From positions 141,378 through 205,377 of the forward strand of contig JAOPTX010000004.1 in assembly GCA_051532055.1 (NCBI GenBank): a stretch of DNA of 64,000 bases. The letters run 5' to 3'. Position numbers and translations under genes: made by a program. The notes beneath the pieces are model-generated. The model was not told the origin of the DNA and did not search any database. It saw only the letters and a program-made list of their open reading frames with translations. The stretch is from Fibrobacterales bacterium. GTDB taxonomy: Bacteria > Fibrobacterota > Fibrobacteria > Fibrobacterales > JAOPTW01. Below, in pieces: positions 1-64,000 of the stretch. The number at the start of each line of letters is the position of its first letter. Position 1 is the stretch's first letter.

Positions 1-1
1 T

Positions 2-1084
2 GGACAATATACTACGCAGGGAGGGACTCATCTCAATGCATTTAAAGAGGCGTTTGTAAAAACAATTCGCGACTTCTTTAAAAAAGATTATGATGCTGCA
101 GATATTAGAAGCGCAATTATTGCGGCGGTGTCAGTTAGAATCCAAGAACCAGTATTTGAATCTCAGACGAAAACTAAATTGGGTTCTACCCATGTAAGTG
201 AAGGGGGGGAGACCCTCAGGAAATGGATGGCTGACTTTATTCGTCGTGAGCTTGATAATTTCCTTCATAAAAACAGTGCAGTGGCAACAGCAATACTCAA
301 ACGTATTCAGCAGTCTGAAAAAGAACGTAAAGAGATTGCTGGTATTAAAAAGCTTGCAAATGAACGGGCCAAAAAAGCAAATATTCATAATCGAAAGCTC
401 CGTGATTGTAAATTCCATTTTGGTGGAAAACAAGATGAATGTAATGACACAATGATCTTTATTACAGAAGGTGATTCTGCTTCAGGTTCTATTACTACGG
501 CGAGAAGTGTTAAAACTCAGGCGGTATTTAGCCTTAAAGGGAAGCCACTCAATTGCTTTGGTCTGAGTAAAAAAGTGGTCTATGAGAATGAAGAGTTTAA
601 CCTGTTACAACATGCACTCGATATCGAAAATGGTATTGATAGTTTGCGGTACAATAAAGTGGTGATTGCAACTGATGCTGATGTTGATGGTATGCATATT
701 CGATTGCTTCTCTTGACCTTTTTTATTCAGTTTTTTCCTGAGCTTATTGAGAATGGTCATGTGTTTATCCTTGAAACACCACTCTTTAGGGTTCGGAATA
801 AAAATGAGACTGTCTACTGTTATGATGCACTTGAAAAAGATGTAGCTCTTGGACGATTGGGTAAAAAGTCAGAGATCACTCGTTTTAAAGGGCTTGGAGA
901 GATATCTCCTAATGAGTTTGGGAAGTTTTTACGTGAAGACTTACGGTTAGAGCCAGTTTTGCTTCACCCAGAGATGTCTAAGACTCAATTATTAACTCGT
1001 TTTATGGGTAAAAATACTCCTGAGCGTCAGAAATTTATTATTGAAAATTTACGTAATGTCGTTATTGACGATGTAGTTGCATAA
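2..1084 (+). CDS. parE: DNA topoisomerase IV subunit B (GyrB/ParE family), 5'-truncated by the window edge
   Basis: Frame is open from nt 2 ([16 protein letters not shown]). TOPRIM motifs [24 protein letters not shown] and RFKGLGE are present. Lies directly upstream of a GyrA/ParC gene. Confidence 0.9.
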
Positions 1085-1167
1085 TTAACTCGGCAGACAG
1101 ATAGAAATAGTGATTTGTATGCAGTACTATAGAAATGTGCTGCACTCTTTAAGTACAAAAGAAAGAT

Positions 1168-3765
1168 ATGACAGATAAAAACCAAGAAGAACTCGATTTA
1201 AAAGAGATTGCTGCAGATGAGATTAATCATGAACTCTCTGTTACTGATAATAAGCATGTTGAACAACTCTACGAAGAGTGGTTTCTCGACTATGCATCCT
1301 ATGTGATACTTGATAGGGCGGTACCTTATTTCGAAGATGGGCTAAAGCCTGTTCAACGTCGTATTCTCCACTCATTTTGGGAGAAAAGCGATGGTCGTTA
1401 TCACAAAATAGCTAATATCATTGGGCATACAATGCAGTATCATCCTCATGGAGATGCCTCAATTGGTGATGCTATTGTTACTCTTGGTCAAAAAGACCTC
1501 TTGATTGATCCACAGGGTAACTGGGGTAATATCATGACCGGCGACCGCTCGGCAGCTGCTCGATACATAGAAGGACGACTGACCCCATTTGCCTTAGAAA
1601 TTGCTTTTAATCCTGATACGACACATTGGTTGCCTTCTTATGACGGCCGCTCCAAAGAACCTTCTAAACTCCCAATGAAATTCCCAATGATTCTTGCTCA
1701 AGGGGTTAAAGGGATTGCAGTTGGGCTATCAACTGAGATATTGCCTCATAATTTTTGTGAATTGATTCAGTCATCTATTGCTCATTTGAGAAAACGCTCA
1801 TTTACTTTATATCCAGATTTTCAGCAGGGTGGTATTGTCGATATCACTAACTACAAGAGTGGTGAGCGCGGTGGTAAAGTTAAGGTACGTGCTAAAATTG
1901 AACAGTATGATAAAAAAACACTTTCAATCACTGAAGTACCCTTTGGGACAACGACAACATCACTGATAGATTCTATTGTATCTGCGAATGATAAAAGTAA
2001 AATTAAGATTAAGAAGGTCGAGGATAACACGGCGAGTGAAGTTGAAATACTTATCCATCTTGCCCCAGGTATTGATCCTGTTATAACAATAGAAGCACTC
2101 TATGCCTTTACTGACTGTGAAGTTTCTATCAGTACAAATTGTTGTATTATTCGTGATGATAAGCCGGTTTTTACCGATGTTCAGACAATTTTAAAACAGT
2201 CAACAGAGCACACTGTGTCTCTTCTTGAGTGGGAACTTAAAAATAGACGTGATGAGCTTAATCGTAAATGGCATTTGGCATCTCTTGAAAAAATATTTAT
2301 TGAGAAAAAGGTCTACCTCACGATTGAAGAGGCTAAATCTCGTGAAGAGATGATAACATTTGTTGATGATGGGTTGAAACCACATACTAAAAAACTCCGA
2401 ATACCAGTGACTCAAGAAGATGTTTTGCGTCTTTGTGAGATTCCTATCAGAAAAATTTCCCGATTTGATACGAAGAAGAATCAAGAACTCTTAAAAGAGC
2501 TTGATGACAAAATTGAAGAAGTTGAAAATTTTCTCGCCAATCTCATAGATTATTCAATTAACTATTTTAAGGGCCTTCTGACAAAATATGGGAAAGGACG
2601 TGAGAGAAAAACCGAGATTGAAGAGTTTCAAACACTCTCTGCTAAACAAGTCGCGGTTGCGAATCAACGTCTTTATGTGAGTAAAAAAGAGGGTTTTGTA
2701 GGGACGTCTCTTAAAAAAGATGAATATGTTTTTGATTGCTCTCCGTATGATGAATTGATTGTTTTTAAGAAAGACGCTACGTTTATGGTTACTAAGGTCG
2801 ATAAAAAGGTCTATGTTGGTAAAGATATCATTCACATTGAAATTTTTCATAAAGAGGATGATCGAACAACCTACAACTATATCTATGAAGATGGGACAGA
2901 TAAACGGTCGTATATTAAACGCTTTAATGTGACGGGTATTACTCGAAATAAAGATTATCCTTTAGCAAAAAGTGCAAAATCTAAAGTGCTCTACTTCTCG
3001 TCAAACCCTAATGGTGAAGCGGAAGTAGTTGAGGTGACTCTGAAACCACAACCACGTATTAAACTTGCTTTTAAGGTTGACTTCAGTGAGACAGAGGTGA
3101 AAGCGCGGGGGGCTAAAGGGAACACTGTTACCAAACACCCTGTGAAAAAAATTAAACTTCTTAAAGCAGGGACATCTACATTAGAAGATCAAACTCTCTT
3201 TTACGATTCAATCACAAATGTGGTGAGTAACGTTAAGAGGGGTGAAGAGATAGGGGCTTTTTCTGGGGATGACTTAATAATGGTTGTCCGTGTAAATGGA
3301 CGAGTTAACTTTTTTGCCGTTGAAGCTTCAGTAGCTATTGGTGGTGAAGTACTGTGTGTTAAAAGGTATGACCCAGAAGCATATCATTCGGCAATTTACT
3401 ATGAAGGTAATTCCCTCTCATTTTATGTGAAACGTTTTGATTTCGGTGAAGTTACTGCCGGTAAAGATATGGCTTGTATTTCTGATAATAAAGACTCAGT
3501 TCTCCTTTATTTTAGCAATGATCATGAACCAAAATGCCTTGTTGAATTTGCCGGTACAAAAAAACGTGGTGCATCTGCTGCAATTGAAATATTTGAATTC
3601 GCAGATGAGGAACTCTATCCTATTAGAGGTATTCGTGCCCTAGGGACGCGAATTACGGCTAAAAAGATTAAGAAAGTTCTCGATGTTACAACTGTTACAC
3701 CTAAAAAGAACGATTTTGAAGAGGTATTAAAGAAGGTGCCCGTAATTCAATTAAAGAAATTTTAG
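1168..3765 (+). CDS. parC: DNA topoisomerase IV subunit A (GyrA/ParC family)
   Basis: DGLKPVQRR, YHPHGDASI and catalytic AAARYIE motifs. The C-terminal region is divergent and no canonical GyrA-box is evident. Confidence 0.88.
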   Translation: MTDKNQEELDLKEIAADEINHELSVTDNKHVEQLYEEWFLDYASYVILDRAVPYFEDGLKPVQRRILHSFWEKSDGRYHKIANIIGHTMQYHPHGDASIGDAIVTLGQKDLLIDPQGNWGNIMTGDRSAAARYIEGRLTPFALEIAFNPDTTHWLPSYDGRSKEPSKLPMKFPMILAQGVKGIAVGLSTEILPHNFCELIQSSIAHLRKRSFTLYPDFQQGGIVDITNYKSGERGGKVKVRAKIEQYDKKTLSITEVPFGTTTTSLIDSIVSANDKSKIKIKKVEDNTASEVEILIHLAPGIDPVITIEALYAFTDCEVSISTNCCIIRDDKPVFTDVQTILKQSTEHTVSLLEWELKNRRDELNRKWHLASLEKIFIEKKVYLTIEEAKSREEMITFVDDGLKPHTKKLRIPVTQEDVLRLCEIPIRKISRFDTKKNQELLKELDDKIEEVENFLANLIDYSINYFKGLLTKYGKGRERKTEIEEFQTLSAKQVAVANQRLYVSKKEGFVGTSLKKDEYVFDCSPYDELIVFKKDATFMVTKVDKKVYVGKDIIHIEIFHKEDDRTTYNYIYEDGTDKRSYIKRFNVTGITRNKDYPLAKSAKSKVLYFSSNPNGEAEVVEVTLKPQPRIKLAFKVDFSETEVKARGAKGNTVTKHPVKKIKLLKAGTSTLEDQTLFYDSITNVVSNVKRGEEIGAFSGDDLIMVVRVNGRVNFFAVEASVAIGGEVLCVKRYDPEAYHSAIYYEGNSLSFYVKRFDFGEVTAGKDMACISDNKDSVLLYFSNDHEPKCLVEFAGTKKRGASAAIEIFEFADEELYPIRGIRALGTRITAKKIKKVLDVTTVTPKKNDFEEVLKKVPVIQLKKF

Positions 3766-3780
3766 GCTTTAATTATAACT

Positions 3781-3812
3781 AAAATGCACTTTTAGAGAAA
3801 GTGCATTTTTTT
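3781..3812 (+). terminator. Intrinsic terminator after parC
   Basis: Inverted repeat AAAATGCACTTT...AAAGTGCATTTT running into a T-tract. Confidence 0.75.
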
Positions 3813-3875
3813 ATTGATTATATATTAGAAAATGCTTATATTCTTATTAACAATTTATCCATAAAGGAGTATCCT

Positions 3876-4199
3876 ATGATATTCGATGCAATAAAAAAAG
3901 TATTAGGTGGAAACGGTGAGGAAATTGCTGAGGCCGTTAAGAGTGGAGCTACGTTAATAGATGTACGAAGTGCAGGTGAATTTAGAGGTGGTTCGGTACC
4001 AGGAGCCATTAATATTCCTCATGATGAGATGAGAAAGCACAAAGCTAAATTTGAAAAAATGAAGCAACCACTCATTCTGTTTTGTGCATCAGGTATGCGA
4101 TCTGCAACTGCAACTATGGCGCTGAAAGGAATGGGGATTGAAAATGTACTCAATGGAAAGACTTGGGGATCGGTAAATGCAATAGTTCAAGGTAAATAA
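3876..4199 (+). CDS. Single-domain rhodanese (sulfurtransferase)
   Basis: IDVRS..EF..G.VPGAINIP and active-site loop FCASGMRS. Start moved to ATG 3876 because an AAGGAG ribosome-binding site precedes it and the longer ORF overlaps the terminator. Confidence 0.9.
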   Translation: MIFDAIKKVLGGNGEEIAEAVKSGATLIDVRSAGEFRGGSVPGAINIPHDEMRKHKAKFEKMKQPLILFCASGMRSATATMALKGMGIENVLNGKTWGSVNAIVQGK

Positions 4200-4244
4200 C
4201 CGAGCATTATTACTTATCAATGCTTCTTCAAAAGGGAAGAGATT

Positions 4245-5861
4245 ATGGCACAAAGAATTGTAATTATTGGTGGGCTCTCAGCAGGACCCGCAGCTGCAGC
4301 AAAAGCTCGAAGAATGAGTGAGTCGGCGGAGATACTATTATTTGAGAAAGATACTGCAATTAGTTATGCAACCTGCGGGATGCCGTATGCATTATCCAAA
4401 AAAATAGCACAACGTGAAAACTTAATTGTGGTAAAGCCTGAACTGCTTGAACAGCGTTTTAATATAAAAATGCATTTAGGAGAAGAGGTCATCAAGGTTG
4501 ATCCGGTGGGGAAGTTTATTACAACTCCTCAAGGGCAGTATTCCTATGATACATTGATCTTTGCTACGGGGGCTCGTCCTGTCCTTCCACCAATTGAAGG
4601 AATTAAAGAGGCTGCTAATAAATCATTTTTAAGAACTCTTGACGATTTTGATCGACTCATGGGTAAGGATGGTCTTGTCAGTGCACAGAAAGTAACAATA
4701 TTGGGTGCGGGTCTAATTGGTGTAGAGATTGCAGAAAATTTACGTCATATTGGTAAAGAAGTCGTTATTGTTGAAGGTACACAACAGATACTTCCTATGT
4801 ATTCTGAAGAATTTGCATTGCTTGCTGAAGAGGTGTTGGTGAAAGAAGGAATACGTGTAGAGACCGGACAATTTGCAACAACTTTTAATGGTAAAATATT
4901 GACTCTTCAAGATGGAACTGAAATTGAGACTGACTATCTCATGCTTTCTACAGGAATAAAACCGGTGACCGAACTGCTAACAGAGCATGGTGCAGAGGTA
5001 TTGGGCAATGGCGCTCTTATTGTAAATGACCAAATGCAGACATCACTCCCAGATATATATGCTGCAGGAGATTGTGTTGCTATACCAAATCCTCTTACGA
5101 AAAAGCCCGGATACTTTCCATTGGGGACTCACTCAAATAAAGGGGGACGCACAGCAGCGATTAATGCTACAGGTGGTTCAGCTCACTATAAAGGTGGGTA
5201 TGGTACAGCAATAGTACAAGTATTTGATTATACCCTTGCCCGCACAGGTTTGTCTTCGAAGGAGATCTATGATAGTAGTTACAATCCAGAGTCGAGCTTT
5301 ATTTATGCAGGGGCAACACCTGGGTATTATCCTGGTAAGGAGGAGATAGCTCTCGAAATAATTTTTGATAAAAAATCAGGAAAGCTACTTTCTGCAGAAG
5401 CATGGGGTAAAAAAGGTGTTGATAAACGGATAGATGTATTGTCTACCGCACTGTATGCAGGTCTAACCATAGATGATCTTCATGATTTAGATTTAGCCTA
5501 TGCACCACCATTTTCGCCGGCAAAAGATCCCATTGTTGTTGCAGGCTATGTTGCTTCAAATCAAAATACTTTTGGCTACCGATCACTCACGCCAAATGAA
5601 TTTATGTTCGAAAGCACATTAGATGAGGCATTTGTCGTTGATGTCCGCACGGCTCATGAGTTTGAAAGGGGGGCAATTGAAGGAGCTAAAAACATACCGC
5701 TTGATAATTTAAGAGACCATCTCATTGAACTTCCGAAAGACTTAGATATACTTGTTTATTGTCAAAAAGGAATGCGTGGCTATATTGCATCTCAAATATT
5801 AGCAAACGAGGGTTTTAATGTTAAAAATCTTGCAGGGGGGTACGGAAGACTCAAGTTATAA
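4245..5861 (+). CDS. CoA-disulfide/persulfide reductase with C-terminal rhodanese domain (CoADR-RHD/Npsr-like)
   Basis: FAD-binding IIGGLSAG, redox Cys motif SYATCGMPY, GAGLIGVE, YAAGDC, LAYAPPFS, and C-terminal DVR...YCQKGMRG rhodanese domain. Confidence 0.9.
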   Translation: MAQRIVIIGGLSAGPAAAAKARRMSESAEILLFEKDTAISYATCGMPYALSKKIAQRENLIVVKPELLEQRFNIKMHLGEEVIKVDPVGKFITTPQGQYSYDTLIFATGARPVLPPIEGIKEAANKSFLRTLDDFDRLMGKDGLVSAQKVTILGAGLIGVEIAENLRHIGKEVVIVEGTQQILPMYSEEFALLAEEVLVKEGIRVETGQFATTFNGKILTLQDGTEIETDYLMLSTGIKPVTELLTEHGAEVLGNGALIVNDQMQTSLPDIYAAGDCVAIPNPLTKKPGYFPLGTHSNKGGRTAAINATGGSAHYKGGYGTAIVQVFDYTLARTGLSSKEIYDSSYNPESSFIYAGATPGYYPGKEEIALEIIFDKKSGKLLSAEAWGKKGVDKRIDVLSTALYAGLTIDDLHDLDLAYAPPFSPAKDPIVVAGYVASNQNTFGYRSLTPNEFMFESTLDEAFVVDVRTAHEFERGAIEGAKNIPLDNLRDHLIELPKDLDILVYCQKGMRGYIASQILANEGFNVKNLAGGYGRLKL

Positions 5862-5911
5862 AAATTAAGAGTACCGGTAAAATTCACCCATGGTGCAGAG
5901 TGGTAGTTTTG

Positions 5912-5945
5912 AGTCTGAAATCAATCATTTGGTTTCAGACTTTTT
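5912..5945 (+). terminator. Intrinsic terminator
   Basis: AGTCTGAAATCAA-loop-TTGGTTTCAGACT followed by TTTT. Confidence 0.7.
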
Positions 5946-5979
5946 ATATATTTAACCTATACACCTCATTTGGACCACT

Positions 5980-6165
5980 ATGTCTCAGTTACCTTGGATT
6001 CTTAAGTTGATCGGTATTATTATTCTTGCCGGATCGTTTCTCTATACAGATTTGATAGCCATGTTTAATCTACCTGCAGGAGGGCGTATGCCTTTGTTTG
6101 GATTTGGGGTCGTTCTTTATTTAGCCGGTGCAATCATGCATGCAGTGAGACGGTATAAAAAATGA
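5980..6165 (+). CDS. Small two-helix membrane protein
   Basis: 61 aa with two hydrophobic segments and a basic C-terminus. Its stop overlaps the start of the next gene. Confidence 0.65.
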   Translation: MSQLPWILKLIGIIILAGSFLYTDLIAMFNLPAGGRMPLFGFGVVLYLAGAIMHAVRRYKK

Positions 6166-6905
6166 TCGAAATAAAGGATCTTCGAAAAACTTGGAAGCAG
6201 GACCTTTTTAAGAAACCACATGAGGTTCTTAAAGGGGTAACGTTTTCGGTTCATAAAGGAGATCTTTTTGGGTTTATTGGTCCAAATGGAGCAGGTAAAT
6301 CTACAACAATAAAATCTCTGCTTGGGTTAATACGATACGATTCGGGTATTGCAACCTTGTTTGGAGAAAAAACTTTTTCAAAATCAGTTGCACAGCAAGT
6401 AGGATATCTTCCTGAGCATCCCTATTTTTATAGCTATCTAACTGGACGAGAATTACTCGCATTTTATGCCGAGTTACATGGAATAGGTCTGAATGATCGA
6501 AATGACCGAATTACAGAGGTTGCAGCCGAGTTACATATTGGTGATCATTGGATTGATACTCCTTTAAAAACCTACTCTAAAGGGATGGTTCAAAAAATAG
6601 GTATAGCTCAGGCAATACTTCATAAACCATCTCTTTTAATTCTAGATGAGCCGATGAGTGGTCTTGATCCTGTGGCCCGTCGATTGGTGCGTGACCTTCT
6701 GGTTACGCTAAATCAACAAGGTACTACTATCTTTTATTCCAGTCACATTTTACATGATGTTGAATCTGTTTCAAATCGTATTGCCCTATTAGTTGATGGG
6801 ACAGTACGAGCAGCAGGGACTATCAGTGATTTGATTGATAAGACGACATCGAGAAATTCTCTCGAAGAATTGTTACTTCAGGAGGTCAGTTCCATTGGTT
6901 ATTAA
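6162..6905 (+). CDS. ABC exporter ATP-binding protein
   Basis: Walker A GPNGAGKST, signature YSKGM, Walker B LILDEP, SSH switch. Confidence 0.93.
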   Translation: MIEIKDLRKTWKQDLFKKPHEVLKGVTFSVHKGDLFGFIGPNGAGKSTTIKSLLGLIRYDSGIATLFGEKTFSKSVAQQVGYLPEHPYFYSYLTGRELLAFYAELHGIGLNDRNDRITEVAAELHIGDHWIDTPLKTYSKGMVQKIGIAQAILHKPSLLILDEPMSGLDPVARRLVRDLLVTLNQQGTTIFYSSHILHDVESVSNRIALLVDGTVRAAGTISDLIDKTTSRNSLEELLLQEVSSIGY

Positions 6906-7680
6906 TACAATTGCAAAGAACACATTTCGTGAACACATTAGAAATAGAGTGTTGTATGTCATTGGCGCTATCGCACTATTTCTCATAGGCTTTGCACATG
7001 TCCTTGGAGATTGGGCTATTTTTAATCGCGTCTATGTCGTTACCTCGTTTACGCTTAGTGTGATGTCACTCAGTGGGTTACTGATCTCGATATTTATAGG
7101 CGTTGGCCTTGTACATACAGAATTAGAAAAGCATACCCTTTATACGATTGTAACGAAACCTGTTTCGAGAACACAGTTTCTTTTGGGCAAATATATTGGC
7201 TTACTGTATATTATTGCATGCCATCTAACAGTGCTCTCAATGGCTTTTATAATTGCAGTGTTACTTTCAGGAGGTGCAATAACGGTAGAGCATCTTTGGG
7301 TTCTTGTATTGAAAGGGTCGGAGATGGCTTTAGTCATAGCGATTGCTTTGTTTTTCTCTACTTTTTCGAGCACGGCTCTGAGTGCATTTTTCACCTTCAG
7401 CTTATACGTCGCAGGACAAACACTTCCATCAGTATTGGAACAGATAGCCTTTACCAAAAAAATAGGTTCAGCTCATTATTCTGAGGTACAAGATTCTATC
7501 GCTCATTTGCTTCACGCTATTGTGCCTGACTTTACATTATTTAATCGGTCTCATGAATTGATACATGCCATACCACTGAGTTTTTGCGATGTGAGTACTG
7601 CGTTCTGTTATGGGCTGTTGTATAGTATTCTGCTCCTAGCTGGAGCGGCATTCTGGTTTCACAGAAAAGAGTTTATTTGA
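6895..7680 (+). CDS. ABC-2 type permease
   Basis: IAKNTFRE..R N-terminus, TKPVSR.QFLLGKY motif and about six hydrophobic segments. TTG start at 6895 follows GGAGG (6881-6885). Confidence 0.88.
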   Translation: MVINTIAKNTFREHIRNRVLYVIGAIALFLIGFAHVLGDWAIFNRVYVVTSFTLSVMSLSGLLISIFIGVGLVHTELEKHTLYTIVTKPVSRTQFLLGKYIGLLYIIACHLTVLSMAFIIAVLLSGGAITVEHLWVLVLKGSEMALVIAIALFFSTFSSTALSAFFTFSLYVAGQTLPSVLEQIAFTKKIGSAHYSEVQDSIAHLLHAIVPDFTLFNRSHELIHAIPLSFCDVSTAFCYGLLYSILLLAGAAFWFHRKEFI

Positions 7681-10115
7681 GGATTACTATGTTGAATAGA
7701 TCAGATAGGAGTTTTATTAGCCTTCAAAAAACCCTACTAACAATTTTTTTATTCTGTTCTATAGGGAATAGTAAGGTAGTTCTCAATACCACAGATGCCT
7801 CTCGAGGCAAACTGTACGAAACTGTTGAAGAGAGTGCCGTCACTCATAATACTTCTAATAAAAATAGTGCGAATGAGAGTGATTTCAGTGAAGTTGAGGA
7901 GTTAAGCGATGGAGTGCCGATTCGTCCAGGCCTTTTTTTAAGTGGTGGATATGAAGAGTGCGCGCTTCATATTGGGATACTTAAGACTATTGAGACGTAT
8001 AAAATCCCCATTGATTATGTGTATGGATCATCATGGGGGGGGCTTATTGCTGCATTATGGGCGTCAGGGCATAGTGCTGATTCAATAGCAGTATTTCTGG
8101 ATAGACCAGAGATTATAGAGATTATGAAGGGTGATAGTGATGAGGGATTTCTACAATATAGCGCTCCTTTTGGTGTTATGGGTATTCAACAACGGTATAG
8201 CTTCATTAGTGATGGCGCCACAAAAAAAACTCTTGTAAAAACTAATAGAACGAGTGGTAGAGATGCGATACTCGCAGAATTAATAGCAGAAAAAATAGTT
8301 CCTTTCTTTTATGAGAAGGGTAGTTCCTATGATTCACTTAGAGTTCCATTAAGAATTATTACTTCAGATGTACAGACAAAGAAGCCTCATATTCATAAAA
8401 GTGGAAATATTTCAAAAGCTATTTTAGCCACACTTTCAAATATTGACCACGGTGAATTGTACTCTTTTAATAAAAATGAGGTTACCAATGGTCTTGTTTA
8501 TGCTCGTTTTGTTCCCGATTTTATTTTGGAAGAACATGAAGTTAATTGGCTTATAGCTGTAGATGCAAGTCCGGCAAAAATAACGGGTATTAATAGCCAA
8601 TCTGGGAAAGAACGCTATTTCAGAACTATACATGGATCGCAAGTAACAGGGGACCTTTACTATAGTGATAATGTTTTAAAGGTTCAGCCTTCTGCTTATT
8701 CTGGCCATGAATCTTTTAAAGCTATTATAGATAAAGGTGCAGCACTCATGAAGAGTAAAATGGATGCTCTATTTTTGGTGTATGGTGGGGAGTTCACACA
8801 TAAAGAGTATACACCTTTGAGTCTCTCAGCTGTATCAAAGACGTTTAAATTTAATCAACTGCATCTCAATACACTAGAGCCTCAATTTCATAGTTATGTG
8901 CATTATCTTTTGAGTTTTTATCCTCTTACTATTACCGGGAGTCACTTGAAAGGAATGGTAGGGGATCTTCACCGGTCTTCCTACTATTCATATCCACACC
9001 TCAGTTTATTTGAAAGTATCGATTCAGGTACCGTTGATATAGAAGTAGCCGCCAAAGTCCAAGACGAACTTACCCTTACGGGCGGGTTATTTGGTGGGTC
9101 ATTTTTATATCCCCATGCGTATGGCGCGGTGAGTTATGGAAGTGTAAATCATTTTCAATACACTGTAGCTCTTCAGGGGTGGATTGGGAATTTTGTTCAA
9201 GGCATGAGGGGAGCTGCTTCTTTTTATGCATTAGGAGGAGCGCCGTTCTTTTTTAAATTGTCGCAGTTTTATCAAAATATTGAGTATCAATCTCTAATGG
9301 GGGCCCTCGCAATTGAGAGAAATATATTGAAAGAAGAACGGGATTCTTTACATGTGTTGGTAGGGTATGAATCCTCTCATAAAGGTTTCTTATATGCAGA
9401 TATGTTTTTTGATAATTCATTGTTTACCATTACTGACTCTGATACTTTGAAAGAGGTGAAAGTAACAGCATTTGAGTTTGGGCTTGGAGGATTATTCAAT
9501 ACACTGAATGATGGAGAATTCTCTACTGGTGGTATATACATAGACCTTTCTGGGCATTTTAAAGCTGAGGGTTTTCCTGAGGTTATTGGTTCTTCAGCTC
9601 CTTTACATGTTGAGGGTGCTGGTCGGTTTCGCAGATATTGCTCCCCGCGATCGTGGCTACATCTTGGCTTTGGAGGGAGTGGTGCTGTGGACGTTGACTA
9701 TAAACAATTTGGTAAAATTCCGGAACCATTTACTGCAACCTTTTCAGAGTCTGACACCTTTTCAAAAATAGTCGAAAAAGATACCGTTATGAGTCGGCGA
9801 TTTAAACCTACTATGAATACAACACTCCGAGCGCAGTATGGGTATGATCCCCGTTTTGCAAGCTGGGGATTTGTGAATAGTTTTTTTACAACAGGGGTAT
9901 CGTGGAACTATCTGAGCAGTTGGATTCGTTTACATACTATGCACTCCTTTGATAATGGAGGAGAGTATCTTGATGGATTTCACTCTCTCTTTATTTTTGA
10001 AACAGTACTACGATTTAAAGTGCGTTCAATTGAATTGACACTCTTTAGCGAAAGTCAGTTTGATACAGAAATTGAACATTTAATTGGATTTCAAGTCGGG
10101 ACATTCCCGTTTTAG
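7677..10115 (+). CDS. Patatin-like domain plus probable outer-membrane beta-barrel (PlpD-like architecture) with degenerate catalytic motifs
   Basis: Signal-like N-terminus, then GLFLSGG..HIGILK.IE...IPIDY.YGSSWG. The C-terminal half has alternating amphipathic strands and ends in Phe. Confidence 0.72.
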   Translation: MRITMLNRSDRSFISLQKTLLTIFLFCSIGNSKVVLNTTDASRGKLYETVEESAVTHNTSNKNSANESDFSEVEELSDGVPIRPGLFLSGGYEECALHIGILKTIETYKIPIDYVYGSSWGGLIAALWASGHSADSIAVFLDRPEIIEIMKGDSDEGFLQYSAPFGVMGIQQRYSFISDGATKKTLVKTNRTSGRDAILAELIAEKIVPFFYEKGSSYDSLRVPLRIITSDVQTKKPHIHKSGNISKAILATLSNIDHGELYSFNKNEVTNGLVYARFVPDFILEEHEVNWLIAVDASPAKITGINSQSGKERYFRTIHGSQVTGDLYYSDNVLKVQPSAYSGHESFKAIIDKGAALMKSKMDALFLVYGGEFTHKEYTPLSLSAVSKTFKFNQLHLNTLEPQFHSYVHYLLSFYPLTITGSHLKGMVGDLHRSSYYSYPHLSLFESIDSGTVDIEVAAKVQDELTLTGGLFGGSFLYPHAYGAVSYGSVNHFQYTVALQGWIGNFVQGMRGAASFYALGGAPFFFKLSQFYQNIEYQSLMGALAIERNILKEERDSLHVLVGYESSHKGFLYADMFFDNSLFTITDSDTLKEVKVTAFEFGLGGLFNTLNDGEFSTGGIYIDLSGHFKAEGFPEVIGSSAPLHVEGAGRFRRYCSPRSWLHLGFGGSGAVDVDYKQFGKIPEPFTATFSESDTFSKIVEKDTVMSRRFKPTMNTTLRAQYGYDPRFASWGFVNSFFTTGVSWNYLSSWIRLHTMHSFDNGGEYLDGFHSLFIFETVLRFKVRSIELTLFSESQFDTEIEHLIGFQVGTFPF

Positions 10116-10196
10116 ATTTTTTTTAGGCAAAAAAATGACAAAAAAACCTTTTTGATGGTTTATAATCATAGTGGCATGGTATACTGATAGTATAGT

Positions 10197-12143
10197 ATGA
10201 GACATATTGATTTAGTTATAAACAGCGAAGGGACAAAAGTTGTCTGTAAAAGTGTTGCGCCAGGAACCAGTGTTGCTGATTTTCTTGATCGATTACAAGA
10301 CCTTCAAATTCGAGAAGGATTTTCTAATGATTCATTACAGGATATAATTGAACGGATAGATGCTGGGGGAGTAATTGAGCAGGATGTTCTTGTTGCTGAA
10401 GTTCCCTCTATTCAGGTAACATTGGCTATTACGGACACTCTACTTTCTTCTGATGAAGTGAACCAGCTTGGAACGGAATTGAGACGAGTCTATAAGTCAC
10501 TTATGAGTGATGATGGCAAAAAGAAAGCTGATTTTGTCTACTATCTTACTGGTCAAACGCCCTTTATTACCATTGGTAAAAGTCGGAAAAATGTGTATGG
10601 AATGGAAGTCATGGTTGATCTCGATAGTGATTTCTTACAGATAGACCCCGATGCATTTTCTGTTGATGAGCTGAGTGCTGTATACCAGCTTGTATCAAAA
10701 AAAGAGGGTTACGGGGTGCTGAATGATAGGTTGCATCTCAATATCATTGAACCGACGCTCATTAATGATGCTGAGACCGAAATGCATTATTATTTTCATC
10801 CGGCAGATTTTGGTCAGCAGAAACTCATACAGAGTTTTTTTAATAAAGCTGAAGAGGGTGTGTCGACTCTTGACCAAGGTGAAATTACTGCATTGCTTAA
10901 AGAAAACCTGTCTAAAAAAGTACTCTGTCGAAAAAGACGAGAATCGGTTCCAGGTCAAAATGGTAGAGTAGTGGTTCACTATATTCCTCCACGAGAACGA
11001 GATGTAGAGAATGATACAAAAGTAGATCATAAGGCATGGTCTCAATTCGACATGGTGTTTAAGGGCGAGATACTCTGTGAAAAACTGCCAGTTATAGAGG
11101 GAGTGGCTGGGGTTGATGTTATGGGGAATGTAATTCCTGTTGAACCGGTTGTGGATTGTGAGTTTACAGCGGGTGAAAATGTATTGATTGAAGAGCGCGA
11201 AAAATCGACTCTTTATAGAGCTGAAAAAGATGGGATTGTTACGATACAGGAACATGGATGTAGTATCAATACTAACTTACAAGTAGATGAGGTATCTCAA
11301 GAAACCGGAAATATAACCTTTGATCACTCGGTTGTTATAAAAAAAGATGTTAAAGAAGGCTTTTCAATTACGACAAAAGAAGATTGCATTATCGGCGGGA
11401 ATGTCGAGAATGGTGCAATAATAGAATGTGGCGGGAATTTAATTGTAAAGCGTGGTATTTTTGGTGATCAAACAATTGTTAAGGTGAAAGGCAATGCTGA
11501 AATAGGCTTTATACAAGAGAGCACCATTTCGGTAGATAAAAATATAATGGTGGATGGTTTTGTTTATCATGCAAAAATTTTTGCCGGTGAAAATATTGAG
11601 GTGAGTGGCAAAAAAATTGTGGGTGATAATAAAGGGAGTGTTATAGGGGGAGTATTAAATGCTTTTCATTCAATTACCATTCATTCGGTAGGTTCTCATT
11701 CAACAAAAACGGAGCTCTTTGCTGGGGTCAACATTGAAAATCTTAGGAACATGTATAATCTTCGTGAAAGCGTAACGTTTTGTGATACGCAGGTAGATAA
11801 ATTTAAAATGTTCCAAGGGGTGGACCTGATGTCCAAAGAGGCTGCTGTGAAAGTGGCGCAGATGAATACATCTGCAAAACAATTTGTAAAAACAGCATTA
11901 GAAAATATAAAAAAAATTCTTGCGAAAAAAAAAGAGCTCCAAAATGCTATGTCTATAATTGAAGGTCAGGTGTTTCATCCGCAATCTGATTCGTGTGAAA
12001 TAGAAATTATAAATCAAATTATACCTGATGTACATCTCCGTATTAGTACAGGACAATCAGTAATAAAAGGGAAAGATAAGGGAAGAAGTTATGCCTATGT
12101 GAATGGGCAGATCATTGCTCGAACAGTTATTAATAAAAAGTAA
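10197..12143 (+). CDS. FapA/DUF342 family protein (copy 1)
   Basis: PGQNGRV...VDHK...V.KGEIL..K.P...G..G.DV.G..IP, then beta-helix repeats (TGNI.F..SV.I..DV.EGF), a coiled coil and the I.PDV.L.I C-terminus. Confidence 0.85.
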   Translation: MRHIDLVINSEGTKVVCKSVAPGTSVADFLDRLQDLQIREGFSNDSLQDIIERIDAGGVIEQDVLVAEVPSIQVTLAITDTLLSSDEVNQLGTELRRVYKSLMSDDGKKKADFVYYLTGQTPFITIGKSRKNVYGMEVMVDLDSDFLQIDPDAFSVDELSAVYQLVSKKEGYGVLNDRLHLNIIEPTLINDAETEMHYYFHPADFGQQKLIQSFFNKAEEGVSTLDQGEITALLKENLSKKVLCRKRRESVPGQNGRVVVHYIPPRERDVENDTKVDHKAWSQFDMVFKGEILCEKLPVIEGVAGVDVMGNVIPVEPVVDCEFTAGENVLIEEREKSTLYRAEKDGIVTIQEHGCSINTNLQVDEVSQETGNITFDHSVVIKKDVKEGFSITTKEDCIIGGNVENGAIIECGGNLIVKRGIFGDQTIVKVKGNAEIGFIQESTISVDKNIMVDGFVYHAKIFAGENIEVSGKKIVGDNKGSVIGGVLNAFHSITIHSVGSHSTKTELFAGVNIENLRNMYNLRESVTFCDTQVDKFKMFQGVDLMSKEAAVKVAQMNTSAKQFVKTALENIKKILAKKKELQNAMSIIEGQVFHPQSDSCEIEIINQIIPDVHLRISTGQSVIKGKDKGRSYAYVNGQIIARTVINKK

Positions 12144-12167
12144 TGTTTTATAATTAAGTTGGGTGCC

Positions 12168-13064
12168 ATGAATACGAATGATCTTCTTGAAACGAATAGA
12201 CTGCTTACAGAAAAGGTAAGAGCGCTTGAAGAAGGGACTCAATATATGCAACAAATGCAGATGCAGATGGTGCAAAATGAGAGACTGATTGCTATTGGTC
12301 AATTAGCAGCTGGAGTTGCGCACGAAATTAATAACCCCTTAAGTTTTGTTACTCTCAATATTGATCATCTATCTGAATATGTACTGCAGATTCAAAACCT
12401 TGCAAAGGTATGGAGTACGAATGAAAGAGAGCCTTCTCTGAAAGATGTATCTCAATATGCTCCATTAGTTGGCTCTGCGGGTGATTTACAAACATTACTG
12501 AGTGAAACACAAGAGGGGATTGAACGAATAAGGGAGATTGTACAAAGCCTACGAGGCTTTTCACGAGTGGATACTGGCGATGGTGTTGTAGAAAATAATA
12601 TTAATGAGGGTATGCAGTCAACACTCGTTGTGGTACAACATCAAATTAAGCATGCAGCGGACGTCGAAGTGTACCTTGGTGATATTCCCCTTGTACCCTG
12701 TAATCTTGGTGAAATTAATCAGGTTTTTCTCAATGTTTTAGTTAATGCGGTAGCTGCTATTCAGAGTAGTCCTCATGAGCGGGGGCGTATTGGAGTAAGA
12801 ACTTTTGTACGAAATGAGAGTGTGGTGTGTGAAATAGAAAATAATGGCGACTCCATAGAAGAAAATATAGTTAAAAAAATATTCGACCCTTTTTTTACTA
12901 CCAAGCGAGTAGGTGAGGGGACTGGATTGGGACTGAGTATTTCACATGATATTATTGTAAATAAGCATAACGGATCGCTCTATGTTGATCGTTCTTTTAG
13001 CGAGGGAGTTCGTTTCGTAATTGAGCTTCCTATTGGAAAAATTCACCTGTTAGAAAGGGAATGA
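12168..13064 (+). CDS. Cytoplasmic NtrB-type histidine kinase with no sensor domain
   Basis: H-box GQLAAGVAHEINNPL, N-box QVFLNVLVNA, FDPFFTTK and GTGLGL. Only about 35 aa precede the H-box region. ATG 12168 was preferred over TTG 12159. Confidence 0.9.
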   Translation: MNTNDLLETNRLLTEKVRALEEGTQYMQQMQMQMVQNERLIAIGQLAAGVAHEINNPLSFVTLNIDHLSEYVLQIQNLAKVWSTNEREPSLKDVSQYAPLVGSAGDLQTLLSETQEGIERIREIVQSLRGFSRVDTGDGVVENNINEGMQSTLVVVQHQIKHAADVEVYLGDIPLVPCNLGEINQVFLNVLVNAVAAIQSSPHERGRIGVRTFVRNESVVCEIENNGDSIEENIVKKIFDPFFTTKRVGEGTGLGLSISHDIIVNKHNGSLYVDRSFSEGVRFVIELPIGKIHLLERE

Positions 13065-13065
13065 A

Positions 13066-13974
13066 ATGAGAAGAGTATTGTTTGTTGATGATGAACAGAG
13101 TGTTTTGAATGCCCTGGAGAGGACCCTGGAACTTACTAACTATGTAGGTACTTTCTGTACAAGTACAGCAGAAGCACTGCAGTATCTTAAAAATGAACCA
13201 TTTGGTTTGGTGATTTCGGATATGCGCATGCCCGAAATGGATGGGGTAACATTTATTGTAGAGGCGCATACGATAAATCCACTGGCGATTAAGTTAGTAC
13301 TTTCTGGGTATTCTGATGTAGAGTCAATTACTCAAGCGATAAACGAAGGTCATGTGTGGCGTTATCTCTCAAAAGATTTAAAAAAAGAGGAACTCCTTCT
13401 GAATTTGAATAATGCATGGGAGTTGTATGAAGAGCGGAGTGGACGTGCACAGCTTCTTGAAGAGTTAAATAGAAAAAATCAAGAACTCGAAAATATGAAT
13501 AATGTTTTAGAAGCAAAGGTTGCAGAGCGTACTTGGGAACTGAATGAGCGATCCGAGATATTGAGCGAATTACTCGAAGGTGGAGCTGTAGAAGAATTAC
13601 TTCAGAGAATTACCACTCTCGCAACTAAAATGTTTCATATTGATGAAATTTATGTGTCGGTTCCATTCTTAAATAAGACATTTTCTAGCATCAATACTGA
13701 GAGTAGCGTGATTTTGGATACGCTGGCTAAAAATGCTTTTGTTAATCAAAAGGTGTCAGTAGATGGAGCGGTCGCAGCAATTCCACTAGAAAAATCGGGT
13801 AAACAATTGGGGGTATTGGTTGTAAATAATAAAGACCATATACCGGTGACTAATATTCAAGAAAAGTTTGCGAGAATCGCAACGCTTATCAGTTTAGTAT
13901 TATACCAACAGAAAGTAATAGTAGACACGCCTGAAACCCTTAAAAATATAGATACCATACTGAGCGAGATGTAA
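13066..13974 (+). CDS. Response regulator: receiver, coiled coil and GAF-like C-terminus
   Basis: LFVDDE, ISDMRMPEMDG, LSGY and YLSK motifs; LEAKVAERTWEL coiled coil; AIPL..G..LGVLVV GAF-like strands. Confidence 0.88.
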   Translation: MRRVLFVDDEQSVLNALERTLELTNYVGTFCTSTAEALQYLKNEPFGLVISDMRMPEMDGVTFIVEAHTINPLAIKLVLSGYSDVESITQAINEGHVWRYLSKDLKKEELLLNLNNAWELYEERSGRAQLLEELNRKNQELENMNNVLEAKVAERTWELNERSEILSELLEGGAVEELLQRITTLATKMFHIDEIYVSVPFLNKTFSSINTESSVILDTLAKNAFVNQKVSVDGAVAAIPLEKSGKQLGVLVVNNKDHIPVTNIQEKFARIATLISLVLYQQKVIVDTPETLKNIDTILSEM

Positions 13975-15989
13975 TGGCTGACGAAATCCTACAGTTTAAA
14001 ATAAGTGAAGATGAGTATTCGGTTATGCTCGCCTCACTCTACCCAGAGGTAACACTTTCGTTAATTCGTGAAGAGCTTGCCCTCCTTGGAGTAACTGAAG
14101 GTATACAGATCGCAGCTATTGAAGAAGCAATCAAATCATGTTCAGGAGGGGGGACTGTACAAAATTTGATTGTTGCACGGGCAGGAGTATTTGGTTTAGA
14201 AATCGGCTATATACCTAAAGGGGAAAAAATTGGGTATACAGAACTCCAAGATTATGCGAAAACATTTAAATCGCTCTTTTCTTCTCTGAATAATCGAGAG
14301 GTTGTTAAACCATCGGCAAGCAAGTTGTATGATAATCTCCTGTTTTTGGCTCAAGGCCAAGCTGTTTTTCGGGTCGCCAAGACTATGAAAAATGTTCGGG
14401 GTGTTGAGATTGATGTTGATCCAGATAGTGATATTATCTCTTTGGATGAATCTATTGTTGTTGAAGATAAAGGGACTTTTTATGAGTGGTCGGCAGGTGA
14501 AGCAGGGTATCTCGTTTGTAATCTTCATAATGAATTGGCGTTATTTTCACCATATAACCCGAATAGTGATAAGACTCAACTCTTCTTTTTAGTTGAACCA
14601 GTAAGTGTAGGGGCCAAAGAGCAGCAGTTAGCGCTTTCTGAGTATTTAGATGAAAAGCTCATTAAGAAGCGGGGCCTTACTCTTCAAGAAGTATTAAATA
14701 ATCCAAAGGGTGACCTCTTGATTCGGAAACAGATAGATGTGATTCCAGGAAGAAACGCTGAGCTTGAGATTCTTGTTGAGAAAAAAAGAGTTGAGGTTAA
14801 AGAGAATGAGCAAGTTGATCATAAAGCGGTGAGTAGTTTTTTACATGTTAAAGAAGGGATTGCAATTGCCAAGAAAATTCAACCTAAGGAGGGGAAGGCT
14901 GGCATTGATATTTGGATGGAGAGTATTCCTGTTGAGCCTATTAAGGATGATGATTTTATTGTGGGCGATTTTATAGAGAGTACAGAGAAAGAAGGAGAAA
15001 TCGAGTATTGCACAACAGTTGAGGGAGTGCTCTATGTAAATGGTAAGACACTTATGGTCTCCGAGGGTCTTATTATCGAAGGAGACGTCAATGCAGAGAC
15101 GGGTAATGTTCGTTATGATAAAGATATTGTTGTAGAGGGGTCTGTTTTAGAGGGTTTTTCTGTTGAATCCGGGGGTAATATTTCCATACAAGGAAGTGTT
15201 GCCAATAATGCTCGTATTGATGCGCGTAAAAACCTTGAAGTATTGAAAGGAGTGTTTGGAGAGGCGACTTCGATCTACGTTAAAGGAAATGCAGAGATAG
15301 GGTTTGTGCAAGAAAGTATGGTGCGCATAGAAGGAGATTGCCTTATTGATAGGTTTCTCTACCAAGCTCGAGTCTTTGTTGGGCGTGAGATTACTGTTTT
15401 GGGGAATAAGGTCAAGGTCCAGAAGAAGGGGGCGGTTATCGGAGGAGTGACCAATGCGGTACATGGGATGACATTGCATTCTGCTGGGTCTATTGCAACC
15501 AAGACGGAACTTATTGCGGGAATTGACATTCGGCTTCTTGAACAAATAAAAGAGCTTGAAGGGGCTCAAGAGGTTCTTGCGCAAAGCATTGTACAGCTAG
15601 AGGCGCGTGTTGGGATGGATCTCGCACGAAATGATTCAGTTGAACATCTCAGAACACTCGGAGAGGCTGATAAAGCTAAAATGAAAGAGAAGCTTGTTGC
15701 GCTGAAAGAATCAATGGATAAGCGAGAAAAAGTAGGCAAAGCTTTGGAGCAGCTTAAAGAGCGTTCTAAAGGAATGATCGCGGAAAGTCCGTTTATAGAG
15801 GTGAAAACTAAAGTAATACCAGACCTGCTTATTCGCCTTGGGAGCAGCTTTAAAGAGATAAAGGAGGAATTGAACGGGATTAAATTCCGTGGACTCCATA
15901 AAGAAATTCTAGAAGAGAAAGACGGGGCCCTTATTCGAGAAGATGGTACGATTGTCTCGACGGAAAAACATAAAAAAACTGAGGAATAG
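13974..15989 (+). CDS. FapA/DUF342 family protein (copy 2)
   Basis: Same motif order as copy 1 (PGRNA..VDHK..G.AG.D...IPVEP, TGNV.Y..DIVV.GSV.EGF, KGNAEIGF.QES, GAVIGG, S.ATKTEL.AG). Start overlaps the previous stop (TAATG). Confidence 0.85.
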   Translation: MADEILQFKISEDEYSVMLASLYPEVTLSLIREELALLGVTEGIQIAAIEEAIKSCSGGGTVQNLIVARAGVFGLEIGYIPKGEKIGYTELQDYAKTFKSLFSSLNNREVVKPSASKLYDNLLFLAQGQAVFRVAKTMKNVRGVEIDVDPDSDIISLDESIVVEDKGTFYEWSAGEAGYLVCNLHNELALFSPYNPNSDKTQLFFLVEPVSVGAKEQQLALSEYLDEKLIKKRGLTLQEVLNNPKGDLLIRKQIDVIPGRNAELEILVEKKRVEVKENEQVDHKAVSSFLHVKEGIAIAKKIQPKEGKAGIDIWMESIPVEPIKDDDFIVGDFIESTEKEGEIEYCTTVEGVLYVNGKTLMVSEGLIIEGDVNAETGNVRYDKDIVVEGSVLEGFSVESGGNISIQGSVANNARIDARKNLEVLKGVFGEATSIYVKGNAEIGFVQESMVRIEGDCLIDRFLYQARVFVGREITVLGNKVKVQKKGAVIGGVTNAVHGMTLHSAGSIATKTELIAGIDIRLLEQIKELEGAQEVLAQSIVQLEARVGMDLARNDSVEHLRTLGEADKAKMKEKLVALKESMDKREKVGKALEQLKERSKGMIAESPFIEVKTKVIPDLLIRLGSSFKEIKEELNGIKFRGLHKEILEEKDGALIREDGTIVSTEKHKKTEE

Positions 15990-16126
15990 CCCTAATTCCC
16001 TATTAGAAGGCGTTTTGGGTAATAGGCTGTGTTAAAAAGCTTTTCAAAACCTTACAATTTTATAGATGATCACTCCTTTCAACTTCTAATAATATAGTTT
16101 TTGGGTAAAATAGATCATGGAATACT

Positions 16127-16375
16127 ATGAAGCCAAATAGAAATGACCTTATCGATGAGTTATGTCAGGAGTCCACTGGAGGGATTTCCTTGAGCGTAGT
16201 GATAGTGGTATTAGGAGTGTGTATATTGCTTATTGTGACGCTTTCCCTATTTTCAAATATTCCTACTTATGGATTGCTTGGCGTAGGTGTTGTGGTATTA
16301 GGGGGCCTTTATGGCTATGCACGATCTTTTTCTAAAAAAACATCTCAAGTAAAACGGGATATATTAGACTTATGA
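16127..16375 (+). CDS. Small two-TM hypothetical protein
   Basis: 82 aa with two hydrophobic helices. ATGA overlap with the next gene. Confidence 0.6.
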   Translation: MKPNRNDLIDELCQESTGGISLSVVIVVLGVCILLIVTLSLFSNIPTYGLLGVGVVVLGGLYGYARSFSKKTSQVKRDILDL

Positions 16376-17571
16376 AACAAATATTTCTCGTGGTGATTGT
16401 GCTGTTTTTAATTGGCTGTAGTAATGATTTTTATGGGGTTAATTCTGATGATGGCCCTAGTTCAAATAATAGCGAATTGGTCAACAGTCAATCTTCGGGA
16501 GTAGAACTGAGTAATACTACAGAACCGTTTTGGGTACAAGTAGAGGATAATGACTCGTTGTTGTTTGCACTTGCCAAAATAGAGGACAGGACGAGTGACT
16601 CGGTGAGAATGGTTGTGCATTCTTCTGGTAAAGGGGTCGCTATGATTGTTGACTCAGCTCGCTTTGCTCGATTTGAAAATTGTGATATGTATCTTTATAA
16701 TAGCTCTACGATGGACCGGAGCTTTATGAAAGAGATAATGGAGCCATTGCATCAACTTTTTCTTGATAGCTTTGATTTTGCGGTATTTGTAAATAACATA
16801 GAACGAAGAGGTGATTGTAGATATCGGGCAGCATTTAAAAATTTACAAAATACAACAGAGGGGATAGGAAAACAGCCATGGAATTTTGTACAAGAAGATT
16901 TTGTCAATAAGCGGTATCAAGGGTATATCCATATTCCCCAGCGAAACTATCTGTTGAGAGGGCCGATTTTACATGAGATAATCCATAATTGGGCGGATTA
17001 TGTTATTGATTCGTCTAAAACAAGTCATTGGGGGACATTAGGTGTTGGAGGGTATCTTGGTGGCTGGGACCCGCAAACTCTTGTAGAAGTGGATTCTGGG
17101 ACGTACTGTGCTGGGGGTCAACCTGGCTTTAAAAAATTTGCTACTGGTGGCGTCGCCAATAATATGGTCAAATATGCTCCTTTAGAGCTCTATTTGATGG
17201 GAATGTTACCAGCTGATTCGGTGCCTGAAATAGTGATACCACATCATTTTCGCTATAGTGCCATTGATACGAATCGAAGTTGTTTTACGGCGGACTCATT
17301 GGTTAATATGAGTATCGATGATATTATTGCTAAACATGGATCACGGGTCCCTGACTTTGAGAGTGCATCAAAACAGCTTTCAATGATATTTATTTTGGTC
17401 TCGTTAGAGGCGCCCACTGAGTTGGAATGGGATTATGTATTATCGACATCAGACTCACTTATCTCAAAAGATCCTCTCCCAAAGTATCGACAAAATTTCT
17501 ATTCGGCTACGGAAGGTCGAGGAGAACTTATTAGGCATAATCTTGTAGATATGATTCGAGAACTTCCCTAG
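16372..17571 (+). CDS. Lipoprotein, putative zincin metallopeptidase
   Basis: Lipobox LIGC, Ser-rich linker, and LHEIIHNW (HExxH) followed by SHWG. Confidence 0.7.
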   Translation: MKQIFLVVIVLFLIGCSNDFYGVNSDDGPSSNNSELVNSQSSGVELSNTTEPFWVQVEDNDSLLFALAKIEDRTSDSVRMVVHSSGKGVAMIVDSARFARFENCDMYLYNSSTMDRSFMKEIMEPLHQLFLDSFDFAVFVNNIERRGDCRYRAAFKNLQNTTEGIGKQPWNFVQEDFVNKRYQGYIHIPQRNYLLRGPILHEIIHNWADYVIDSSKTSHWGTLGVGGYLGGWDPQTLVEVDSGTYCAGGQPGFKKFATGGVANNMVKYAPLELYLMGMLPADSVPEIVIPHHFRYSAIDTNRSCFTADSLVNMSIDDIIAKHGSRVPDFESASKQLSMIFILVSLEAPTELEWDYVLSTSDSLISKDPLPKYRQNFYSATEGRGELIRHNLVDMIRELP

Positions 17572-17675
17572 AAAGAGTTTAAATGTTGAGGGGTGTTTTC
17601 ATAGGATTCCCATGCTGATAGTTGACTCTCTTTGTAATGTGTGGTACTATAAATGAGAATCTATGAGGTCATCTA

Positions 17676-18467
17676 ATGGAAGAGTCACGTATTCTCATTG
17701 TCGAAGATGTTGCACAAAATCGTGCGTTACTGAGGTCTACAGTATTAAAAGGTTTTGAACATGTATTCGAAGCAGCTAATGGTAAAGAGGCCCTTCAAAT
17801 ATTAGAAACTGAACGTTCGATTGATATAATTTTACTCGACCTTATTATGCCTGAAATGGATGGTATTGAGTTTTTGAGAAATGTAAATAATCGAGATAAA
17901 GATATTCCGGTGCTGGTGCTGTCATCAACATCAGAAGTGAAAATGGCTATTGATAGTTTGCGATTAGGAGCACGGGATTTTCTTGAAAAACCATATAACA
18001 AAGAGCTGATATTAAAGCGTGTAGAAGAGTTACTGAGTGATCGAGAAGATGTTCAACAATCTGATATTCTCTTTGTGGGAGAAGAATTTTCTTATGGAGA
18101 ACTTCAAAATGTTTTTGATGATAAAAAAGAAAATGTCTTTGTTGTATCTACATTTGAAGAGGCTGTAGAATTGTTAGAAAACGCCTTTTATGGCGTGATG
18201 ATTACCGATCTTTCTAATAACAAGGATGCTATTCGGCCATTTTTATCTGAGGTTCTGAATTGTCATCCCGATATCATTTCATTAGTTACTGCAAAAGAAG
18301 AAGATAAGCTCATGGTATTTGATCTTGTTGATGAAGGATTGGTACGTGATATGGTTCTTGATCCAGTTGATCTGAATGAGATGAGTATGACAGTAATGAA
18401 TGCTTTAGTATACCATCATGAATCACATCAACTTCAATTGCTCCGTATTAAAAATCTTGACTCATAA
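17676..18467 (+). CDS. Response regulator with two tandem receiver domains and no output domain
   Basis: REC1 is canonical (IVED, LLDLIMP, LSS, EKP). REC2 is degenerate (FVGE, ITDL, VTA, LDP). Confidence 0.85.
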   Translation: MEESRILIVEDVAQNRALLRSTVLKGFEHVFEAANGKEALQILETERSIDIILLDLIMPEMDGIEFLRNVNNRDKDIPVLVLSSTSEVKMAIDSLRLGARDFLEKPYNKELILKRVEELLSDREDVQQSDILFVGEEFSYGELQNVFDDKKENVFVVSTFEEAVELLENAFYGVMITDLSNNKDAIRPFLSEVLNCHPDIISLVTAKEEDKLMVFDLVDEGLVRDMVLDPVDLNEMSMTVMNALVYHHESHQLQLLRIKNLDS

Positions 18468-18625
18468 CTCTCATGGTAGGTGTGTAAGCTACAATTAGCA
18501 GGGCGTAGGGGAATATTAAAAAGTAATTATATCTATTTGCCTGCTTTTTATAGGTTGGCTATTTGGTGAAACTTTGATATACTTCTTATTAAATATTTGA
18601 AACATTCAGTTCTATCCAGGAGAAT

Positions 18626-19222
18626 ATGATGGCCACTAAGAAAGCTGCCAAAAAAGCAATTAAAAAAACTGTTAAAAAAGCAGTAAAAAAAGCAGTTAAG
18701 AAAGCTGCCAAAAAAGAAGTAAAAACGACTGTTAAAAAAGCGGTCAAGAAAGCGGTCAAGAAAGCTGCCAAGAAAGCTGCCAAAAAAGCAGTTAAAAAAG
18801 CAGTGAAAAAAGTTGAGAAAAAAGTAGTTAAAAAGGTTGTCAAAAAGGTCGCAGCAAAAACTGTTAAAGCTGTTGAAAAAAAAGTGGTGAAGAAAACGGT
18901 TAAAAAAGTTGTCGCTAAAAAAAGTGTTACTAAGAAGGCTGTTACTAAAAAACCTGCATCGTCAAATGCAGTATCAAAACCAACTCAATTTGAAATTTAT
19001 TCTCCTGACTCAAAAGATGTCTATCTTGCCGGGTCATTCAATGGTTGGGAAATGCTCAAAATGAAACAAACTAAAAGCGGTGTTTGGGCAACTAAAGTAT
19101 CTCTTCGAATTGGTGAGCATCAGTATAAATATGTATTCGAAGGTGTTTCATGGGAAATAGATCCTGCTGCACCAGCAATATCATCTGAACAAGGTTTGAA
19201 CAACCTTGTAATAGTAAAATAA
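18626..19222 (+). CDS. Histone-H1-like Lys/Ala/Val repeat region fused to a CBM48 (AMPK-beta-like glycogen-binding) domain
   Basis: 110 aa of KKxx repeats, then VYLAGSFNGW..M...GVW...L..GEHQYKYV...W..DP...NN. CAGGAG ribosome-binding site upstream. Confidence 0.85.
   Translation: MMATKKAAKKAIKKTVKKAVKKAVKKAAKKEVKTTVKKAVKKAVKKAAKKAAKKAVKKAVKKVEKKVVKKVVKKVAAKTVKAVEKKVVKKTVKKVVAKKSVTKKAVTKKPASSNAVSKPTQFEIYSPDSKDVYLAGSFNGWEMLKMKQTKSGVWATKVSLRIGEHQYKYVFEGVSWEIDPAAPAISSEQGLNNLVIVK
18638..18955 (+). repeat. Degenerate 12-nt coding tandem repeat (KKAV/KKAA/KKVV units)
   Basis: About 23 in-register tetrapeptide units, e.g. AAGAAAGCTGCC, AAGAAAGCGGTC, AAAAAAGCAGTT. Confidence 0.9.
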
Positions 19223-19233
19223 TCAAGAGGTTT

Positions 19234-19258
19234 ATAGGTGCCTGAGGGCACCTGTTAT
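19234..19258 (+). terminator. Possible terminator hairpin
   Basis: AGGTGCC-TGAG-GGCACCT just after the stop codon. The U-tract is weak. Confidence 0.45.
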
Positions 19259-19371
19259 CTCGGTATCGTATTTCTCCTTGTAACTTTCTTTAGAAGGAGC
19301 TCTCTCTCCTTCGCAATCTATTGCCATCATCTATAAAACTAGCTACAATTGGATAAGTTTAATATGAGGGA

Positions 19372-20364
19372 TTGCATGTGGTTGCTTTTCGGGCACTGAT
19401 ACTCACAATTATCACCCTATTATTTTCGCTGGTAGTACTCCAGTGTAGTGATACTCAATCAAATAAAAATTCTCGTCTTCATATTACGGTATCGACTTAT
19501 TCAGTATATGAATTAGTAAATGAACTCGTGCAAGGTGTACCTGGCGTTTCGCTGGAATTACTGGCACCTGGGAACAAGGGGTGCTCCCATAATTATGTAC
19601 TCACTCCTCAAAATATGATGACATTGAATAATAGTCGATTGTTAGTCCTTAATGGTTTGGGCATGGAGGCGTTTATCACTGAAAAAATATTGTCTCAATA
19701 TCCAAAACTATTTGTAATTGTAGGGGCCGCTGGAGTTCCTGACTCTTTGGTGCTCTATAGTGATTCTGAAAATACTGAATTGTCTGGTCTTCATGAAAAC
19801 CATGATCATCATGAGCATGAAGAAGGCGTTCACCAAGCAAATCCTCACTATTTGCTTTCGCCACTCGAACGACTCTATGGTGCGCAGTCCGTTGGGGAGG
19901 CATTGATGCATATTGATACGAACTACACAAAGCATTATCAAACGAATCTCGATAGTATTCGCCAAAGGCATAAAGCCCTGAGTACAATTGAAAGAGTGAG
20001 TCGGACAGAGTCTTTTAGGGTGATAACCCAAGATGCCCTTTTTGCCTATCTATTGCCGCAACTCAATATAGCGAGTGTCGGTACCCTTCATGCCCATGAT
20101 GGTGCGCGCCCAACTCTTGCAGAACTTAAGGTGTTGGTTGAACAGCTAAAGGGGCAAGTGGTCGATGCGCTTTTTGTTGAGAATGAAATGTCCCCAGAGG
20201 TATTGGAAACACTCTCACGTGAAGTGTCGGTGCCAGTTGTGTTATGGGAATCTACGCCTAATGCTCTTGCCCAAACCGATGTGCTTGGCTACTACAAACG
20301 GCATGCGCGCAATATGAAACGTTTGAATGAAGTAGTTATATCAACTGAAAAGGGTCGTGAATGA
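19372..20364 (+). CDS. znuA: Zn/Mn ABC transporter substrate-binding lipoprotein (ZnuA-like)
   Basis: LQC lipobox-like site, GCSHNY.LTP, LNGLGME, His-rich loop HENHDHHEHEEGVH, and NPH. Confidence 0.82.
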   Translation: MHVVAFRALILTIITLLFSLVVLQCSDTQSNKNSRLHITVSTYSVYELVNELVQGVPGVSLELLAPGNKGCSHNYVLTPQNMMTLNNSRLLVLNGLGMEAFITEKILSQYPKLFVIVGAAGVPDSLVLYSDSENTELSGLHENHDHHEHEEGVHQANPHYLLSPLERLYGAQSVGEALMHIDTNYTKHYQTNLDSIRQRHKALSTIERVSRTESFRVITQDALFAYLLPQLNIASVGTLHAHDGARPTLAELKVLVEQLKGQVVDALFVENEMSPEVLETLSREVSVPVVLWESTPNALAQTDVLGYYKRHARNMKRLNEVVISTEKGRE

Positions 20365-21143
20365 GTACTGCGGTAAGTCTTAAAAATGTGTCCATTAACT
20401 TGCATGGGGTTTCGATACTTAAGAACGTCTCGGCGACAATTCCTGTAGGTGGTTCGACTGCTATAATTGGGCCAAATGGCGCGGGAAAGACGACGCTCTT
20501 AAAGGCTATATTAGGTGAGGTGCCTTATGAAGGGGTGATACAATACTCTCATGATGAGCCTGGTCAGAGGCCAAGGATTGGGTATGTGCCTCAACGACTC
20601 CATTTTGATAGAGGTATACCGTTGCAGGTAATAGAGTGCTTGGCTATGGGGCAACAGCGAAGGCCATTATGGTTAGGTATTAAAAAAAATGTGCGCAGTA
20701 ATGCATTGGGGCTTCTTCGGTCAGTGAAGGCTGAGCACCTTGCAGAGAGGCGTCTTGGAGAATTATCAGGAGGGGAACTCCAGCGGGTACTTCTCGCTTT
20801 AGCCCTTCAGCAAGAGCCTCAATTACTGATTCTTGATGAGCCGGCGGCTGGGGTAGACCCTCATGGCGAGCTGCTCTTTTGTGAAATCCTTGAAGCACAG
20901 CGAAAAGAACGGGGATATACACAGCTCATGGTTAGTCATGATTTGGGGACGGTGAGTAATCATGCGACCCATGTTATCTGTTTGAACAAAGAGGTGGCGG
21001 CTGAGGGTGCGCCACATGACGTTCTCACTCAAGAGGTGCTGACCACAATTTTTGGTGCGCATATGGGGTTAGTGAGTCCTGCAATAGCTTCGGATGGGAT
21101 GGTGCATAGTCATAATTGCCAGCATCATAAGGAGGATGTATGA
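20361..21143 (+). CDS. znuC: Zn/Mn ABC transporter ATPase (ZnuC-like)
   Basis: GPNGAGKTT, IGYVPQ, LSGGELQRVLLA, LDEP, VSHDL, VICLN and a His/Cys-rich tail. Confidence 0.85.
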   Translation: MSTAVSLKNVSINLHGVSILKNVSATIPVGGSTAIIGPNGAGKTTLLKAILGEVPYEGVIQYSHDEPGQRPRIGYVPQRLHFDRGIPLQVIECLAMGQQRRPLWLGIKKNVRSNALGLLRSVKAEHLAERRLGELSGGELQRVLLALALQQEPQLLILDEPAAGVDPHGELLFCEILEAQRKERGYTQLMVSHDLGTVSNHATHVICLNKEVAAEGAPHDVLTQEVLTTIFGAHMGLVSPAIASDGMVHSHNCQHHKEDV

Positions 21144-21985
21144 TTGAGTGGATATGTTCAGGTTTAGCGTGTCTTCCTATTGCGGGCATGGAAATGCAGT
21201 TTATGCAGCTTGCACTTTTAGGTGTGTTGATCTTGGCGCCCTTGACGGCGATGATGGGAGTGCAAGTAGTTAATTTTAGAATGGCTTTTTATGCTGATGC
21301 GATAAGTCATACGGCTTTTACGGGAGTCGCTTTAGGATTGCTTTTTGGTTTTAATCCCTATTGGACTATGCCTCTCTTTGGGGTAGTTGTGGGGGTGGGG
21401 ATTGTTGCGCTTCAACGAAAAAGCATGTTGGAATCCGATACCATTATTGGGGTTCTTTTCTCTGGCGTACTAGCTTTTGGTCTGGCGATTGTAAGCAGGG
21501 ATCGTTCGATTGGTACTGATATAACGCGATTTCTCTATGGTGATATTCTTACGATTAGTCACTCAGATTTGACGTGGCTTTCAATTTTGGCAATAATAGT
21601 GGTTCTTTATCAGGTGCTTGGCTTTAATCGTCTTATCTATGTAGGGCTCAATCCGGTTCTTGCTGAAACACATCGGGTAACCGTTTCCTTTTATCAATAC
21701 AGTTATGCGGTGCTCCTTGCGTTAGTTGTTATCTTTGCTGTTTGGTGGGTAGGGGTGTTGTTAGTTACAGGAATGTTGATATTGCCTGCGGCAGCTGCAC
21801 GTAACTTGTCTCGATCGGCGGGGGTGATGTATTGGTGGGCGTTAATTATTAGCCTTACTTCTGCGGTAGTGGGGCTCTATATCTCTGCTCAGTCCTGGGC
21901 TCAAACAGCAACAGGAGCAACTATTGTGTTGGCTGGTTTTTGTTGGTTTGTGGTGAGTGTTGGTGTCCGTGCTATAAAAAAATAG
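21140..21985 (+). CDS. znuB: Zn/Mn ABC transporter permease (ZnuB-like)
   Basis: RMAFYADAISH..F.GVALG, LYGDIL and GVLLV...LILPAAAAR motifs of the ABC-3 family. Confidence 0.85.
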   Translation: MIEWICSGLACLPIAGMEMQFMQLALLGVLILAPLTAMMGVQVVNFRMAFYADAISHTAFTGVALGLLFGFNPYWTMPLFGVVVGVGIVALQRKSMLESDTIIGVLFSGVLAFGLAIVSRDRSIGTDITRFLYGDILTISHSDLTWLSILAIIVVLYQVLGFNRLIYVGLNPVLAETHRVTVSFYQYSYAVLLALVVIFAVWWVGVLLVTGMLILPAAAARNLSRSAGVMYWWALIISLTSAVVGLYISAQSWAQTATGATIVLAGFCWFVVSVGVRAIKK

Positions 21986-22092
21986 GATTTCTTCCTGTTG
22001 TATATATACTTGTGTAATTTGATTTGGCTGCGTCAATAATTTATACCGCAGTCTATAAATTTGACTAAAAAAAGTAAAATTTTATTTTTAGT

Positions 22093-22103
22093 TGTGGTAT
22101 AAT
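22093..22103 (+). promoter_or_regulatory. Extended -10 sigma70-type promoter element upstream of the first chemoreceptor
   Basis: TGTGGTATAAT (TGnTATAAT) about 50 nt before ATG 22153. Confidence 0.5.
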
Positions 22104-22152
22104 AAAAAGTAAGCGTGATACAATTGGGCAAATCCATTAATACGGTGGCACT

Positions 22153-24027
22153 ATGCACTTTTCTAATCTATCTCTCAAAAAGAAATTGATGATCTCTTCA
22201 GTACTTTTTGCAATCCTACCACTACTCGCCCTTGGAATAATCAGTTATGTAAGCTCTAAAGATGCTCTGTTTAAGCAGGTCGAAGATAAATTATTGAGCC
22301 AGGTAGAGTATTATTCTGAGATGCTTGATAAAGATATTTTGGCTGTGACAGGTCAGGTGAGTGAATCAAGAAATCAAGCACAGCTTATTGTGCACCAACA
22401 GGCTGTGCTTGTTAGTCAAATAGTAGGGCAAACGTTGGACTCTCCTGACGAAATTAAAGATCGGTTAGCTTCAATAGTAGTAGGGACAACTGGATATGTG
22501 TTTGCAATCGATTATTCAGGTAGATATGTGGTGAGTAAAGGACGCGTTGCTGATGGTAAGGACATTAGCTCTGTAAAAGATGCTGATGGAGCGTATGTTA
22601 TTCAAGAGATGGTCGCTCTTGGTAAGGGGTTAAAACAAAATGAAGTAGTACTTAAGCCTTATAATTGGAAAAATAGTGATGATATACTGGCTCGTGAAAA
22701 GGTTGCCGCTCTCATTCACGTTCCTGAGCACGGTTGGATAATAGGGGTAAGTGCCTATTACGATGATCTTGTTGATATGCAGGGGATTCAAAGTGTGAAA
22801 AAGTCTTTTCGTGAGAAGGTGCTCTCTCAAAAGGTGGGGGAAACAGGGTATATGTATGTGATGGACTCAAAAGGGAGTTTGGCAATACATCCTTCAAAAG
22901 AGGGTGAAAATTTAAGCAAGTATCCATTTATTCAAGAAATGTGTGATAAAAAAAGTGGGATTACGTCATATGAATGGGGTGGAAGAGAGAAAATTGTTGC
23001 CTACACCTATTATGAGCCACTTGATTGGGTTATAGCCTCTGGTAGTTATTTAAGTGACTTTAGTGGGTCACTAAAAAGCCTTACCAATGCCTTGGTACTT
23101 TCAATGATTATCGCGGGAGCTATAGCAATCGGTTTGGCCTTACTTATGAGTCGTTCAATTGTATCCCAACTTTTGAGCAGTTCAGTGAGGCTTGGTGAAA
23201 TATCGGGGTGTGTTACATCTATGAGTGAAGAGATATCAAGTTCGAGTCAAAATATTGCAAAAGGAGTTGTTGAGCAGTCAGCGAATGTTGAAGAGTTTAC
23301 TCAGAGTATTAATCATCTTTCTGATAATGTGTTGGAGTCCTCAAAAGAAGTACAGGAAGTAACAGGAATAATAGAGCACAATAATATCCGAACACGAGAG
23401 GGGAAAGAGGCTGTTGAGAGTTTAAGTCAGGCTGTAAAAGATATGTATGACTCTTCTGTTAAAACGGGGGGGATTGTAAGTACAATAAATGAAATAGCAT
23501 TTCAGACAAATTTACTTGCACTGAACGCGGCAGTGGAAGCGGCACGAGCAGGGGAGGCAGGCAAAGGATTTGCTGTAGTTGCTGAAGAGGTTCGTAGTCT
23601 TGCACAAAAAGCTGCGGAGTCAGTGAAACAAACAACGGAGCTTCTCAATCAATCAAAAGGTTATGCGGAGCGAGGGGCAACACTTTCAGCTCAAGCTTCA
23701 GAAATAATTGAAGAGATAGAGCTGAGTTCACGTTCTGTTACGGAGCGCTTCGGGACGGTTTCAAGAAATTCGGAATCTCAAGTGGGTACAATAGAGGAGA
23801 TACGGAAAAATATTGGCGAAATAGAAGATGTTGCTCAAAGTAATGCATCGACATCTGAGGAGTCGGCTGCTGCCTCAGAAGAACTCTACGCTCAAGTTGG
23901 GTTACTTGATCAAGCGGTTCACGATATAGAAATTGTCATACATGGTGAAAAAAAGAGGCCTCAGAGGGGTGAATATGTGGCTGCGTTACTACCGCAGTTT
24001 ACCGAACCAGCATGGTCAGACGGGTAG
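22153..24027 (+). CDS. Methyl-accepting chemotaxis protein with periplasmic Cache domains
   Basis: Two TM helices, two Cache motifs (VG.TGY.F/Y) and signalling hairpin [34 protein letters not shown]. Confidence 0.93.
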   Translation: MHFSNLSLKKKLMISSVLFAILPLLALGIISYVSSKDALFKQVEDKLLSQVEYYSEMLDKDILAVTGQVSESRNQAQLIVHQQAVLVSQIVGQTLDSPDEIKDRLASIVVGTTGYVFAIDYSGRYVVSKGRVADGKDISSVKDADGAYVIQEMVALGKGLKQNEVVLKPYNWKNSDDILAREKVAALIHVPEHGWIIGVSAYYDDLVDMQGIQSVKKSFREKVLSQKVGETGYMYVMDSKGSLAIHPSKEGENLSKYPFIQEMCDKKSGITSYEWGGREKIVAYTYYEPLDWVIASGSYLSDFSGSLKSLTNALVLSMIIAGAIAIGLALLMSRSIVSQLLSSSVRLGEISGCVTSMSEEISSSSQNIAKGVVEQSANVEEFTQSINHLSDNVLESSKEVQEVTGIIEHNNIRTREGKEAVESLSQAVKDMYDSSVKTGGIVSTINEIAFQTNLLALNAAVEAARAGEAGKGFAVVAEEVRSLAQKAAESVKQTTELLNQSKGYAERGATLSAQASEIIEEIELSSRSVTERFGTVSRNSESQVGTIEEIRKNIGEIEDVAQSNASTSEESAAASEELYAQVGLLDQAVHDIEIVIHGEKKRPQRGEYVAALLPQFTEPAWSDG

Positions 24028-24175
24028 TACAGTGATGGAGGATTAAAAAATAGACTCAAACGAGCTTGTGTTGGTTATTAAGCTGTAATTATTAGTTATT
24101 AGTGATCCAAATGTATGGTTTGTATTGATGTTTGATGATATAATAAAGAGTGAAATAGAAAGGAAAGGGTGGTTC

Positions 24176-26194
24176 ATGCTTAATGATATTTCTCTAAAAT
24201 TTAAGATTTTAATAATTGTAGCAAGTTTTGTATTAGCAACTATTTTCTCAATGGCGATAGGGCGATACTATGCGCAAAAGGTAAATTACTTTACTCATAA
24301 AATTGGGCAAGAGAGTCTTAAGCTTACACCTTTGATTGTGAGTTTAAAACTTGATATTATTCAGGTGCAACAGTGGCTTACGGACATTTCTGCAACTCGA
24401 GGAAAGCCTGGGTTTGATGATGGTTTTGATGAAGCTGAAACGTATGCAAAAGATTTTAAGCTAAAGATAAAAGATGTACAGCGGCTTTTGTCGACGATGC
24501 ATAGACCTTCGGCTCTTATGGCGGTGGACTCGTTGAGTGCAGCTTTTGGTGGCTTTTATGACGTGGGGAAAAAAATGGCGAAAACTTACATTAGTGAAGG
24601 CACTGATGCAGGTAATGTGCACATGGAAAAGTTTGACCCCTATGCTGCAAACTTAGTACAACGATTAGAAGTGGTGGAGGCAATGCAAGAAGCTTTGCTT
24701 AAAGAGCAGTTTGGAAAGGTAATCGAGGTAGAAAAATCTGCAATAATAGTGCCCTTGGTGGTTGTGTCTCTTGTTCTTTTAGTGGCTTTTATAATTACAT
24801 TCTTAATGTTTAGGGCCATATCAAGACCGGTTGAACGTGTATCGGATTTCAATAAACAAGTGAGTGAAGGGGACTTTTCTCAAACATTGATGTTTAATGG
24901 GACAGATGAGCTACAGACAATGGGGAGGCAACTTAATGATATGATTCTTAATTTTAGAACAGTCCTTCGCAATACATTTGCAACATCTTCCTCGGTTATA
25001 GCTGGTTCAGCTGAAATGAAGAATATAACCAGATTGTTAAAGACAGAGACGCTCAATGTTGCTGAGCAAATGGATCGCTTACTGAATCGTAATATGGTGA
25101 TTACTGATAAAGTAACGAGTGTGTCGGCTGGTGTAGAAGAACTGTCTACGTCAATTGGTACCATCGCAAGTGCTGTAGAAGAATTCAATAGTTCAATAAC
25201 TGAGGTGAGAGAGGTTACGCGTAAGGAATCAGACCTTTCTAAGAGCGCAACTGAGAAGGTTGACATTTCTCATTCTAAAATGGTGGGCCTGAGTGCGACT
25301 TCACAGGAAATTGGGAAAATTATAGCAGTAATTAATAGTATTGCAGATCAGACAAATTTACTCGCGCTTAACGCCACGATTGAGGCGGCCTCTGCTGGAG
25401 ATGCGGGCAAAGGGTTTGCAGTGGTGGCAAGTGAAGTAAAAGAACTTGCTAAACAAACTGCTCAGGCTACTGAGCAAATACAGATTCAGATATCCTCAAT
25501 GCAAAATGAAATTACTGGAACTCTTTCATCATTTACTGAAGTCAAGGAAATTATAGAAGGAGTGAGTGAGAGTTCACAAATGGTGTATGTGACAATCGAG
25601 CAACAACAACTTGTCCTTAGTGAAATATCTGAAAATGTAGGTCAAACTACTATCGCTTCAAATGAAATTGCTGAGAATTTATTGCACTCATCGCAAGAGG
25701 TTCAGAATGCAAATAGCGAAATAGCAGATACAAAAAAAGCGATGGATTCGGTCGATAATATGACGAAGGTTTTGGCGACCTATAGTGAGTATATTGCGTC
25801 ACTCAGTGGTGGGATTTATGAGCGTCTCAATGTGTATACGTTAAGTGAAAAAGAAATGGATATTAATGGTATTAAGTCTTCTCATATGCAATGGGCGGGT
25901 AAATTATTGGATATGATTGCCGGTAAAGTGAGCTTGAAAGTAGATGAAATTACTGGTCCTCATGAGTGTCAATTTGGAAAAGTAATTGATGCCATGGAAG
26001 GTGAGGTACGTGAAAGTGCAGAGTTTAAACAGCTATATCAGCAACATGTTACAATTCATGAATCCATCCTTGCTGTGGTAGAGGCGTACCATACTCAAGA
26101 TGTACTCGTTGCATTTCGTGCATTAGAAGAGTTTGAAAACAAGAGGGTTGCACTGTTTGAATCTCTCGATCAATTCTATCTTAATAAAAGTTAA
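24176..26194 (+). CDS. Methyl-accepting chemotaxis protein with four-helix sensor, HAMP domain and C-terminal CZB zinc-binding domain
   Basis: Two TM helices, HAMP (GDFS...DEL..MG..LN), [17 protein letters not shown], and C-terminal H..W / HECQFGK / H..IH. ATG 24176 follows a purine-rich ribosome-binding site. Confidence 0.9.
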
Positions 26195-26211
26195 TTTTAA
26201 TTGAGTACGTT

Positions 26212-26661
26212 TTGGATTTTTCTATTGATCAACTATTAATTGGTGGGTTATTTGGTCTCGCAGCACTCAGCGCAGTGGCTTATAATGTAATGCCCTTTAG
26301 GAAAATGCCTGCCCAACGACCTTCAATTGCATGGCTTCCAAAGTATCGTTCGGTTATTCCGTTCCCTGAGTATCTTTTAGATGCTGATGATAAAAAGGCT
26401 GCACTCGAGCAGATGCTCCTTATATATGGTTTTGAAGAGCATGGTGGTAAAGAAGGCAATTGGTGTTTTATACGGTATGCACCAAATGATAAGCTCTACT
26501 ATTCAATTCCTAAGGCTCGGGTACGAATACTTTTTAACGCAGACAATAGTATGGAGCTGCGGCTTGCTGCTCCAGTTATGCTCACTTATGATAGAGGTGA
26601 GTATTATGCGTTCTTTAATGAGTTATCAAATCAGTTAAGGGATTTCAAAGGATTCAATTAA
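26212..26661 (+). CDS. Hypothetical protein with N-terminal TM helix
   Basis: 149 aa ORF that fills the gap on the local coding strand. No recognised motif. Confidence 0.6.
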   Translation: MDFSIDQLLIGGLFGLAALSAVAYNVMPFRKMPAQRPSIAWLPKYRSVIPFPEYLLDADDKKAALEQMLLIYGFEEHGGKEGNWCFIRYAPNDKLYYSIPKARVRILFNADNSMELRLAAPVMLTYDRGEYYAFFNELSNQLRDFKGFN

Positions 26662-26945
26662 ATAATTATTCTCTAATTGTTGTCCTATAGGCATTAAGGA
26701 AAGTGGTACACTAACAAATATTTTAAAATTATCATGATTCATTTATCTCGGGTGTCCTCAAATATTTAAAGACTCCAACAGTTGATCAGGTTTATCTATT
26801 TGAGAGATTAGAGGGGTGTTTTATCTATTTTACCCTTCGTCACATTACAATGTAGCATTAATGAGGAGTGACTCATATTGTCCTTGTCACCTCTTCGGAA
26901 TCATTGATACAATAAGTCTGAAATCAATTTTACCTGTGGTTACCG

Positions 26946-27683
26946 ATGAGAGCTCAGAATTTATCAATCCTAGAATATTCAGAAGAGATCGCGTTTCTCA
27001 TGGCTGAAAAAATAGTGCTTTATTCGAGAGACCCACGTGATGCATTTCATATTGCCCTCACTTCAAATCCTATTGTTCTTCGTATTTTAGAGATTATTTC
27101 AAGTGATGATTTTAAGCATTCAATCGTTTGGGAACGACTTCATTTCTGGTGGGTTGATGAAACATGTTTTGCTGCAGATGGACGAGATAACTTCTTCTAC
27201 TTTAATGATCGATTATTCTCCCGTGTGGCCCTTCCCAAAAAAAATATTCATAGAATTTACGGAGATGCAGATCCTAAGATGGAAATTCTTCGGTATAAAC
27301 ATGAACTCGTTGAATTCGTTCCTATAAGGGATAACTATCCTTGCTTTGATCTATTGCTTCTTGACTTAGGGGAGGATGGTCATGTGGCTTCACTCTATCC
27401 AGAAATTATTCCAGTACCTAATGCATCAACTCAGTTTACCTGCGTTGTGCAAGATCCTCATTCTGGACAACTCAAGGTGTCCCTGCTTCTTGATGTGTTG
27501 AATAATGCACAACGAGTTTTCTTTTTGATTAGTGGAGAAGAGCGAGCTGACACCCTGTATCATATTTTTAAGATGGACGCGATATCAATGAGCTATCCCG
27601 CGTCGTATATTGATCCAGCAGAAGGAATTATGATGTGGTTGGTTGATCGAGCTGCAGCATCCAAGATTCAACGTTCTGACTAA
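26946..27683 (+). CDS. pgl: 6-phosphogluconolactonase-like protein (DevB/NagB fold), divergent
   Basis: FHIAL, W.RLHFWWVDE, NIHRI.G, FDLLLL.LGEDGHVASL.P, LNNA.RVFFLISG and W.VDRAAA. Confidence 0.75.
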   Translation: MRAQNLSILEYSEEIAFLMAEKIVLYSRDPRDAFHIALTSNPIVLRILEIISSDDFKHSIVWERLHFWWVDETCFAADGRDNFFYFNDRLFSRVALPKKNIHRIYGDADPKMEILRYKHELVEFVPIRDNYPCFDLLLLDLGEDGHVASLYPEIIPVPNASTQFTCVVQDPHSGQLKVSLLLDVLNNAQRVFFLISGEERADTLYHIFKMDAISMSYPASYIDPAEGIMMWLVDRAAASKIQRSD

Positions 27684-27704
27684 CATTTAGCTGATGGTAT
27701 ATAC

Positions 27705-27741
27705 AGAAGAGGCCCATTGATAAATCAAATGGGCCTCTTCT
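27705..27741. terminator. Hairpin between convergent genes (probably a bidirectional terminator)
   Basis: AGAAGAGGCCCATT...AATGGGCCTCTTCT, a perfect 14-bp stem. Confidence 0.8.
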
Positions 27742-27763
27742 ATTAAGAATATATACTTTATTT

Positions 27764-29500
27764 TTAGCTCTTTAGTGCACTGATTTCTTCTACTACAAGT
27801 TGCATAAGAGGTTCAATGGTCTCTTTAGAAAAATCAAACTTAATATTCATTGCCTCAAAAAGTTCAGGAAGGGGCTTGGTACTTCCAAGGGATAGACCAT
27901 TTTTGTAGGCTGTGAGAGCTTGAGTTGGATTTTCTTTGAAGTTTTTATAGACTTGGAGTGCGCCAATTTGTGCAATACCATATTCAATGTAATAGAATGG
28001 AACTTCAAATATATGGAGTTGTTTATGCCAAAAGTAGGCCTCTTCATTGGTAAGGTCACTCCAATCAACTTCAGGTTTGAAGTCTCGGAGAATTGATACC
28101 CACTTTTGATTACGCTCTTCATTTGTGTGGTTAGGAGTTGTGTAGATCCAGTGTTGGAAACTATCAACGATAGCAACCCAGGCAAGTACTTCAACAACAC
28201 CTTCAAAGTGGTTGATACGCGCTCGTTTGAGTTCATCACTATTGTAGAATTCGCTAAGGTATTCACCACCAATAAGTTCCATGCTCATGGAGGCTACTTC
28301 AGCTATTTCAGAACCGATTTCTCTAAATGAAAGAAGATCAAGCTGTTTCATAAAAAATTGGTGGAAGCTGTGCCCTCCCTCGTGAAGGAGAGTATTTACA
28401 TCTGAGCTCGTACCTACGGCATTCATAAAAATAAAGGGGAGTCTCTGTTCATCAAGGCCGCACTGGTAGCCACCAGGTGCTTTGCCGAGTCTACTGTCGA
28501 GGTCAAGGAGTTTACGGTCACGCATTAACCCAAAAATGGCACCCAGTTCACTATCGATTGTGTTAAAAATAGTGTAGGTTTTGTTGATGAGTTCTTGCGG
28601 GGTTGTAAAAGGTTTAAGAGCAGGGCGTCCAAGGGGGTCGCAGGACGTGTCCCATGGGCGTAGGGTGTCGAGCTTAAGAAGCTTTTTCCGCTCCTCGGCA
28701 CTGTTAGATTTAATAGGTACAACGACTTCTTTAATGGATTGATGAAATTGTTCACAGTCGTGTGGGGTGTAGTCGTACCGTTCTTTTGCTTTAAAAATAT
28801 ATTCTAAATAATCACTACAGCCACAATTGTGTGCAACCTTAAGCCGGCGCTCAAGCATGTAGTTAAAATGAGTATTAAGTACTTCTTTATCTTGGAGTCT
28901 TCTTGCTGCAACGAGTCGCCATGCTTTTTCTCGAATTGATCGATTTGGTTCATTTAAAAGGGCAAGTACCTGTTGCAGTGTTTTTTCTTCTCCATCATAA
29001 ATGACAGACATACCACCGGTCACTTTTTGATATTTCTGTACTTCAAGTCCAATTTCTGTTTCAATAGCAATGTTTTCTTCTTTGAATAGCTCATTTTGAG
29101 TAGTTACTGATCGTACCCAGTTTTGGTATTCAGTGAGATCAGAGTGATTGATTACTGGAGAGTTGAGCATTTTTTTGTCGAGTTTGTTTGAATAGAGAAC
29201 AAACTCAGGATCGAGCTCTTCAATTAATGTTGTATAAAGAGCAGCATTATCAGGGTCTTCCGTGTAGCAGGTCATATTGATATACCGACGAGTGCCCTCT
29301 TCGAGGTAGCACGATTCCAACTCTGAACGGTTTTGTGCCCATGTTTTGAAGGTTGCTACTGTGTCAACGGACTGGGCTAGAAGCTTTTCATAATAGGGGA
29401 GGATGTCACTCCATTCTGAAAGTGAAAATGATGCATCAACGAAAGTTCGAGGAAATTCTTTTGCGGGGCGCGCAATGTGCGCCAGATTGTCTTTTGCCAT
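27764..29500 (-). CDS. M3 family oligoendopeptidase (PepF-like)
   Basis: LRPWD, GKAPGGY, PFIFMN, TLLHEGGHSFH, EIAEVASMSME and HIFEVPFYYIEYGIA. Confidence 0.93.
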   Translation of the reverse strand: MAKDNLAHIARPAKEFPRTFVDASFSLSEWSDILPYYEKLLAQSVDTVATFKTWAQNRSELESCYLEEGTRRYINMTCYTEDPDNAALYTTLIEELDPEFVLYSNKLDKKMLNSPVINHSDLTEYQNWVRSVTTQNELFKEENIAIETEIGLEVQKYQKVTGGMSVIYDGEEKTLQQVLALLNEPNRSIREKAWRLVAARRLQDKEVLNTHFNYMLERRLKVAHNCGCSDYLEYIFKAKERYDYTPHDCEQFHQSIKEVVVPIKSNSAEERKKLLKLDTLRPWDTSCDPLGRPALKPFTTPQELINKTYTIFNTIDSELGAIFGLMRDRKLLDLDSRLGKAPGGYQCGLDEQRLPFIFMNAVGTSSDVNTLLHEGGHSFHQFFMKQLDLLSFREIGSEIAEVASMSMELIGGEYLSEFYNSDELKRARINHFEGVVEVLAWVAIVDSFQHWIYTTPNHTNEERNQKWVSILRDFKPEVDWSDLTNEEAYFWHKQLHIFEVPFYYIEYGIAQIGALQVYKNFKENPTQALTAYKNGLSLGSTKPLPELFEAMNIKFDFSKETIEPLMQLVVEEISALKS

Positions 29501-29612
29501 AATTATAGTTGCCTTAAGGTGCCTTCTCTCAATGTAACAAAATAAGCTTATTCATAAGAATTAGTCACTAATTGTAACAAGAATGTACTCTTTTATGTTC
29601 ACGTTGTGTGAA

Positions 29613-30992
29613 CTAAATCTTTGAAAAACGTTCAAGAAAAAGTATTTGGCTTTTTATTGCTTTCCTAAAATCATCAAGATGCAGGCTCTCATTTTCACTG
29701 TGGGCATTGGTGTAGGGATCTTCGATCCCCATGAGTAGGGTAGGGATACCACCGAGTGCGGTTGAAAGCTCATCGGCAAGGGGGATTGAAGCACCGCAAC
29801 CTGCAAATACCGCATCTGTTTGGTAACCATCTGTGAGTGCTTGTTTTGCTTGAGCAAATATAGGGTCATTTGTATTTGTAGCCCAACCATCAACAGCTGC
29901 CTCTGTTTCTATTTTGAGGTTTAGCCCCCAGGGGCATTCACCTTTAATTTTTGAAATGAGGGCAGACTCTGCTTTGGTACTGTCAATTCCTGCGGGGAGT
30001 CTTACACCCACACGCGCCCAGGCGCCATTCATAATAACGTTGCCCGCGCTTTTTCTGCTTCCCGACTCCATGCTGTTTATAATTAAAGAGGGCTCTTTCC
30101 AGAGTTTTAATAAGATTTCGTGACCATCTCCAAAGAGTTCAACCCCCTCGAGTAAGCCTGCTTGTTCTCTAAAAAGCTGGTTGTGCATCAGTAGAGATTT
30201 GTAAGAGCTAATTTCTTCTTTTGTTGGCTCTATGAGGCCCTCATAGAGTTCCGGAAGAGCGATTGTGCCGTCACTCTGTGTAAGAGAGGCTAGGACCTTA
30301 CTGAGCCCCATAGCAGGATCGGGGATAGGTCCGCCCCAAAGGCCGGAATGTAAGGGGCTCTTTAATGCACTTACTTCAATATCGAGACATACCATACCAC
30401 GTAAGCAGGTGGTGAGAGTGGGTTTTCCAGTGTCATAATTAGTTGCATCTGTAATAACAATATAGTCGGCAGCTAACTTGTTGCGATAGTGCTCTATAAA
30501 CGAATTTAAATGAGGTGACCCAATCTCCTCTTCACCTTCGATAAGAACTTTTATATTTACATGTAGTTTTGTGTGGGTCTCAAGTAGGGCCTTGATAGAG
30601 GCGGTGTGTACAACTATTCCCGCTTTGTCATCGGCGGTACCTCTTCCAAAAAGTCTCCCTTCTTTTTCTGTTGCAACAAATGGGTCAGAATTCCAGAGTT
30701 CTGTACGCATGGGAGGCTGTACATCGTGATGAGCGTAAAGTAGTACTGTCGGGTAAGCGGGATCAATAATGTGCTCACCATAGACATAAGGGTGAACGCC
30801 CGGAAGTGTGATGACTTCAACATTTGAAAGCCCTGAGCTGGTCATGAGTGTTGCTACTGCCTGGGCTGAGTCTGTAACTGCTTGGGCAGGGTAACCATCA
30901 AAACTGATCGAGGGAATAGCTACAAGTGCTGAAAGTGCATTAATGGTTTCTGAAAAGTGTGTCTCGTGGAACTGTATCGCTGTCTTTTGCAT
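29613..30992 (-). CDS. M20 family dipeptidase/metallohydrolase
   Basis: LLYAHHDVQP, GRGTADDK, EGEEEIGS, LHSG and NAHSENE. Confidence 0.93.
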   Translation of the reverse strand: MQKTAIQFHETHFSETINALSALVAIPSISFDGYPAQAVTDSAQAVATLMTSSGLSNVEVITLPGVHPYVYGEHIIDPAYPTVLLYAHHDVQPPMRTELWNSDPFVATEKEGRLFGRGTADDKAGIVVHTASIKALLETHTKLHVNIKVLIEGEEEIGSPHLNSFIEHYRNKLAADYIVITDATNYDTGKPTLTTCLRGMVCLDIEVSALKSPLHSGLWGGPIPDPAMGLSKVLASLTQSDGTIALPELYEGLIEPTKEEISSYKSLLMHNQLFREQAGLLEGVELFGDGHEILLKLWKEPSLIINSMESGSRKSAGNVIMNGAWARVGVRLPAGIDSTKAESALISKIKGECPWGLNLKIETEAAVDGWATNTNDPIFAQAKQALTDGYQTDAVFAGCGASIPLADELSTALGGIPTLLMGIEDPYTNAHSENESLHLDDFRKAIKSQILFLERFSKI

Positions 30993-31066
30993 AGAGGTCT
31001 CACCGTGAGAATGAAAAGCTCATTCAAATGTACTTTAGTGGGGGCGGTTCTCACAAGTGAGGAAAT

Positions 31067-31099
31067 AAAAAAGGCGTTTTTCTCATTGAAAAACGCCTT
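31067..31099 (-). terminator. Intrinsic terminator after the DAHP synthase gene
   Basis: AAGGCGTTTTT...AAAAACGCCTT stem. The adjacent A-run gives a U-tract on the minus strand. Confidence 0.75.
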
Positions 31100-31121
31100 A
31101 AAAAAAATGGAGCTGTAATGC

Positions 31122-32168
31122 TTAGTGTGAGTTTCTTAGCTCACGAGCATTTGCTGCAATCTCTCTGAGTTGAGGGATTAGTTTTAGGAGGGTCTCTGGA
31201 GTGATCGCCTGTTTTGGGTCATCACCGACACCTTGAACAGGATTACAATGAGTCTCAATAATTACACCATCAGCGCCATATGCTGCAGCTGCCATAGCGG
31301 CATTAGGAACATATTTTGCTTTACCAACACTGTGTGATGGGTCAACAATAACAGGAGCCCATGTTTTGTCTTTAAGAAGTGGAGTAATGCACTCATCGGG
31401 ATAGTTACGATACCCATCAACTGCAGGAAGTGTTCCCCGTGGGCAAAGCATAACATTAGCATTGCCATTGCCAGCAATGTATTCTGCTGCGAGGATAAAC
31501 TCGTCAATTTTACCCATATGGATAGAGCGCTTTAAGAGGACTTTTGTATCAGTATTGTGAGTGTGTTGTCCAATTTGTTGAAGCAGTTTATAGTTAAGTG
31601 CGTTACGGGCACCTACCTGAAAACAGTCAACATTTGCTGCAACACAAAGTTTTACTTGTTCGATTTCCATTACTTCAGTAACTACACCAAGACCAGTCTC
31701 TTCTTTTGCTTTCAGCAGAATTTCGAGACCTTTTTCAGATCCTTGAAATGAGTAAGGAGAGGTACGAGGTTTCCACACGCCACCACGAATAAGGTCAGCA
31801 CCTGCTTCTTTAACAGCATGAGCTGTCTCGATGAAAAAATTAGGATTATTGATATCAACAGTACATTGGCCTGCAAATACAACAAATTCTTTTCCCAGTT
31901 CTTTTCCATTGATAAGATGTTTGTGAGATGCCATCTCACTATCTTTAGCCAATATTTTGTAAGGTGCTTGTATCGAGTCAATTTTATCGATGTAGTCAAG
32001 ACCTTCAATTCTGTTTCTGAGGAGTGATGATGTCTCATCACCAATTATTGCATAAATTGTTTTTTGAGAACCGGCAATAGGCTGAATAGTTACATCAAAT
32101 TCAGCAGCGATAGCGCGTACTTCTTTGAGTTGCCCTTCGGTTAATTCTTTCTCATATGGTAAAATCAT
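31122..32168 (-). CDS. aroF: 3-deoxy-7-phosphoheptulonate (DAHP) synthase, class I-beta, with N-terminal regulatory domain
   Basis: RGGVWKPRTSPYSFQG, QVGARN, LLKR, VIVDPSH and IETH..P...DPKQ. Confidence 0.88.
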   Translation of the reverse strand: MILPYEKELTEGQLKEVRAIAAEFDVTIQPIAGSQKTIYAIIGDETSSLLRNRIEGLDYIDKIDSIQAPYKILAKDSEMASHKHLINGKELGKEFVVFAGQCTVDINNPNFFIETAHAVKEAGADLIRGGVWKPRTSPYSFQGSEKGLEILLKAKEETGLGVVTEVMEIEQVKLCVAANVDCFQVGARNALNYKLLQQIGQHTHNTDTKVLLKRSIHMGKIDEFILAAEYIAGNGNANVMLCPRGTLPAVDGYRNYPDECITPLLKDKTWAPVIVDPSHSVGKAKYVPNAAMAAAAYGADGVIIETHCNPVQGVGDDPKQAITPETLLKLIPQLREIAANARELRNSH

Positions 32169-32314
32169 AAGTAATAGCTTTTTTTGTTATATGGGCCTAA
32201 ATGTAGATTAATCGGGACTGTTCTGCAATAAGCAGGGAGATGAATCTGTGGGGAGGGCACTTTGATACAGGTTTGATAACCGTATTGGGAACTAATTAGA
32301 GTAAATGCGAGGCG

Positions 32315-34666
32315 CTAGGGTGAAAACCACTGGTTTAACATAGAAAAGAATGATTCTAGTTTAATTGGTTTTGCGATATAGTCATCCATGCCAGAGTCAA
32401 TACAGCGCTCACGGTCCCCCTGCATAGCATTTGCAGTCATTGCAATGATTGGAGTTTTTGATGATTCTATGGTACTTTCACCCTCTCTTATGAGTTGGGT
32501 TGCTTCGAGGCCATCCATTTCGGGCATTTGAACATCCATAAAAACGAGATCATATTTCTTCTCTTTGAGGGCATCAACTGCTTTTTTACCAGTGTCAACA
32601 ATGTCAAGATCAATTTCTGAATTTGAGAGCAGTCCAATAATCAATTGTTGATTAATCATATTGTCTTCGGCTAATAGTATTGATTTTCCAGGGAATACTT
32701 TTCTCAGTTCTACCTCGGGGGTTTCACTATTCAACGTGTTGTGTGTTTGAATGAGTTGTTCTTTGAAGGTTCCAAGAGGTATGGTAAACCAAAAGGTTGA
32801 CCCAAAATCCAGTGTTGATTTTACTCCAATAGTTCCACCCATAAGTTCAACGAGTTGTTTTGAAATTGAGAGACCAAGGCCGGTTCCGCCAAATTTGCGT
32901 GTAGTAGAGCCATCTGCTTGAGTGAATTTATCAAAGAGATTTTGAGCTGCCTCATCAGGAATTCCGATACCGGTATCTTTAACAACGACGGTGAGTTCAT
33001 GTTGATGGTCGACCATTGATGTTTGAGAAAGTTCAATAGTAATGGTGCCTTTTTTAGTGAATTTGATGGCATTACTGACAAGGTTTATCACAATCTGTTG
33101 TATTCGACCGGGGTCACCGATGGAGTGAATGGGGAGTGTAGGGTCCACCACAAAAATGAGATCATTTTTTTGTTCTTTGGCTTTGAGCTTTAATAACTCT
33201 TTAACATGTGTAATGATAGTTTCAATTTTAAAAGGGATACTCTCAAGTGTGAGTTTGCCTGCTTCAATTTTTGAGAAATCGAGAATATCGTTAATAATTG
33301 TAAGAAGTGATTGTGCGCTGGTATCCACTGCTTTTGCAAATTGTACCTGTTCATCAGAGAGTTGACTTTGTAACAATAGTCCGGTCATACCAATGATGCC
33401 ATTCATAGGTGTTCTAATTTCGTGTGACATATTAGCAAGAAATTCTGATTTTGCCCTGTTGGCGGCTTCGGCGCCCTTCTTAAGTTCTTCAGTAACTCTA
33501 AGGGAGTCCTTAAGCTCCCCAGTGTGATTCGCTTCAATAGATCGTAAATTTTGAATTTCATCATGAACAATTTCGAGAGTGACTGCGATTTCTTTCAGGG
33601 GATTGTCAGGAGAAATATAGGTAGAGCCAAATGAGCCTTCCCACATTAATGTGCTACTCATTGCACTGATTTCTTCAATGTCTTGGGGGCTCACAGAAGT
33701 AGTTCGTTTATGGGCATTGGAGTCTGTAGTAATGTTGTTGATCTTATTAAATGCGTCTTCTATACTCTCAACAAAATCCAGTTTTTGATGTACAAATGCA
33801 GTGTAGATTTTAAGAGCTGTTTTAGCGATAATACTTGCGTTGCATATGTAGGCAATGTCAGGGAAGCAGTTATATTTTTCATTCAGAGATTTAATGGTCT
33901 TGGCATAGAGAGCTCTACCGGCTGCACTTGACTTGGTCATTCCGGTGTAATCGGCTATTCGAATATATGATGCATTGCTCATAAGGCCTGTAGCAAATAT
34001 TTTTTCAAGGTGGGGGACGAGCTTTTTAACGTTCTCAAAATTATATTCACCAATAAGAGATGAGTAGAGGATTTTTCCTGGTGCCATACCAGTGATATAT
34101 TCAAACCCGTTTTCACGATCGATGTAGGCCCAATCATTATGAAAAGTGATATCAGAAAAAGAGTAATGTGACACTTCGCTCTGCCTTTCATCTACCATAG
34201 ATTGAGCAGCAGTGATCGCGTGTTCGTACTTTTTCTTTAGTACGAGTGAAATGCCAATATTAAAGGTTGCAATACCAATTTGAGCTAGTTTCCCTGCCCA
34301 AAATGGGGCATGAAGATAGACAACGCCTGCTAAGTTAGGGCTATTTTGAATAATATGTTTTTTATTTAATCCAACCTGTTCTGATGAGAGCCTCCCGGTG
34401 ATGTTGGTAAAATCATGGACTTCTACATAAGGTTTCTCGACAGTAGTTAATTGTATAAATTGCTCGACAAGCTCATAAAATCGGTCGGCATTGGCATTCT
34501 TTAAGTTTCCCGAACTACTAATGTAGAGGATAGACTTGCCTACTTTTCGAATGTTAAATATGTAGTTTCCCCCAAGGGGTACGTTTAGAAACTGGTCGAG
34601 GGAAGTAACCGGAAGTTGGGTGATAGGGCACAGCGTTGCTGAATAGAGGAGAGGGGACTCTTCCAA
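32315..34666 (-). CDS. Cytoplasmic hybrid histidine kinase (HisKA-HATPase-REC) with an uncharacterised N-terminal input region
   Basis: [38 protein letters not shown] and receiver [11 protein letters not shown]. No TM helix. Confidence 0.93.
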
Positions 34667-34772
34667 AATATCTCGTTAAAAGAACCTTATTTGTAGAGTA
34701 TATCATTTTGTAATGAAGAGTGCAATAGTGTGCCGATTATAAACGGTGAATTATCGGTTGAGCGCGTTCAAA

Positions 34773-37754
34773 TTATTTTTCAGTAGCAGTATAGACGCCA
34801 TCCCAAACGTCACCTTTAGGTACTGGAGGATGAGTAGCATACTCCTGGCAGCGCTCAATAAATAGGTGGGATGGGGTTGTTTTGCATCCTGGGGCTCTAT
34901 CGGGATGATGAGGTTCAAGAGCTAAGCACTCGGTAAAGAGGGCTTCAGCTTCACTCCATTTTGTTGCAGTATAGAGTGCTCGTGCCTCAGTAAATTTTTC
35001 AACAAGCTCAAAGAGAATATCTGTTATATTCTCTTTGAGTGCAAGAAGCTCGTAGGTGATTACGGGTTCTGATTTGCCCATTACCTTTATCTCATCGATT
35101 ACCCGTGAGAGGATCGTTCCATCAGTTGCATCAATGGTCTCTTGAGAACACATGGTATAGACGCCGTATTGTTTTGCGCCTGACTCTAATCGTGCAGCAA
35201 GGTTTACGGCATCTCCCATCATAGTATAGTTCATCCGCACCGATGAGCCCATATTACCGGTTACAATTTGACCAGAATTAATGCCAATTCGCATGCGCAT
35301 CCCATGAACAATTACGGGCCATTTCTCGCCTTGTGATGCCCAAAGGTCTCTGAGCTCTCCGAGCTTGTCTTGCATGAGCAGAGCGGCCTTACAGGCTGCT
35401 TGTGCGTGATAATCAATTTTAACTGGCGCCCCAAAAAAGGCTATGATCGCGTCTCCTTCGTACTTATCAAGTGTTCCTTGATACTCAAGAAGTATAGTGG
35501 TCATGGCGGTTAAATACTCATTGAGTAACTCAACCAATTTTGAGGGAGATCCTATTTTTTCTGAAAAGGTAGAGAAGCTTGCTATGTCGGTGAAGTACGC
35601 GGTTATAAAGTTTTCTTCTCCACCAAGTGAAGGTTTTTGATCGTTTGCAAGCATTTCGTCAATGAGTTCTGGAGAGATGTAATTTTTAAATGCGTCAACG
35701 GCTTGTTTCTTTTCACGCTCTTCAAATATATAGCGGAATATTATTGTGGTAAAAAGCGATAGTATGAGTACAAGATAAGGCTTCGCCAGTGCCATATACG
35801 TACCATTGATCATGGTCTCTAGATTATAGATGAAGAGACCAAGGCCAATAATGGCAATTAAAATTACGGTAATATAGGGACGGATGTATGAGGCTAAAAA
35901 TGCGGTAACGATACTGCAGAGCAGCATAAGTAAAAGCAAGAGGTTATCGTCAATGAATCTAATGTAATTACTGTTTAAAATGTTTTCGAGCATGTTGAGG
36001 TGAATGAGAACACCAGGGAAGTCACTTGAAGGTGCGGCAGAGACAATATCCATAAGTGCCGCCGCAGACGAGCCAAGGATAAAAATTTTGCCCTGATAAT
36101 ATCCGGGGTCAATACGTCCAGAGACTACATCGTAATAGGAGATTGTTGCAAATCCTTTGTTAGATCGTCCAGCATAGGTGTTACGTGAATGATGACTGAA
36201 ATTTATCCGCATTCGCCCTTCTGCGGTGATTGGAATGAGGAGAGAATCACCTAATGAAAGTCTGCTTCCGTTGGGGAGTGCATTAATAGTTTCAATTCCA
36301 TTATTGAGCAGTGCATTAATTGATGATTCGTTGAGGAGAATAAAGTTTGACTGATAGGTACCTGTGTATCTATGTCGATAGAGTGTCAGGTTACTTGCGA
36401 GATGGGCAATGTGTCCTACGGGAAGTGCGGACAGTTGCTGCGCTTCTTCTTGTAATGTCTGAATAACATAGGAGTTGATGTACGTCTCATCATCGTCATT
36501 GTCGGTGAGCATAAAAAAACCTTCATCTTCATCATAACTCAGAGTCACTCCATGAGAGAGCGTATGTGCTACATCTTGGGGGCCTTGTATAAGTGAGTCG
36601 AGAGTCGGAGTATTGAGTATTGCCTGGGTCATTGGATGAGAAAGAGTTTGGGCGTCAAAAATATCGGTATGCATCTCACCATTTTTCTCTTTGGTAACAA
36701 TGACTTGTGTTGCAACAGTGAGGTGGCGAAAGTTTGTGTCGTTCTCTTGTTGTGCGCGAACCATTTTTCTCTTTTTCAATAGTTCTCGAAGCATAGTCCA
36801 GGTGAGATTGGGATAACTGGTCGAAAGTGAGCCGAATGAATCTTTTATGAGGGTCACCGGGGGACCAATTTTGAGAGAATTACCTGGGTCAATAGTTATG
36901 TCTTGGGGAGAGGTACCCGTTGCCAGAAGCGCTGTTTGTAGTGCAATTACCGGGTAGAGCCCTGGAGTGTAGCTGAAATTAATACTTGGATTGGGAAAGC
37001 CTTGAAGGAGGTATTCAGAGCGGTGTACACCATCTTCATCGGGAATTACATTGACGAGGCCGATGGTGTGGGCTGCTTGGCCAAGTTCAGGAAATACATT
37101 GTCGAGTATATCCCAGTTATTGATGTCGAATGTTTGTGCGGTGACATATGCTGAGTGTGGGCTGATAGTGTCGTTCCATTGGGGGGTAGACAGAGGGCGC
37201 CATTGAGATTCGTGCAAATACATGACTGAACGACCTACCGTTGCTGCAATAACCACATTGCCCGCTTCGGCAACTTCTGAAACAAATATTGAGTCGTGAT
37301 TATAATAGGGCCGAATGTCATTGTAATAGGTATCCCAGTTTATGTCGGGAAGCACATTTTTAAGCATGTGTACTGCTTGATCTGTTTTGGAAGTACCAAA
37401 AAATGCTTTCTTAAAGAGGATATCAAAGGTGATTGCTGCAGCGCCACCTCTACTGAGTTGTCGGACTACTTCGGCATGGTGGGTACGGGGCCACTGCCAA
37501 TAAGGACCAAGTTTGGAGAGTGACGTTTCGTCAATATCAACAAAAACGATTCGTGATTCCACTTCTTCGAAATTGGGTTCTTCAAAGGAGTCATCCATAA
37601 ACCATCGAAAAGAGGTATCGTAGAGTGCGTTTTCGAGTGAGGTGATGTATTGTTGATTTAAGCTAAATGAGCCAAGGAAATTAAGGGCAAATGGAATGAC
37701 AAACGCAATAATAGTAGTGATTAAGAGTTTGCGGGTCTGTTTGGTTAATTTCAT
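34773..37754 (-). CDS. CHASE2-domain class III adenylate cyclase
   Basis: VDIDE.SL..LG..WPR..HA (CHASE2), PGV.IH, three TM helices, FTDIASFS, DKYEGDA and NYTMMGDAVNLAARLES. The Lys and Thr residues specify ATP. Confidence 0.92.
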   Translation of the reverse strand: MKLTKQTRKLLITTIIAFVIPFALNFLGSFSLNQQYITSLENALYDTSFRWFMDDSFEEPNFEEVESRIVFVDIDETSLSKLGPYWQWPRTHHAEVVRQLSRGGAAAITFDILFKKAFFGTSKTDQAVHMLKNVLPDINWDTYYNDIRPYYNHDSIFVSEVAEAGNVVIAATVGRSVMYLHESQWRPLSTPQWNDTISPHSAYVTAQTFDINNWDILDNVFPELGQAAHTIGLVNVIPDEDGVHRSEYLLQGFPNPSINFSYTPGLYPVIALQTALLATGTSPQDITIDPGNSLKIGPPVTLIKDSFGSLSTSYPNLTWTMLRELLKKRKMVRAQQENDTNFRHLTVATQVIVTKEKNGEMHTDIFDAQTLSHPMTQAILNTPTLDSLIQGPQDVAHTLSHGVTLSYDEDEGFFMLTDNDDDETYINSYVIQTLQEEAQQLSALPVGHIAHLASNLTLYRHRYTGTYQSNFILLNESSINALLNNGIETINALPNGSRLSLGDSLLIPITAEGRMRINFSHHSRNTYAGRSNKGFATISYYDVVSGRIDPGYYQGKIFILGSSAAALMDIVSAAPSSDFPGVLIHLNMLENILNSNYIRFIDDNLLLLLMLLCSIVTAFLASYIRPYITVILIAIIGLGLFIYNLETMINGTYMALAKPYLVLILSLFTTIIFRYIFEEREKKQAVDAFKNYISPELIDEMLANDQKPSLGGEENFITAYFTDIASFSTFSEKIGSPSKLVELLNEYLTAMTTILLEYQGTLDKYEGDAIIAFFGAPVKIDYHAQAACKAALLMQDKLGELRDLWASQGEKWPVIVHGMRMRIGINSGQIVTGNMGSSVRMNYTMMGDAVNLAARLESGAKQYGVYTMCSQETIDATDGTILSRVIDEIKVMGKSEPVITYELLALKENITDILFELVEKFTEARALYTATKWSEAEALFTECLALEPHHPDRAPGCKTTPSHLFIERCQEYATHPPVPKGDVWDGVYTATEK

Positions 37755-37977
37755 GCTGGTTCAACTTATAAATATACCCTCTAATTTAACTATGATTTTG
37801 AGATAATTACCACAATTTACTCAAAAATAAGGAAAATTCTGCATATTTGCATACGCTGATTGCAAGGGTGATCTCCTTCAGTGATTTAAAAGTCAGGGCA
37901 CATTTGTTCCCATAAAAAGGGCCTATTTTAAGTATATTTTCGAACACATTGTAATTGTTTTCACCCACGAGATCTTC

Positions 37978-39063
37978 ATGAGTACCCTGAAACGCACCCC
38001 GCTTTTTAATGAATATGCTAAGTATAATGGAAAAATAGTCCCTTTTGCAGGATATGAGATGCCTGTCTCTTTTGCTGGAATTAAAGCAGAACACGAGGCA
38101 GTGCGAGAACGAGCTGGTATTTTTGATGTTTCTCATATGGGCCTTTTTTACGTGAATGGTGAAGGGTCAGAGCTCTTTTTAAATAGTATTACAACCAATA
38201 ATGTGAGCAAATTGGTCACATTACAAGTCCAGTATTCTGCCTTTTGTAATGAGTCAGGCGGGGTTATTGATGATATTCTCGTCTATAAATTGGGTACAGA
38301 ATCGTATCAAATTATAGTGAATGCGGCAAATATCGATAAAGATTATGAATGGGTAACATCTCATATTCCAGATGGGGTTTCTGTGGATAATGCAAGTCCA
38401 GAAATGTGTATTTTAGCATTACAAGGACCTTTTGCTGCAAAAATAGCAGAAAAGGTGTGCGGACAAAGCTTGGGTGTAATCGATTATTATAATGCTTTTA
38501 AAACGACCATTGCAGGCGAAGAATTTTTAGTGTCTCGTACAGGATATACTGGTGAAGATGGATTTGAGTTTTTTCCTACAAATAAATCAGCAGTTTCTGT
38601 TTGGAATGCTTTGATTGAGGCGGGTCAAGAGCATGGTTTAGAGCCTATCGGTCTAGGTGCTCGTGACACCCTTAGGCTTGAAGCAGGGTTCTCTCTCTAT
38701 GGGCAAGAGCTCAATGACGAACGTAACGTACTTGAATCGGGGCTTGGCTGGATAACAGATCTAAATAAAAAGAATTTTATTGGTAAAGAGGCATTGACAA
38801 ATTCTAAGGCCGCTGGTTTCAATAACAAAATAGTTGGTATAGAGCTTATCGATAAAGGTATCCCTCGGATAGGCTGTAGCGTTGCAGTAAATGGAACTGT
38901 TATTGGTGAGATAACCTCAGGGTCGGTCATACCTACTACAGCAAAAGCGATCTCGATGGCGTTTATCAGCGCAGAGTATGCTAAGGTAGGAAGCGAAGTC
39001 GATGTGTTGATTAGAGATAAAGCTAAAAAAGCAAGAGTGGTTTCTCGTCGTTTTAAAAAATAG
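37978..39063 (+). CDS. gcvT: Glycine cleavage system aminomethyltransferase T
   Basis: [38 protein letters not shown] and [13 protein letters not shown]. Confidence 0.96.
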
Positions 39064-39076
39064 ATATTGAGGTAGT

Positions 39077-41770
39077 GTGGCAGTTACGAAAGCAAAGAAA
39101 AAAGCAGTGAAGAAACCTGCAACAAAATCGGCGCGTAAAACAAGTGTTGATGAAGAAGAGAGCGACTTGAATTCAACGGGCCGTGAGATAGGAGGGTGGT
39201 TTTTTATTGCCCTTGCTACACTCTTTCTTATATCACTACTTTCTGAGTTTGCCTCTGCTGGTAGTGCTAATCTTATGGGAGCCTATCTTGGAGAATGGCT
39301 CGCAACAACACTTATTCGAATTGCTGGGAAACTTCCCTCATTACTCTTCATTGTTATGCTCTTTTCACTCGGTATTCATGTGTTACAGCTTTCAGTGATT
39401 AAAGTGTCGAGTCGATTTACCGGGTTTATGTTACTCCTTTTTATAGAGATATCTATTCTGTTGAGTTTAAAAAATCTTGAAGTCGCGCAGTTTGCTTTGG
39501 AAGATTTTGAAAATACTGGTGGGGTTGTGGGCAATTTTTTGGTTGACTTCCTCTACGCGTCCCTTTTTGGAGAGTCTACCTTTCTTGCCTACGCATTTAC
39601 TCTCACTGCCCTGTTCTTTAGTGTGATTTGGGCCACTGAATTTAGACCATCTACCATTATCGATAAGGTATTAATTACCGTATCTGATTATCGTGAAGAG
39701 GCTCGCCTCAGAAAGGTAGCCAAACGTCAAGAGCTTGAGAATCGAGTGAAAGAGTATGAAGCAGCCGAAATAGAGGTGGTAAAGAAGGCTAAGAAGAAAA
39801 AGAAAAGTGAACCGAAAGTTGCTGATACAACACAGGAAACACCATTTTTTGAGCCTATTGAAGATGATGCTGATATTAGTAATGACTATGTGAATGAACT
39901 CAAAGAGATGGCAAAAGATCCAACCCTTGACCCCCGTGAGAAAAGACGAGTACGAGATGAACTTGCACGGGTACAACGGATGTCAGAGCTGAATGATTGG
40001 GAAGACCGCGATACACAAAAGGTGAAAATTGGTGGACTCATCGGAAAGCAGGGGGCAAAAGGCTCCAAGGCCGAAGAGGGTGCAGAGTCGACTAAAAAAT
40101 TGACTAAAAAAGAGAGTAAGGCGCTACAGAATAAAAAAAGCGATTCTGAATCTATTGCGGGTGATCTTAAGCAAGAGGCAGAAAATAACAGTGGCACTGA
40201 AATATCAGAGGATGAGAAAGAGACTAAAGCGATCTCGGTGATTAAACAACGAGAGATAACCGCGGCTAAAAAGAGAGAAGTGAAGTACGACACGTATGTG
40301 ATACCTGAAGTAACCACTCTTCTCCCATCACCCCCTTTTCAGGAAGTGAGTTATACTGAAGCTGAATTGATGGATTTGAGTAAACATCTCGAAGTACAGC
40401 TCGCTAATTTTAGGGTAAAGGGGAAGGTGACAGGGATATGTACCGGTCCGATTATTACACGTTTTGAAATTGACCTTGCTCCTGGAGTAAAGGTTTCAAA
40501 AATTTCTGGGTTATCCGATGATCTTGCTCTGGCACTTAGGGCAAAGTCGGTAAGAATTCTTGCGCCCATACCAGGCAAAGCTGCAGTGGGAATTGAAATT
40601 CCCAACTTAAAGCCTCATATTGTTTTTGGACGCGATGTATTTGAGTCAGATGCTTTTCAGACAGGTCCCGATAATATAATGCTTGCTCTTGGTAAAGATA
40701 TTGCAGGGGATGCCTTTACACTCGACCTTGCAGCTGCCCCTCATTTATTGATTGCGGGTCAAACAGGGTCGGGTAAGTCAGTTTGTATTAATACTATTAT
40801 GGCTTCAATTATTGCAACAAAAACCCCTGATGAACTAAGAATGATTCTTGTGGATCCTAAAGTGGTTGAACTAAAGCCGTATGAAAAAATTCCTCATCTA
40901 CTCCATCCGGTAATTACCAGTCCCGATATTGCAATTCAAGCACTTAAGTGGGCATGTATCGAAATGGATAGACGCTATGAGGTTTTAGCGAAGGGTGGTG
41001 TGAGAAACCTCTTTGGCTTTAACCAAAAATTCAAAGATGGAGCCCTTGAAGGGCGCGTTGATACAGAAGATAATATGCTCATGCCTTACTTGGTTATTGT
41101 TATTGATGAGCTTGCCGACCTTATGATGGTGGCCGGTAAAGAGGTTGAAACATCTATTGCTCGTATTGCCCAAAAGGCTCGGGCAGTGGGTATTCATTTA
41201 ATACTTGCGACTCAGCGTCCATCGGTGCAAGTAATTACCGGTACAATTAAGGCAAATCTCCCCTCACGTATTTCATTTAAAGTGGCATCTCAGATTGATG
41301 CACGAACTGTACTTGATAAAATGGGAGCTGAGAAGTTACTTGGTCGTGGTGATATGCTTGTACGGACGGTGAGAGATCCTGAAGCGGTCCGGGCTCATGG
41401 TGCATTTCTTTCGGATCAAGATATTGAAGCGATTGTAGAGCAGTCGGCAAATCAGTTTGTGAACTATCCGCAACTCGAAGCTTTTGATACTGGAGAAGGT
41501 GATGGGGCTACCGAAGCAGATTTTGGACCACGGGACTCTAAATTCAATGAAGCAGCTGAGTTGGTAGTACATGCAGGGTCGGCCTCAACCTCAATGCTTC
41601 AACGTAGACTTGGAGTGGGGTATGCTCGTGCAGGTAAAATTATAGACCAGATGGAGGGCAATGGGATTATCGGCCCTCCTAAAGGTTCTAAGCCCCGTGA
41701 AGTATTACTTAATGACACAGAGCTTATGAGTTTTTTATCGGGTGATGTTGATCAAATAATATTGGATTAA
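39077..41770 (+). CDS. ftsK: DNA translocase FtsK
   Basis: N-terminal TM domain, PHLLIAGQTGSGKS, IDELADLMM, LATQRPS and gamma domain S.SMLQRRL.VGYARAG. Confidence 0.96.
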   Translation: MAVTKAKKKAVKKPATKSARKTSVDEEESDLNSTGREIGGWFFIALATLFLISLLSEFASAGSANLMGAYLGEWLATTLIRIAGKLPSLLFIVMLFSLGIHVLQLSVIKVSSRFTGFMLLLFIEISILLSLKNLEVAQFALEDFENTGGVVGNFLVDFLYASLFGESTFLAYAFTLTALFFSVIWATEFRPSTIIDKVLITVSDYREEARLRKVAKRQELENRVKEYEAAEIEVVKKAKKKKKSEPKVADTTQETPFFEPIEDDADISNDYVNELKEMAKDPTLDPREKRRVRDELARVQRMSELNDWEDRDTQKVKIGGLIGKQGAKGSKAEEGAESTKKLTKKESKALQNKKSDSESIAGDLKQEAENNSGTEISEDEKETKAISVIKQREITAAKKREVKYDTYVIPEVTTLLPSPPFQEVSYTEAELMDLSKHLEVQLANFRVKGKVTGICTGPIITRFEIDLAPGVKVSKISGLSDDLALALRAKSVRILAPIPGKAAVGIEIPNLKPHIVFGRDVFESDAFQTGPDNIMLALGKDIAGDAFTLDLAAAPHLLIAGQTGSGKSVCINTIMASIIATKTPDELRMILVDPKVVELKPYEKIPHLLHPVITSPDIAIQALKWACIEMDRRYEVLAKGGVRNLFGFNQKFKDGALEGRVDTEDNMLMPYLVIVIDELADLMMVAGKEVETSIARIAQKARAVGIHLILATQRPSVQVITGTIKANLPSRISFKVASQIDARTVLDKMGAEKLLGRGDMLVRTVRDPEAVRAHGAFLSDQDIEAIVEQSANQFVNYPQLEAFDTGEGDGATEADFGPRDSKFNEAAELVVHAGSASTSMLQRRLGVGYARAGKIIDQMEGNGIIGPPKGSKPREVLLNDTELMSFLSGDVDQIILD

Positions 41771-41778
41771 GGTTTTCC

Positions 41779-42990
41779 TTAGTCTAAGCGTTTTTCTAAA
41801 ACAGCTCTATTCTTTATTATTGTTTCACGGTGATCATTGCTCGGGAATGTTTCTATGCATTGATTCAGGTGGCTTAGTGCGCGCTCAAGTAGTTTTCGTT
41901 CAGTTGATGTACCTCGGTGACTAAATGACTCTTTGAGGGCTTGTGAGGCTAATACGCGTCTCTCCTTGCAGTAGCTGTTGCCGATTTCTTTCATCAGTTG
42001 CTGTACTTCAGCCCGGTGTTTAGTGTGTTCAATGGATTGAAGGAGCTCAAGTGCCATGAGGTACTGTCCTTGGTTAATGCTCGATTTTGCTTCTGCCAAT
42101 AGGGCGTCGCTATTTTTAACTGAGGCGGTAGTATTAAACTCCTGCTCTTTTTGATCAATAGCAATTGCTAATTTACTGTAGAGGTACTCTTTCTCAATAT
42201 GGCGATACTTTTTATTGAGTTCACCAAGTCTTGTGCGCGCCAAGGCAAAGTCACCTTTCATATTCATTGCTTTTTTTAATTGTTCGAGAATCACTTGGGC
42301 ATTTTGGAGGTCTCGGGTTATAACTTTTTTAAGGAGGGTATCAATTTGTTGGGCGATATCTGAAGTGGGTGGGGTCCCTCCCATTGCATCGACCATATAT
42401 GTGATTTCATGATAGTCGGCTTTCATGAATATCTTACGATTGATTTTTTGAATTAACTTTTTCCATTTGGTTATTACTTCTGAAGAGTCCATAATCTGGA
42501 TTTCAGTCTGGTTTTTCGCAATGTCACTCATAATGCGATAGTGCTCCTGGTCTGCTGTAAGCTCATCTGAAAATAATTTCCCCTCATTTATATGTTGGTC
42601 GCTTTTTTGAAGCAGTGCATTGAGCGTTGCTTTTTGTTGGAGTAATCGTTTGTCTTGATCACGGCTGGGGAGGAGCTTAAAAAGATCTAAGGTTTGAGTA
42701 TACTTACCTGCGCGCATAGATTGGGCAATGCAATCGCTCAGTTGATCGAAATTAAATGCAGGTACCTGTTCACTGTCACAGTGAGGCTTCTCTTCATTCC
42801 AATCCGTAAGTGGAGTAAACTCAATAGCGGTGTCGTGGGTGGTTTCTGAGGTGTCAACAATAAAAAGTGTGTCGGTAATAATGCGTTTGGTCGGGTCGGG
42901 TCGACGCGTTTCATTTTTGACGGAGGTAGTGCTACATCCAAGGACAATGAGTGATAGACAACAATGAGCTATAAGAGATACCGGTTTCAT
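41779..42990 (-). CDS. Alpha-helical (TPR-like) lipoprotein
   Basis: Lipobox VLGC, Thr/Pro-rich linker and helical repeats (LLAEAKS.I..GQY..ALELL). Starts 2 nt after the PBP1A stop. Confidence 0.7.
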   Translation of the reverse strand: MKPVSLIAHCCLSLIVLGCSTTSVKNETRRPDPTKRIITDTLFIVDTSETTHDTAIEFTPLTDWNEEKPHCDSEQVPAFNFDQLSDCIAQSMRAGKYTQTLDLFKLLPSRDQDKRLLQQKATLNALLQKSDQHINEGKLFSDELTADQEHYRIMSDIAKNQTEIQIMDSSEVITKWKKLIQKINRKIFMKADYHEITYMVDAMGGTPPTSDIAQQIDTLLKKVITRDLQNAQVILEQLKKAMNMKGDFALARTRLGELNKKYRHIEKEYLYSKLAIAIDQKEQEFNTTASVKNSDALLAEAKSSINQGQYLMALELLQSIEHTKHRAEVQQLMKEIGNSYCKERRVLASQALKESFSHRGTSTERKLLERALSHLNQCIETFPSNDHRETIIKNRAVLEKRLD

Positions 42991-42992
42991 TA

Positions 42993-45900
42993 CTAATCCT
43001 TGATGGTGTAAATGTAGGGGAGTGTGTTTGAGCCTTTGTCTGTAGTATTAAATATCCCTGTCAGTGGGTCAACGGCTTTCTGGATTCCCCAGAGAGAATT
43101 TATGGGAGTTATTTTGTTAGAGATAAGAAGTTCAAAGTCGAGAAAATCAACATTTTTATGAACCGAGTCTGCAGTAATAATGACGTTAGCCATGTCGGCC
43201 CATTGAGGGAGGGGCCCTGAGGCTCCAGAAACTTTTAAGGCTCTCGATATCATAGGTTTATTATTGTCGAAGCCCACATAGCTCCCTAATGTGTAGCCGG
43301 CATAAGGTGTAAAACCATCTGCCGAATCATCCCAGCCAGCAAGCCCACCAAGGAAGGCGGCGTTTCGGAAGCTGTTGGTAGTGCCAGTTTTACCATAGAG
43401 GGGGTATTGAAATTTTTCATCGGACTCAGGGTTTTTTAATGAGACCGTTCTGTTTGCAAAGCGTCCTGTGCCGTTCTCAATAACTGACCTGAGCATGATT
43501 GTCATTTGAGAAACAAGAGTGTCGTTGAGTACGTGTCGTTCTTGTATGTCATTTTCAAAAATAATTTCACCAGCATTATTATATATCTTTTCAATAAGTA
43601 CTCCTTCACCCCATTCATTGAGAAGGCCCTTGTATTGTTTTCCCGAAAGGATTGTTTCATAGGCGTGTGTTATTTCTGAAAGATGAATGTCATTTGCGCC
43701 CAAGGGGAGAGAGAGAACTTTTTCGAGGGATTGGGTGATGCCTACTCGTTTGCAAAAATCTATGTAGACCTCCATTGAAAGACTCGTGTTGAAGTCAGGG
43801 AAGTACCGCAAGTTTTCAGGTTGAATCATCTCATTTTTCTTCAATGGAGAACCAATGAGGCGTACGAGTGAGTCGAGATAGGTTTTTTGGATGCCACCAT
43901 TGATATAAAGTGAATCGAGGGTAGGATATATTGTTTCTTTAGGAAGGGCCTTCCAAGGGGCGTCTGGCTTTCGTAAAAAACTTCCATAGCGATTGAGTGA
44001 GTCATTGTAGTAAATGGGGCGCTTGTCAATACCATTCAATGCAGCGGTATGGTAAAGGAAGTTGTTCAGAAGGAATTTTTTGGTGGTGGGGTTCTTTTGT
44101 TTTGCGTATTGTTTTTTAAAGCCGTGACCGCACTGCATTTGTTTTACAAATTGAATTTGGTCCATGTCCTCAAGAAAGGCAAGCTCGGTCATAAGCTGCT
44201 CTTTGGCTTTAGCAAACCTCATTTCAAGGTTGGCTTTTTTATTGAGATGGAGGCCCAGTGAATCTCTCAGGCGTTCATAGTATGCATTGTCGGATTCATC
44301 AGAGGCAGGGGTAAAGCGAAAACGCTTAGCTTGATTCCAGAATTTGCCACTGGGCAGTTTATCTAAGAGGTGGGTCAGTAGATAAATAGAAGCAATATTT
44401 TCTGATCGAGTAGCGGCCCAAGTGAGGCTGACTTGATTGCCCCTTTTTTTGTGATCGGGATTGGGAAAATAAAAACTGGTTGAGTATTGAAACACATTAT
44501 TTTCATTTTCGAGGAGGTCCATATATCCCCAACCATTTTCTAACGCTGTAGCATAAAGAAGCGGCTTCCATGATGAACCGAATTGGCGATTTGCTCTTGA
44601 GATTCGGTCATATCCTCGATTGCGAAAACCGTTACTCACCCCTTGTATTTTACCTTGATGCAGGAGATAACTCGCTCCCTCAATAGTTGGTTCTTGTTCA
44701 ATGCTGTATTGAGCATCATCGAGACCTTGAGGTGTATTGATTGTTCTGAGGTAGAGTATGGCTCCAGATTTAATAAGAGGATTAATGAGGGTGTTGTACC
44801 GCTTAGATGAGAGAGACCACGTACGCCCATATTTATGGGATGCTTGTTTGAGGGCCCATTTTTTGAGCTCCTTCTTCTCAATGGTTCCTTGTACCTGCCC
44901 CATTGATATGTGTACTTTAGTGATAGAACCTTTTGTAGACCTTTCTATTTGTTCCACCTTTCCGTAGCCAAATTCACCTGGTGTAGTGTATGAATATTTT
45001 GAAGGCTTTTCTCGTGAAGGTTTTTTATATCCATTGATGAGGGTTTCAAGACGTGATAAGTTTTTCTTATTACTATGGACGAGGCCGTCTTGAAGGTCTT
45101 TCCGAAGTGTGGTAATAATGGTTAATTGAGACTCTTCCCAGGGAACGAGCCCTTCATCAATAAGTATTTTTTGCATCTCTTCGGATTGAAGCTGTTGATA
45201 GACCCAGCTCATAGGGGTAGAGAGGGCGCTTTTGAAGTTGCCTTTATCGAAGGCGAGGGTGTCATTTACCGCTTGTAGTCGTTCGGTCTCAGAGATGTAC
45301 CCTTCAGTGCTCATTCGGTTGAGGATATAGTTAGTACGATGTACCCCTCGTGTAAGGGCGGTGTTTTTGCGCTCTTGGGTGCGTTTAATAAAAGGGTCGT
45401 AGTTAGAGGGGCCTTTTACTGATCCAGCAATAAAGGCGCATTCCCGAAGGGTGAGTTGATCGAGCGTTTTATTGAAGAAGTATTTAGCGGCAATGGCTAC
45501 ACCGCGTCCAGTGCCAGATACATAAAACTGATTGAGATAAAATTCTAAAATTTGCTCTTTAGTGAAATAGTATTCAAGGCGCTTCGCATAGATGAGCTCT
45601 TTCACTTTTCGAGTAAGAGTTCGGTCGTACAGAGAGAAGAGATTTTTCGCTGCCTGTTGAGTGAGGGTAGAGCCCCCCTGTTTTTTTCCCGTAGTTATGG
45701 TTTTAAAGAGTGCGCGACCAAAACCTTTGGGATCAAAGCCTTCATGTGAAAAGTAATTTTGGTCTTCACCGGCAATAAGTCCCTGAACAATATGCTGAGG
45801 AATAGTCGCGTAGTCTGCATAGCGTCGATGTTCTTTACTGAAAAATGCCCCCAGCTGATTATCTTCATCCTCATAGAGTACTACGGTTTCGCTTTTGAGG

Positions 45901-46034
45901 GTATTGAGGATGGCATCTTTAGTCATCTCGTTATGAGGATCTTGTGATGGCAGATAGATGAAAATCGCGCCATAGGCAAGAAGCCCAGTGAAAACGCCAA
46001 TAATTATAGACCAGATAATCAGTTTTTTTAACAT
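42993..46034 (-). CDS. Class A penicillin-binding protein (PBP1A-like, GT51 plus transpeptidase)
   Basis: EDQNYFSHEG.D, GGSTLTQQ, RKVKE, KEQILEFYLN; transpeptidase motifs GSSWKP, SEN and KTGT. Confidence 0.92.
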   Translation of the reverse strand: MLKKLIIWSIIIGVFTGLLAYGAIFIYLPSQDPHNEMTKDAILNTLKSETVVLYEDEDNQLGAFFSKEHRRYADYATIPQHIVQGLIAGEDQNYFSHEGFDPKGFGRALFKTITTGKKQGGSTLTQQAAKNLFSLYDRTLTRKVKELIYAKRLEYYFTKEQILEFYLNQFYVSGTGRGVAIAAKYFFNKTLDQLTLRECAFIAGSVKGPSNYDPFIKRTQERKNTALTRGVHRTNYILNRMSTEGYISETERLQAVNDTLAFDKGNFKSALSTPMSWVYQQLQSEEMQKILIDEGLVPWEESQLTIITTLRKDLQDGLVHSNKKNLSRLETLINGYKKPSREKPSKYSYTTPGEFGYGKVEQIERSTKGSITKVHISMGQVQGTIEKKELKKWALKQASHKYGRTWSLSSKRYNTLINPLIKSGAILYLRTINTPQGLDDAQYSIEQEPTIEGASYLLHQGKIQGVSNGFRNRGYDRISRANRQFGSSWKPLLYATALENGWGYMDLLENENNVFQYSTSFYFPNPDHKKRGNQVSLTWAATRSENIASIYLLTHLLDKLPSGKFWNQAKRFRFTPASDESDNAYYERLRDSLGLHLNKKANLEMRFAKAKEQLMTELAFLEDMDQIQFVKQMQCGHGFKKQYAKQKNPTTKKFLLNNFLYHTAALNGIDKRPIYYNDSLNRYGSFLRKPDAPWKALPKETIYPTLDSLYINGGIQKTYLDSLVRLIGSPLKKNEMIQPENLRYFPDFNTSLSMEVYIDFCKRVGITQSLEKVLSLPLGANDIHLSEITHAYETILSGKQYKGLLNEWGEGVLIEKIYNNAGEIIFENDIQERHVLNDTLVSQMTIMLRSVIENGTGRFANRTVSLKNPESDEKFQYPLYGKTGTTNSFRNAAFLGGLAGWDDSADGFTPYAGYTLGSYVGFDNNKPMISRALKVSGASGPLPQWADMANVIITADSVHKNVDFLDFELLISNKITPINSLWGIQKAVDPLTGIFNTTDKGSNTLPYIYTIKD

Positions 46035-46094
46035 AGCAACCAGGAATGATGGATTGCTAAAAGATACAAAAAAAGAGTATTGAGCGTGTTCTCG

Positions 46095-47090
46095 CTACTC
46101 AAATATTCGACCTTCTCGGTACCGGTCAATTATAGCTTCACTCTGTTGTCTGAGGCGCTCAAGGTAGGTTGTTTCAGCTTGTTCATTGTCGACTTCGGAT
46201 ACTTCTTCACGACTCTCTTCTTGCTGAATAACTTTATTTTCTACTACTTGCTCCTCTTCAGGAGTGTCGCGGTTGGTAGGAGGGGCAAAACGCTCTTCTC
46301 GCTCTTGTCGCTGTCGCCGTACTCCGGTTTCATCACCTGCAGCTTGCTGAATCAGAGTGTTATCATTTTCATTTCGTTCAGTGTTCTCGATTCGAGCAGA
46401 TAGGTTGGTAGCGTTTTCAGGAACTTGTGAGTCGGGAGCTCCACCTGTTTCAGGAGTTCCTCCAGCGAGGGTCGTTTCATCAGTGCCACTTTTATACGTA
46501 TCCTGAGCATTGGCAAAGTTGAGTTGATTAAAAGGGGTACCCTCTGGGTTTGCATTGGACTCTAATCGAGAGTTGAGTTGATAGGATTCAGCTATACGAG
46601 AAGCCTGGTTTCGGCGGCTTTCTAACACTGATTGTTGATAGGTAATTTCATCTTGTTGCCCTGGGGCGTTAAAGGCGCTCTCATTTTGAAGATCAATATC
46701 ACGTTGAGTTGCACTTTGATTCTCGGCTTGTAGGCTATTGACTCTATCAATATACTCTTGAGCTGAATCAGCTTGATTGATAAATGATTGATTTCGTTCA
46801 CCAGAGAGCTCGCTATTGCGGCTGATCTTTTGAACCACTTCGTAACTTTCCTCTTTACCTACTGAATTTTGAACTGCGAGTTCCTGTGCCCGGAGACTAA
46901 TGGTCACATTGAAGTCTGGTTGAGAGCTTTTTGCTTGCTCAGCCTCTTCAGAGTAGCCTTTCTCCTCAACTTCACCTTTATGCTCAACTTTTTTAGCAAG
47001 TTGGGTGCGCTCGACATCTATGTCGAATTTAAATTCTTGACGATTTATTGCAGCGTCTAATCCTTGACTATTGATATTTTCATCAGCCAT
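46095..47090 (-). CDS. Acidic, Glu/Gln/Asn-rich hypothetical protein, likely largely disordered
   Basis: 331 aa ORF with ATG start, few hydrophobic residues, no TM or Sec signal, and a sigma28-like promoter upstream. Confidence 0.8.
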   Translation of the reverse strand: MADENINSQGLDAAINRQEFKFDIDVERTQLAKKVEHKGEVEEKGYSEEAEQAKSSQPDFNVTISLRAQELAVQNSVGKEESYEVVQKISRNSELSGERNQSFINQADSAQEYIDRVNSLQAENQSATQRDIDLQNESAFNAPGQQDEITYQQSVLESRRNQASRIAESYQLNSRLESNANPEGTPFNQLNFANAQDTYKSGTDETTLAGGTPETGGAPDSQVPENATNLSARIENTERNENDNTLIQQAAGDETGVRRQRQEREERFAPPTNRDTPEEEQVVENKVIQQEESREEVSEVDNEQAETTYLERLRQQSEAIIDRYREGRIFE

Positions 47091-47196
47091 AACGATACCT
47101 ACTCTTCCGATCTACGCTCAAGTATTAATGTCTATGTTCCGTCTTCCCTACGATTACAATAGACTCTCGGGCGCAAATAGTGTCTTCCCATTATTA

Positions 47197-47223
47197 TTAT
47201 CGGTAAATTAATGGAAAACTTGA
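47197..47223 (-). promoter_or_regulatory. Sigma28 (FliA)-like promoter
   Basis: The minus strand reads TCAA-N15-ACCGATAA against the consensus TAAA-N15-GCCGATAA, about 105 nt upstream of ATG 47090. Confidence 0.7.
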
Positions 47224-47585
47224 GGTAAAACTTACTTTCGGGTTAAGAAATGTGTTAATTGTTGAGCTTTTTGTTTAATTGGCGTGTTTTTACCTATGCT
47301 GAATTACAGCAATTGTTAACGAATGGCAATGGCGGTATTAAAAATCGAAGATGTGGCTTCAGAAGCAATTGTCTTAGGGTTATTAAAGTTATTTTGTCAA
47401 ACTCAGTGCTTATTTTAAAGAGATAACACTAAAAAAGACTATAAGTGATTGTTTTGTGTGTCAGCAAATGTCAACAAATATTGAGGGAAGAGCGTGAGGC
47501 TTGAGTTTATTATTTGCAATGGGGAGTATTTTTTAAGGAAGGGATAATACAGACACGACACTGGGACACAACGAGGGATATGAGA

Positions 47586-49655
47586 ATGATACATAACATA
47601 CATAGAGTGGTATTGATTGGATTAACGGGAGTTCTTTTTCACTGTTCAGAACAGCCTGATGGAGTGGCTTTTGAGGATGGTGATTCATCAGAAGTAATTG
47701 ATGAATCTTCAAGTAGTGAGAATGAAACGGAATCACCTGAAACTGTTTTTTCTTCATCAATGAGTATTGAAAATTCTTCAGCATGGAGCTCAGTTGATGA
47801 AGAGTCGAGTGATGCAGAAAGGAGCAGTCTTGTTGAATTGTCGTCAAGTGAGGTATCATCTGCTGTATCATCTATCGTGTCGTCTTCAGAAGAAATTTCA
47901 TCTTCTGAGCCTCAATCGTCTTCAGAAGAGTCATCTGATGATGGCATCGTATTTAGTAAGTCAGATAAAGAGTTCCCTGGCGGGAATCAGAGTAATCCTT
48001 TTTACCATAACCGTCCAGTACACCGGATTCCAGGTATTGTAATGACCAGTTCTGGTAGGCTGATAGCAGTAACGGAAGAACGTGAAGACTGGTCAGACCA
48101 TGCTAATAAAGAAGCGGTTATTTCCCTTTCTGATGATGGTGGAAGAACCTGGCATAGTCAGACAATCCTTGGCGATGAAGGCGTTCATCCTACCGGAAAT
48201 ATTGCACCAGTGTGGGACGCTGTTATCAATCGCCTCGTTGTTTTATATAGTAAATATGAGGGAAGTGAAGGATCGCCATCAAATCCACGTCTCTATAGAA
48301 GATATTCAGATGATGAGGGGACAACCTGGACAGATCAGGAAGATATTACCCATATTCTTAGTGGCCTTCCTTTTACTTTGATCATGCCTGGACCTGGTCA
48401 TGGCATTCAATTGAAAAAATCAAATCGTGGACGTCTTATAGTACCTCTTTGGGGGTATGTAACAGGATATAATAAAGGAACGGTGCATTGCCTCTACTCT
48501 GATGATCACGGTATCACCTGGGTAAAAGGGTTTACCACTCATAAGGATGATGGGGTGTATAATCCAAATGAATCAGAATTTGTTGAACTTGACAACGGTG
48601 ATATACTTGTTATTTCGCGGACCGGTATACAGGATGTCGAATATGGGCCTGGGATGGTACGGGCTGAATCAATCAGTAAAGACGGCGGAGAAACCGTTTC
48701 ACGTATGTGGAATTCTTCTATGTATTCTGGTCCTGTGGTAATGGGGTCTGTTTTGGATGCTGGTGATAGACTCCTCTACTCGTCGCCATTAAAAAGGGAT
48801 GGCCGAGATAATGTGGGGGTGCGTGAAAGTTATGATGGAGGGCAGACGTGGAGTTTTCCTAAACAGTTTATATCAGGTGGATCCGCCTATTCTGATTTGG
48901 TGATGATGGATGATAACACTGTAGGTATGCTTGTTGAACATAATGGCATTCTCTTTAAATCCTTCGATGTTGGTGATCTCGCGGCCAAAGTGATACCACT
49001 TGAAGATGCTTCTTCAAGTAACAGTGTTGCCCATATCTATACCCAGAAATCTGGAGGGACCGGTGAAATCGTAGCTGAGGGTAAGTTCGGTAAGGGTGGG
49101 TACCTTGATGGGGGAAGTTATCTCCATATTGCAAAAAATGAAAAAAATCTTATTACGGGGGAATTTACAATGAACTTTTGGTATAAAGCTCATTCGCTCA
49201 ATAGTGATAACCAGTCGCTCTTCTGGTTTTTTACACTGGGTCCAGCACGTGATGCTCTTTGGACGCGGATAACTAAAACGGGGGTTAAAACATTGGTGAA
49301 TGATGCTGGAGAAGGGGTGAGTGACTTGAGCTTTAGTAGTGGTGATGATTGGAGAATGTTTACCATGGTGCGCAGTGGCGATGACCTGGACGTATATATT
49401 GATACCGATTTAAAAAAGACAATCAGTGGCGCGTTCAAAGACAACTCCTTTGCTGAGCTCACCGACTTTGGGTATCTTTTTGGAGCGCGCCCTAACAACG
49501 GTGCATCAACAGGGTACAGTGAATACTTTAAAGGTGTTCTTGATGAGATTAAAATTTATAAGAAAGTGTTGAGTGAGTCAGACATTCAAGATTTGTATGA
49601 GAATACTGATATCGATGATACAGAGTTGGTTGTTGATGTAAGTTTTGATTATTAA
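47586..49655 (+). CDS. GH33 sialidase-family lipoprotein with Ser/Glu-rich linker and C-terminal LamG-like domain
   Basis: HRIPG motif, five Asp-boxes (SDDGGRTW, SDDEGTTW, SDDHGITW, SKDGGET, SYDGGQTW), NE, SAYS, and F.G.LDEIKIY.K.LS..DI..LY. Start is at 47586 or 47580, after GAGGG. Confidence 0.88.
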   Translation: MIHNIHRVVLIGLTGVLFHCSEQPDGVAFEDGDSSEVIDESSSSENETESPETVFSSSMSIENSSAWSSVDEESSDAERSSLVELSSSEVSSAVSSIVSSSEEISSSEPQSSSEESSDDGIVFSKSDKEFPGGNQSNPFYHNRPVHRIPGIVMTSSGRLIAVTEEREDWSDHANKEAVISLSDDGGRTWHSQTILGDEGVHPTGNIAPVWDAVINRLVVLYSKYEGSEGSPSNPRLYRRYSDDEGTTWTDQEDITHILSGLPFTLIMPGPGHGIQLKKSNRGRLIVPLWGYVTGYNKGTVHCLYSDDHGITWVKGFTTHKDDGVYNPNESEFVELDNGDILVISRTGIQDVEYGPGMVRAESISKDGGETVSRMWNSSMYSGPVVMGSVLDAGDRLLYSSPLKRDGRDNVGVRESYDGGQTWSFPKQFISGGSAYSDLVMMDDNTVGMLVEHNGILFKSFDVGDLAAKVIPLEDASSSNSVAHIYTQKSGGTGEIVAEGKFGKGGYLDGGSYLHIAKNEKNLITGEFTMNFWYKAHSLNSDNQSLFWFFTLGPARDALWTRITKTGVKTLVNDAGEGVSDLSFSSGDDWRMFTMVRSGDDLDVYIDTDLKKTISGAFKDNSFAELTDFGYLFGARPNNGASTGYSEYFKGVLDEIKIYKKVLSESDIQDLYENTDIDDTELVVDVSFDY

Positions 49656-49862
49656 AAAGTCTAAATGTTGAAGAACGGAGTTCGGCGAGGGTTTCTAGAA
49701 ATTAGGCAGCAGGGGCTTGGAAAATAGCAATTGATGCACCTACCGGTTTTGTAATAGACTGGGTAATTGTACAATTTTGATATTGTTCACAGAATTTGTG
49801 ATATTTTTGGTGTTTTACTAATACTTACTGTATACTACTAGAAGAAATTAGTCGAGGTCAAT

Positions 49863-50771
49863 ATGTATAATATCAAAAATTTACTTGTAGCCATGGTGGT
49901 GTTTAGTTCAATGAGTATGGCGCAAAATATTGGAATTACATGGGTTGGAGAGTCAGGAATGGCTCGTCGAGTTAACTCAGGACTTTCCCTTGAGTTATCA
50001 CAAAAAATGCCGAGTGCAAAAATCACTTTTAAAAATGAGTTGAAAACGTTAGATGAAATGGCTGGTGTTATTAAAGGGTGGGAGAAATCTATGGATGCCA
50101 TTGTAGTGCTGCGTTCCAATGGTGCCAAATGGTTAGCCAAAAATAAAGTTTCAAAACCGGTATTTATCGGTGGATGTAATAATCCCGTCCAGCTTGGAAC
50201 AGTCTCTTCTCTTGATAAACCAGGAGGCTCTATAACAGGAGTAACTTATTATATACCTGTTGAAAAGCAGTTTGAAACATTCACCAAGATTCTTCCTGAT
50301 ATGAAAAAAATTGTCTTACTTGTAGAAAAGGGGCACCCGTCATCTACAATAGATATAAATGAGACCAAAGCTGTTGCGAAAAAACGAGGAATGACTCTCA
50401 GTATTGAAGAGATTGATTCAAAATTAAGTGCAAGCAAAGCGGTAGCGAAGCATAAAGATAACGTCGATGCGATCATTCTTGGGAATCAGGCAAAGGTATT
50501 TGATAACGCATTTCTTATTGTCGAGACTGCAGGCAAAACTCCAACACTTTCTTTTTCGGGTAAACCGGTTAAAATGGGTGCACTTGCAGGGCTATCCGCT
50601 GATGATACTTTATTGGGGCAGATGCTCGCTCAATCTGTTATGGCGTATGTAAAAAAAGAGAAAGCTATGAAAGATATTCCGATAAAAACAGATCAAAATC
50701 CTCTTTTAAAAGTGAACCCAAAAACTGCCAAAAAGTTGGGGATAGCCATTAATCAAGATTTAATTAAATAA
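49863..50771 (+). CDS. ABC transporter substrate-binding protein (PF04392-like), orphan
   Basis: Signal peptide, PV.LG.V.SL.KPGG.ITGV, LG.M.A and L.VN.KTAKKLGI.I. Confidence 0.85.
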   Translation: MYNIKNLLVAMVVFSSMSMAQNIGITWVGESGMARRVNSGLSLELSQKMPSAKITFKNELKTLDEMAGVIKGWEKSMDAIVVLRSNGAKWLAKNKVSKPVFIGGCNNPVQLGTVSSLDKPGGSITGVTYYIPVEKQFETFTKILPDMKKIVLLVEKGHPSSTIDINETKAVAKKRGMTLSIEEIDSKLSASKAVAKHKDNVDAIILGNQAKVFDNAFLIVETAGKTPTLSFSGKPVKMGALAGLSADDTLLGQMLAQSVMAYVKKEKAMKDIPIKTDQNPLLKVNPKTAKKLGIAINQDLIK

Positions 50772-50791
50772 AGATAATTTCAAGTAGCAAT

Positions 50792-50820
50792 AAAGCTGTC
50801 TTTTTAAGGCGGCTTTTATT
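50792..50820 (+). terminator. Probable intrinsic terminator
   Basis: AAAGCTGTCTT...AAGGCGGCTTT stem with G-U pairs, followed by TATT. Confidence 0.55.
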
Positions 50821-51018
50821 GTTCTCAAAATGAGGCTCTCTATAATTTGTGGTCTTTGATACACCAAAGGCCATGGGAAAATGTAACTCTCAAAAGTGTA
50901 ATAAATTCTTAAACTTTCCGTAAGGAAGGTAATTCTATAAAAAATAAATGAAAAAACTATTTTTGCATATACACATACACACTTTCTGTGTGCTCGATTC
51001 AAATACTGGGGGGTATTT

Positions 51019-52377
51019 ATGAATGCAAAATTAGTAACAGTTTTTATGCCAACGTTCATGTACATATTGTTTTTTATGACCAGCTGCTCTAATACAATTA
51101 ATGGGGAAAGTTCTGTAGTAAATCTAATGAGTAGTGATGTAGCAAATGATGACTCATCAGAACAAATGAGTGGTAATGACGTGACAAGCTATTCAAAAGC
51201 GTTGAGTACAGGTGAGTCAAGTGAGAGAAGTCAGCTAAGCAGTGAAGAAAATGTAACGAGTCATAACTCAGAAAAATCCTCCGAAGAATATGAAAAATCG
51301 AGTAGTGATTTGCTCATACTCTCTCAAACACTCCCGACTGAGGTGGTCTATTCACCCTCAAAGCCAATAATAGATTTTGATCGCACTATTCCATCAAAAG
51401 TATCAACGAGTGGATATCAGTTACTCGTTCAAAATCAAGAAAAGGGTAAACTCCTCATTCAACGTTCTTACAAAATTAAATCGATTTGTTGGAGTCCTTC
51501 AGGTGTAGGTGAACGGGGTGATACAGGGGAATACCCTCAACATTATTCAGCGTATAGTGTAACAGATGTTCCCTTAATTTCAGCTATGAATGCAAATACA
51601 GTGAGAACCTATGATGCCTTTGAACAAAATGAAAAAGGATTGCTGGTGTTAGATCAGCTGTACGAAAATGGTATTATGGTGATAATGCAGGTGGCATCGT
51701 GGTATGGGGCTTTTCCTGAAAAAAAGTATATGAAAGCCGTTCGTTTCTTTAAAAATCATCCAGCGATTCTTATGTGGCAAGTAGGTAATGAGTTTAATTA
51801 TACTAATCTCTACAGTGATGGAAAATTAACAGATGTCGAAGCCGTCACTGCAGTAAAAACTGCTCTCACTGATATTAAAAATGAAGATCCGAATCACCCT
51901 GTGTCAGTGGGATACGGAGAAGGTTTTGCTGATGTTTATGCTCAAATTGAAGAGGCTGATATTTGGTCCCTCAATATCTATCGGGGTGAAAAGCTTGGAG
52001 ATGTATTTGAAGAGTGGAAAGAAATTTCACAAAAGCCTCTCCATATTTCAGAGTATGGCTCAGATGCTTTTGATAATGAAAATGATAGAAAAGATGAAGA
52101 CGCGCAAGTGTTGAGTGATTCACTCTTGACCACTATCATTATGAGTAACTTTTCTGCATTAGATGCGAGAAATGTTGCAGCAGGAGGGAGTCTCTATGCC
52201 TTTAATGATGAATGGTGGAAGTCGGGTGAGTATGAAAATCAAAATGAAAATGGCTTTCCCAATGGAGGGGTGTTTCCTGATGGTTATGCTAATGAAGAGT
52301 GGTGGGGCGTAGTTGATATTAATCGAGTACCCCGGGCGGTGTATTATACAATGCAAGAATTGTATAATGAGGAGTAA
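51019..52377 (+). CDS. Clan GH-A (GH2-like TIM barrel) glycoside hydrolase lipoprotein
   Basis: MTSC lipobox, Ser-rich linker, ANTVRTY, KNHPAILMWQVGNE (acid/base), DPNHPV, KPL.ISEYG (nucleophile) and DEWWK. Confidence 0.82.
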   Translation: MNAKLVTVFMPTFMYILFFMTSCSNTINGESSVVNLMSSDVANDDSSEQMSGNDVTSYSKALSTGESSERSQLSSEENVTSHNSEKSSEEYEKSSSDLLILSQTLPTEVVYSPSKPIIDFDRTIPSKVSTSGYQLLVQNQEKGKLLIQRSYKIKSICWSPSGVGERGDTGEYPQHYSAYSVTDVPLISAMNANTVRTYDAFEQNEKGLLVLDQLYENGIMVIMQVASWYGAFPEKKYMKAVRFFKNHPAILMWQVGNEFNYTNLYSDGKLTDVEAVTAVKTALTDIKNEDPNHPVSVGYGEGFADVYAQIEEADIWSLNIYRGEKLGDVFEEWKEISQKPLHISEYGSDAFDNENDRKDEDAQVLSDSLLTTIIMSNFSALDARNVAAGGSLYAFNDEWWKSGEYENQNENGFPNGGVFPDGYANEEWWGVVDINRVPRAVYYTMQELYNEE

Positions 52378-52428
52378 TATAAATTTTATATGATAGGATA
52401 TATGGTTGGTGATAGCGCACCTTGTATC

Positions 52429-53241
52429 TTACTTCTTAGAAATATAGCGGAGTAGCAACCAACGAACAACCTGATAAGGAAGGATCTTCATCCATCGCTT
52501 TACCCATTTGGCATCTGGTCCAACGGTAACAATAATTTGTGATGGTTTTCGATCAATGAGGTTTAGAATTACTTTGGCAACATTCTGTCCATCAGGATAC
52601 TTTACAGATTGATCCTTCTTGTGGTCAAGAAAGGGACCAAGTTTAGTGTGATAGGGAGTTGCTTTGTTTATCACTGGTGCAAGACGATTATGAAACTCAG
52701 AGCGTATCCAGCCAGGCTCTAAAACATGAGTGCGAATGCCAAACTCAGCTACTTCCATATCGAGTGCAAGTAAGAAGCTGGTAAGTGCTGCTTTACTAGC
52801 ACAGTATTGTGCCTTAAAAGGGAAGGGGAGTCTGGTGACTAGAGAGCCTAACGCAATAATTGTTCCCGTTCTACGCTCTCTCCAGTGAGGAAGGAGTGCT
52901 TGGATAAGTGTGACATGACCGAAGTAGTTTATTTCAAAGAGAATGCGTGAACTTTTGAGTGGGGTATCTTCTACAGAGCCAACTTCTCCAATGCCCGCAT
53001 TAGCGATATAGATGTCGATTGTTGCAATGTTCACTGTTGATGACGATAAGAATGCACCTATTGACTCTTGGCTGCTGAGGTCGAGCTCGTGCATAGTAAA
53101 AGAGTGTAAGGAGTTTTGAGTAGAAAACCGTTCGAGGGAACGGCAGGTGCCAATAACTTCGAAACCTTGAGTTGTAAGGAGATTAGCGGTAGCAAGTCCG
53201 ACACCCGATGAGGCGCCGGTTACCAACACTCGTTGTGTCAT
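52429..53241 (-). CDS. Short-chain dehydrogenase/reductase
   Basis: VTGASSGVG, ANAG, YCASK and LEPG. Confidence 0.92.
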   Translation of the reverse strand: MTQRVLVTGASSGVGLATANLLTTQGFEVIGTCRSLERFSTQNSLHSFTMHELDLSSQESIGAFLSSSTVNIATIDIYIANAGIGEVGSVEDTPLKSSRILFEINYFGHVTLIQALLPHWRERRTGTIIALGSLVTRLPFPFKAQYCASKAALTSFLLALDMEVAEFGIRTHVLEPGWIRSEFHNRLAPVINKATPYHTKLGPFLDHKKDQSVKYPDGQNVAKVILNLIDRKPSQIIVTVGPDAKWVKRWMKILPYQVVRWLLLRYISKK

Positions 53242-53244
53242 TGT

Positions 53245-54129
53245 TTATTTCTTTGTCGTTTGATTAGGAAGAATTTTTTCTCTGTAGTACCAAAGGCCAA
53301 TAGAGAAGAGCATCATACCAATGCAGAGGAGTTGTCCACGAGAGAGTCCCAGAAGGTTGAGTCCAATGTGTGCATCAGGTTCTCTAAAGTATTCAATAAA
53401 GAATCTAAAGAAGCCATACCCAAAGATGTAGATGGATATAACATGATTTTTAAAAAATGCTGTTTTTCTAAGGAACCATATTGCTGTAAAGAGCACGATG
53501 CCTTCAAAAAATGCTTCATAAAGTTGTGATGGGTGACGTACCATTTGGGTTTTGTCACTCAAAAACACCTGACCAATTGCTGCATCAGTAGAACGACCAA
53601 AGAGTTCACCATTCAGGTAATTACCAATGCGCCCCCAGGTATATCCAATAGGCACTACACTAAACATAAGGTTCATGAGTTTAGAGACATCGATTTTTTC
53701 ACGACGCATATAATACACACCAAAGAGTATTGCACCGATAAGTCCACCATGGTACGACATACCTGATATGCCTTTAAACGTCCAGAGAGAAAGTTCAAAA
53801 ATCTCTGCAAATGAGTTACCATCCCATGAAACAGGAGCGATAATATCGAGAGGATTTTTGAGGTAATAAGAGAAGTTGTAGAAGAGCACATAACCAAGAC
53901 GAGCTCCAACGAGTACACCACCAATGGTCCACGTTGCAATGCCTTCGAGTTGTTCTGGAGTAAAGCCCTGACGTTCTTTTTTGTTTAAATATTTTAAAAG
54001 CGTGTATGATGTTGCGAATGCAAAAATATACATCAGGCCATAATATTTTATGGGAATCCCAATATCAATCAGTGTACCATCAAATGTTAAGGGGAATTTG
54101 TTCCACCAGCTGAGTGCTTGTTCGTTCAT
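53245..54129 (-). CDS. lgt: Prolipoprotein diacylglyceryl transferase
   Basis: YYGLMY, GARLGYVLFY, GMSYHGG, GRIGNYLNGELFGR, RHPSQLYE and RFFIEYFREPD. Confidence 0.96.
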   Translation of the reverse strand: MNEQALSWWNKFPLTFDGTLIDIGIPIKYYGLMYIFAFATSYTLLKYLNKKERQGFTPEQLEGIATWTIGGVLVGARLGYVLFYNFSYYLKNPLDIIAPVSWDGNSFAEIFELSLWTFKGISGMSYHGGLIGAILFGVYYMRREKIDVSKLMNLMFSVVPIGYTWGRIGNYLNGELFGRSTDAAIGQVFLSDKTQMVRHPSQLYEAFFEGIVLFTAIWFLRKTAFFKNHVISIYIFGYGFFRFFIEYFREPDAHIGLNLLGLSRGQLLCIGMMLFSIGLWYYREKILPNQTTKK

Positions 54130-55487
54130 TGTTGTGCTACCTCAATATCTTTGTTGCGGGAAATATAGCGTTCCCAATAATTAACCATGAGTCCCGCCAT
54201 GTCAGAAGATTTAAGACTGCGGTACTCGCCGTGATATTGCATTACGAGCATTATCACAGCGTCATCAATGTCATTTTTATTATACGCCCAACCTAAAAAC
54301 CAGTCATAGCGTCCTTCTGGGTCACTGCCATCCAAAGATCCTGTCTTGCCACCCGTAATGTATTTGCGTTGATTAGAACGGTATACATGTTTACGCATTG
54401 CAGTACGAGCCGTGCCCGCTTTGGTTGTGCGGTTAAACATTTTGCGGAGACCCGCATATGTTTCGTCAGAGAATGTAGGAAATTTCATGTCAATAGGCTT
54501 GTGGTGAATGTACCCTGCGAGTTCTTTTGACCAAGGGAGCTCGAATGGTTTACTATACAATATTGAGCGTGCGATTCCAGCGGCTTGAAGAGGTGATATT
54601 GTATTGAGTTCAGTAAACCCTGATGCTGCTTCTTTAAGTGCATAGCCTGAATCTATTTTGAGGAACTCTGAACGGTTCGGTATGTTATTGGGGAATGTTG
54701 TGTTAAACCCAAATTTTTCTGCGGCCGTATGCATACGTTCCGCACCTACTCGTGCTCCCAATACTGCAAATGCAGGGTTCATAGAGAGGGAAAATGCTTT
54801 TTCTAATGAAACAGTATGTCCTGAATAGTTTTTGGGTGGATTAACCTGTCGACGGTAGAGGGTCACCGTCCGACCAATTTGAGGGAGCTGGGATGAGTTT
54901 GAATATTTTTTTGATTCAAGAGCAGCTGCGGCAGTAACAATTTTACTGAGTGATGCTGCAGGAAAAGTAGAACGGGTAATAAAATCGGGTATAACAGAGA
55001 GGAGTGAGTCTTTTCGCTCCCCCCATGCAAGCACCTCATTTGATTTGCCGTCGACTAACAGAATAAAGGCTCCTGCCGGTTTGTGCCGATTTAACCGGAT
55101 TTTAATCATTGCCGCTAATGAAGAATCTTTTTGTAATGAGTAATAGTGCTCCATATCCATATCAGAGTCTAAGAGCATTTTTTTGTCTGTTTTGGGTGAC
55201 GGTACCTTTTCTACAGATAGTGGCGCAACAGAGGCAACTACTTTTGAAGGCTTCTCTGGTTGTGGCTCTGGGCTAGAAGTGAGATTGGCAGTATTTGTGG
55301 TCGCTATTTCATTGGCAGTAGCCGTGTTGTTTTCAATATCCTCTTCTGATGAAGGCGTTGATAATAACAGATGAGAAATAATAACAACAGCAGTAATACC
55401 AAAAAGCCCCCTAATTACAGGGCGCTTTTTTGAGGTAGAGTATTTTTTGTAAGAGCCTCCGTAATCGTAATTGGGAAAATTACTCAT
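54126..55487 (-). CDS. Membrane-anchored penicillin-binding protein, transpeptidase domain only
   Basis: TM anchor and linker, then SxxK (FPAASLSK), SxN (SMN) and KTG (GGKTGS). Confidence 0.85.
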
Positions 55488-56035
55488 ACTTTTTTGGGGT
55501 CCTTCAGGATGGTCTTCCGGTAGTACTTAAGCTCTTCTATGCTTTCTTTTATATCAGAGAGTGCCTGGTGCTTCTCTAGTTTTTCAAATTTCGGTAGTCG
55601 AGGATACCAACGGGCCGCAAGCTCTTTGAGCGTCGATACATCAAGATTTCGATAATGAAGATGCTCACTTAACTTTGGCATATATTTGTATAAAAAGCGA
55701 CGATCTTGTCCGATTGAGTTCCCGCAGAGTGGGTTGGTATTCACATCAGTGTATTTTTTAACAAATTCAAGAGTTTTTATTTCGGCATCTTTGAGTGAAA
55801 AGGCGCTTCTTCGAACGCGTTCTATGAGTCCAGATTCGCCATGGTGTTTAGTGTTCCATTCATCCATGCCTTTAATAACCGACTCAGGTTGGTGAATCGC
55901 AATAACCGGACCTTCCGCTATGGGATATAGGTTGAAGTCCGTAATAATAGTAGCTATCTCGATGATAACATCGGTCTCAGGCTCTAAGCCTGACATCTCA
56001 AGGTCCATCCAGACAAGGTTGGTTTTTTTATCCAT
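55484..56035 (-). CDS. orn: Oligoribonuclease
   Basis: [50 protein letters not shown] and H.AL.DI.ESI.EL.YYR. Confidence 0.96.
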
Positions 56036-56115
56036 TAAGTATCTAAAATCAGTAGAATATGCAGGGAAAATTAGTAAATTTAGCCATTATTTGTTGTCAT
56101 AAATGGAGTGACTGA

Positions 56116-57348
56116 ATGGAAGAAGTTGTTATTACCGGATTAGGCGTTGTTTCTTCGCTTGGTAACGAGGTTGATGAACTCTGGTCTAATTTAGTAGCCG
56201 GAAACTCTGGAATATCTAATATCGAAAGATTTGATACTGAAAAATACTCAGTAAAGTTTGCAGGTGAAGTAAAAAAGTTTGATGCATCCCCCTATTTTTC
56301 TGAACGCGACGCTAAAAGAACAAGTCGTAATATCATGTATCAGGTGCATACTGTTGAAAAAGCAATAGAAATGGCTGGACTTGCGAGAGATGCAGTTGAT
56401 AAAACGCGTGCTGGCGTTATACTTGGTTCAGGTATGGGCGGTATGGAAATTTATCAATCAAGCTCAGTAGCTAATATTAATAAGGGCCCACGTAGAGTGT
56501 CTCCCTTCTTTGTACCTATGGCTATTACAAACATGGCTGCTGGTGAAGTAGGTATTCGTCTTGGATGGATGGGGCCAAACTGGTCAACCGCTTCAGCATG
56601 TGCAACGTCTAACCATGCAATAATGACTGCAGCAGACCAAATTCGTCTCGGTCGTGCTGATGTTATGATTGCGGGTGGCTCGGAAGAAGCTGTTTGTGAA
56701 ATTGGTGTTGCGGGCTTTGCTTCAATGAAAGCGCTTTCTACACGTAATGATGACCCAGCAGCGGCATCGCGTCCATTTGATGTTGATCGTGATGGCTTTG
56801 TTATTGGTGAAGGTGCTGGTGCAATTGTACTTGAATCTGAATCTCATGCAAAAGCCCGTGGTGCAACAATTCTTGCACGTCTTTCTGGTTATGCAGCTAC
56901 TTGTGATGCGTATCATATGTCGGCACCTCGTGAAGATGGTGCAGGTGTAGCAATGTGTCTTGAAAATGGATTAAAATCTGCAGGACTTTCTACTTCAGAT
57001 ATTGGGTATGTAAATACTCATGGCACTTCTACTCCTCTCGGTGATGTAGCGGAGTGTGGCGCTGTAATGAAAGCATTTGGCAGTAATCCTGCACAATTAA
57101 AAGTTAACTCCACAAAGTCAATGATTGGCCATGGTCTCGGTGCTGCATCTGCTATTGAAGCAGTCGTAACAATTAAAAGTCTCATGGAGCAAAAACTTCA
57201 TGGAACACTCAATCTTACTAATCAAGATCCAAAAATTGAACTCGACTGCTGTGCAAATGGCCCCGTTGATCATAAAATGGACTATGCAATTAGTAATTCA
57301 TTTGGTTTTGGTGGACATAATTCATCAGTTATTTTTGGAAAAGCATAA
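56116..57348 (+). CDS. fabF: Beta-ketoacyl-ACP synthase II
   Basis: VVITGLG, GPRRVSPFFVP, SACAT, RPFD.DRDGFVIGEG, HGTSTPLGD, STKSMIGH and SNSFGFGGHN. Confidence 0.96.
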   Translation: MEEVVITGLGVVSSLGNEVDELWSNLVAGNSGISNIERFDTEKYSVKFAGEVKKFDASPYFSERDAKRTSRNIMYQVHTVEKAIEMAGLARDAVDKTRAGVILGSGMGGMEIYQSSSVANINKGPRRVSPFFVPMAITNMAAGEVGIRLGWMGPNWSTASACATSNHAIMTAADQIRLGRADVMIAGGSEEAVCEIGVAGFASMKALSTRNDDPAAASRPFDVDRDGFVIGEGAGAIVLESESHAKARGATILARLSGYAATCDAYHMSAPREDGAGVAMCLENGLKSAGLSTSDIGYVNTHGTSTPLGDVAECGAVMKAFGSNPAQLKVNSTKSMIGHGLGAASAIEAVVTIKSLMEQKLHGTLNLTNQDPKIELDCCANGPVDHKMDYAISNSFGFGGHNSSVIFGKA

Positions 57349-57357
57349 GGAACATAT

Positions 57358-57870
57358 ATGAGTAATATTAAAGCAGTAATTGAAACAAGCAAAGGTACTA
57401 TTAACCTTAATCTCTATACAGATGAGACACCGGTAACAAGTGCAAACTTTATTAACCTCGCAACTCGTGGTTATTATAATGATTTAATGTTCCATCGCGT
57501 GTTACCTGACTTCATGATTCAGGGTGGCTGTCCTGATGGAAATGGAATGGGTGGCCCAGGCTATCGTTTTGAAGATGAATGCAAGGCTGAGCTTTGTCAT
57601 GATAAACCAGGTATTCTCTCTATGGCTAATGCTGGTCCAGGAACAAACGGTTCACAATTTTTCATTACTCACACACCTACTGATTGGCTTGATGGAAAGC
57701 ACACAGTTTTTGGTTGTGTTGTTTCAGAAGCTGATCAAGAAATTGTTGATGTAATTGAACAAGGTGACGCTATCAAAACTATCGTTATCGAAGGTGATTA
57801 TCAGCCGGTTCTTGATGCGCAACAAGCACGTCTTGATGAGTGGAATCCTATTCTTGATGCTAATTCGTAG
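57358..57870 (+). CDS. Cyclophilin-type peptidyl-prolyl cis-trans isomerase
   Basis: FHRV..DFMIQGG, LSMANAGPGTNGSQFFIT and WLDGKHTVFG. Confidence 0.95.
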   Translation: MSNIKAVIETSKGTINLNLYTDETPVTSANFINLATRGYYNDLMFHRVLPDFMIQGGCPDGNGMGGPGYRFEDECKAELCHDKPGILSMANAGPGTNGSQFFITHTPTDWLDGKHTVFGCVVSEADQEIVDVIEQGDAIKTIVIEGDYQPVLDAQQARLDEWNPILDANS

Positions 57871-57897
57871 TCATTGATTTCAAATCACACTTTTTAG

Positions 57898-57929
57898 AAA
57901 GACCAGTAGTTATGCTACTGGTCTTTTTT
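57898..57929 (+). terminator. Intrinsic terminator after fabF-cyclophilin
   Basis: AAAGACCAGTAG-TTATG-CTACTGGTCTTT followed by TTT. Confidence 0.85.
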
Positions 57930-58365
57930 GTTATTAAGTTATTCAGAATTTAATTCCCCAATAAATGTTGTTTTAAAACCTTTAATTTTTATCTAAAAAT
58001 TTTAAGCAAGCACAGGTTCCATATACATTGATGCTGTGGACTATCAGTACTTTTATAGGAGTGGATTGCTTCCTTATCGTAAGCACGTGTAACCCTTTAT
58101 ATATGATGGTAAAGAGTGAGTCAAATGTGAACTTTTTTTTACATAAGTAACTGTGGTATCCTTGGGTGCCTGTACCTCTTTGTCAATAAGGGATATGTTA
58201 AAGGGATCTCTTAATGTTTTCGAATAAAATAGTGCTTAACTTTTTTAAGCAGATGTTCTCTGTTGAGTATAGTTTTAATATTTGTATTTTTTTAGGCGAT
58301 ATCAATCGCTTCCCTATAAAAGTAGATATCTACCTAATATTAACTAACCAATTTAAGAGGGCTCC

Positions 58366-60645
58366 ATGTCAAAACAATTTAAGACAGCTTTACGTTTAAT
58401 GTTTGTATTATTCGTTTTATTACCAGTAGTTTCTTTTGCACAAGATATTGCACAAGGAAAACCAGCTTTTGCCTCCTCCACTGAGTCGGGGTATCCCGCG
58501 AGTAATGCTTTTGATAATAATGACTTTGGTAATAGCCGTTGGTCTAGTGATTTTAGTGACCCACAGTGGATCTATGTAGATCTCCAACAAGAGTATGAAC
58601 TCACCGCAGTTAATCTTCTTTGGGAAGCTGCATATGGTAGAGATTATCGGATACAAGTTTCTGACGATGCTCAGAATTGGACAACTATTTATACTAAATC
58701 TTGGGGTAATGGAGGGACAGATAATATAACTCTCTCTGGTACTGGTCGGTATGTAAGACTGTATGGAACAGCTCGTGGTACTGAGTGGGGTTACTCGCTC
58801 TTTTCATTCAGAGTTTACGGGAACCCTCTTGCTGAATATAGCTTAACTGCTTCGTCAACTTCTGGAGGATCTATCGATCCAGAAGGTGTGACAACAGTTC
58901 TCAGTGGATCTGATCAAGCATTTACTATTACTCCTGATGCGGGATATGATGTTGTTTCTTTGTTAGTTGATGGACAAGCAACGACTATTTCTTCTCCATA
59001 TACTTTTACGAATATTACAGATAATCATACCATTGCTGCTCAATTTGGTGGTGTTCCAACAGCTAATGATGACAGTTATACTACTGATGAAGATGTCGCT
59101 CTTTCTGTGACGGCTCCGGGGGTGATTGAAAATGATAGTGATATTGAGCAAGGTGCAATGACTGTATCACTTGTTTCTAATGTCTCTATAGGTACATTGA
59201 CTCTCAATGCAGATGGTTCTTTTAACTATGTACCAGAAGCAAACTATAGTGGAGTGGTTACTTTTGGATATCAGCTTGTTGATGCCGATGGTTTTTCTTC
59301 GATTGCAATAGCGACAATTGTCGTGAATGCAGTAAATGACGCCCCAGTTGCTCAAAATGACGTGTATACTGTAAATGAAAATGGTTCACTCACCGTTGGT
59401 GCACCAGGTCTTCTATTGAATGATTCGGATCTTGATGGTGATCAGCTTACAGCATCTCTTTTGAATGCGGGCACTGGCTCTATTCAAGTTTCAATTGATG
59501 GTAGTTTTGTGTATACCCCCGTTGCAAATTTTGCAGGGAGTGATGTTTTTACCTATGAAGTATCAGATGGTATCCTCACTACAACTGCAACGGTAACTAT
59601 GGCCATAAACGCCGTTGTACCAACAATTATTACACAACCAGCAAGTCAAGAAGTTATTGCAGGTGAAATCGCTACTTTTTCAGTAGCTGCATCGGGAAGC
59701 AATCTATCATATCAGTGGTGGAAAAATGACCTTATCATTACCGGTGCTCATTCTGCATCATATACTACCCCAGTTAACCAGATCATTAATAATGGAGACT
59801 TCTATATTGTTGCCGTCTCTAATAGTGCAGGTAGAGTACCGAGTACTATGGCTACTCTTTCTGTAGTTGAACAACCAGTTCCCCCTACCATTATTACTCA
59901 ACCCGTAAATGTTACTCAAAAAGAGGGTAAAGTTGCGAGATTTGTAGTAGAGGCTACTGGTACAGGTGCTTTAGGGTATCAGTGGATGCGCGGTACTGAG
60001 GCTATATCCGGTGCGACATCAGCAGAATATATAACTGATATTTTAACACTCGTAGATAACGGCGCTCAATTTTCTGTTGTGGTTAGTAACTCTTTGGGCT
60101 TCGCGACAAGTGATGTTGTAACTCTTACAGTAGTTGCAACCTTACCTGAAAATAAAAAGATTGCAATAAACGGTACACTATTTGATGATACTGGCGCTCC
60201 TTTAGGGACAGGAACTCCTGTAGTCGTTGATGTGATTATTAGTCTAATGGATGCAAAAGTTGGTGGCACTGCACTGTATACAGAATCATTCCTTCTTGCG
60301 AATGACGAAGCCATTACTGTTGAAAATGGATATTTTACTGTACGTCTAGGTGAAGGTAATACTGCAGAAGATTTAGAACAGGTTGTGACTGGTAATAATC
60401 GCCTTTGGGTTGAGATGATTGTTGATGATGGTACACCTGATGTACTTTCTCCACGCTCACCTCTCACTGCATCAGCTTATACACTCGGAAACGGTTCGAA
60501 TGAAAACCCTGAGACTGGTGTGATTAGAGCAGAAGGTAATCCTAATGAGAATAGTGTTAATGCTGAAGTGGGAACGTACTATGTGAATACACTTGATTTA
60601 AGTACATGGTTAAAAATTGCAACTTCATGGATAATTGTTGAATAA
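58366..60645 (+). CDS. Secreted non-catalytic multidomain protein: CBM32/F5-8, InlB-B-like repeat, two cadherin-like domains, two Ig-like domains and a C-terminal module
   Basis: Signal peptide (SFA-Q); ASS.E...NAFD...SRWSS.FSDPQWIYVDL; FTITPDAGY; P.A.DD.Y...ED twice; PTIITQP twice. Confidence 0.85.
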   Translation: MSKQFKTALRLMFVLFVLLPVVSFAQDIAQGKPAFASSTESGYPASNAFDNNDFGNSRWSSDFSDPQWIYVDLQQEYELTAVNLLWEAAYGRDYRIQVSDDAQNWTTIYTKSWGNGGTDNITLSGTGRYVRLYGTARGTEWGYSLFSFRVYGNPLAEYSLTASSTSGGSIDPEGVTTVLSGSDQAFTITPDAGYDVVSLLVDGQATTISSPYTFTNITDNHTIAAQFGGVPTANDDSYTTDEDVALSVTAPGVIENDSDIEQGAMTVSLVSNVSIGTLTLNADGSFNYVPEANYSGVVTFGYQLVDADGFSSIAIATIVVNAVNDAPVAQNDVYTVNENGSLTVGAPGLLLNDSDLDGDQLTASLLNAGTGSIQVSIDGSFVYTPVANFAGSDVFTYEVSDGILTTTATVTMAINAVVPTIITQPASQEVIAGEIATFSVAASGSNLSYQWWKNDLIITGAHSASYTTPVNQIINNGDFYIVAVSNSAGRVPSTMATLSVVEQPVPPTIITQPVNVTQKEGKVARFVVEATGTGALGYQWMRGTEAISGATSAEYITDILTLVDNGAQFSVVVSNSLGFATSDVVTLTVVATLPENKKIAINGTLFDDTGAPLGTGTPVVVDVIISLMDAKVGGTALYTESFLLANDEAITVENGYFTVRLGEGNTAEDLEQVVTGNNRLWVEMIVDDGTPDVLSPRSPLTASAYTLGNGSNENPETGVIRAEGNPNENSVNAEVGTYYVNTLDLSTWLKIATSWIIVE

Positions 60646-60680
60646 AAACGGACATACATCATGTTAATAAGGACATTTAA

Positions 60681-63600
60681 ATGAAAAATAGAGAAACATT
60701 TTATTTTTCGAGTTTTATGTATGCCGTTTTAATAATGCTGCTTGGAATGCAAGCAGCATGGGCATTCAAACCGGAATCTAATAAAAATACTTATAGTGCT
60801 CAGCAGTCTCTGCAAGAGCAAAACCCTTTCGGTCGAGGGTTAAAAAATATGCGCTCTTTAAGGACAATAGACCTTGATGATAAGGGGGCAAGCAGTGGAA
60901 TTTCAGGATTAAGTATATCAGGTGACCCAAAACTTGATATAATTAAACGCTTGAACACGTTGTTATCAATTCACAATTCTACAGTCGAAGTAAGTACTAT
61001 CCAAAAAGATAAATTGGGTAATTCACACATTCGGTTGTCACAATTGTATAAAGGTATTCCTGTCATTGGCAGTGATATTGTAGTACATATTAATACTCAA
61101 AATGAAGTATATGGAGTTGCAGGGAAGTTACTCTTTGATCTGAATATTTCAGGTCAATCTAACATCTCATTTGACGATGCTTTTTCAATGAGCAAACAGG
61201 ATTTAAATATTCTCTCTGCGCAACATCAGAAGGATAATTCTCGTTTGGTCATTTTTGATGGACGTCTTGCAATTGAAGTTGAAGTCGACAATGGAGTAGT
61301 GGGCAACCAAGAAAAATGGCGTTGTTTTGTCGATGCAAAAACTGGTGAAACACTCTTTCGTGTTAATCAAGTAATGCATAGTGCACCTGTAGGTGGAGCT
61401 GCAGAGGCGGTACAGGGTAATCGACTTCCAGATGAAGATGGAACGATAACTCCGATTAATGGTTGGCTAGATGACTCGGGGAACTATTTCTTACGAAATA
61501 ATGATGCTCTCTGGGGCATATATGATACCGATGTCAGTGACTGGTCTCAACAGACTACAAACGATTGGGGTAGCAGCGACCCAGCAGCTATTTCATTGGC
61601 TAATAATATGGAAATTGTTCAGGAGTATGTGACGAATGTACTTGGATGGAATAGTTTTAATAACAATGGAATCTTTGCAACTGCAAATGTTCATGAAGGT
61701 ACGAGCTATGTAAATGCCTATTGGAATGGTTCAGCATTTTATTTTGGAGATGGTGATGGTAGTATTGCAAATGCACTTACTGTCCTTGATATTACGGGAC
61801 ATGAATATGGTCATGCTATTACTGATTACTCATCGGATCTTGTGTATTCTTATGAATCAGGTGCATTGAATGAATCATTTTCTGATATTCTCGGTACACT
61901 TATTGAGTTTCACGCCCAACAGGATGGACGTTCTGCATATCCGGCGGGTCTTGATGGACAAGCTGATTGGCTGTGTGGTGAAGATTCTTGGTTGCAAGAT
62001 GAAGCACTTCGTGACTTAAGAGATCCACAGCGGTATCAACAGCCTTCATATTATCAAGGGACCCATTGGTACAGTGGTAGTGGTGATAATGGTGGTGTAC
62101 ACTATAATAGTGGTGTTCAGAATTTTGTATTCTATCTCCTATCTGAAGGAGGAGTAGGTTCAAATGATGGATTTCCCTATGATATTGACGGAATTGGTAT
62201 CGAAGCTGCTGGCGAAATAGCAATGTATGCAAACATGTATCTTTTAACGAGTTCGTCACAGTATCGTGACTCTCGTGATGCATGGATTCTTGCCGCTACA
62301 ACGCTTGGCCATGATGCATCAATTGTTGAAGCGGTATGGGCTGCTGCAGGCGTTGCACCATTAGTAAAAAACCTCGATGTTCTTTCGAATGATCTTGATT
62401 TTGGTGGAGTGGCAGTCGGTGGATCTAAATCTATGATGGTAACACTAATTAATGGCGGTGGAGATATAACAACTGTAAATGATTTGGTATTCGATAATAT
62501 GCACTTTACAGCAAATATAACGCTACCGTTTATGGTTTCAGGCGGTTCTTCAAGAGAGGTAGAAATAGTTTGTACTCCTACTGATTTTATCTCAGAATCA
62601 GGTACACTCACTCTATTGAGTAATGCAGTTGATAATCCTGAGATTTCTATTTCTCTTTCAGCTACTGGTACAGTAGGTGCTGAAATATCAGTGATACCAG
62701 GAGTATTTGATGAAGTATTGCTGGTTGGAGATGAGGTTAGCCGTACGTTATCTATCACTAATAGTGGTGGTACGGATCTAGAGTTTAACCTTCTGGTGTC
62801 TGATAATACAACGCTTAAAGCATTGTCAAATGAGCCATACTCATTTGAGCATTATCTCGCACTTGACAAACAAAGTGTTGATACTCGCATTGGTCGTCCA
62901 GTACTTAACAATTCTGGTGGCCCCGATACTTTTGGGTATAGTTGGAAAGACTCAGATGAAGCGGGTGGACCAGCGTTTACTTGGAATAGTATCAGTACAA
63001 CAGGTTCAGTACTCAGTAATGTGTCTGGTTGTGATGATTGTTATCAAGAGCAGGGGCTCAGTTTTGAATTTCCATTTTATGGAAATGATTTTAACTCAGT
63101 ATTTGTGAGCTCAAATGGTTTTCTCACTTTTGGAACAGGTAGTGCACAGATATCCAACTATGCGCTCCCTTCAGTATCTGCGCCAGCTAATTTGATTGAT
63201 CTCTTCCATGATGACCTTGATCCAAGAGATGGTGGAACAATCTATTATCAAGATTTTGGAACTCATGCTATCATTGAGTTCAATGATGTTGATCCGTATA
63301 GTGGTTCAGGAAGTTATACCTTCCAAGCAGTTCTTCATGCTAATGGTAAAGTAGTCCTCTATTACAATGATCTCGTTGGAACAACTACAGGTAATACTGT
63401 GGGAATTCAAAATGGAACACAAGATGATGGCTTAACTGTCGCTTATAACACTTCTTATCTTAAAAATCAACTTGCAGTTGAGTTTAAGGCCGGGGTAGAA
63501 TGGGTTTCTTTAGGGGCCACATCAGGTACCGTTGCACCAGGTGCAACGGCGAATGTTCCTGTACTGTTTAGTGCAGTAGATGCTATTGGTGGAGTGTATG

Positions 63601-64000
63601 CTGGTACAATTCATGTAGTTAACTCAAGTGTTAATAACTCTAATGTAATTATTCCGGTTACTCTTACTGTTGACGGAGTAAAGAGACTCTCTATTTCACC
63701 AGATAGTCATAGTTTTGGTGATGTATGGCAAGGAGCTACACAAAGCGTTGAGATAACTCTCAGTAACTCTGGTGATGAAGCTACCGAGATTACCGATATC
63801 TCAGTAGATAATACAGTATTTACCCACAATGCTCAACTCCCTCTTAGTGTTCCTGCTTTTGGTAACACGATTGTGACAGTTTCCTATACAGCAAGCCAGC
63901 TTTCAGCTCAAAATGGCATAATGTCTATTGTGAGTGATGCAGAAGATAACCCTGAGTTAACGGTATCGTTGTCTGGTACTGGTGTAGAGGCTCCGGCTGC
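60681..64000 (+). CDS. Thermolysin-family (M4) metalloprotease with propeptide and C-terminal ASH/choice-of-anchor-D-like domains; 3'-truncated and absent from the ORF track
   Basis: ATG at 60681 after AAGGA; signal peptide (AAWA); propeptide HIRLSQLYKGIPV; VNAYWNG; in-frame HEYGH at 61800; ESGALNESFSD; GGVHYNSG. The same frame still reads TVSLSGTG at the window end. Confidence 0.93.
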   Translation, partial: MKNRETFYFSSFMYAVLIMLLGMQAAWAFKPESNKNTYSAQQSLQEQNPFGRGLKNMRSLRTIDLDDKGASSGISGLSISGDPKLDIIKRLNTLLSIHNSTVEVSTIQKDKLGNSHIRLSQLYKGIPVIGSDIVVHINTQNEVYGVAGKLLFDLNISGQSNISFDDAFSMSKQDLNILSAQHQKDNSRLVIFDGRLAIEVEVDNGVVGNQEKWRCFVDAKTGETLFRVNQVMHSAPVGGAAEAVQGNRLPDEDGTITPINGWLDDSGNYFLRNNDALWGIYDTDVSDWSQQTTNDWGSSDPAAISLANNMEIVQEYVTNVLGWNSFNNNGIFATANVHEGTSYVNAYWNGSAFYFGDGDGSIANALTVLDITGHEYGHAITDYSSDLVYSYESGALNESFSDILGTLIEFHAQQDGRSAYPAGLDGQADWLCGEDSWLQDEALRDLRDPQRYQQPSYYQGTHWYSGSGDNGGVHYNSGVQNFVFYLLSEGGVGSNDGFPYDIDGIGIEAAGEIAMYANMYLLTSSSQYRDSRDAWILAATTLGHDASIVEAVWAAAGVAPLVKNLDVLSNDLDFGGVAVGGSKSMMVTLINGGGDITTVNDLVFDNMHFTANITLPFMVSGGSSREVEIVCTPTDFISESGTLTLLSNAVDNPEISISLSATGTVGAEISVIPGVFDEVLLVGDEVSRTLSITNSGGTDLEFNLLVSDNTTLKALSNEPYSFEHYLALDKQSVDTRIGRPVLNNSGGPDTFGYSWKDSDEAGGPAFTWNSISTTGSVLSNVSGCDDCYQEQGLSFEFPFYGNDFNSVFVSSNGFLTFGTGSAQISNYALPSVSAPANLIDLFHDDLDPRDGGTIYYQDFGTHAIIEFNDVDPYSGSGSYTFQAVLHANGKVVLYYNDLVGTTTGNTVGIQNGTQDDGLTVAYNTSYLKNQLAVEFKAGVEWVSLGATSGTVAPGATANVPVLFSAVDAIGGVYAGTIHVVNSSVNNSNVIIPVTLTVDGVKRLSISPDSHSFGDVWQGATQSVEITLSNSGDEATEITDISVDNTVFTHNAQLPLSVPAFGNTIVTVSYTASQLSAQNGIMSIVSDAEDNPELTVSLSGTGVEAPA

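Follow-up and report, generated by a model that had tools for sequence, protein, structure and literature searches.

A lysine-tailed CBM48 protein of Fibrobacterota as a candidate link between glycogen and the nucleoid

Within a 64,000-nt stretch of a Fibrobacterales genome (the window), we found a gene for a real, well-conserved and uncharacterised protein in which a long lysine-rich tail precedes an AMPK-beta-type CBM48 module. Comparative evidence leads us to read it, tentatively, as a non-catalytic glycogen-surface protein that would tether glycogen to the nucleoid in the manner of PhaF and PhaM, a reading to which we give close to, though short of, an even chance. The closest named homologues of the protein come from Fibrobacterales. 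The host genome comprises 5.17 Mb and ~3,700 genes and is 94% complete.

Gene structure

The gene and its local signals are as follows.
18555..18583 (+): sigma70-like promoter candidate, TTGGCT, 17 nt, extended TG and TATACT (consensus scan)
18618..18622 (+): Shine-Dalgarno AGGAG, 6 nt before ATG 18629 (sequence; conserved in ortholog locus L013)
18629..19222 (+): CDS, 197 aa, lysine tail and CBM48 (the ATG at 18626 is not kept in L013)
18638..18955 (+): KKxx/KKxxx repeat tail, residues 5-110 in 198-aa numbering, net about +46 (composition, tandem repeats; low-confidence/disordered in the structure model)
18977..19219 (+): AMPK-beta-type CBM48, residues 118-198 (Pfam, PDB sequence match, alignment, model, Foldseek)
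19227..19261 (+): 3' RNA hairpin, terminator-like stem without U-run (–20 kcal/mol, z –4.1; conserved)

Translation of the window shows 18626-19222 (+) to be open without stops over 198 codons, and the first-pass annotation had accordingly given a 198-aa protein. The frame stands, but we moved the start to the second ATG (18629), which leaves 197 aa, since this ATG follows AGGAG by 6 nt and the first ATG reads ATA in the ortholog locus L013, where the product has 205 aa. The ribosome-binding site reported earlier is this AGGAG, kept in L013. Uncharged runs in the first 110 aa, as read from the sequence, are at most four residues long; hence there is no signal-peptide core, in agreement with the earlier call of a protein without a signal peptide. 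Monocistronic expression, also proposed previously, is supported, short of proof, by the promoter-like site upstream (both hexamers and the TG are kept in L013) and by the 3' hairpin, whose L013 counterpart has z –5.0, although the hairpin lacks a U-run and was not called by the terminator scan. A contig of RNA run X2, a library from the same sample, spans 18630-19117 and hints weakly at transcription; the run consists of contigs only, from which neither an expression rank nor transcript boundaries can be read, and may include DNA. The gene is flanked by a response regulator and by a ZnuA/ABC-ATPase/permease metal-uptake operon (19372-21985, +), which lies directly downstream in an order identical to that in L013.

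CBM48 module

The Pfam family PF16561 (AMPK1_CBM) matches residues 120-197 with 46.9 bits (cut-off 26.8), PF02922 (CBM_48) scores 36.7 bits (cut-off 22.4), and the motifs GSFNGW, GVW, YKY and WEIDP are all present. The best solved relatives are the glycogen-binding domains of AMPK beta: 1z0n was found by sequence (E 1.7e–12), and the domain model (pLDDT 93-97) has the AMPK beta-sandwich fold, matching 1z0m in Foldseek with TM 0.89 (by target) and rmsd 1.5 Å over 82 columns. Residues W141, K168, W176 and N192, as well as G136 and G152, are invariant in 70/70 aligned family rows. We take the first four to be the equivalents of the AMPK sugar-site residues W100, K126, W133 and N150. Two further AMPK residues, L146 and T148, presumably complete the sugar site from a hairpin; the L146 position is Q189 in the window protein and the T148 position is a gap. 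The protein shares the fold and these four residues with AMPK beta but is a bacterial protein that stands alone, without a kinase partner, and the hairpin, altered here, is missing in 39/70 family rows. It belongs to CBM48/AMPK1_CBM, its hairpin being imperfect, and the fold together with the four conserved site residues predicts glycogen binding. The ortholog is annotated as a GH13 glycoside hydrolase; we reject this label, as the catalytic (beta/alpha)8 domain is absent and the window protein carries no catalytic domain. When 1.8 billion representatives were searched with only the CBM, multi-repeat proteins dominated the matches, which were uninformative on tails.

Lysine-rich tail

Residues 1-110 comprise K49, V24, A21, T8 and E3, with a net charge of +46; the pI is 10.4. 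KK pairs recur with period 4 and then period 5. The DNA encoding the tail forms a degenerate tandem array of 12-bp units (period 12, 15.4 copies), and the structure model gives the tail a pLDDT of 45-74 per block of 10 residues. This Lys/Ala/Val/Thr-rich, low-complexity and poorly ordered repeat tail corresponds to the histone H1-like type seen in Hc2 and AlgP. Profile scans did not assign it to a family: the Pfam scan had no PF07382 (HC2) row at E ≤ 0.1, and in the NCBIfam scan NF038053 reached 12.5 bits against a cut-off of 80. Taken with the domain data above (both Pfam matches over cut-off, and the fold), the composition bears out the first-pass description of an N-terminal KKxx polycation joined to an AMPK-beta-type CBM48. 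The tail probably binds nucleic acid, judging from its composition, from the Hc2-like and TopB proteins that carry the same kind of tract in the genome, and from the precedent of PhaF and AlgP.

Could such a tail be a tolerated low-complexity extension generated by repeat slippage, leaving a small standalone CBM48 as the only functional part? In favour are the tandem DNA repeats, the existence of untailed relatives and the homologue P0002, whose domain is 83% identical but whose tail counts 47 residues, compared with 117 in the window protein. Against this, no loss is seen in 56/56 f2 and 10/10 f6 proteins (f2, f6 and the like denote families of the phylum), and the lysine fraction stays constant. 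The tracts are moreover rare genome-wide and are absent from f2 GlgE (0/24) and from GlgC (0/8). We therefore consider slippage on its own quite improbable.

Distribution in Fibrobacterota

PF16561 matches occur in 78 of 151 phylum genomes. By family, they were found in 56/56 genomes of the sister family f2 (exactly one each), 1/1 of f3, 1/1 of f6, 8/8 of f10 and 0/12 of f4. A further 21 class genomes gave matches in 9/11 f6 and 1/8 f4 genomes; the lone f4 match is below cut-off, in an 816-aa frame, and no over-cut-off match is present in the 20 f4 genomes of the two sets (0/20). The gene is single-copy in f2, and each of the 56 extracted f2 proteins combines tail and CBM48; all nine over-cut-off f6 matches and G104 are tailed too. 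The pairing holds throughout the principal family of Fibrobacter, bacteria that digest fibre. Tail length in f2 varies about fourfold (35-132 aa, median 77, CV 0.26), while the lysine fraction is steady (0.21-0.37, median 0.30, CV 0.08) and the net charge ranges from +9 to +31; for these statistics L097 was manually given an internal Met as its start. The tail thus keeps its charge density but not its sequence, a pattern of a charge-selected disordered region.

Outside the class we found short or untailed standalone CBM48s (5/8 f10 proteins and some in f15 and f9) as well as membrane-anchored types, which indicates that the tail is dispensable for some roles of the module. Look-alike clusters also appear in Bacteroidota and Planctomycetota in the Atlas, a lead only, with tails uninspected. 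A survey of co-occurrence between tailed CBM48s and glg genes, suggested previously, proved uninformative, since glgB and glgC are near-universal (136/151 phylum genomes each). At least three genomes (G136, G004 and G029) have a PF16561 match without glgB, and these matches are of untailed or membrane types.

Duplication and tail expansion

The host genome has two PF16561 genes. The paralog, on contig C7, encodes 129 aa with a shorter K/A/T tail and is divergent from rpe. The order rpe / CBM48 / lysA is seen in f2 and f3 loci. As the paralog has this arrangement, the window gene is a relocated second copy. In a quick-search family tree built on 84 columns the two copies form their own clade (support 95). 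The window copy is the duplicate, with an expanded and more highly charged tail, as the comparison with P0002 indicates for its length.

Basic tracts recur on glycogen proteins

We searched for basic tracts with a rule applied per 30 aa (K ≥ 7, K/A/V/T/P/S ≥ 24, net ≥ +6). Only 13 ORFs in the whole host genome are flagged, and three of them, the two CBM48s and GlgE, count as glycogen proteins. Among the rest are TopB, a tail-only Hc2-like protein, an IF-2-like protein (labelled by eye), two TonB-like proteins and one LysM protein. The hypergeometric P-value for glycogen proteins is 4e–6, or 3e–4 with paralogs counted once, for a 10-gene glycogen set picked after the data were seen. That only 13 ORFs in 5.17 Mb pass this relaxed rule led us to reject both a chance origin of the architecture and the idea that everything in the lineage carries a tail. 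Among relatives, the rule flags 3 ORFs in ~328 genes of G086, 2 in 156 of G034 (one of them GlgE) and 0 in 155 of G102. The Pro/Ala-rich GlgE tail of G102 was missed, so the rule undercounts tails of this composition. A tail-only genome search matched only itself (1/5 genomes) and hence could not count tails.

Other glycogen enzymes carry basic extensions as well. N-terminal GlgE tails, defined as extensions of at least 30 aa with a net charge of at least +5, are present in the host genome, in 12 of 15 parsed f4 genomes (18 fetched) and in 3/7 of f6; a family-wide GlgE tail was rejected for f2 (0/24). A K-rich loop of 23-62 residues is inserted in the GlgB N-terminal domain in 14/14 genomes of genus g2 (L215, L224-L236) and is absent in the 6 other f2 genomes parsed (2 unparsed). 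GlgC is untailed in the eight proteins inspected. Family f4 hence lacks the tailed CBM48 and has a mostly tailed GlgE, f2 is the reverse, and the host genome and f6 carry both. This complementarity is suggestive and does not amount to a statistical test; f2 and f4 are two related families and stand for kin events rather than independent samples. A C-terminal K/A tail is found in another CBM48 clade, in 3/8 f10 genomes (L052:2297-2698, L053:2230-2607, L057:2375-2770), and is likely an independent fusion (clade support 88-92, with long branches).

These comparative data speak for a link, under selection, of basic tails with glycogen proteins. They would also allow for a glycogen-positioning system of Fibrobacterota, with the tailed CBM48 as tether in most Fibrobacteria and tailed GlgE or GlgB replacing or backing it up elsewhere, which we think somewhat less likely than not.

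Glycogen metabolism and genomic context

The genome codes for glgC, a GT4 glgA/GlgM, glgB, glgP, malQ and a GlgX-like GH13. The GlgM-type GT4 gene ('glgA_Coryne') is directly followed by the GlgE-like gene whose product begins with the K/A/T tail (G000:C16:32650-35674, the same as L015:650-3674). A classical GT5 GlgA gave no convincing match in this genome, only two weak and unclassified ones. Its gene content thus amounts to a full glycogen pathway; glycogen metabolism in the genome had been named in the first-pass annotation as a prerequisite of its hypothesis. In F. succinogenes, glycogen can make up as much as 70% of the dry weight (PMC10308913). No neighbourhood link to glg genes was observed in nine listed family loci, at the paralog locus or in the window. 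The neighbours in the loci read are rpe/lysA in conserved order or, in the window, the response regulator and znuABC.

An alternative offered earlier was polyphosphate binding. In this reading the tail would bridge polyphosphate and glycogen stores as an AlgP-like protein might; the H1-like tail of AlgP does localise to polyphosphate granules (PMC9239181). Neither ppk1 (TIGR03705) nor ppk2 (PF03976) was found in the 94%-complete host genome, which weakens this alternative and makes it highly improbable.

Expression of the F. succinogenes ortholog

P0157, named in public records as a protein of F. succinogenes S85, shares 41% identity over 61 residues with the domain of the window protein. From gene order (Fisuc_1535 rpe, Fisuc_1537 lysA) and annotation, we infer that P0157 is Fisuc_1536. 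This gene is highly expressed, with 800 RPKM in cellulose-grown and 1417 in glucose-grown cells (PMC4668043, supplementary file 1). In the same data, two of the four listed histone-family (HU-family) genes have 595/448 and 432/853 RPKM (cellulose/glucose), glgB has 308/259 and the downstream lysA 111/199; Fisuc_1536 is thus expressed at ~7× lysA (PMC4668043). In chemostats it rises with growth rate (log2FC +3.2, padj 6e–5; PMC6204037, Tables S2/S3), which suits a function in cells that grow and divide better than one in late nucleoid condensation. Its absence from the table of envelope and secreted proteins in PMC4668043 is neutral.

The rise with growth rate is also what one could expect if RNA (in mRNA leaders or ribosomes) were the target of the tail and the protein, titrated or localised by glycogen, linked carbon stores with translation. 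The first-pass annotation missed this stronger rival: the KPAA tail (CTD) of P. aeruginosa PhaF binds specific transcripts and stimulates translation via its lysines (PMC12818456). In E. coli, moreover, glycogen and polysomes both lie outside the nucleoid (PMC11042326). The IF-2-like protein of the host genome itself carries a K-rich tract; K/A tracts on IF-2, TonB-like and LysM proteins, together with the RNA-binding PhaF tail, mean that DNA is not the sole candidate partner. On the other hand, only the composition of the tail is conserved, which argues against specific RNA recognition, and tails on the enzymes GlgE and GlgB fit localisation better than regulation. We hold a translational role to be unlikely.

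High expression could also reflect a charged coat, a cationic brush that keeps glycogen particles from fusing or from phase separation, or attracts acidic enzymes of glycogen metabolism, in the way of a phasin or PTST and with no stable tether. The very high glycogen load of F. succinogenes (PMC10308913) and the tails on several granule enzymes would suit such a coat, and loss of PhaM or AlgP alters granule size and number (PMC13052382, PMC9239181). That size effect is, however, itself ascribed to nucleoid attachment; a tail of +20 to +47 would hardly stay free amid nucleic acid; and the protein has no coiled coil of the kind found in plant PTST. We hold a coat of this type to be unlikely, and about as plausible as the RNA reading, the main rival.

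Proposed role and comparison with known systems

In the tether reading that we prefer, the CBM48 would seat the protein on intracellular glycogen and the lysine tail would grip a polyanion non-specifically, most likely chromosomal DNA, with avidity arising from many copies per particle. Glycogen particles tethered to the nucleoid would then spread to both daughter cells, and the window copy, with its expanded and more charged tail, is predicted to be the stronger binder. The outcome would differ from E. coli, where the nucleoid passively excludes untethered glycogen, which accumulates at the old pole, offsetting the nucleoid and skewing division (PMC11042326); here glycogen would not be pushed to the pole. 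The notion of a glycogen counterpart of PhaF/PhaM, put forward in the first-pass annotation, is upheld in part by the anatomy of the protein, the glycogen pathway and the link between tails and glycogen proteins; in the loci read, the gene never lies beside glg genes.

One end of PhaM and PhaF binds PHB and a histone-like end binds DNA (PMC13052382). Like the window protein, PhaF of Pseudomonas putida and PhaM of Cupriavidus necator join a polymer-binding and a K/A-rich histone-like part in one non-catalytic chain (PMC13052382). The window protein differs from them in targeting, by CBM48, soluble branched glycogen and in its reversed order, with the tail N-terminal. No phasin or PhaC-binding family was found in its Pfam and NCBIfam scans, the gene is not clustered with synthesis genes, and the model reveals no oligomerisation region. 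AlgP of P. aeruginosa spaces polyphosphate granules; it shares the long Lys/Ala repeat tail, which it needs for granule spacing (PMC9239181). Unlike AlgP, the window protein has KKxx rather than KPAA repeats and a CBM48, and no ppk was found in its host. Chlamydial Hc2 and related H1-like proteins (PF07382) are similar in Lys/Ala/Val/Thr composition, yet the window protein does not match PF07382, and the genome has a separate tail-only Hc2-like gene. Expression of the ortholog, highest in fast growth, is also not that of a late-stage condenser (PMC6204037).

The plant PTSTs are non-enzymatic CBM48 proteins that place an alpha-glucan store and act via coiled coils and thylakoid-bound MFP1. The window protein is likewise a non-catalytic CBM48 but, in contrast to PTST with MFP1, has its polycationic tail on the CBM itself. 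It would work like PhaF and PhaM if our reading holds, and it is neither a GH13 enzyme nor a homologue of Hc2 or phasins.

A literature search, with most subscription journals outside its scope, brought up no account of a protein of this kind. PHB, polyphosphate, carboxysomes and magnetosomes all have known positioning proteins, and the word glycogen does not occur in a 2025 review of these (PMC13052382); nucleoid attachment has to date been demonstrated only in granules of other storage compounds. If true, the tether would be the first one between glycogen and the nucleoid in any bacterium, and anchoring would let cells with up to 70% glycogen divide evenly. The positioning rule would then extend to the commonest bacterial carbon store by way of a small tether, encoded by one gene, in bacteria that accumulate glycogen to an extreme degree. 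The tether could also serve as a tool for redistributing glycogen in cells.

Other lysine-rich and CBM48 proteins

Several further proteins with basic tracts were noted. A 411-aa protein (G000:C12:53225-54460, minus strand; L002:6226-7461) combines a KKxx tail of ~150 aa and an E/K-rich middle with a CxxC...CxxC region at the C-terminus; it has no Pfam or NCBIfam match and no Atlas match at 0.9 or above, and is possibly nucleic-acid-binding. A 120-aa protein (G000:C32:163944-164306, plus strand; L003:5945-6307) is made of KKKVA repeats only, a standalone H1-like protein that scores 27.3 bits with PF07382 HC2, below the cut-off of 40. A DNA topoisomerase III (G000:C7:148010-150688, minus strand; L006:4011-6689) ends in a KKKVA tail of ~50 aa. 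In the window itself, FtsK (39077-41770, +) starts with a short K-rich stretch.

Proteins of 205-285 aa at L043, L050, L055, L056, L058, L059 and L100 have an N-terminal Cys/His region and a hydrophobic segment, with CBM48 at the C-terminus. Judged by eye, the Cys/His region resembles an anti-sigma zinc site, and these proteins are possibly alpha-glucan-sensing anti-sigma factors; L050 gives a weak DUF3379 match.
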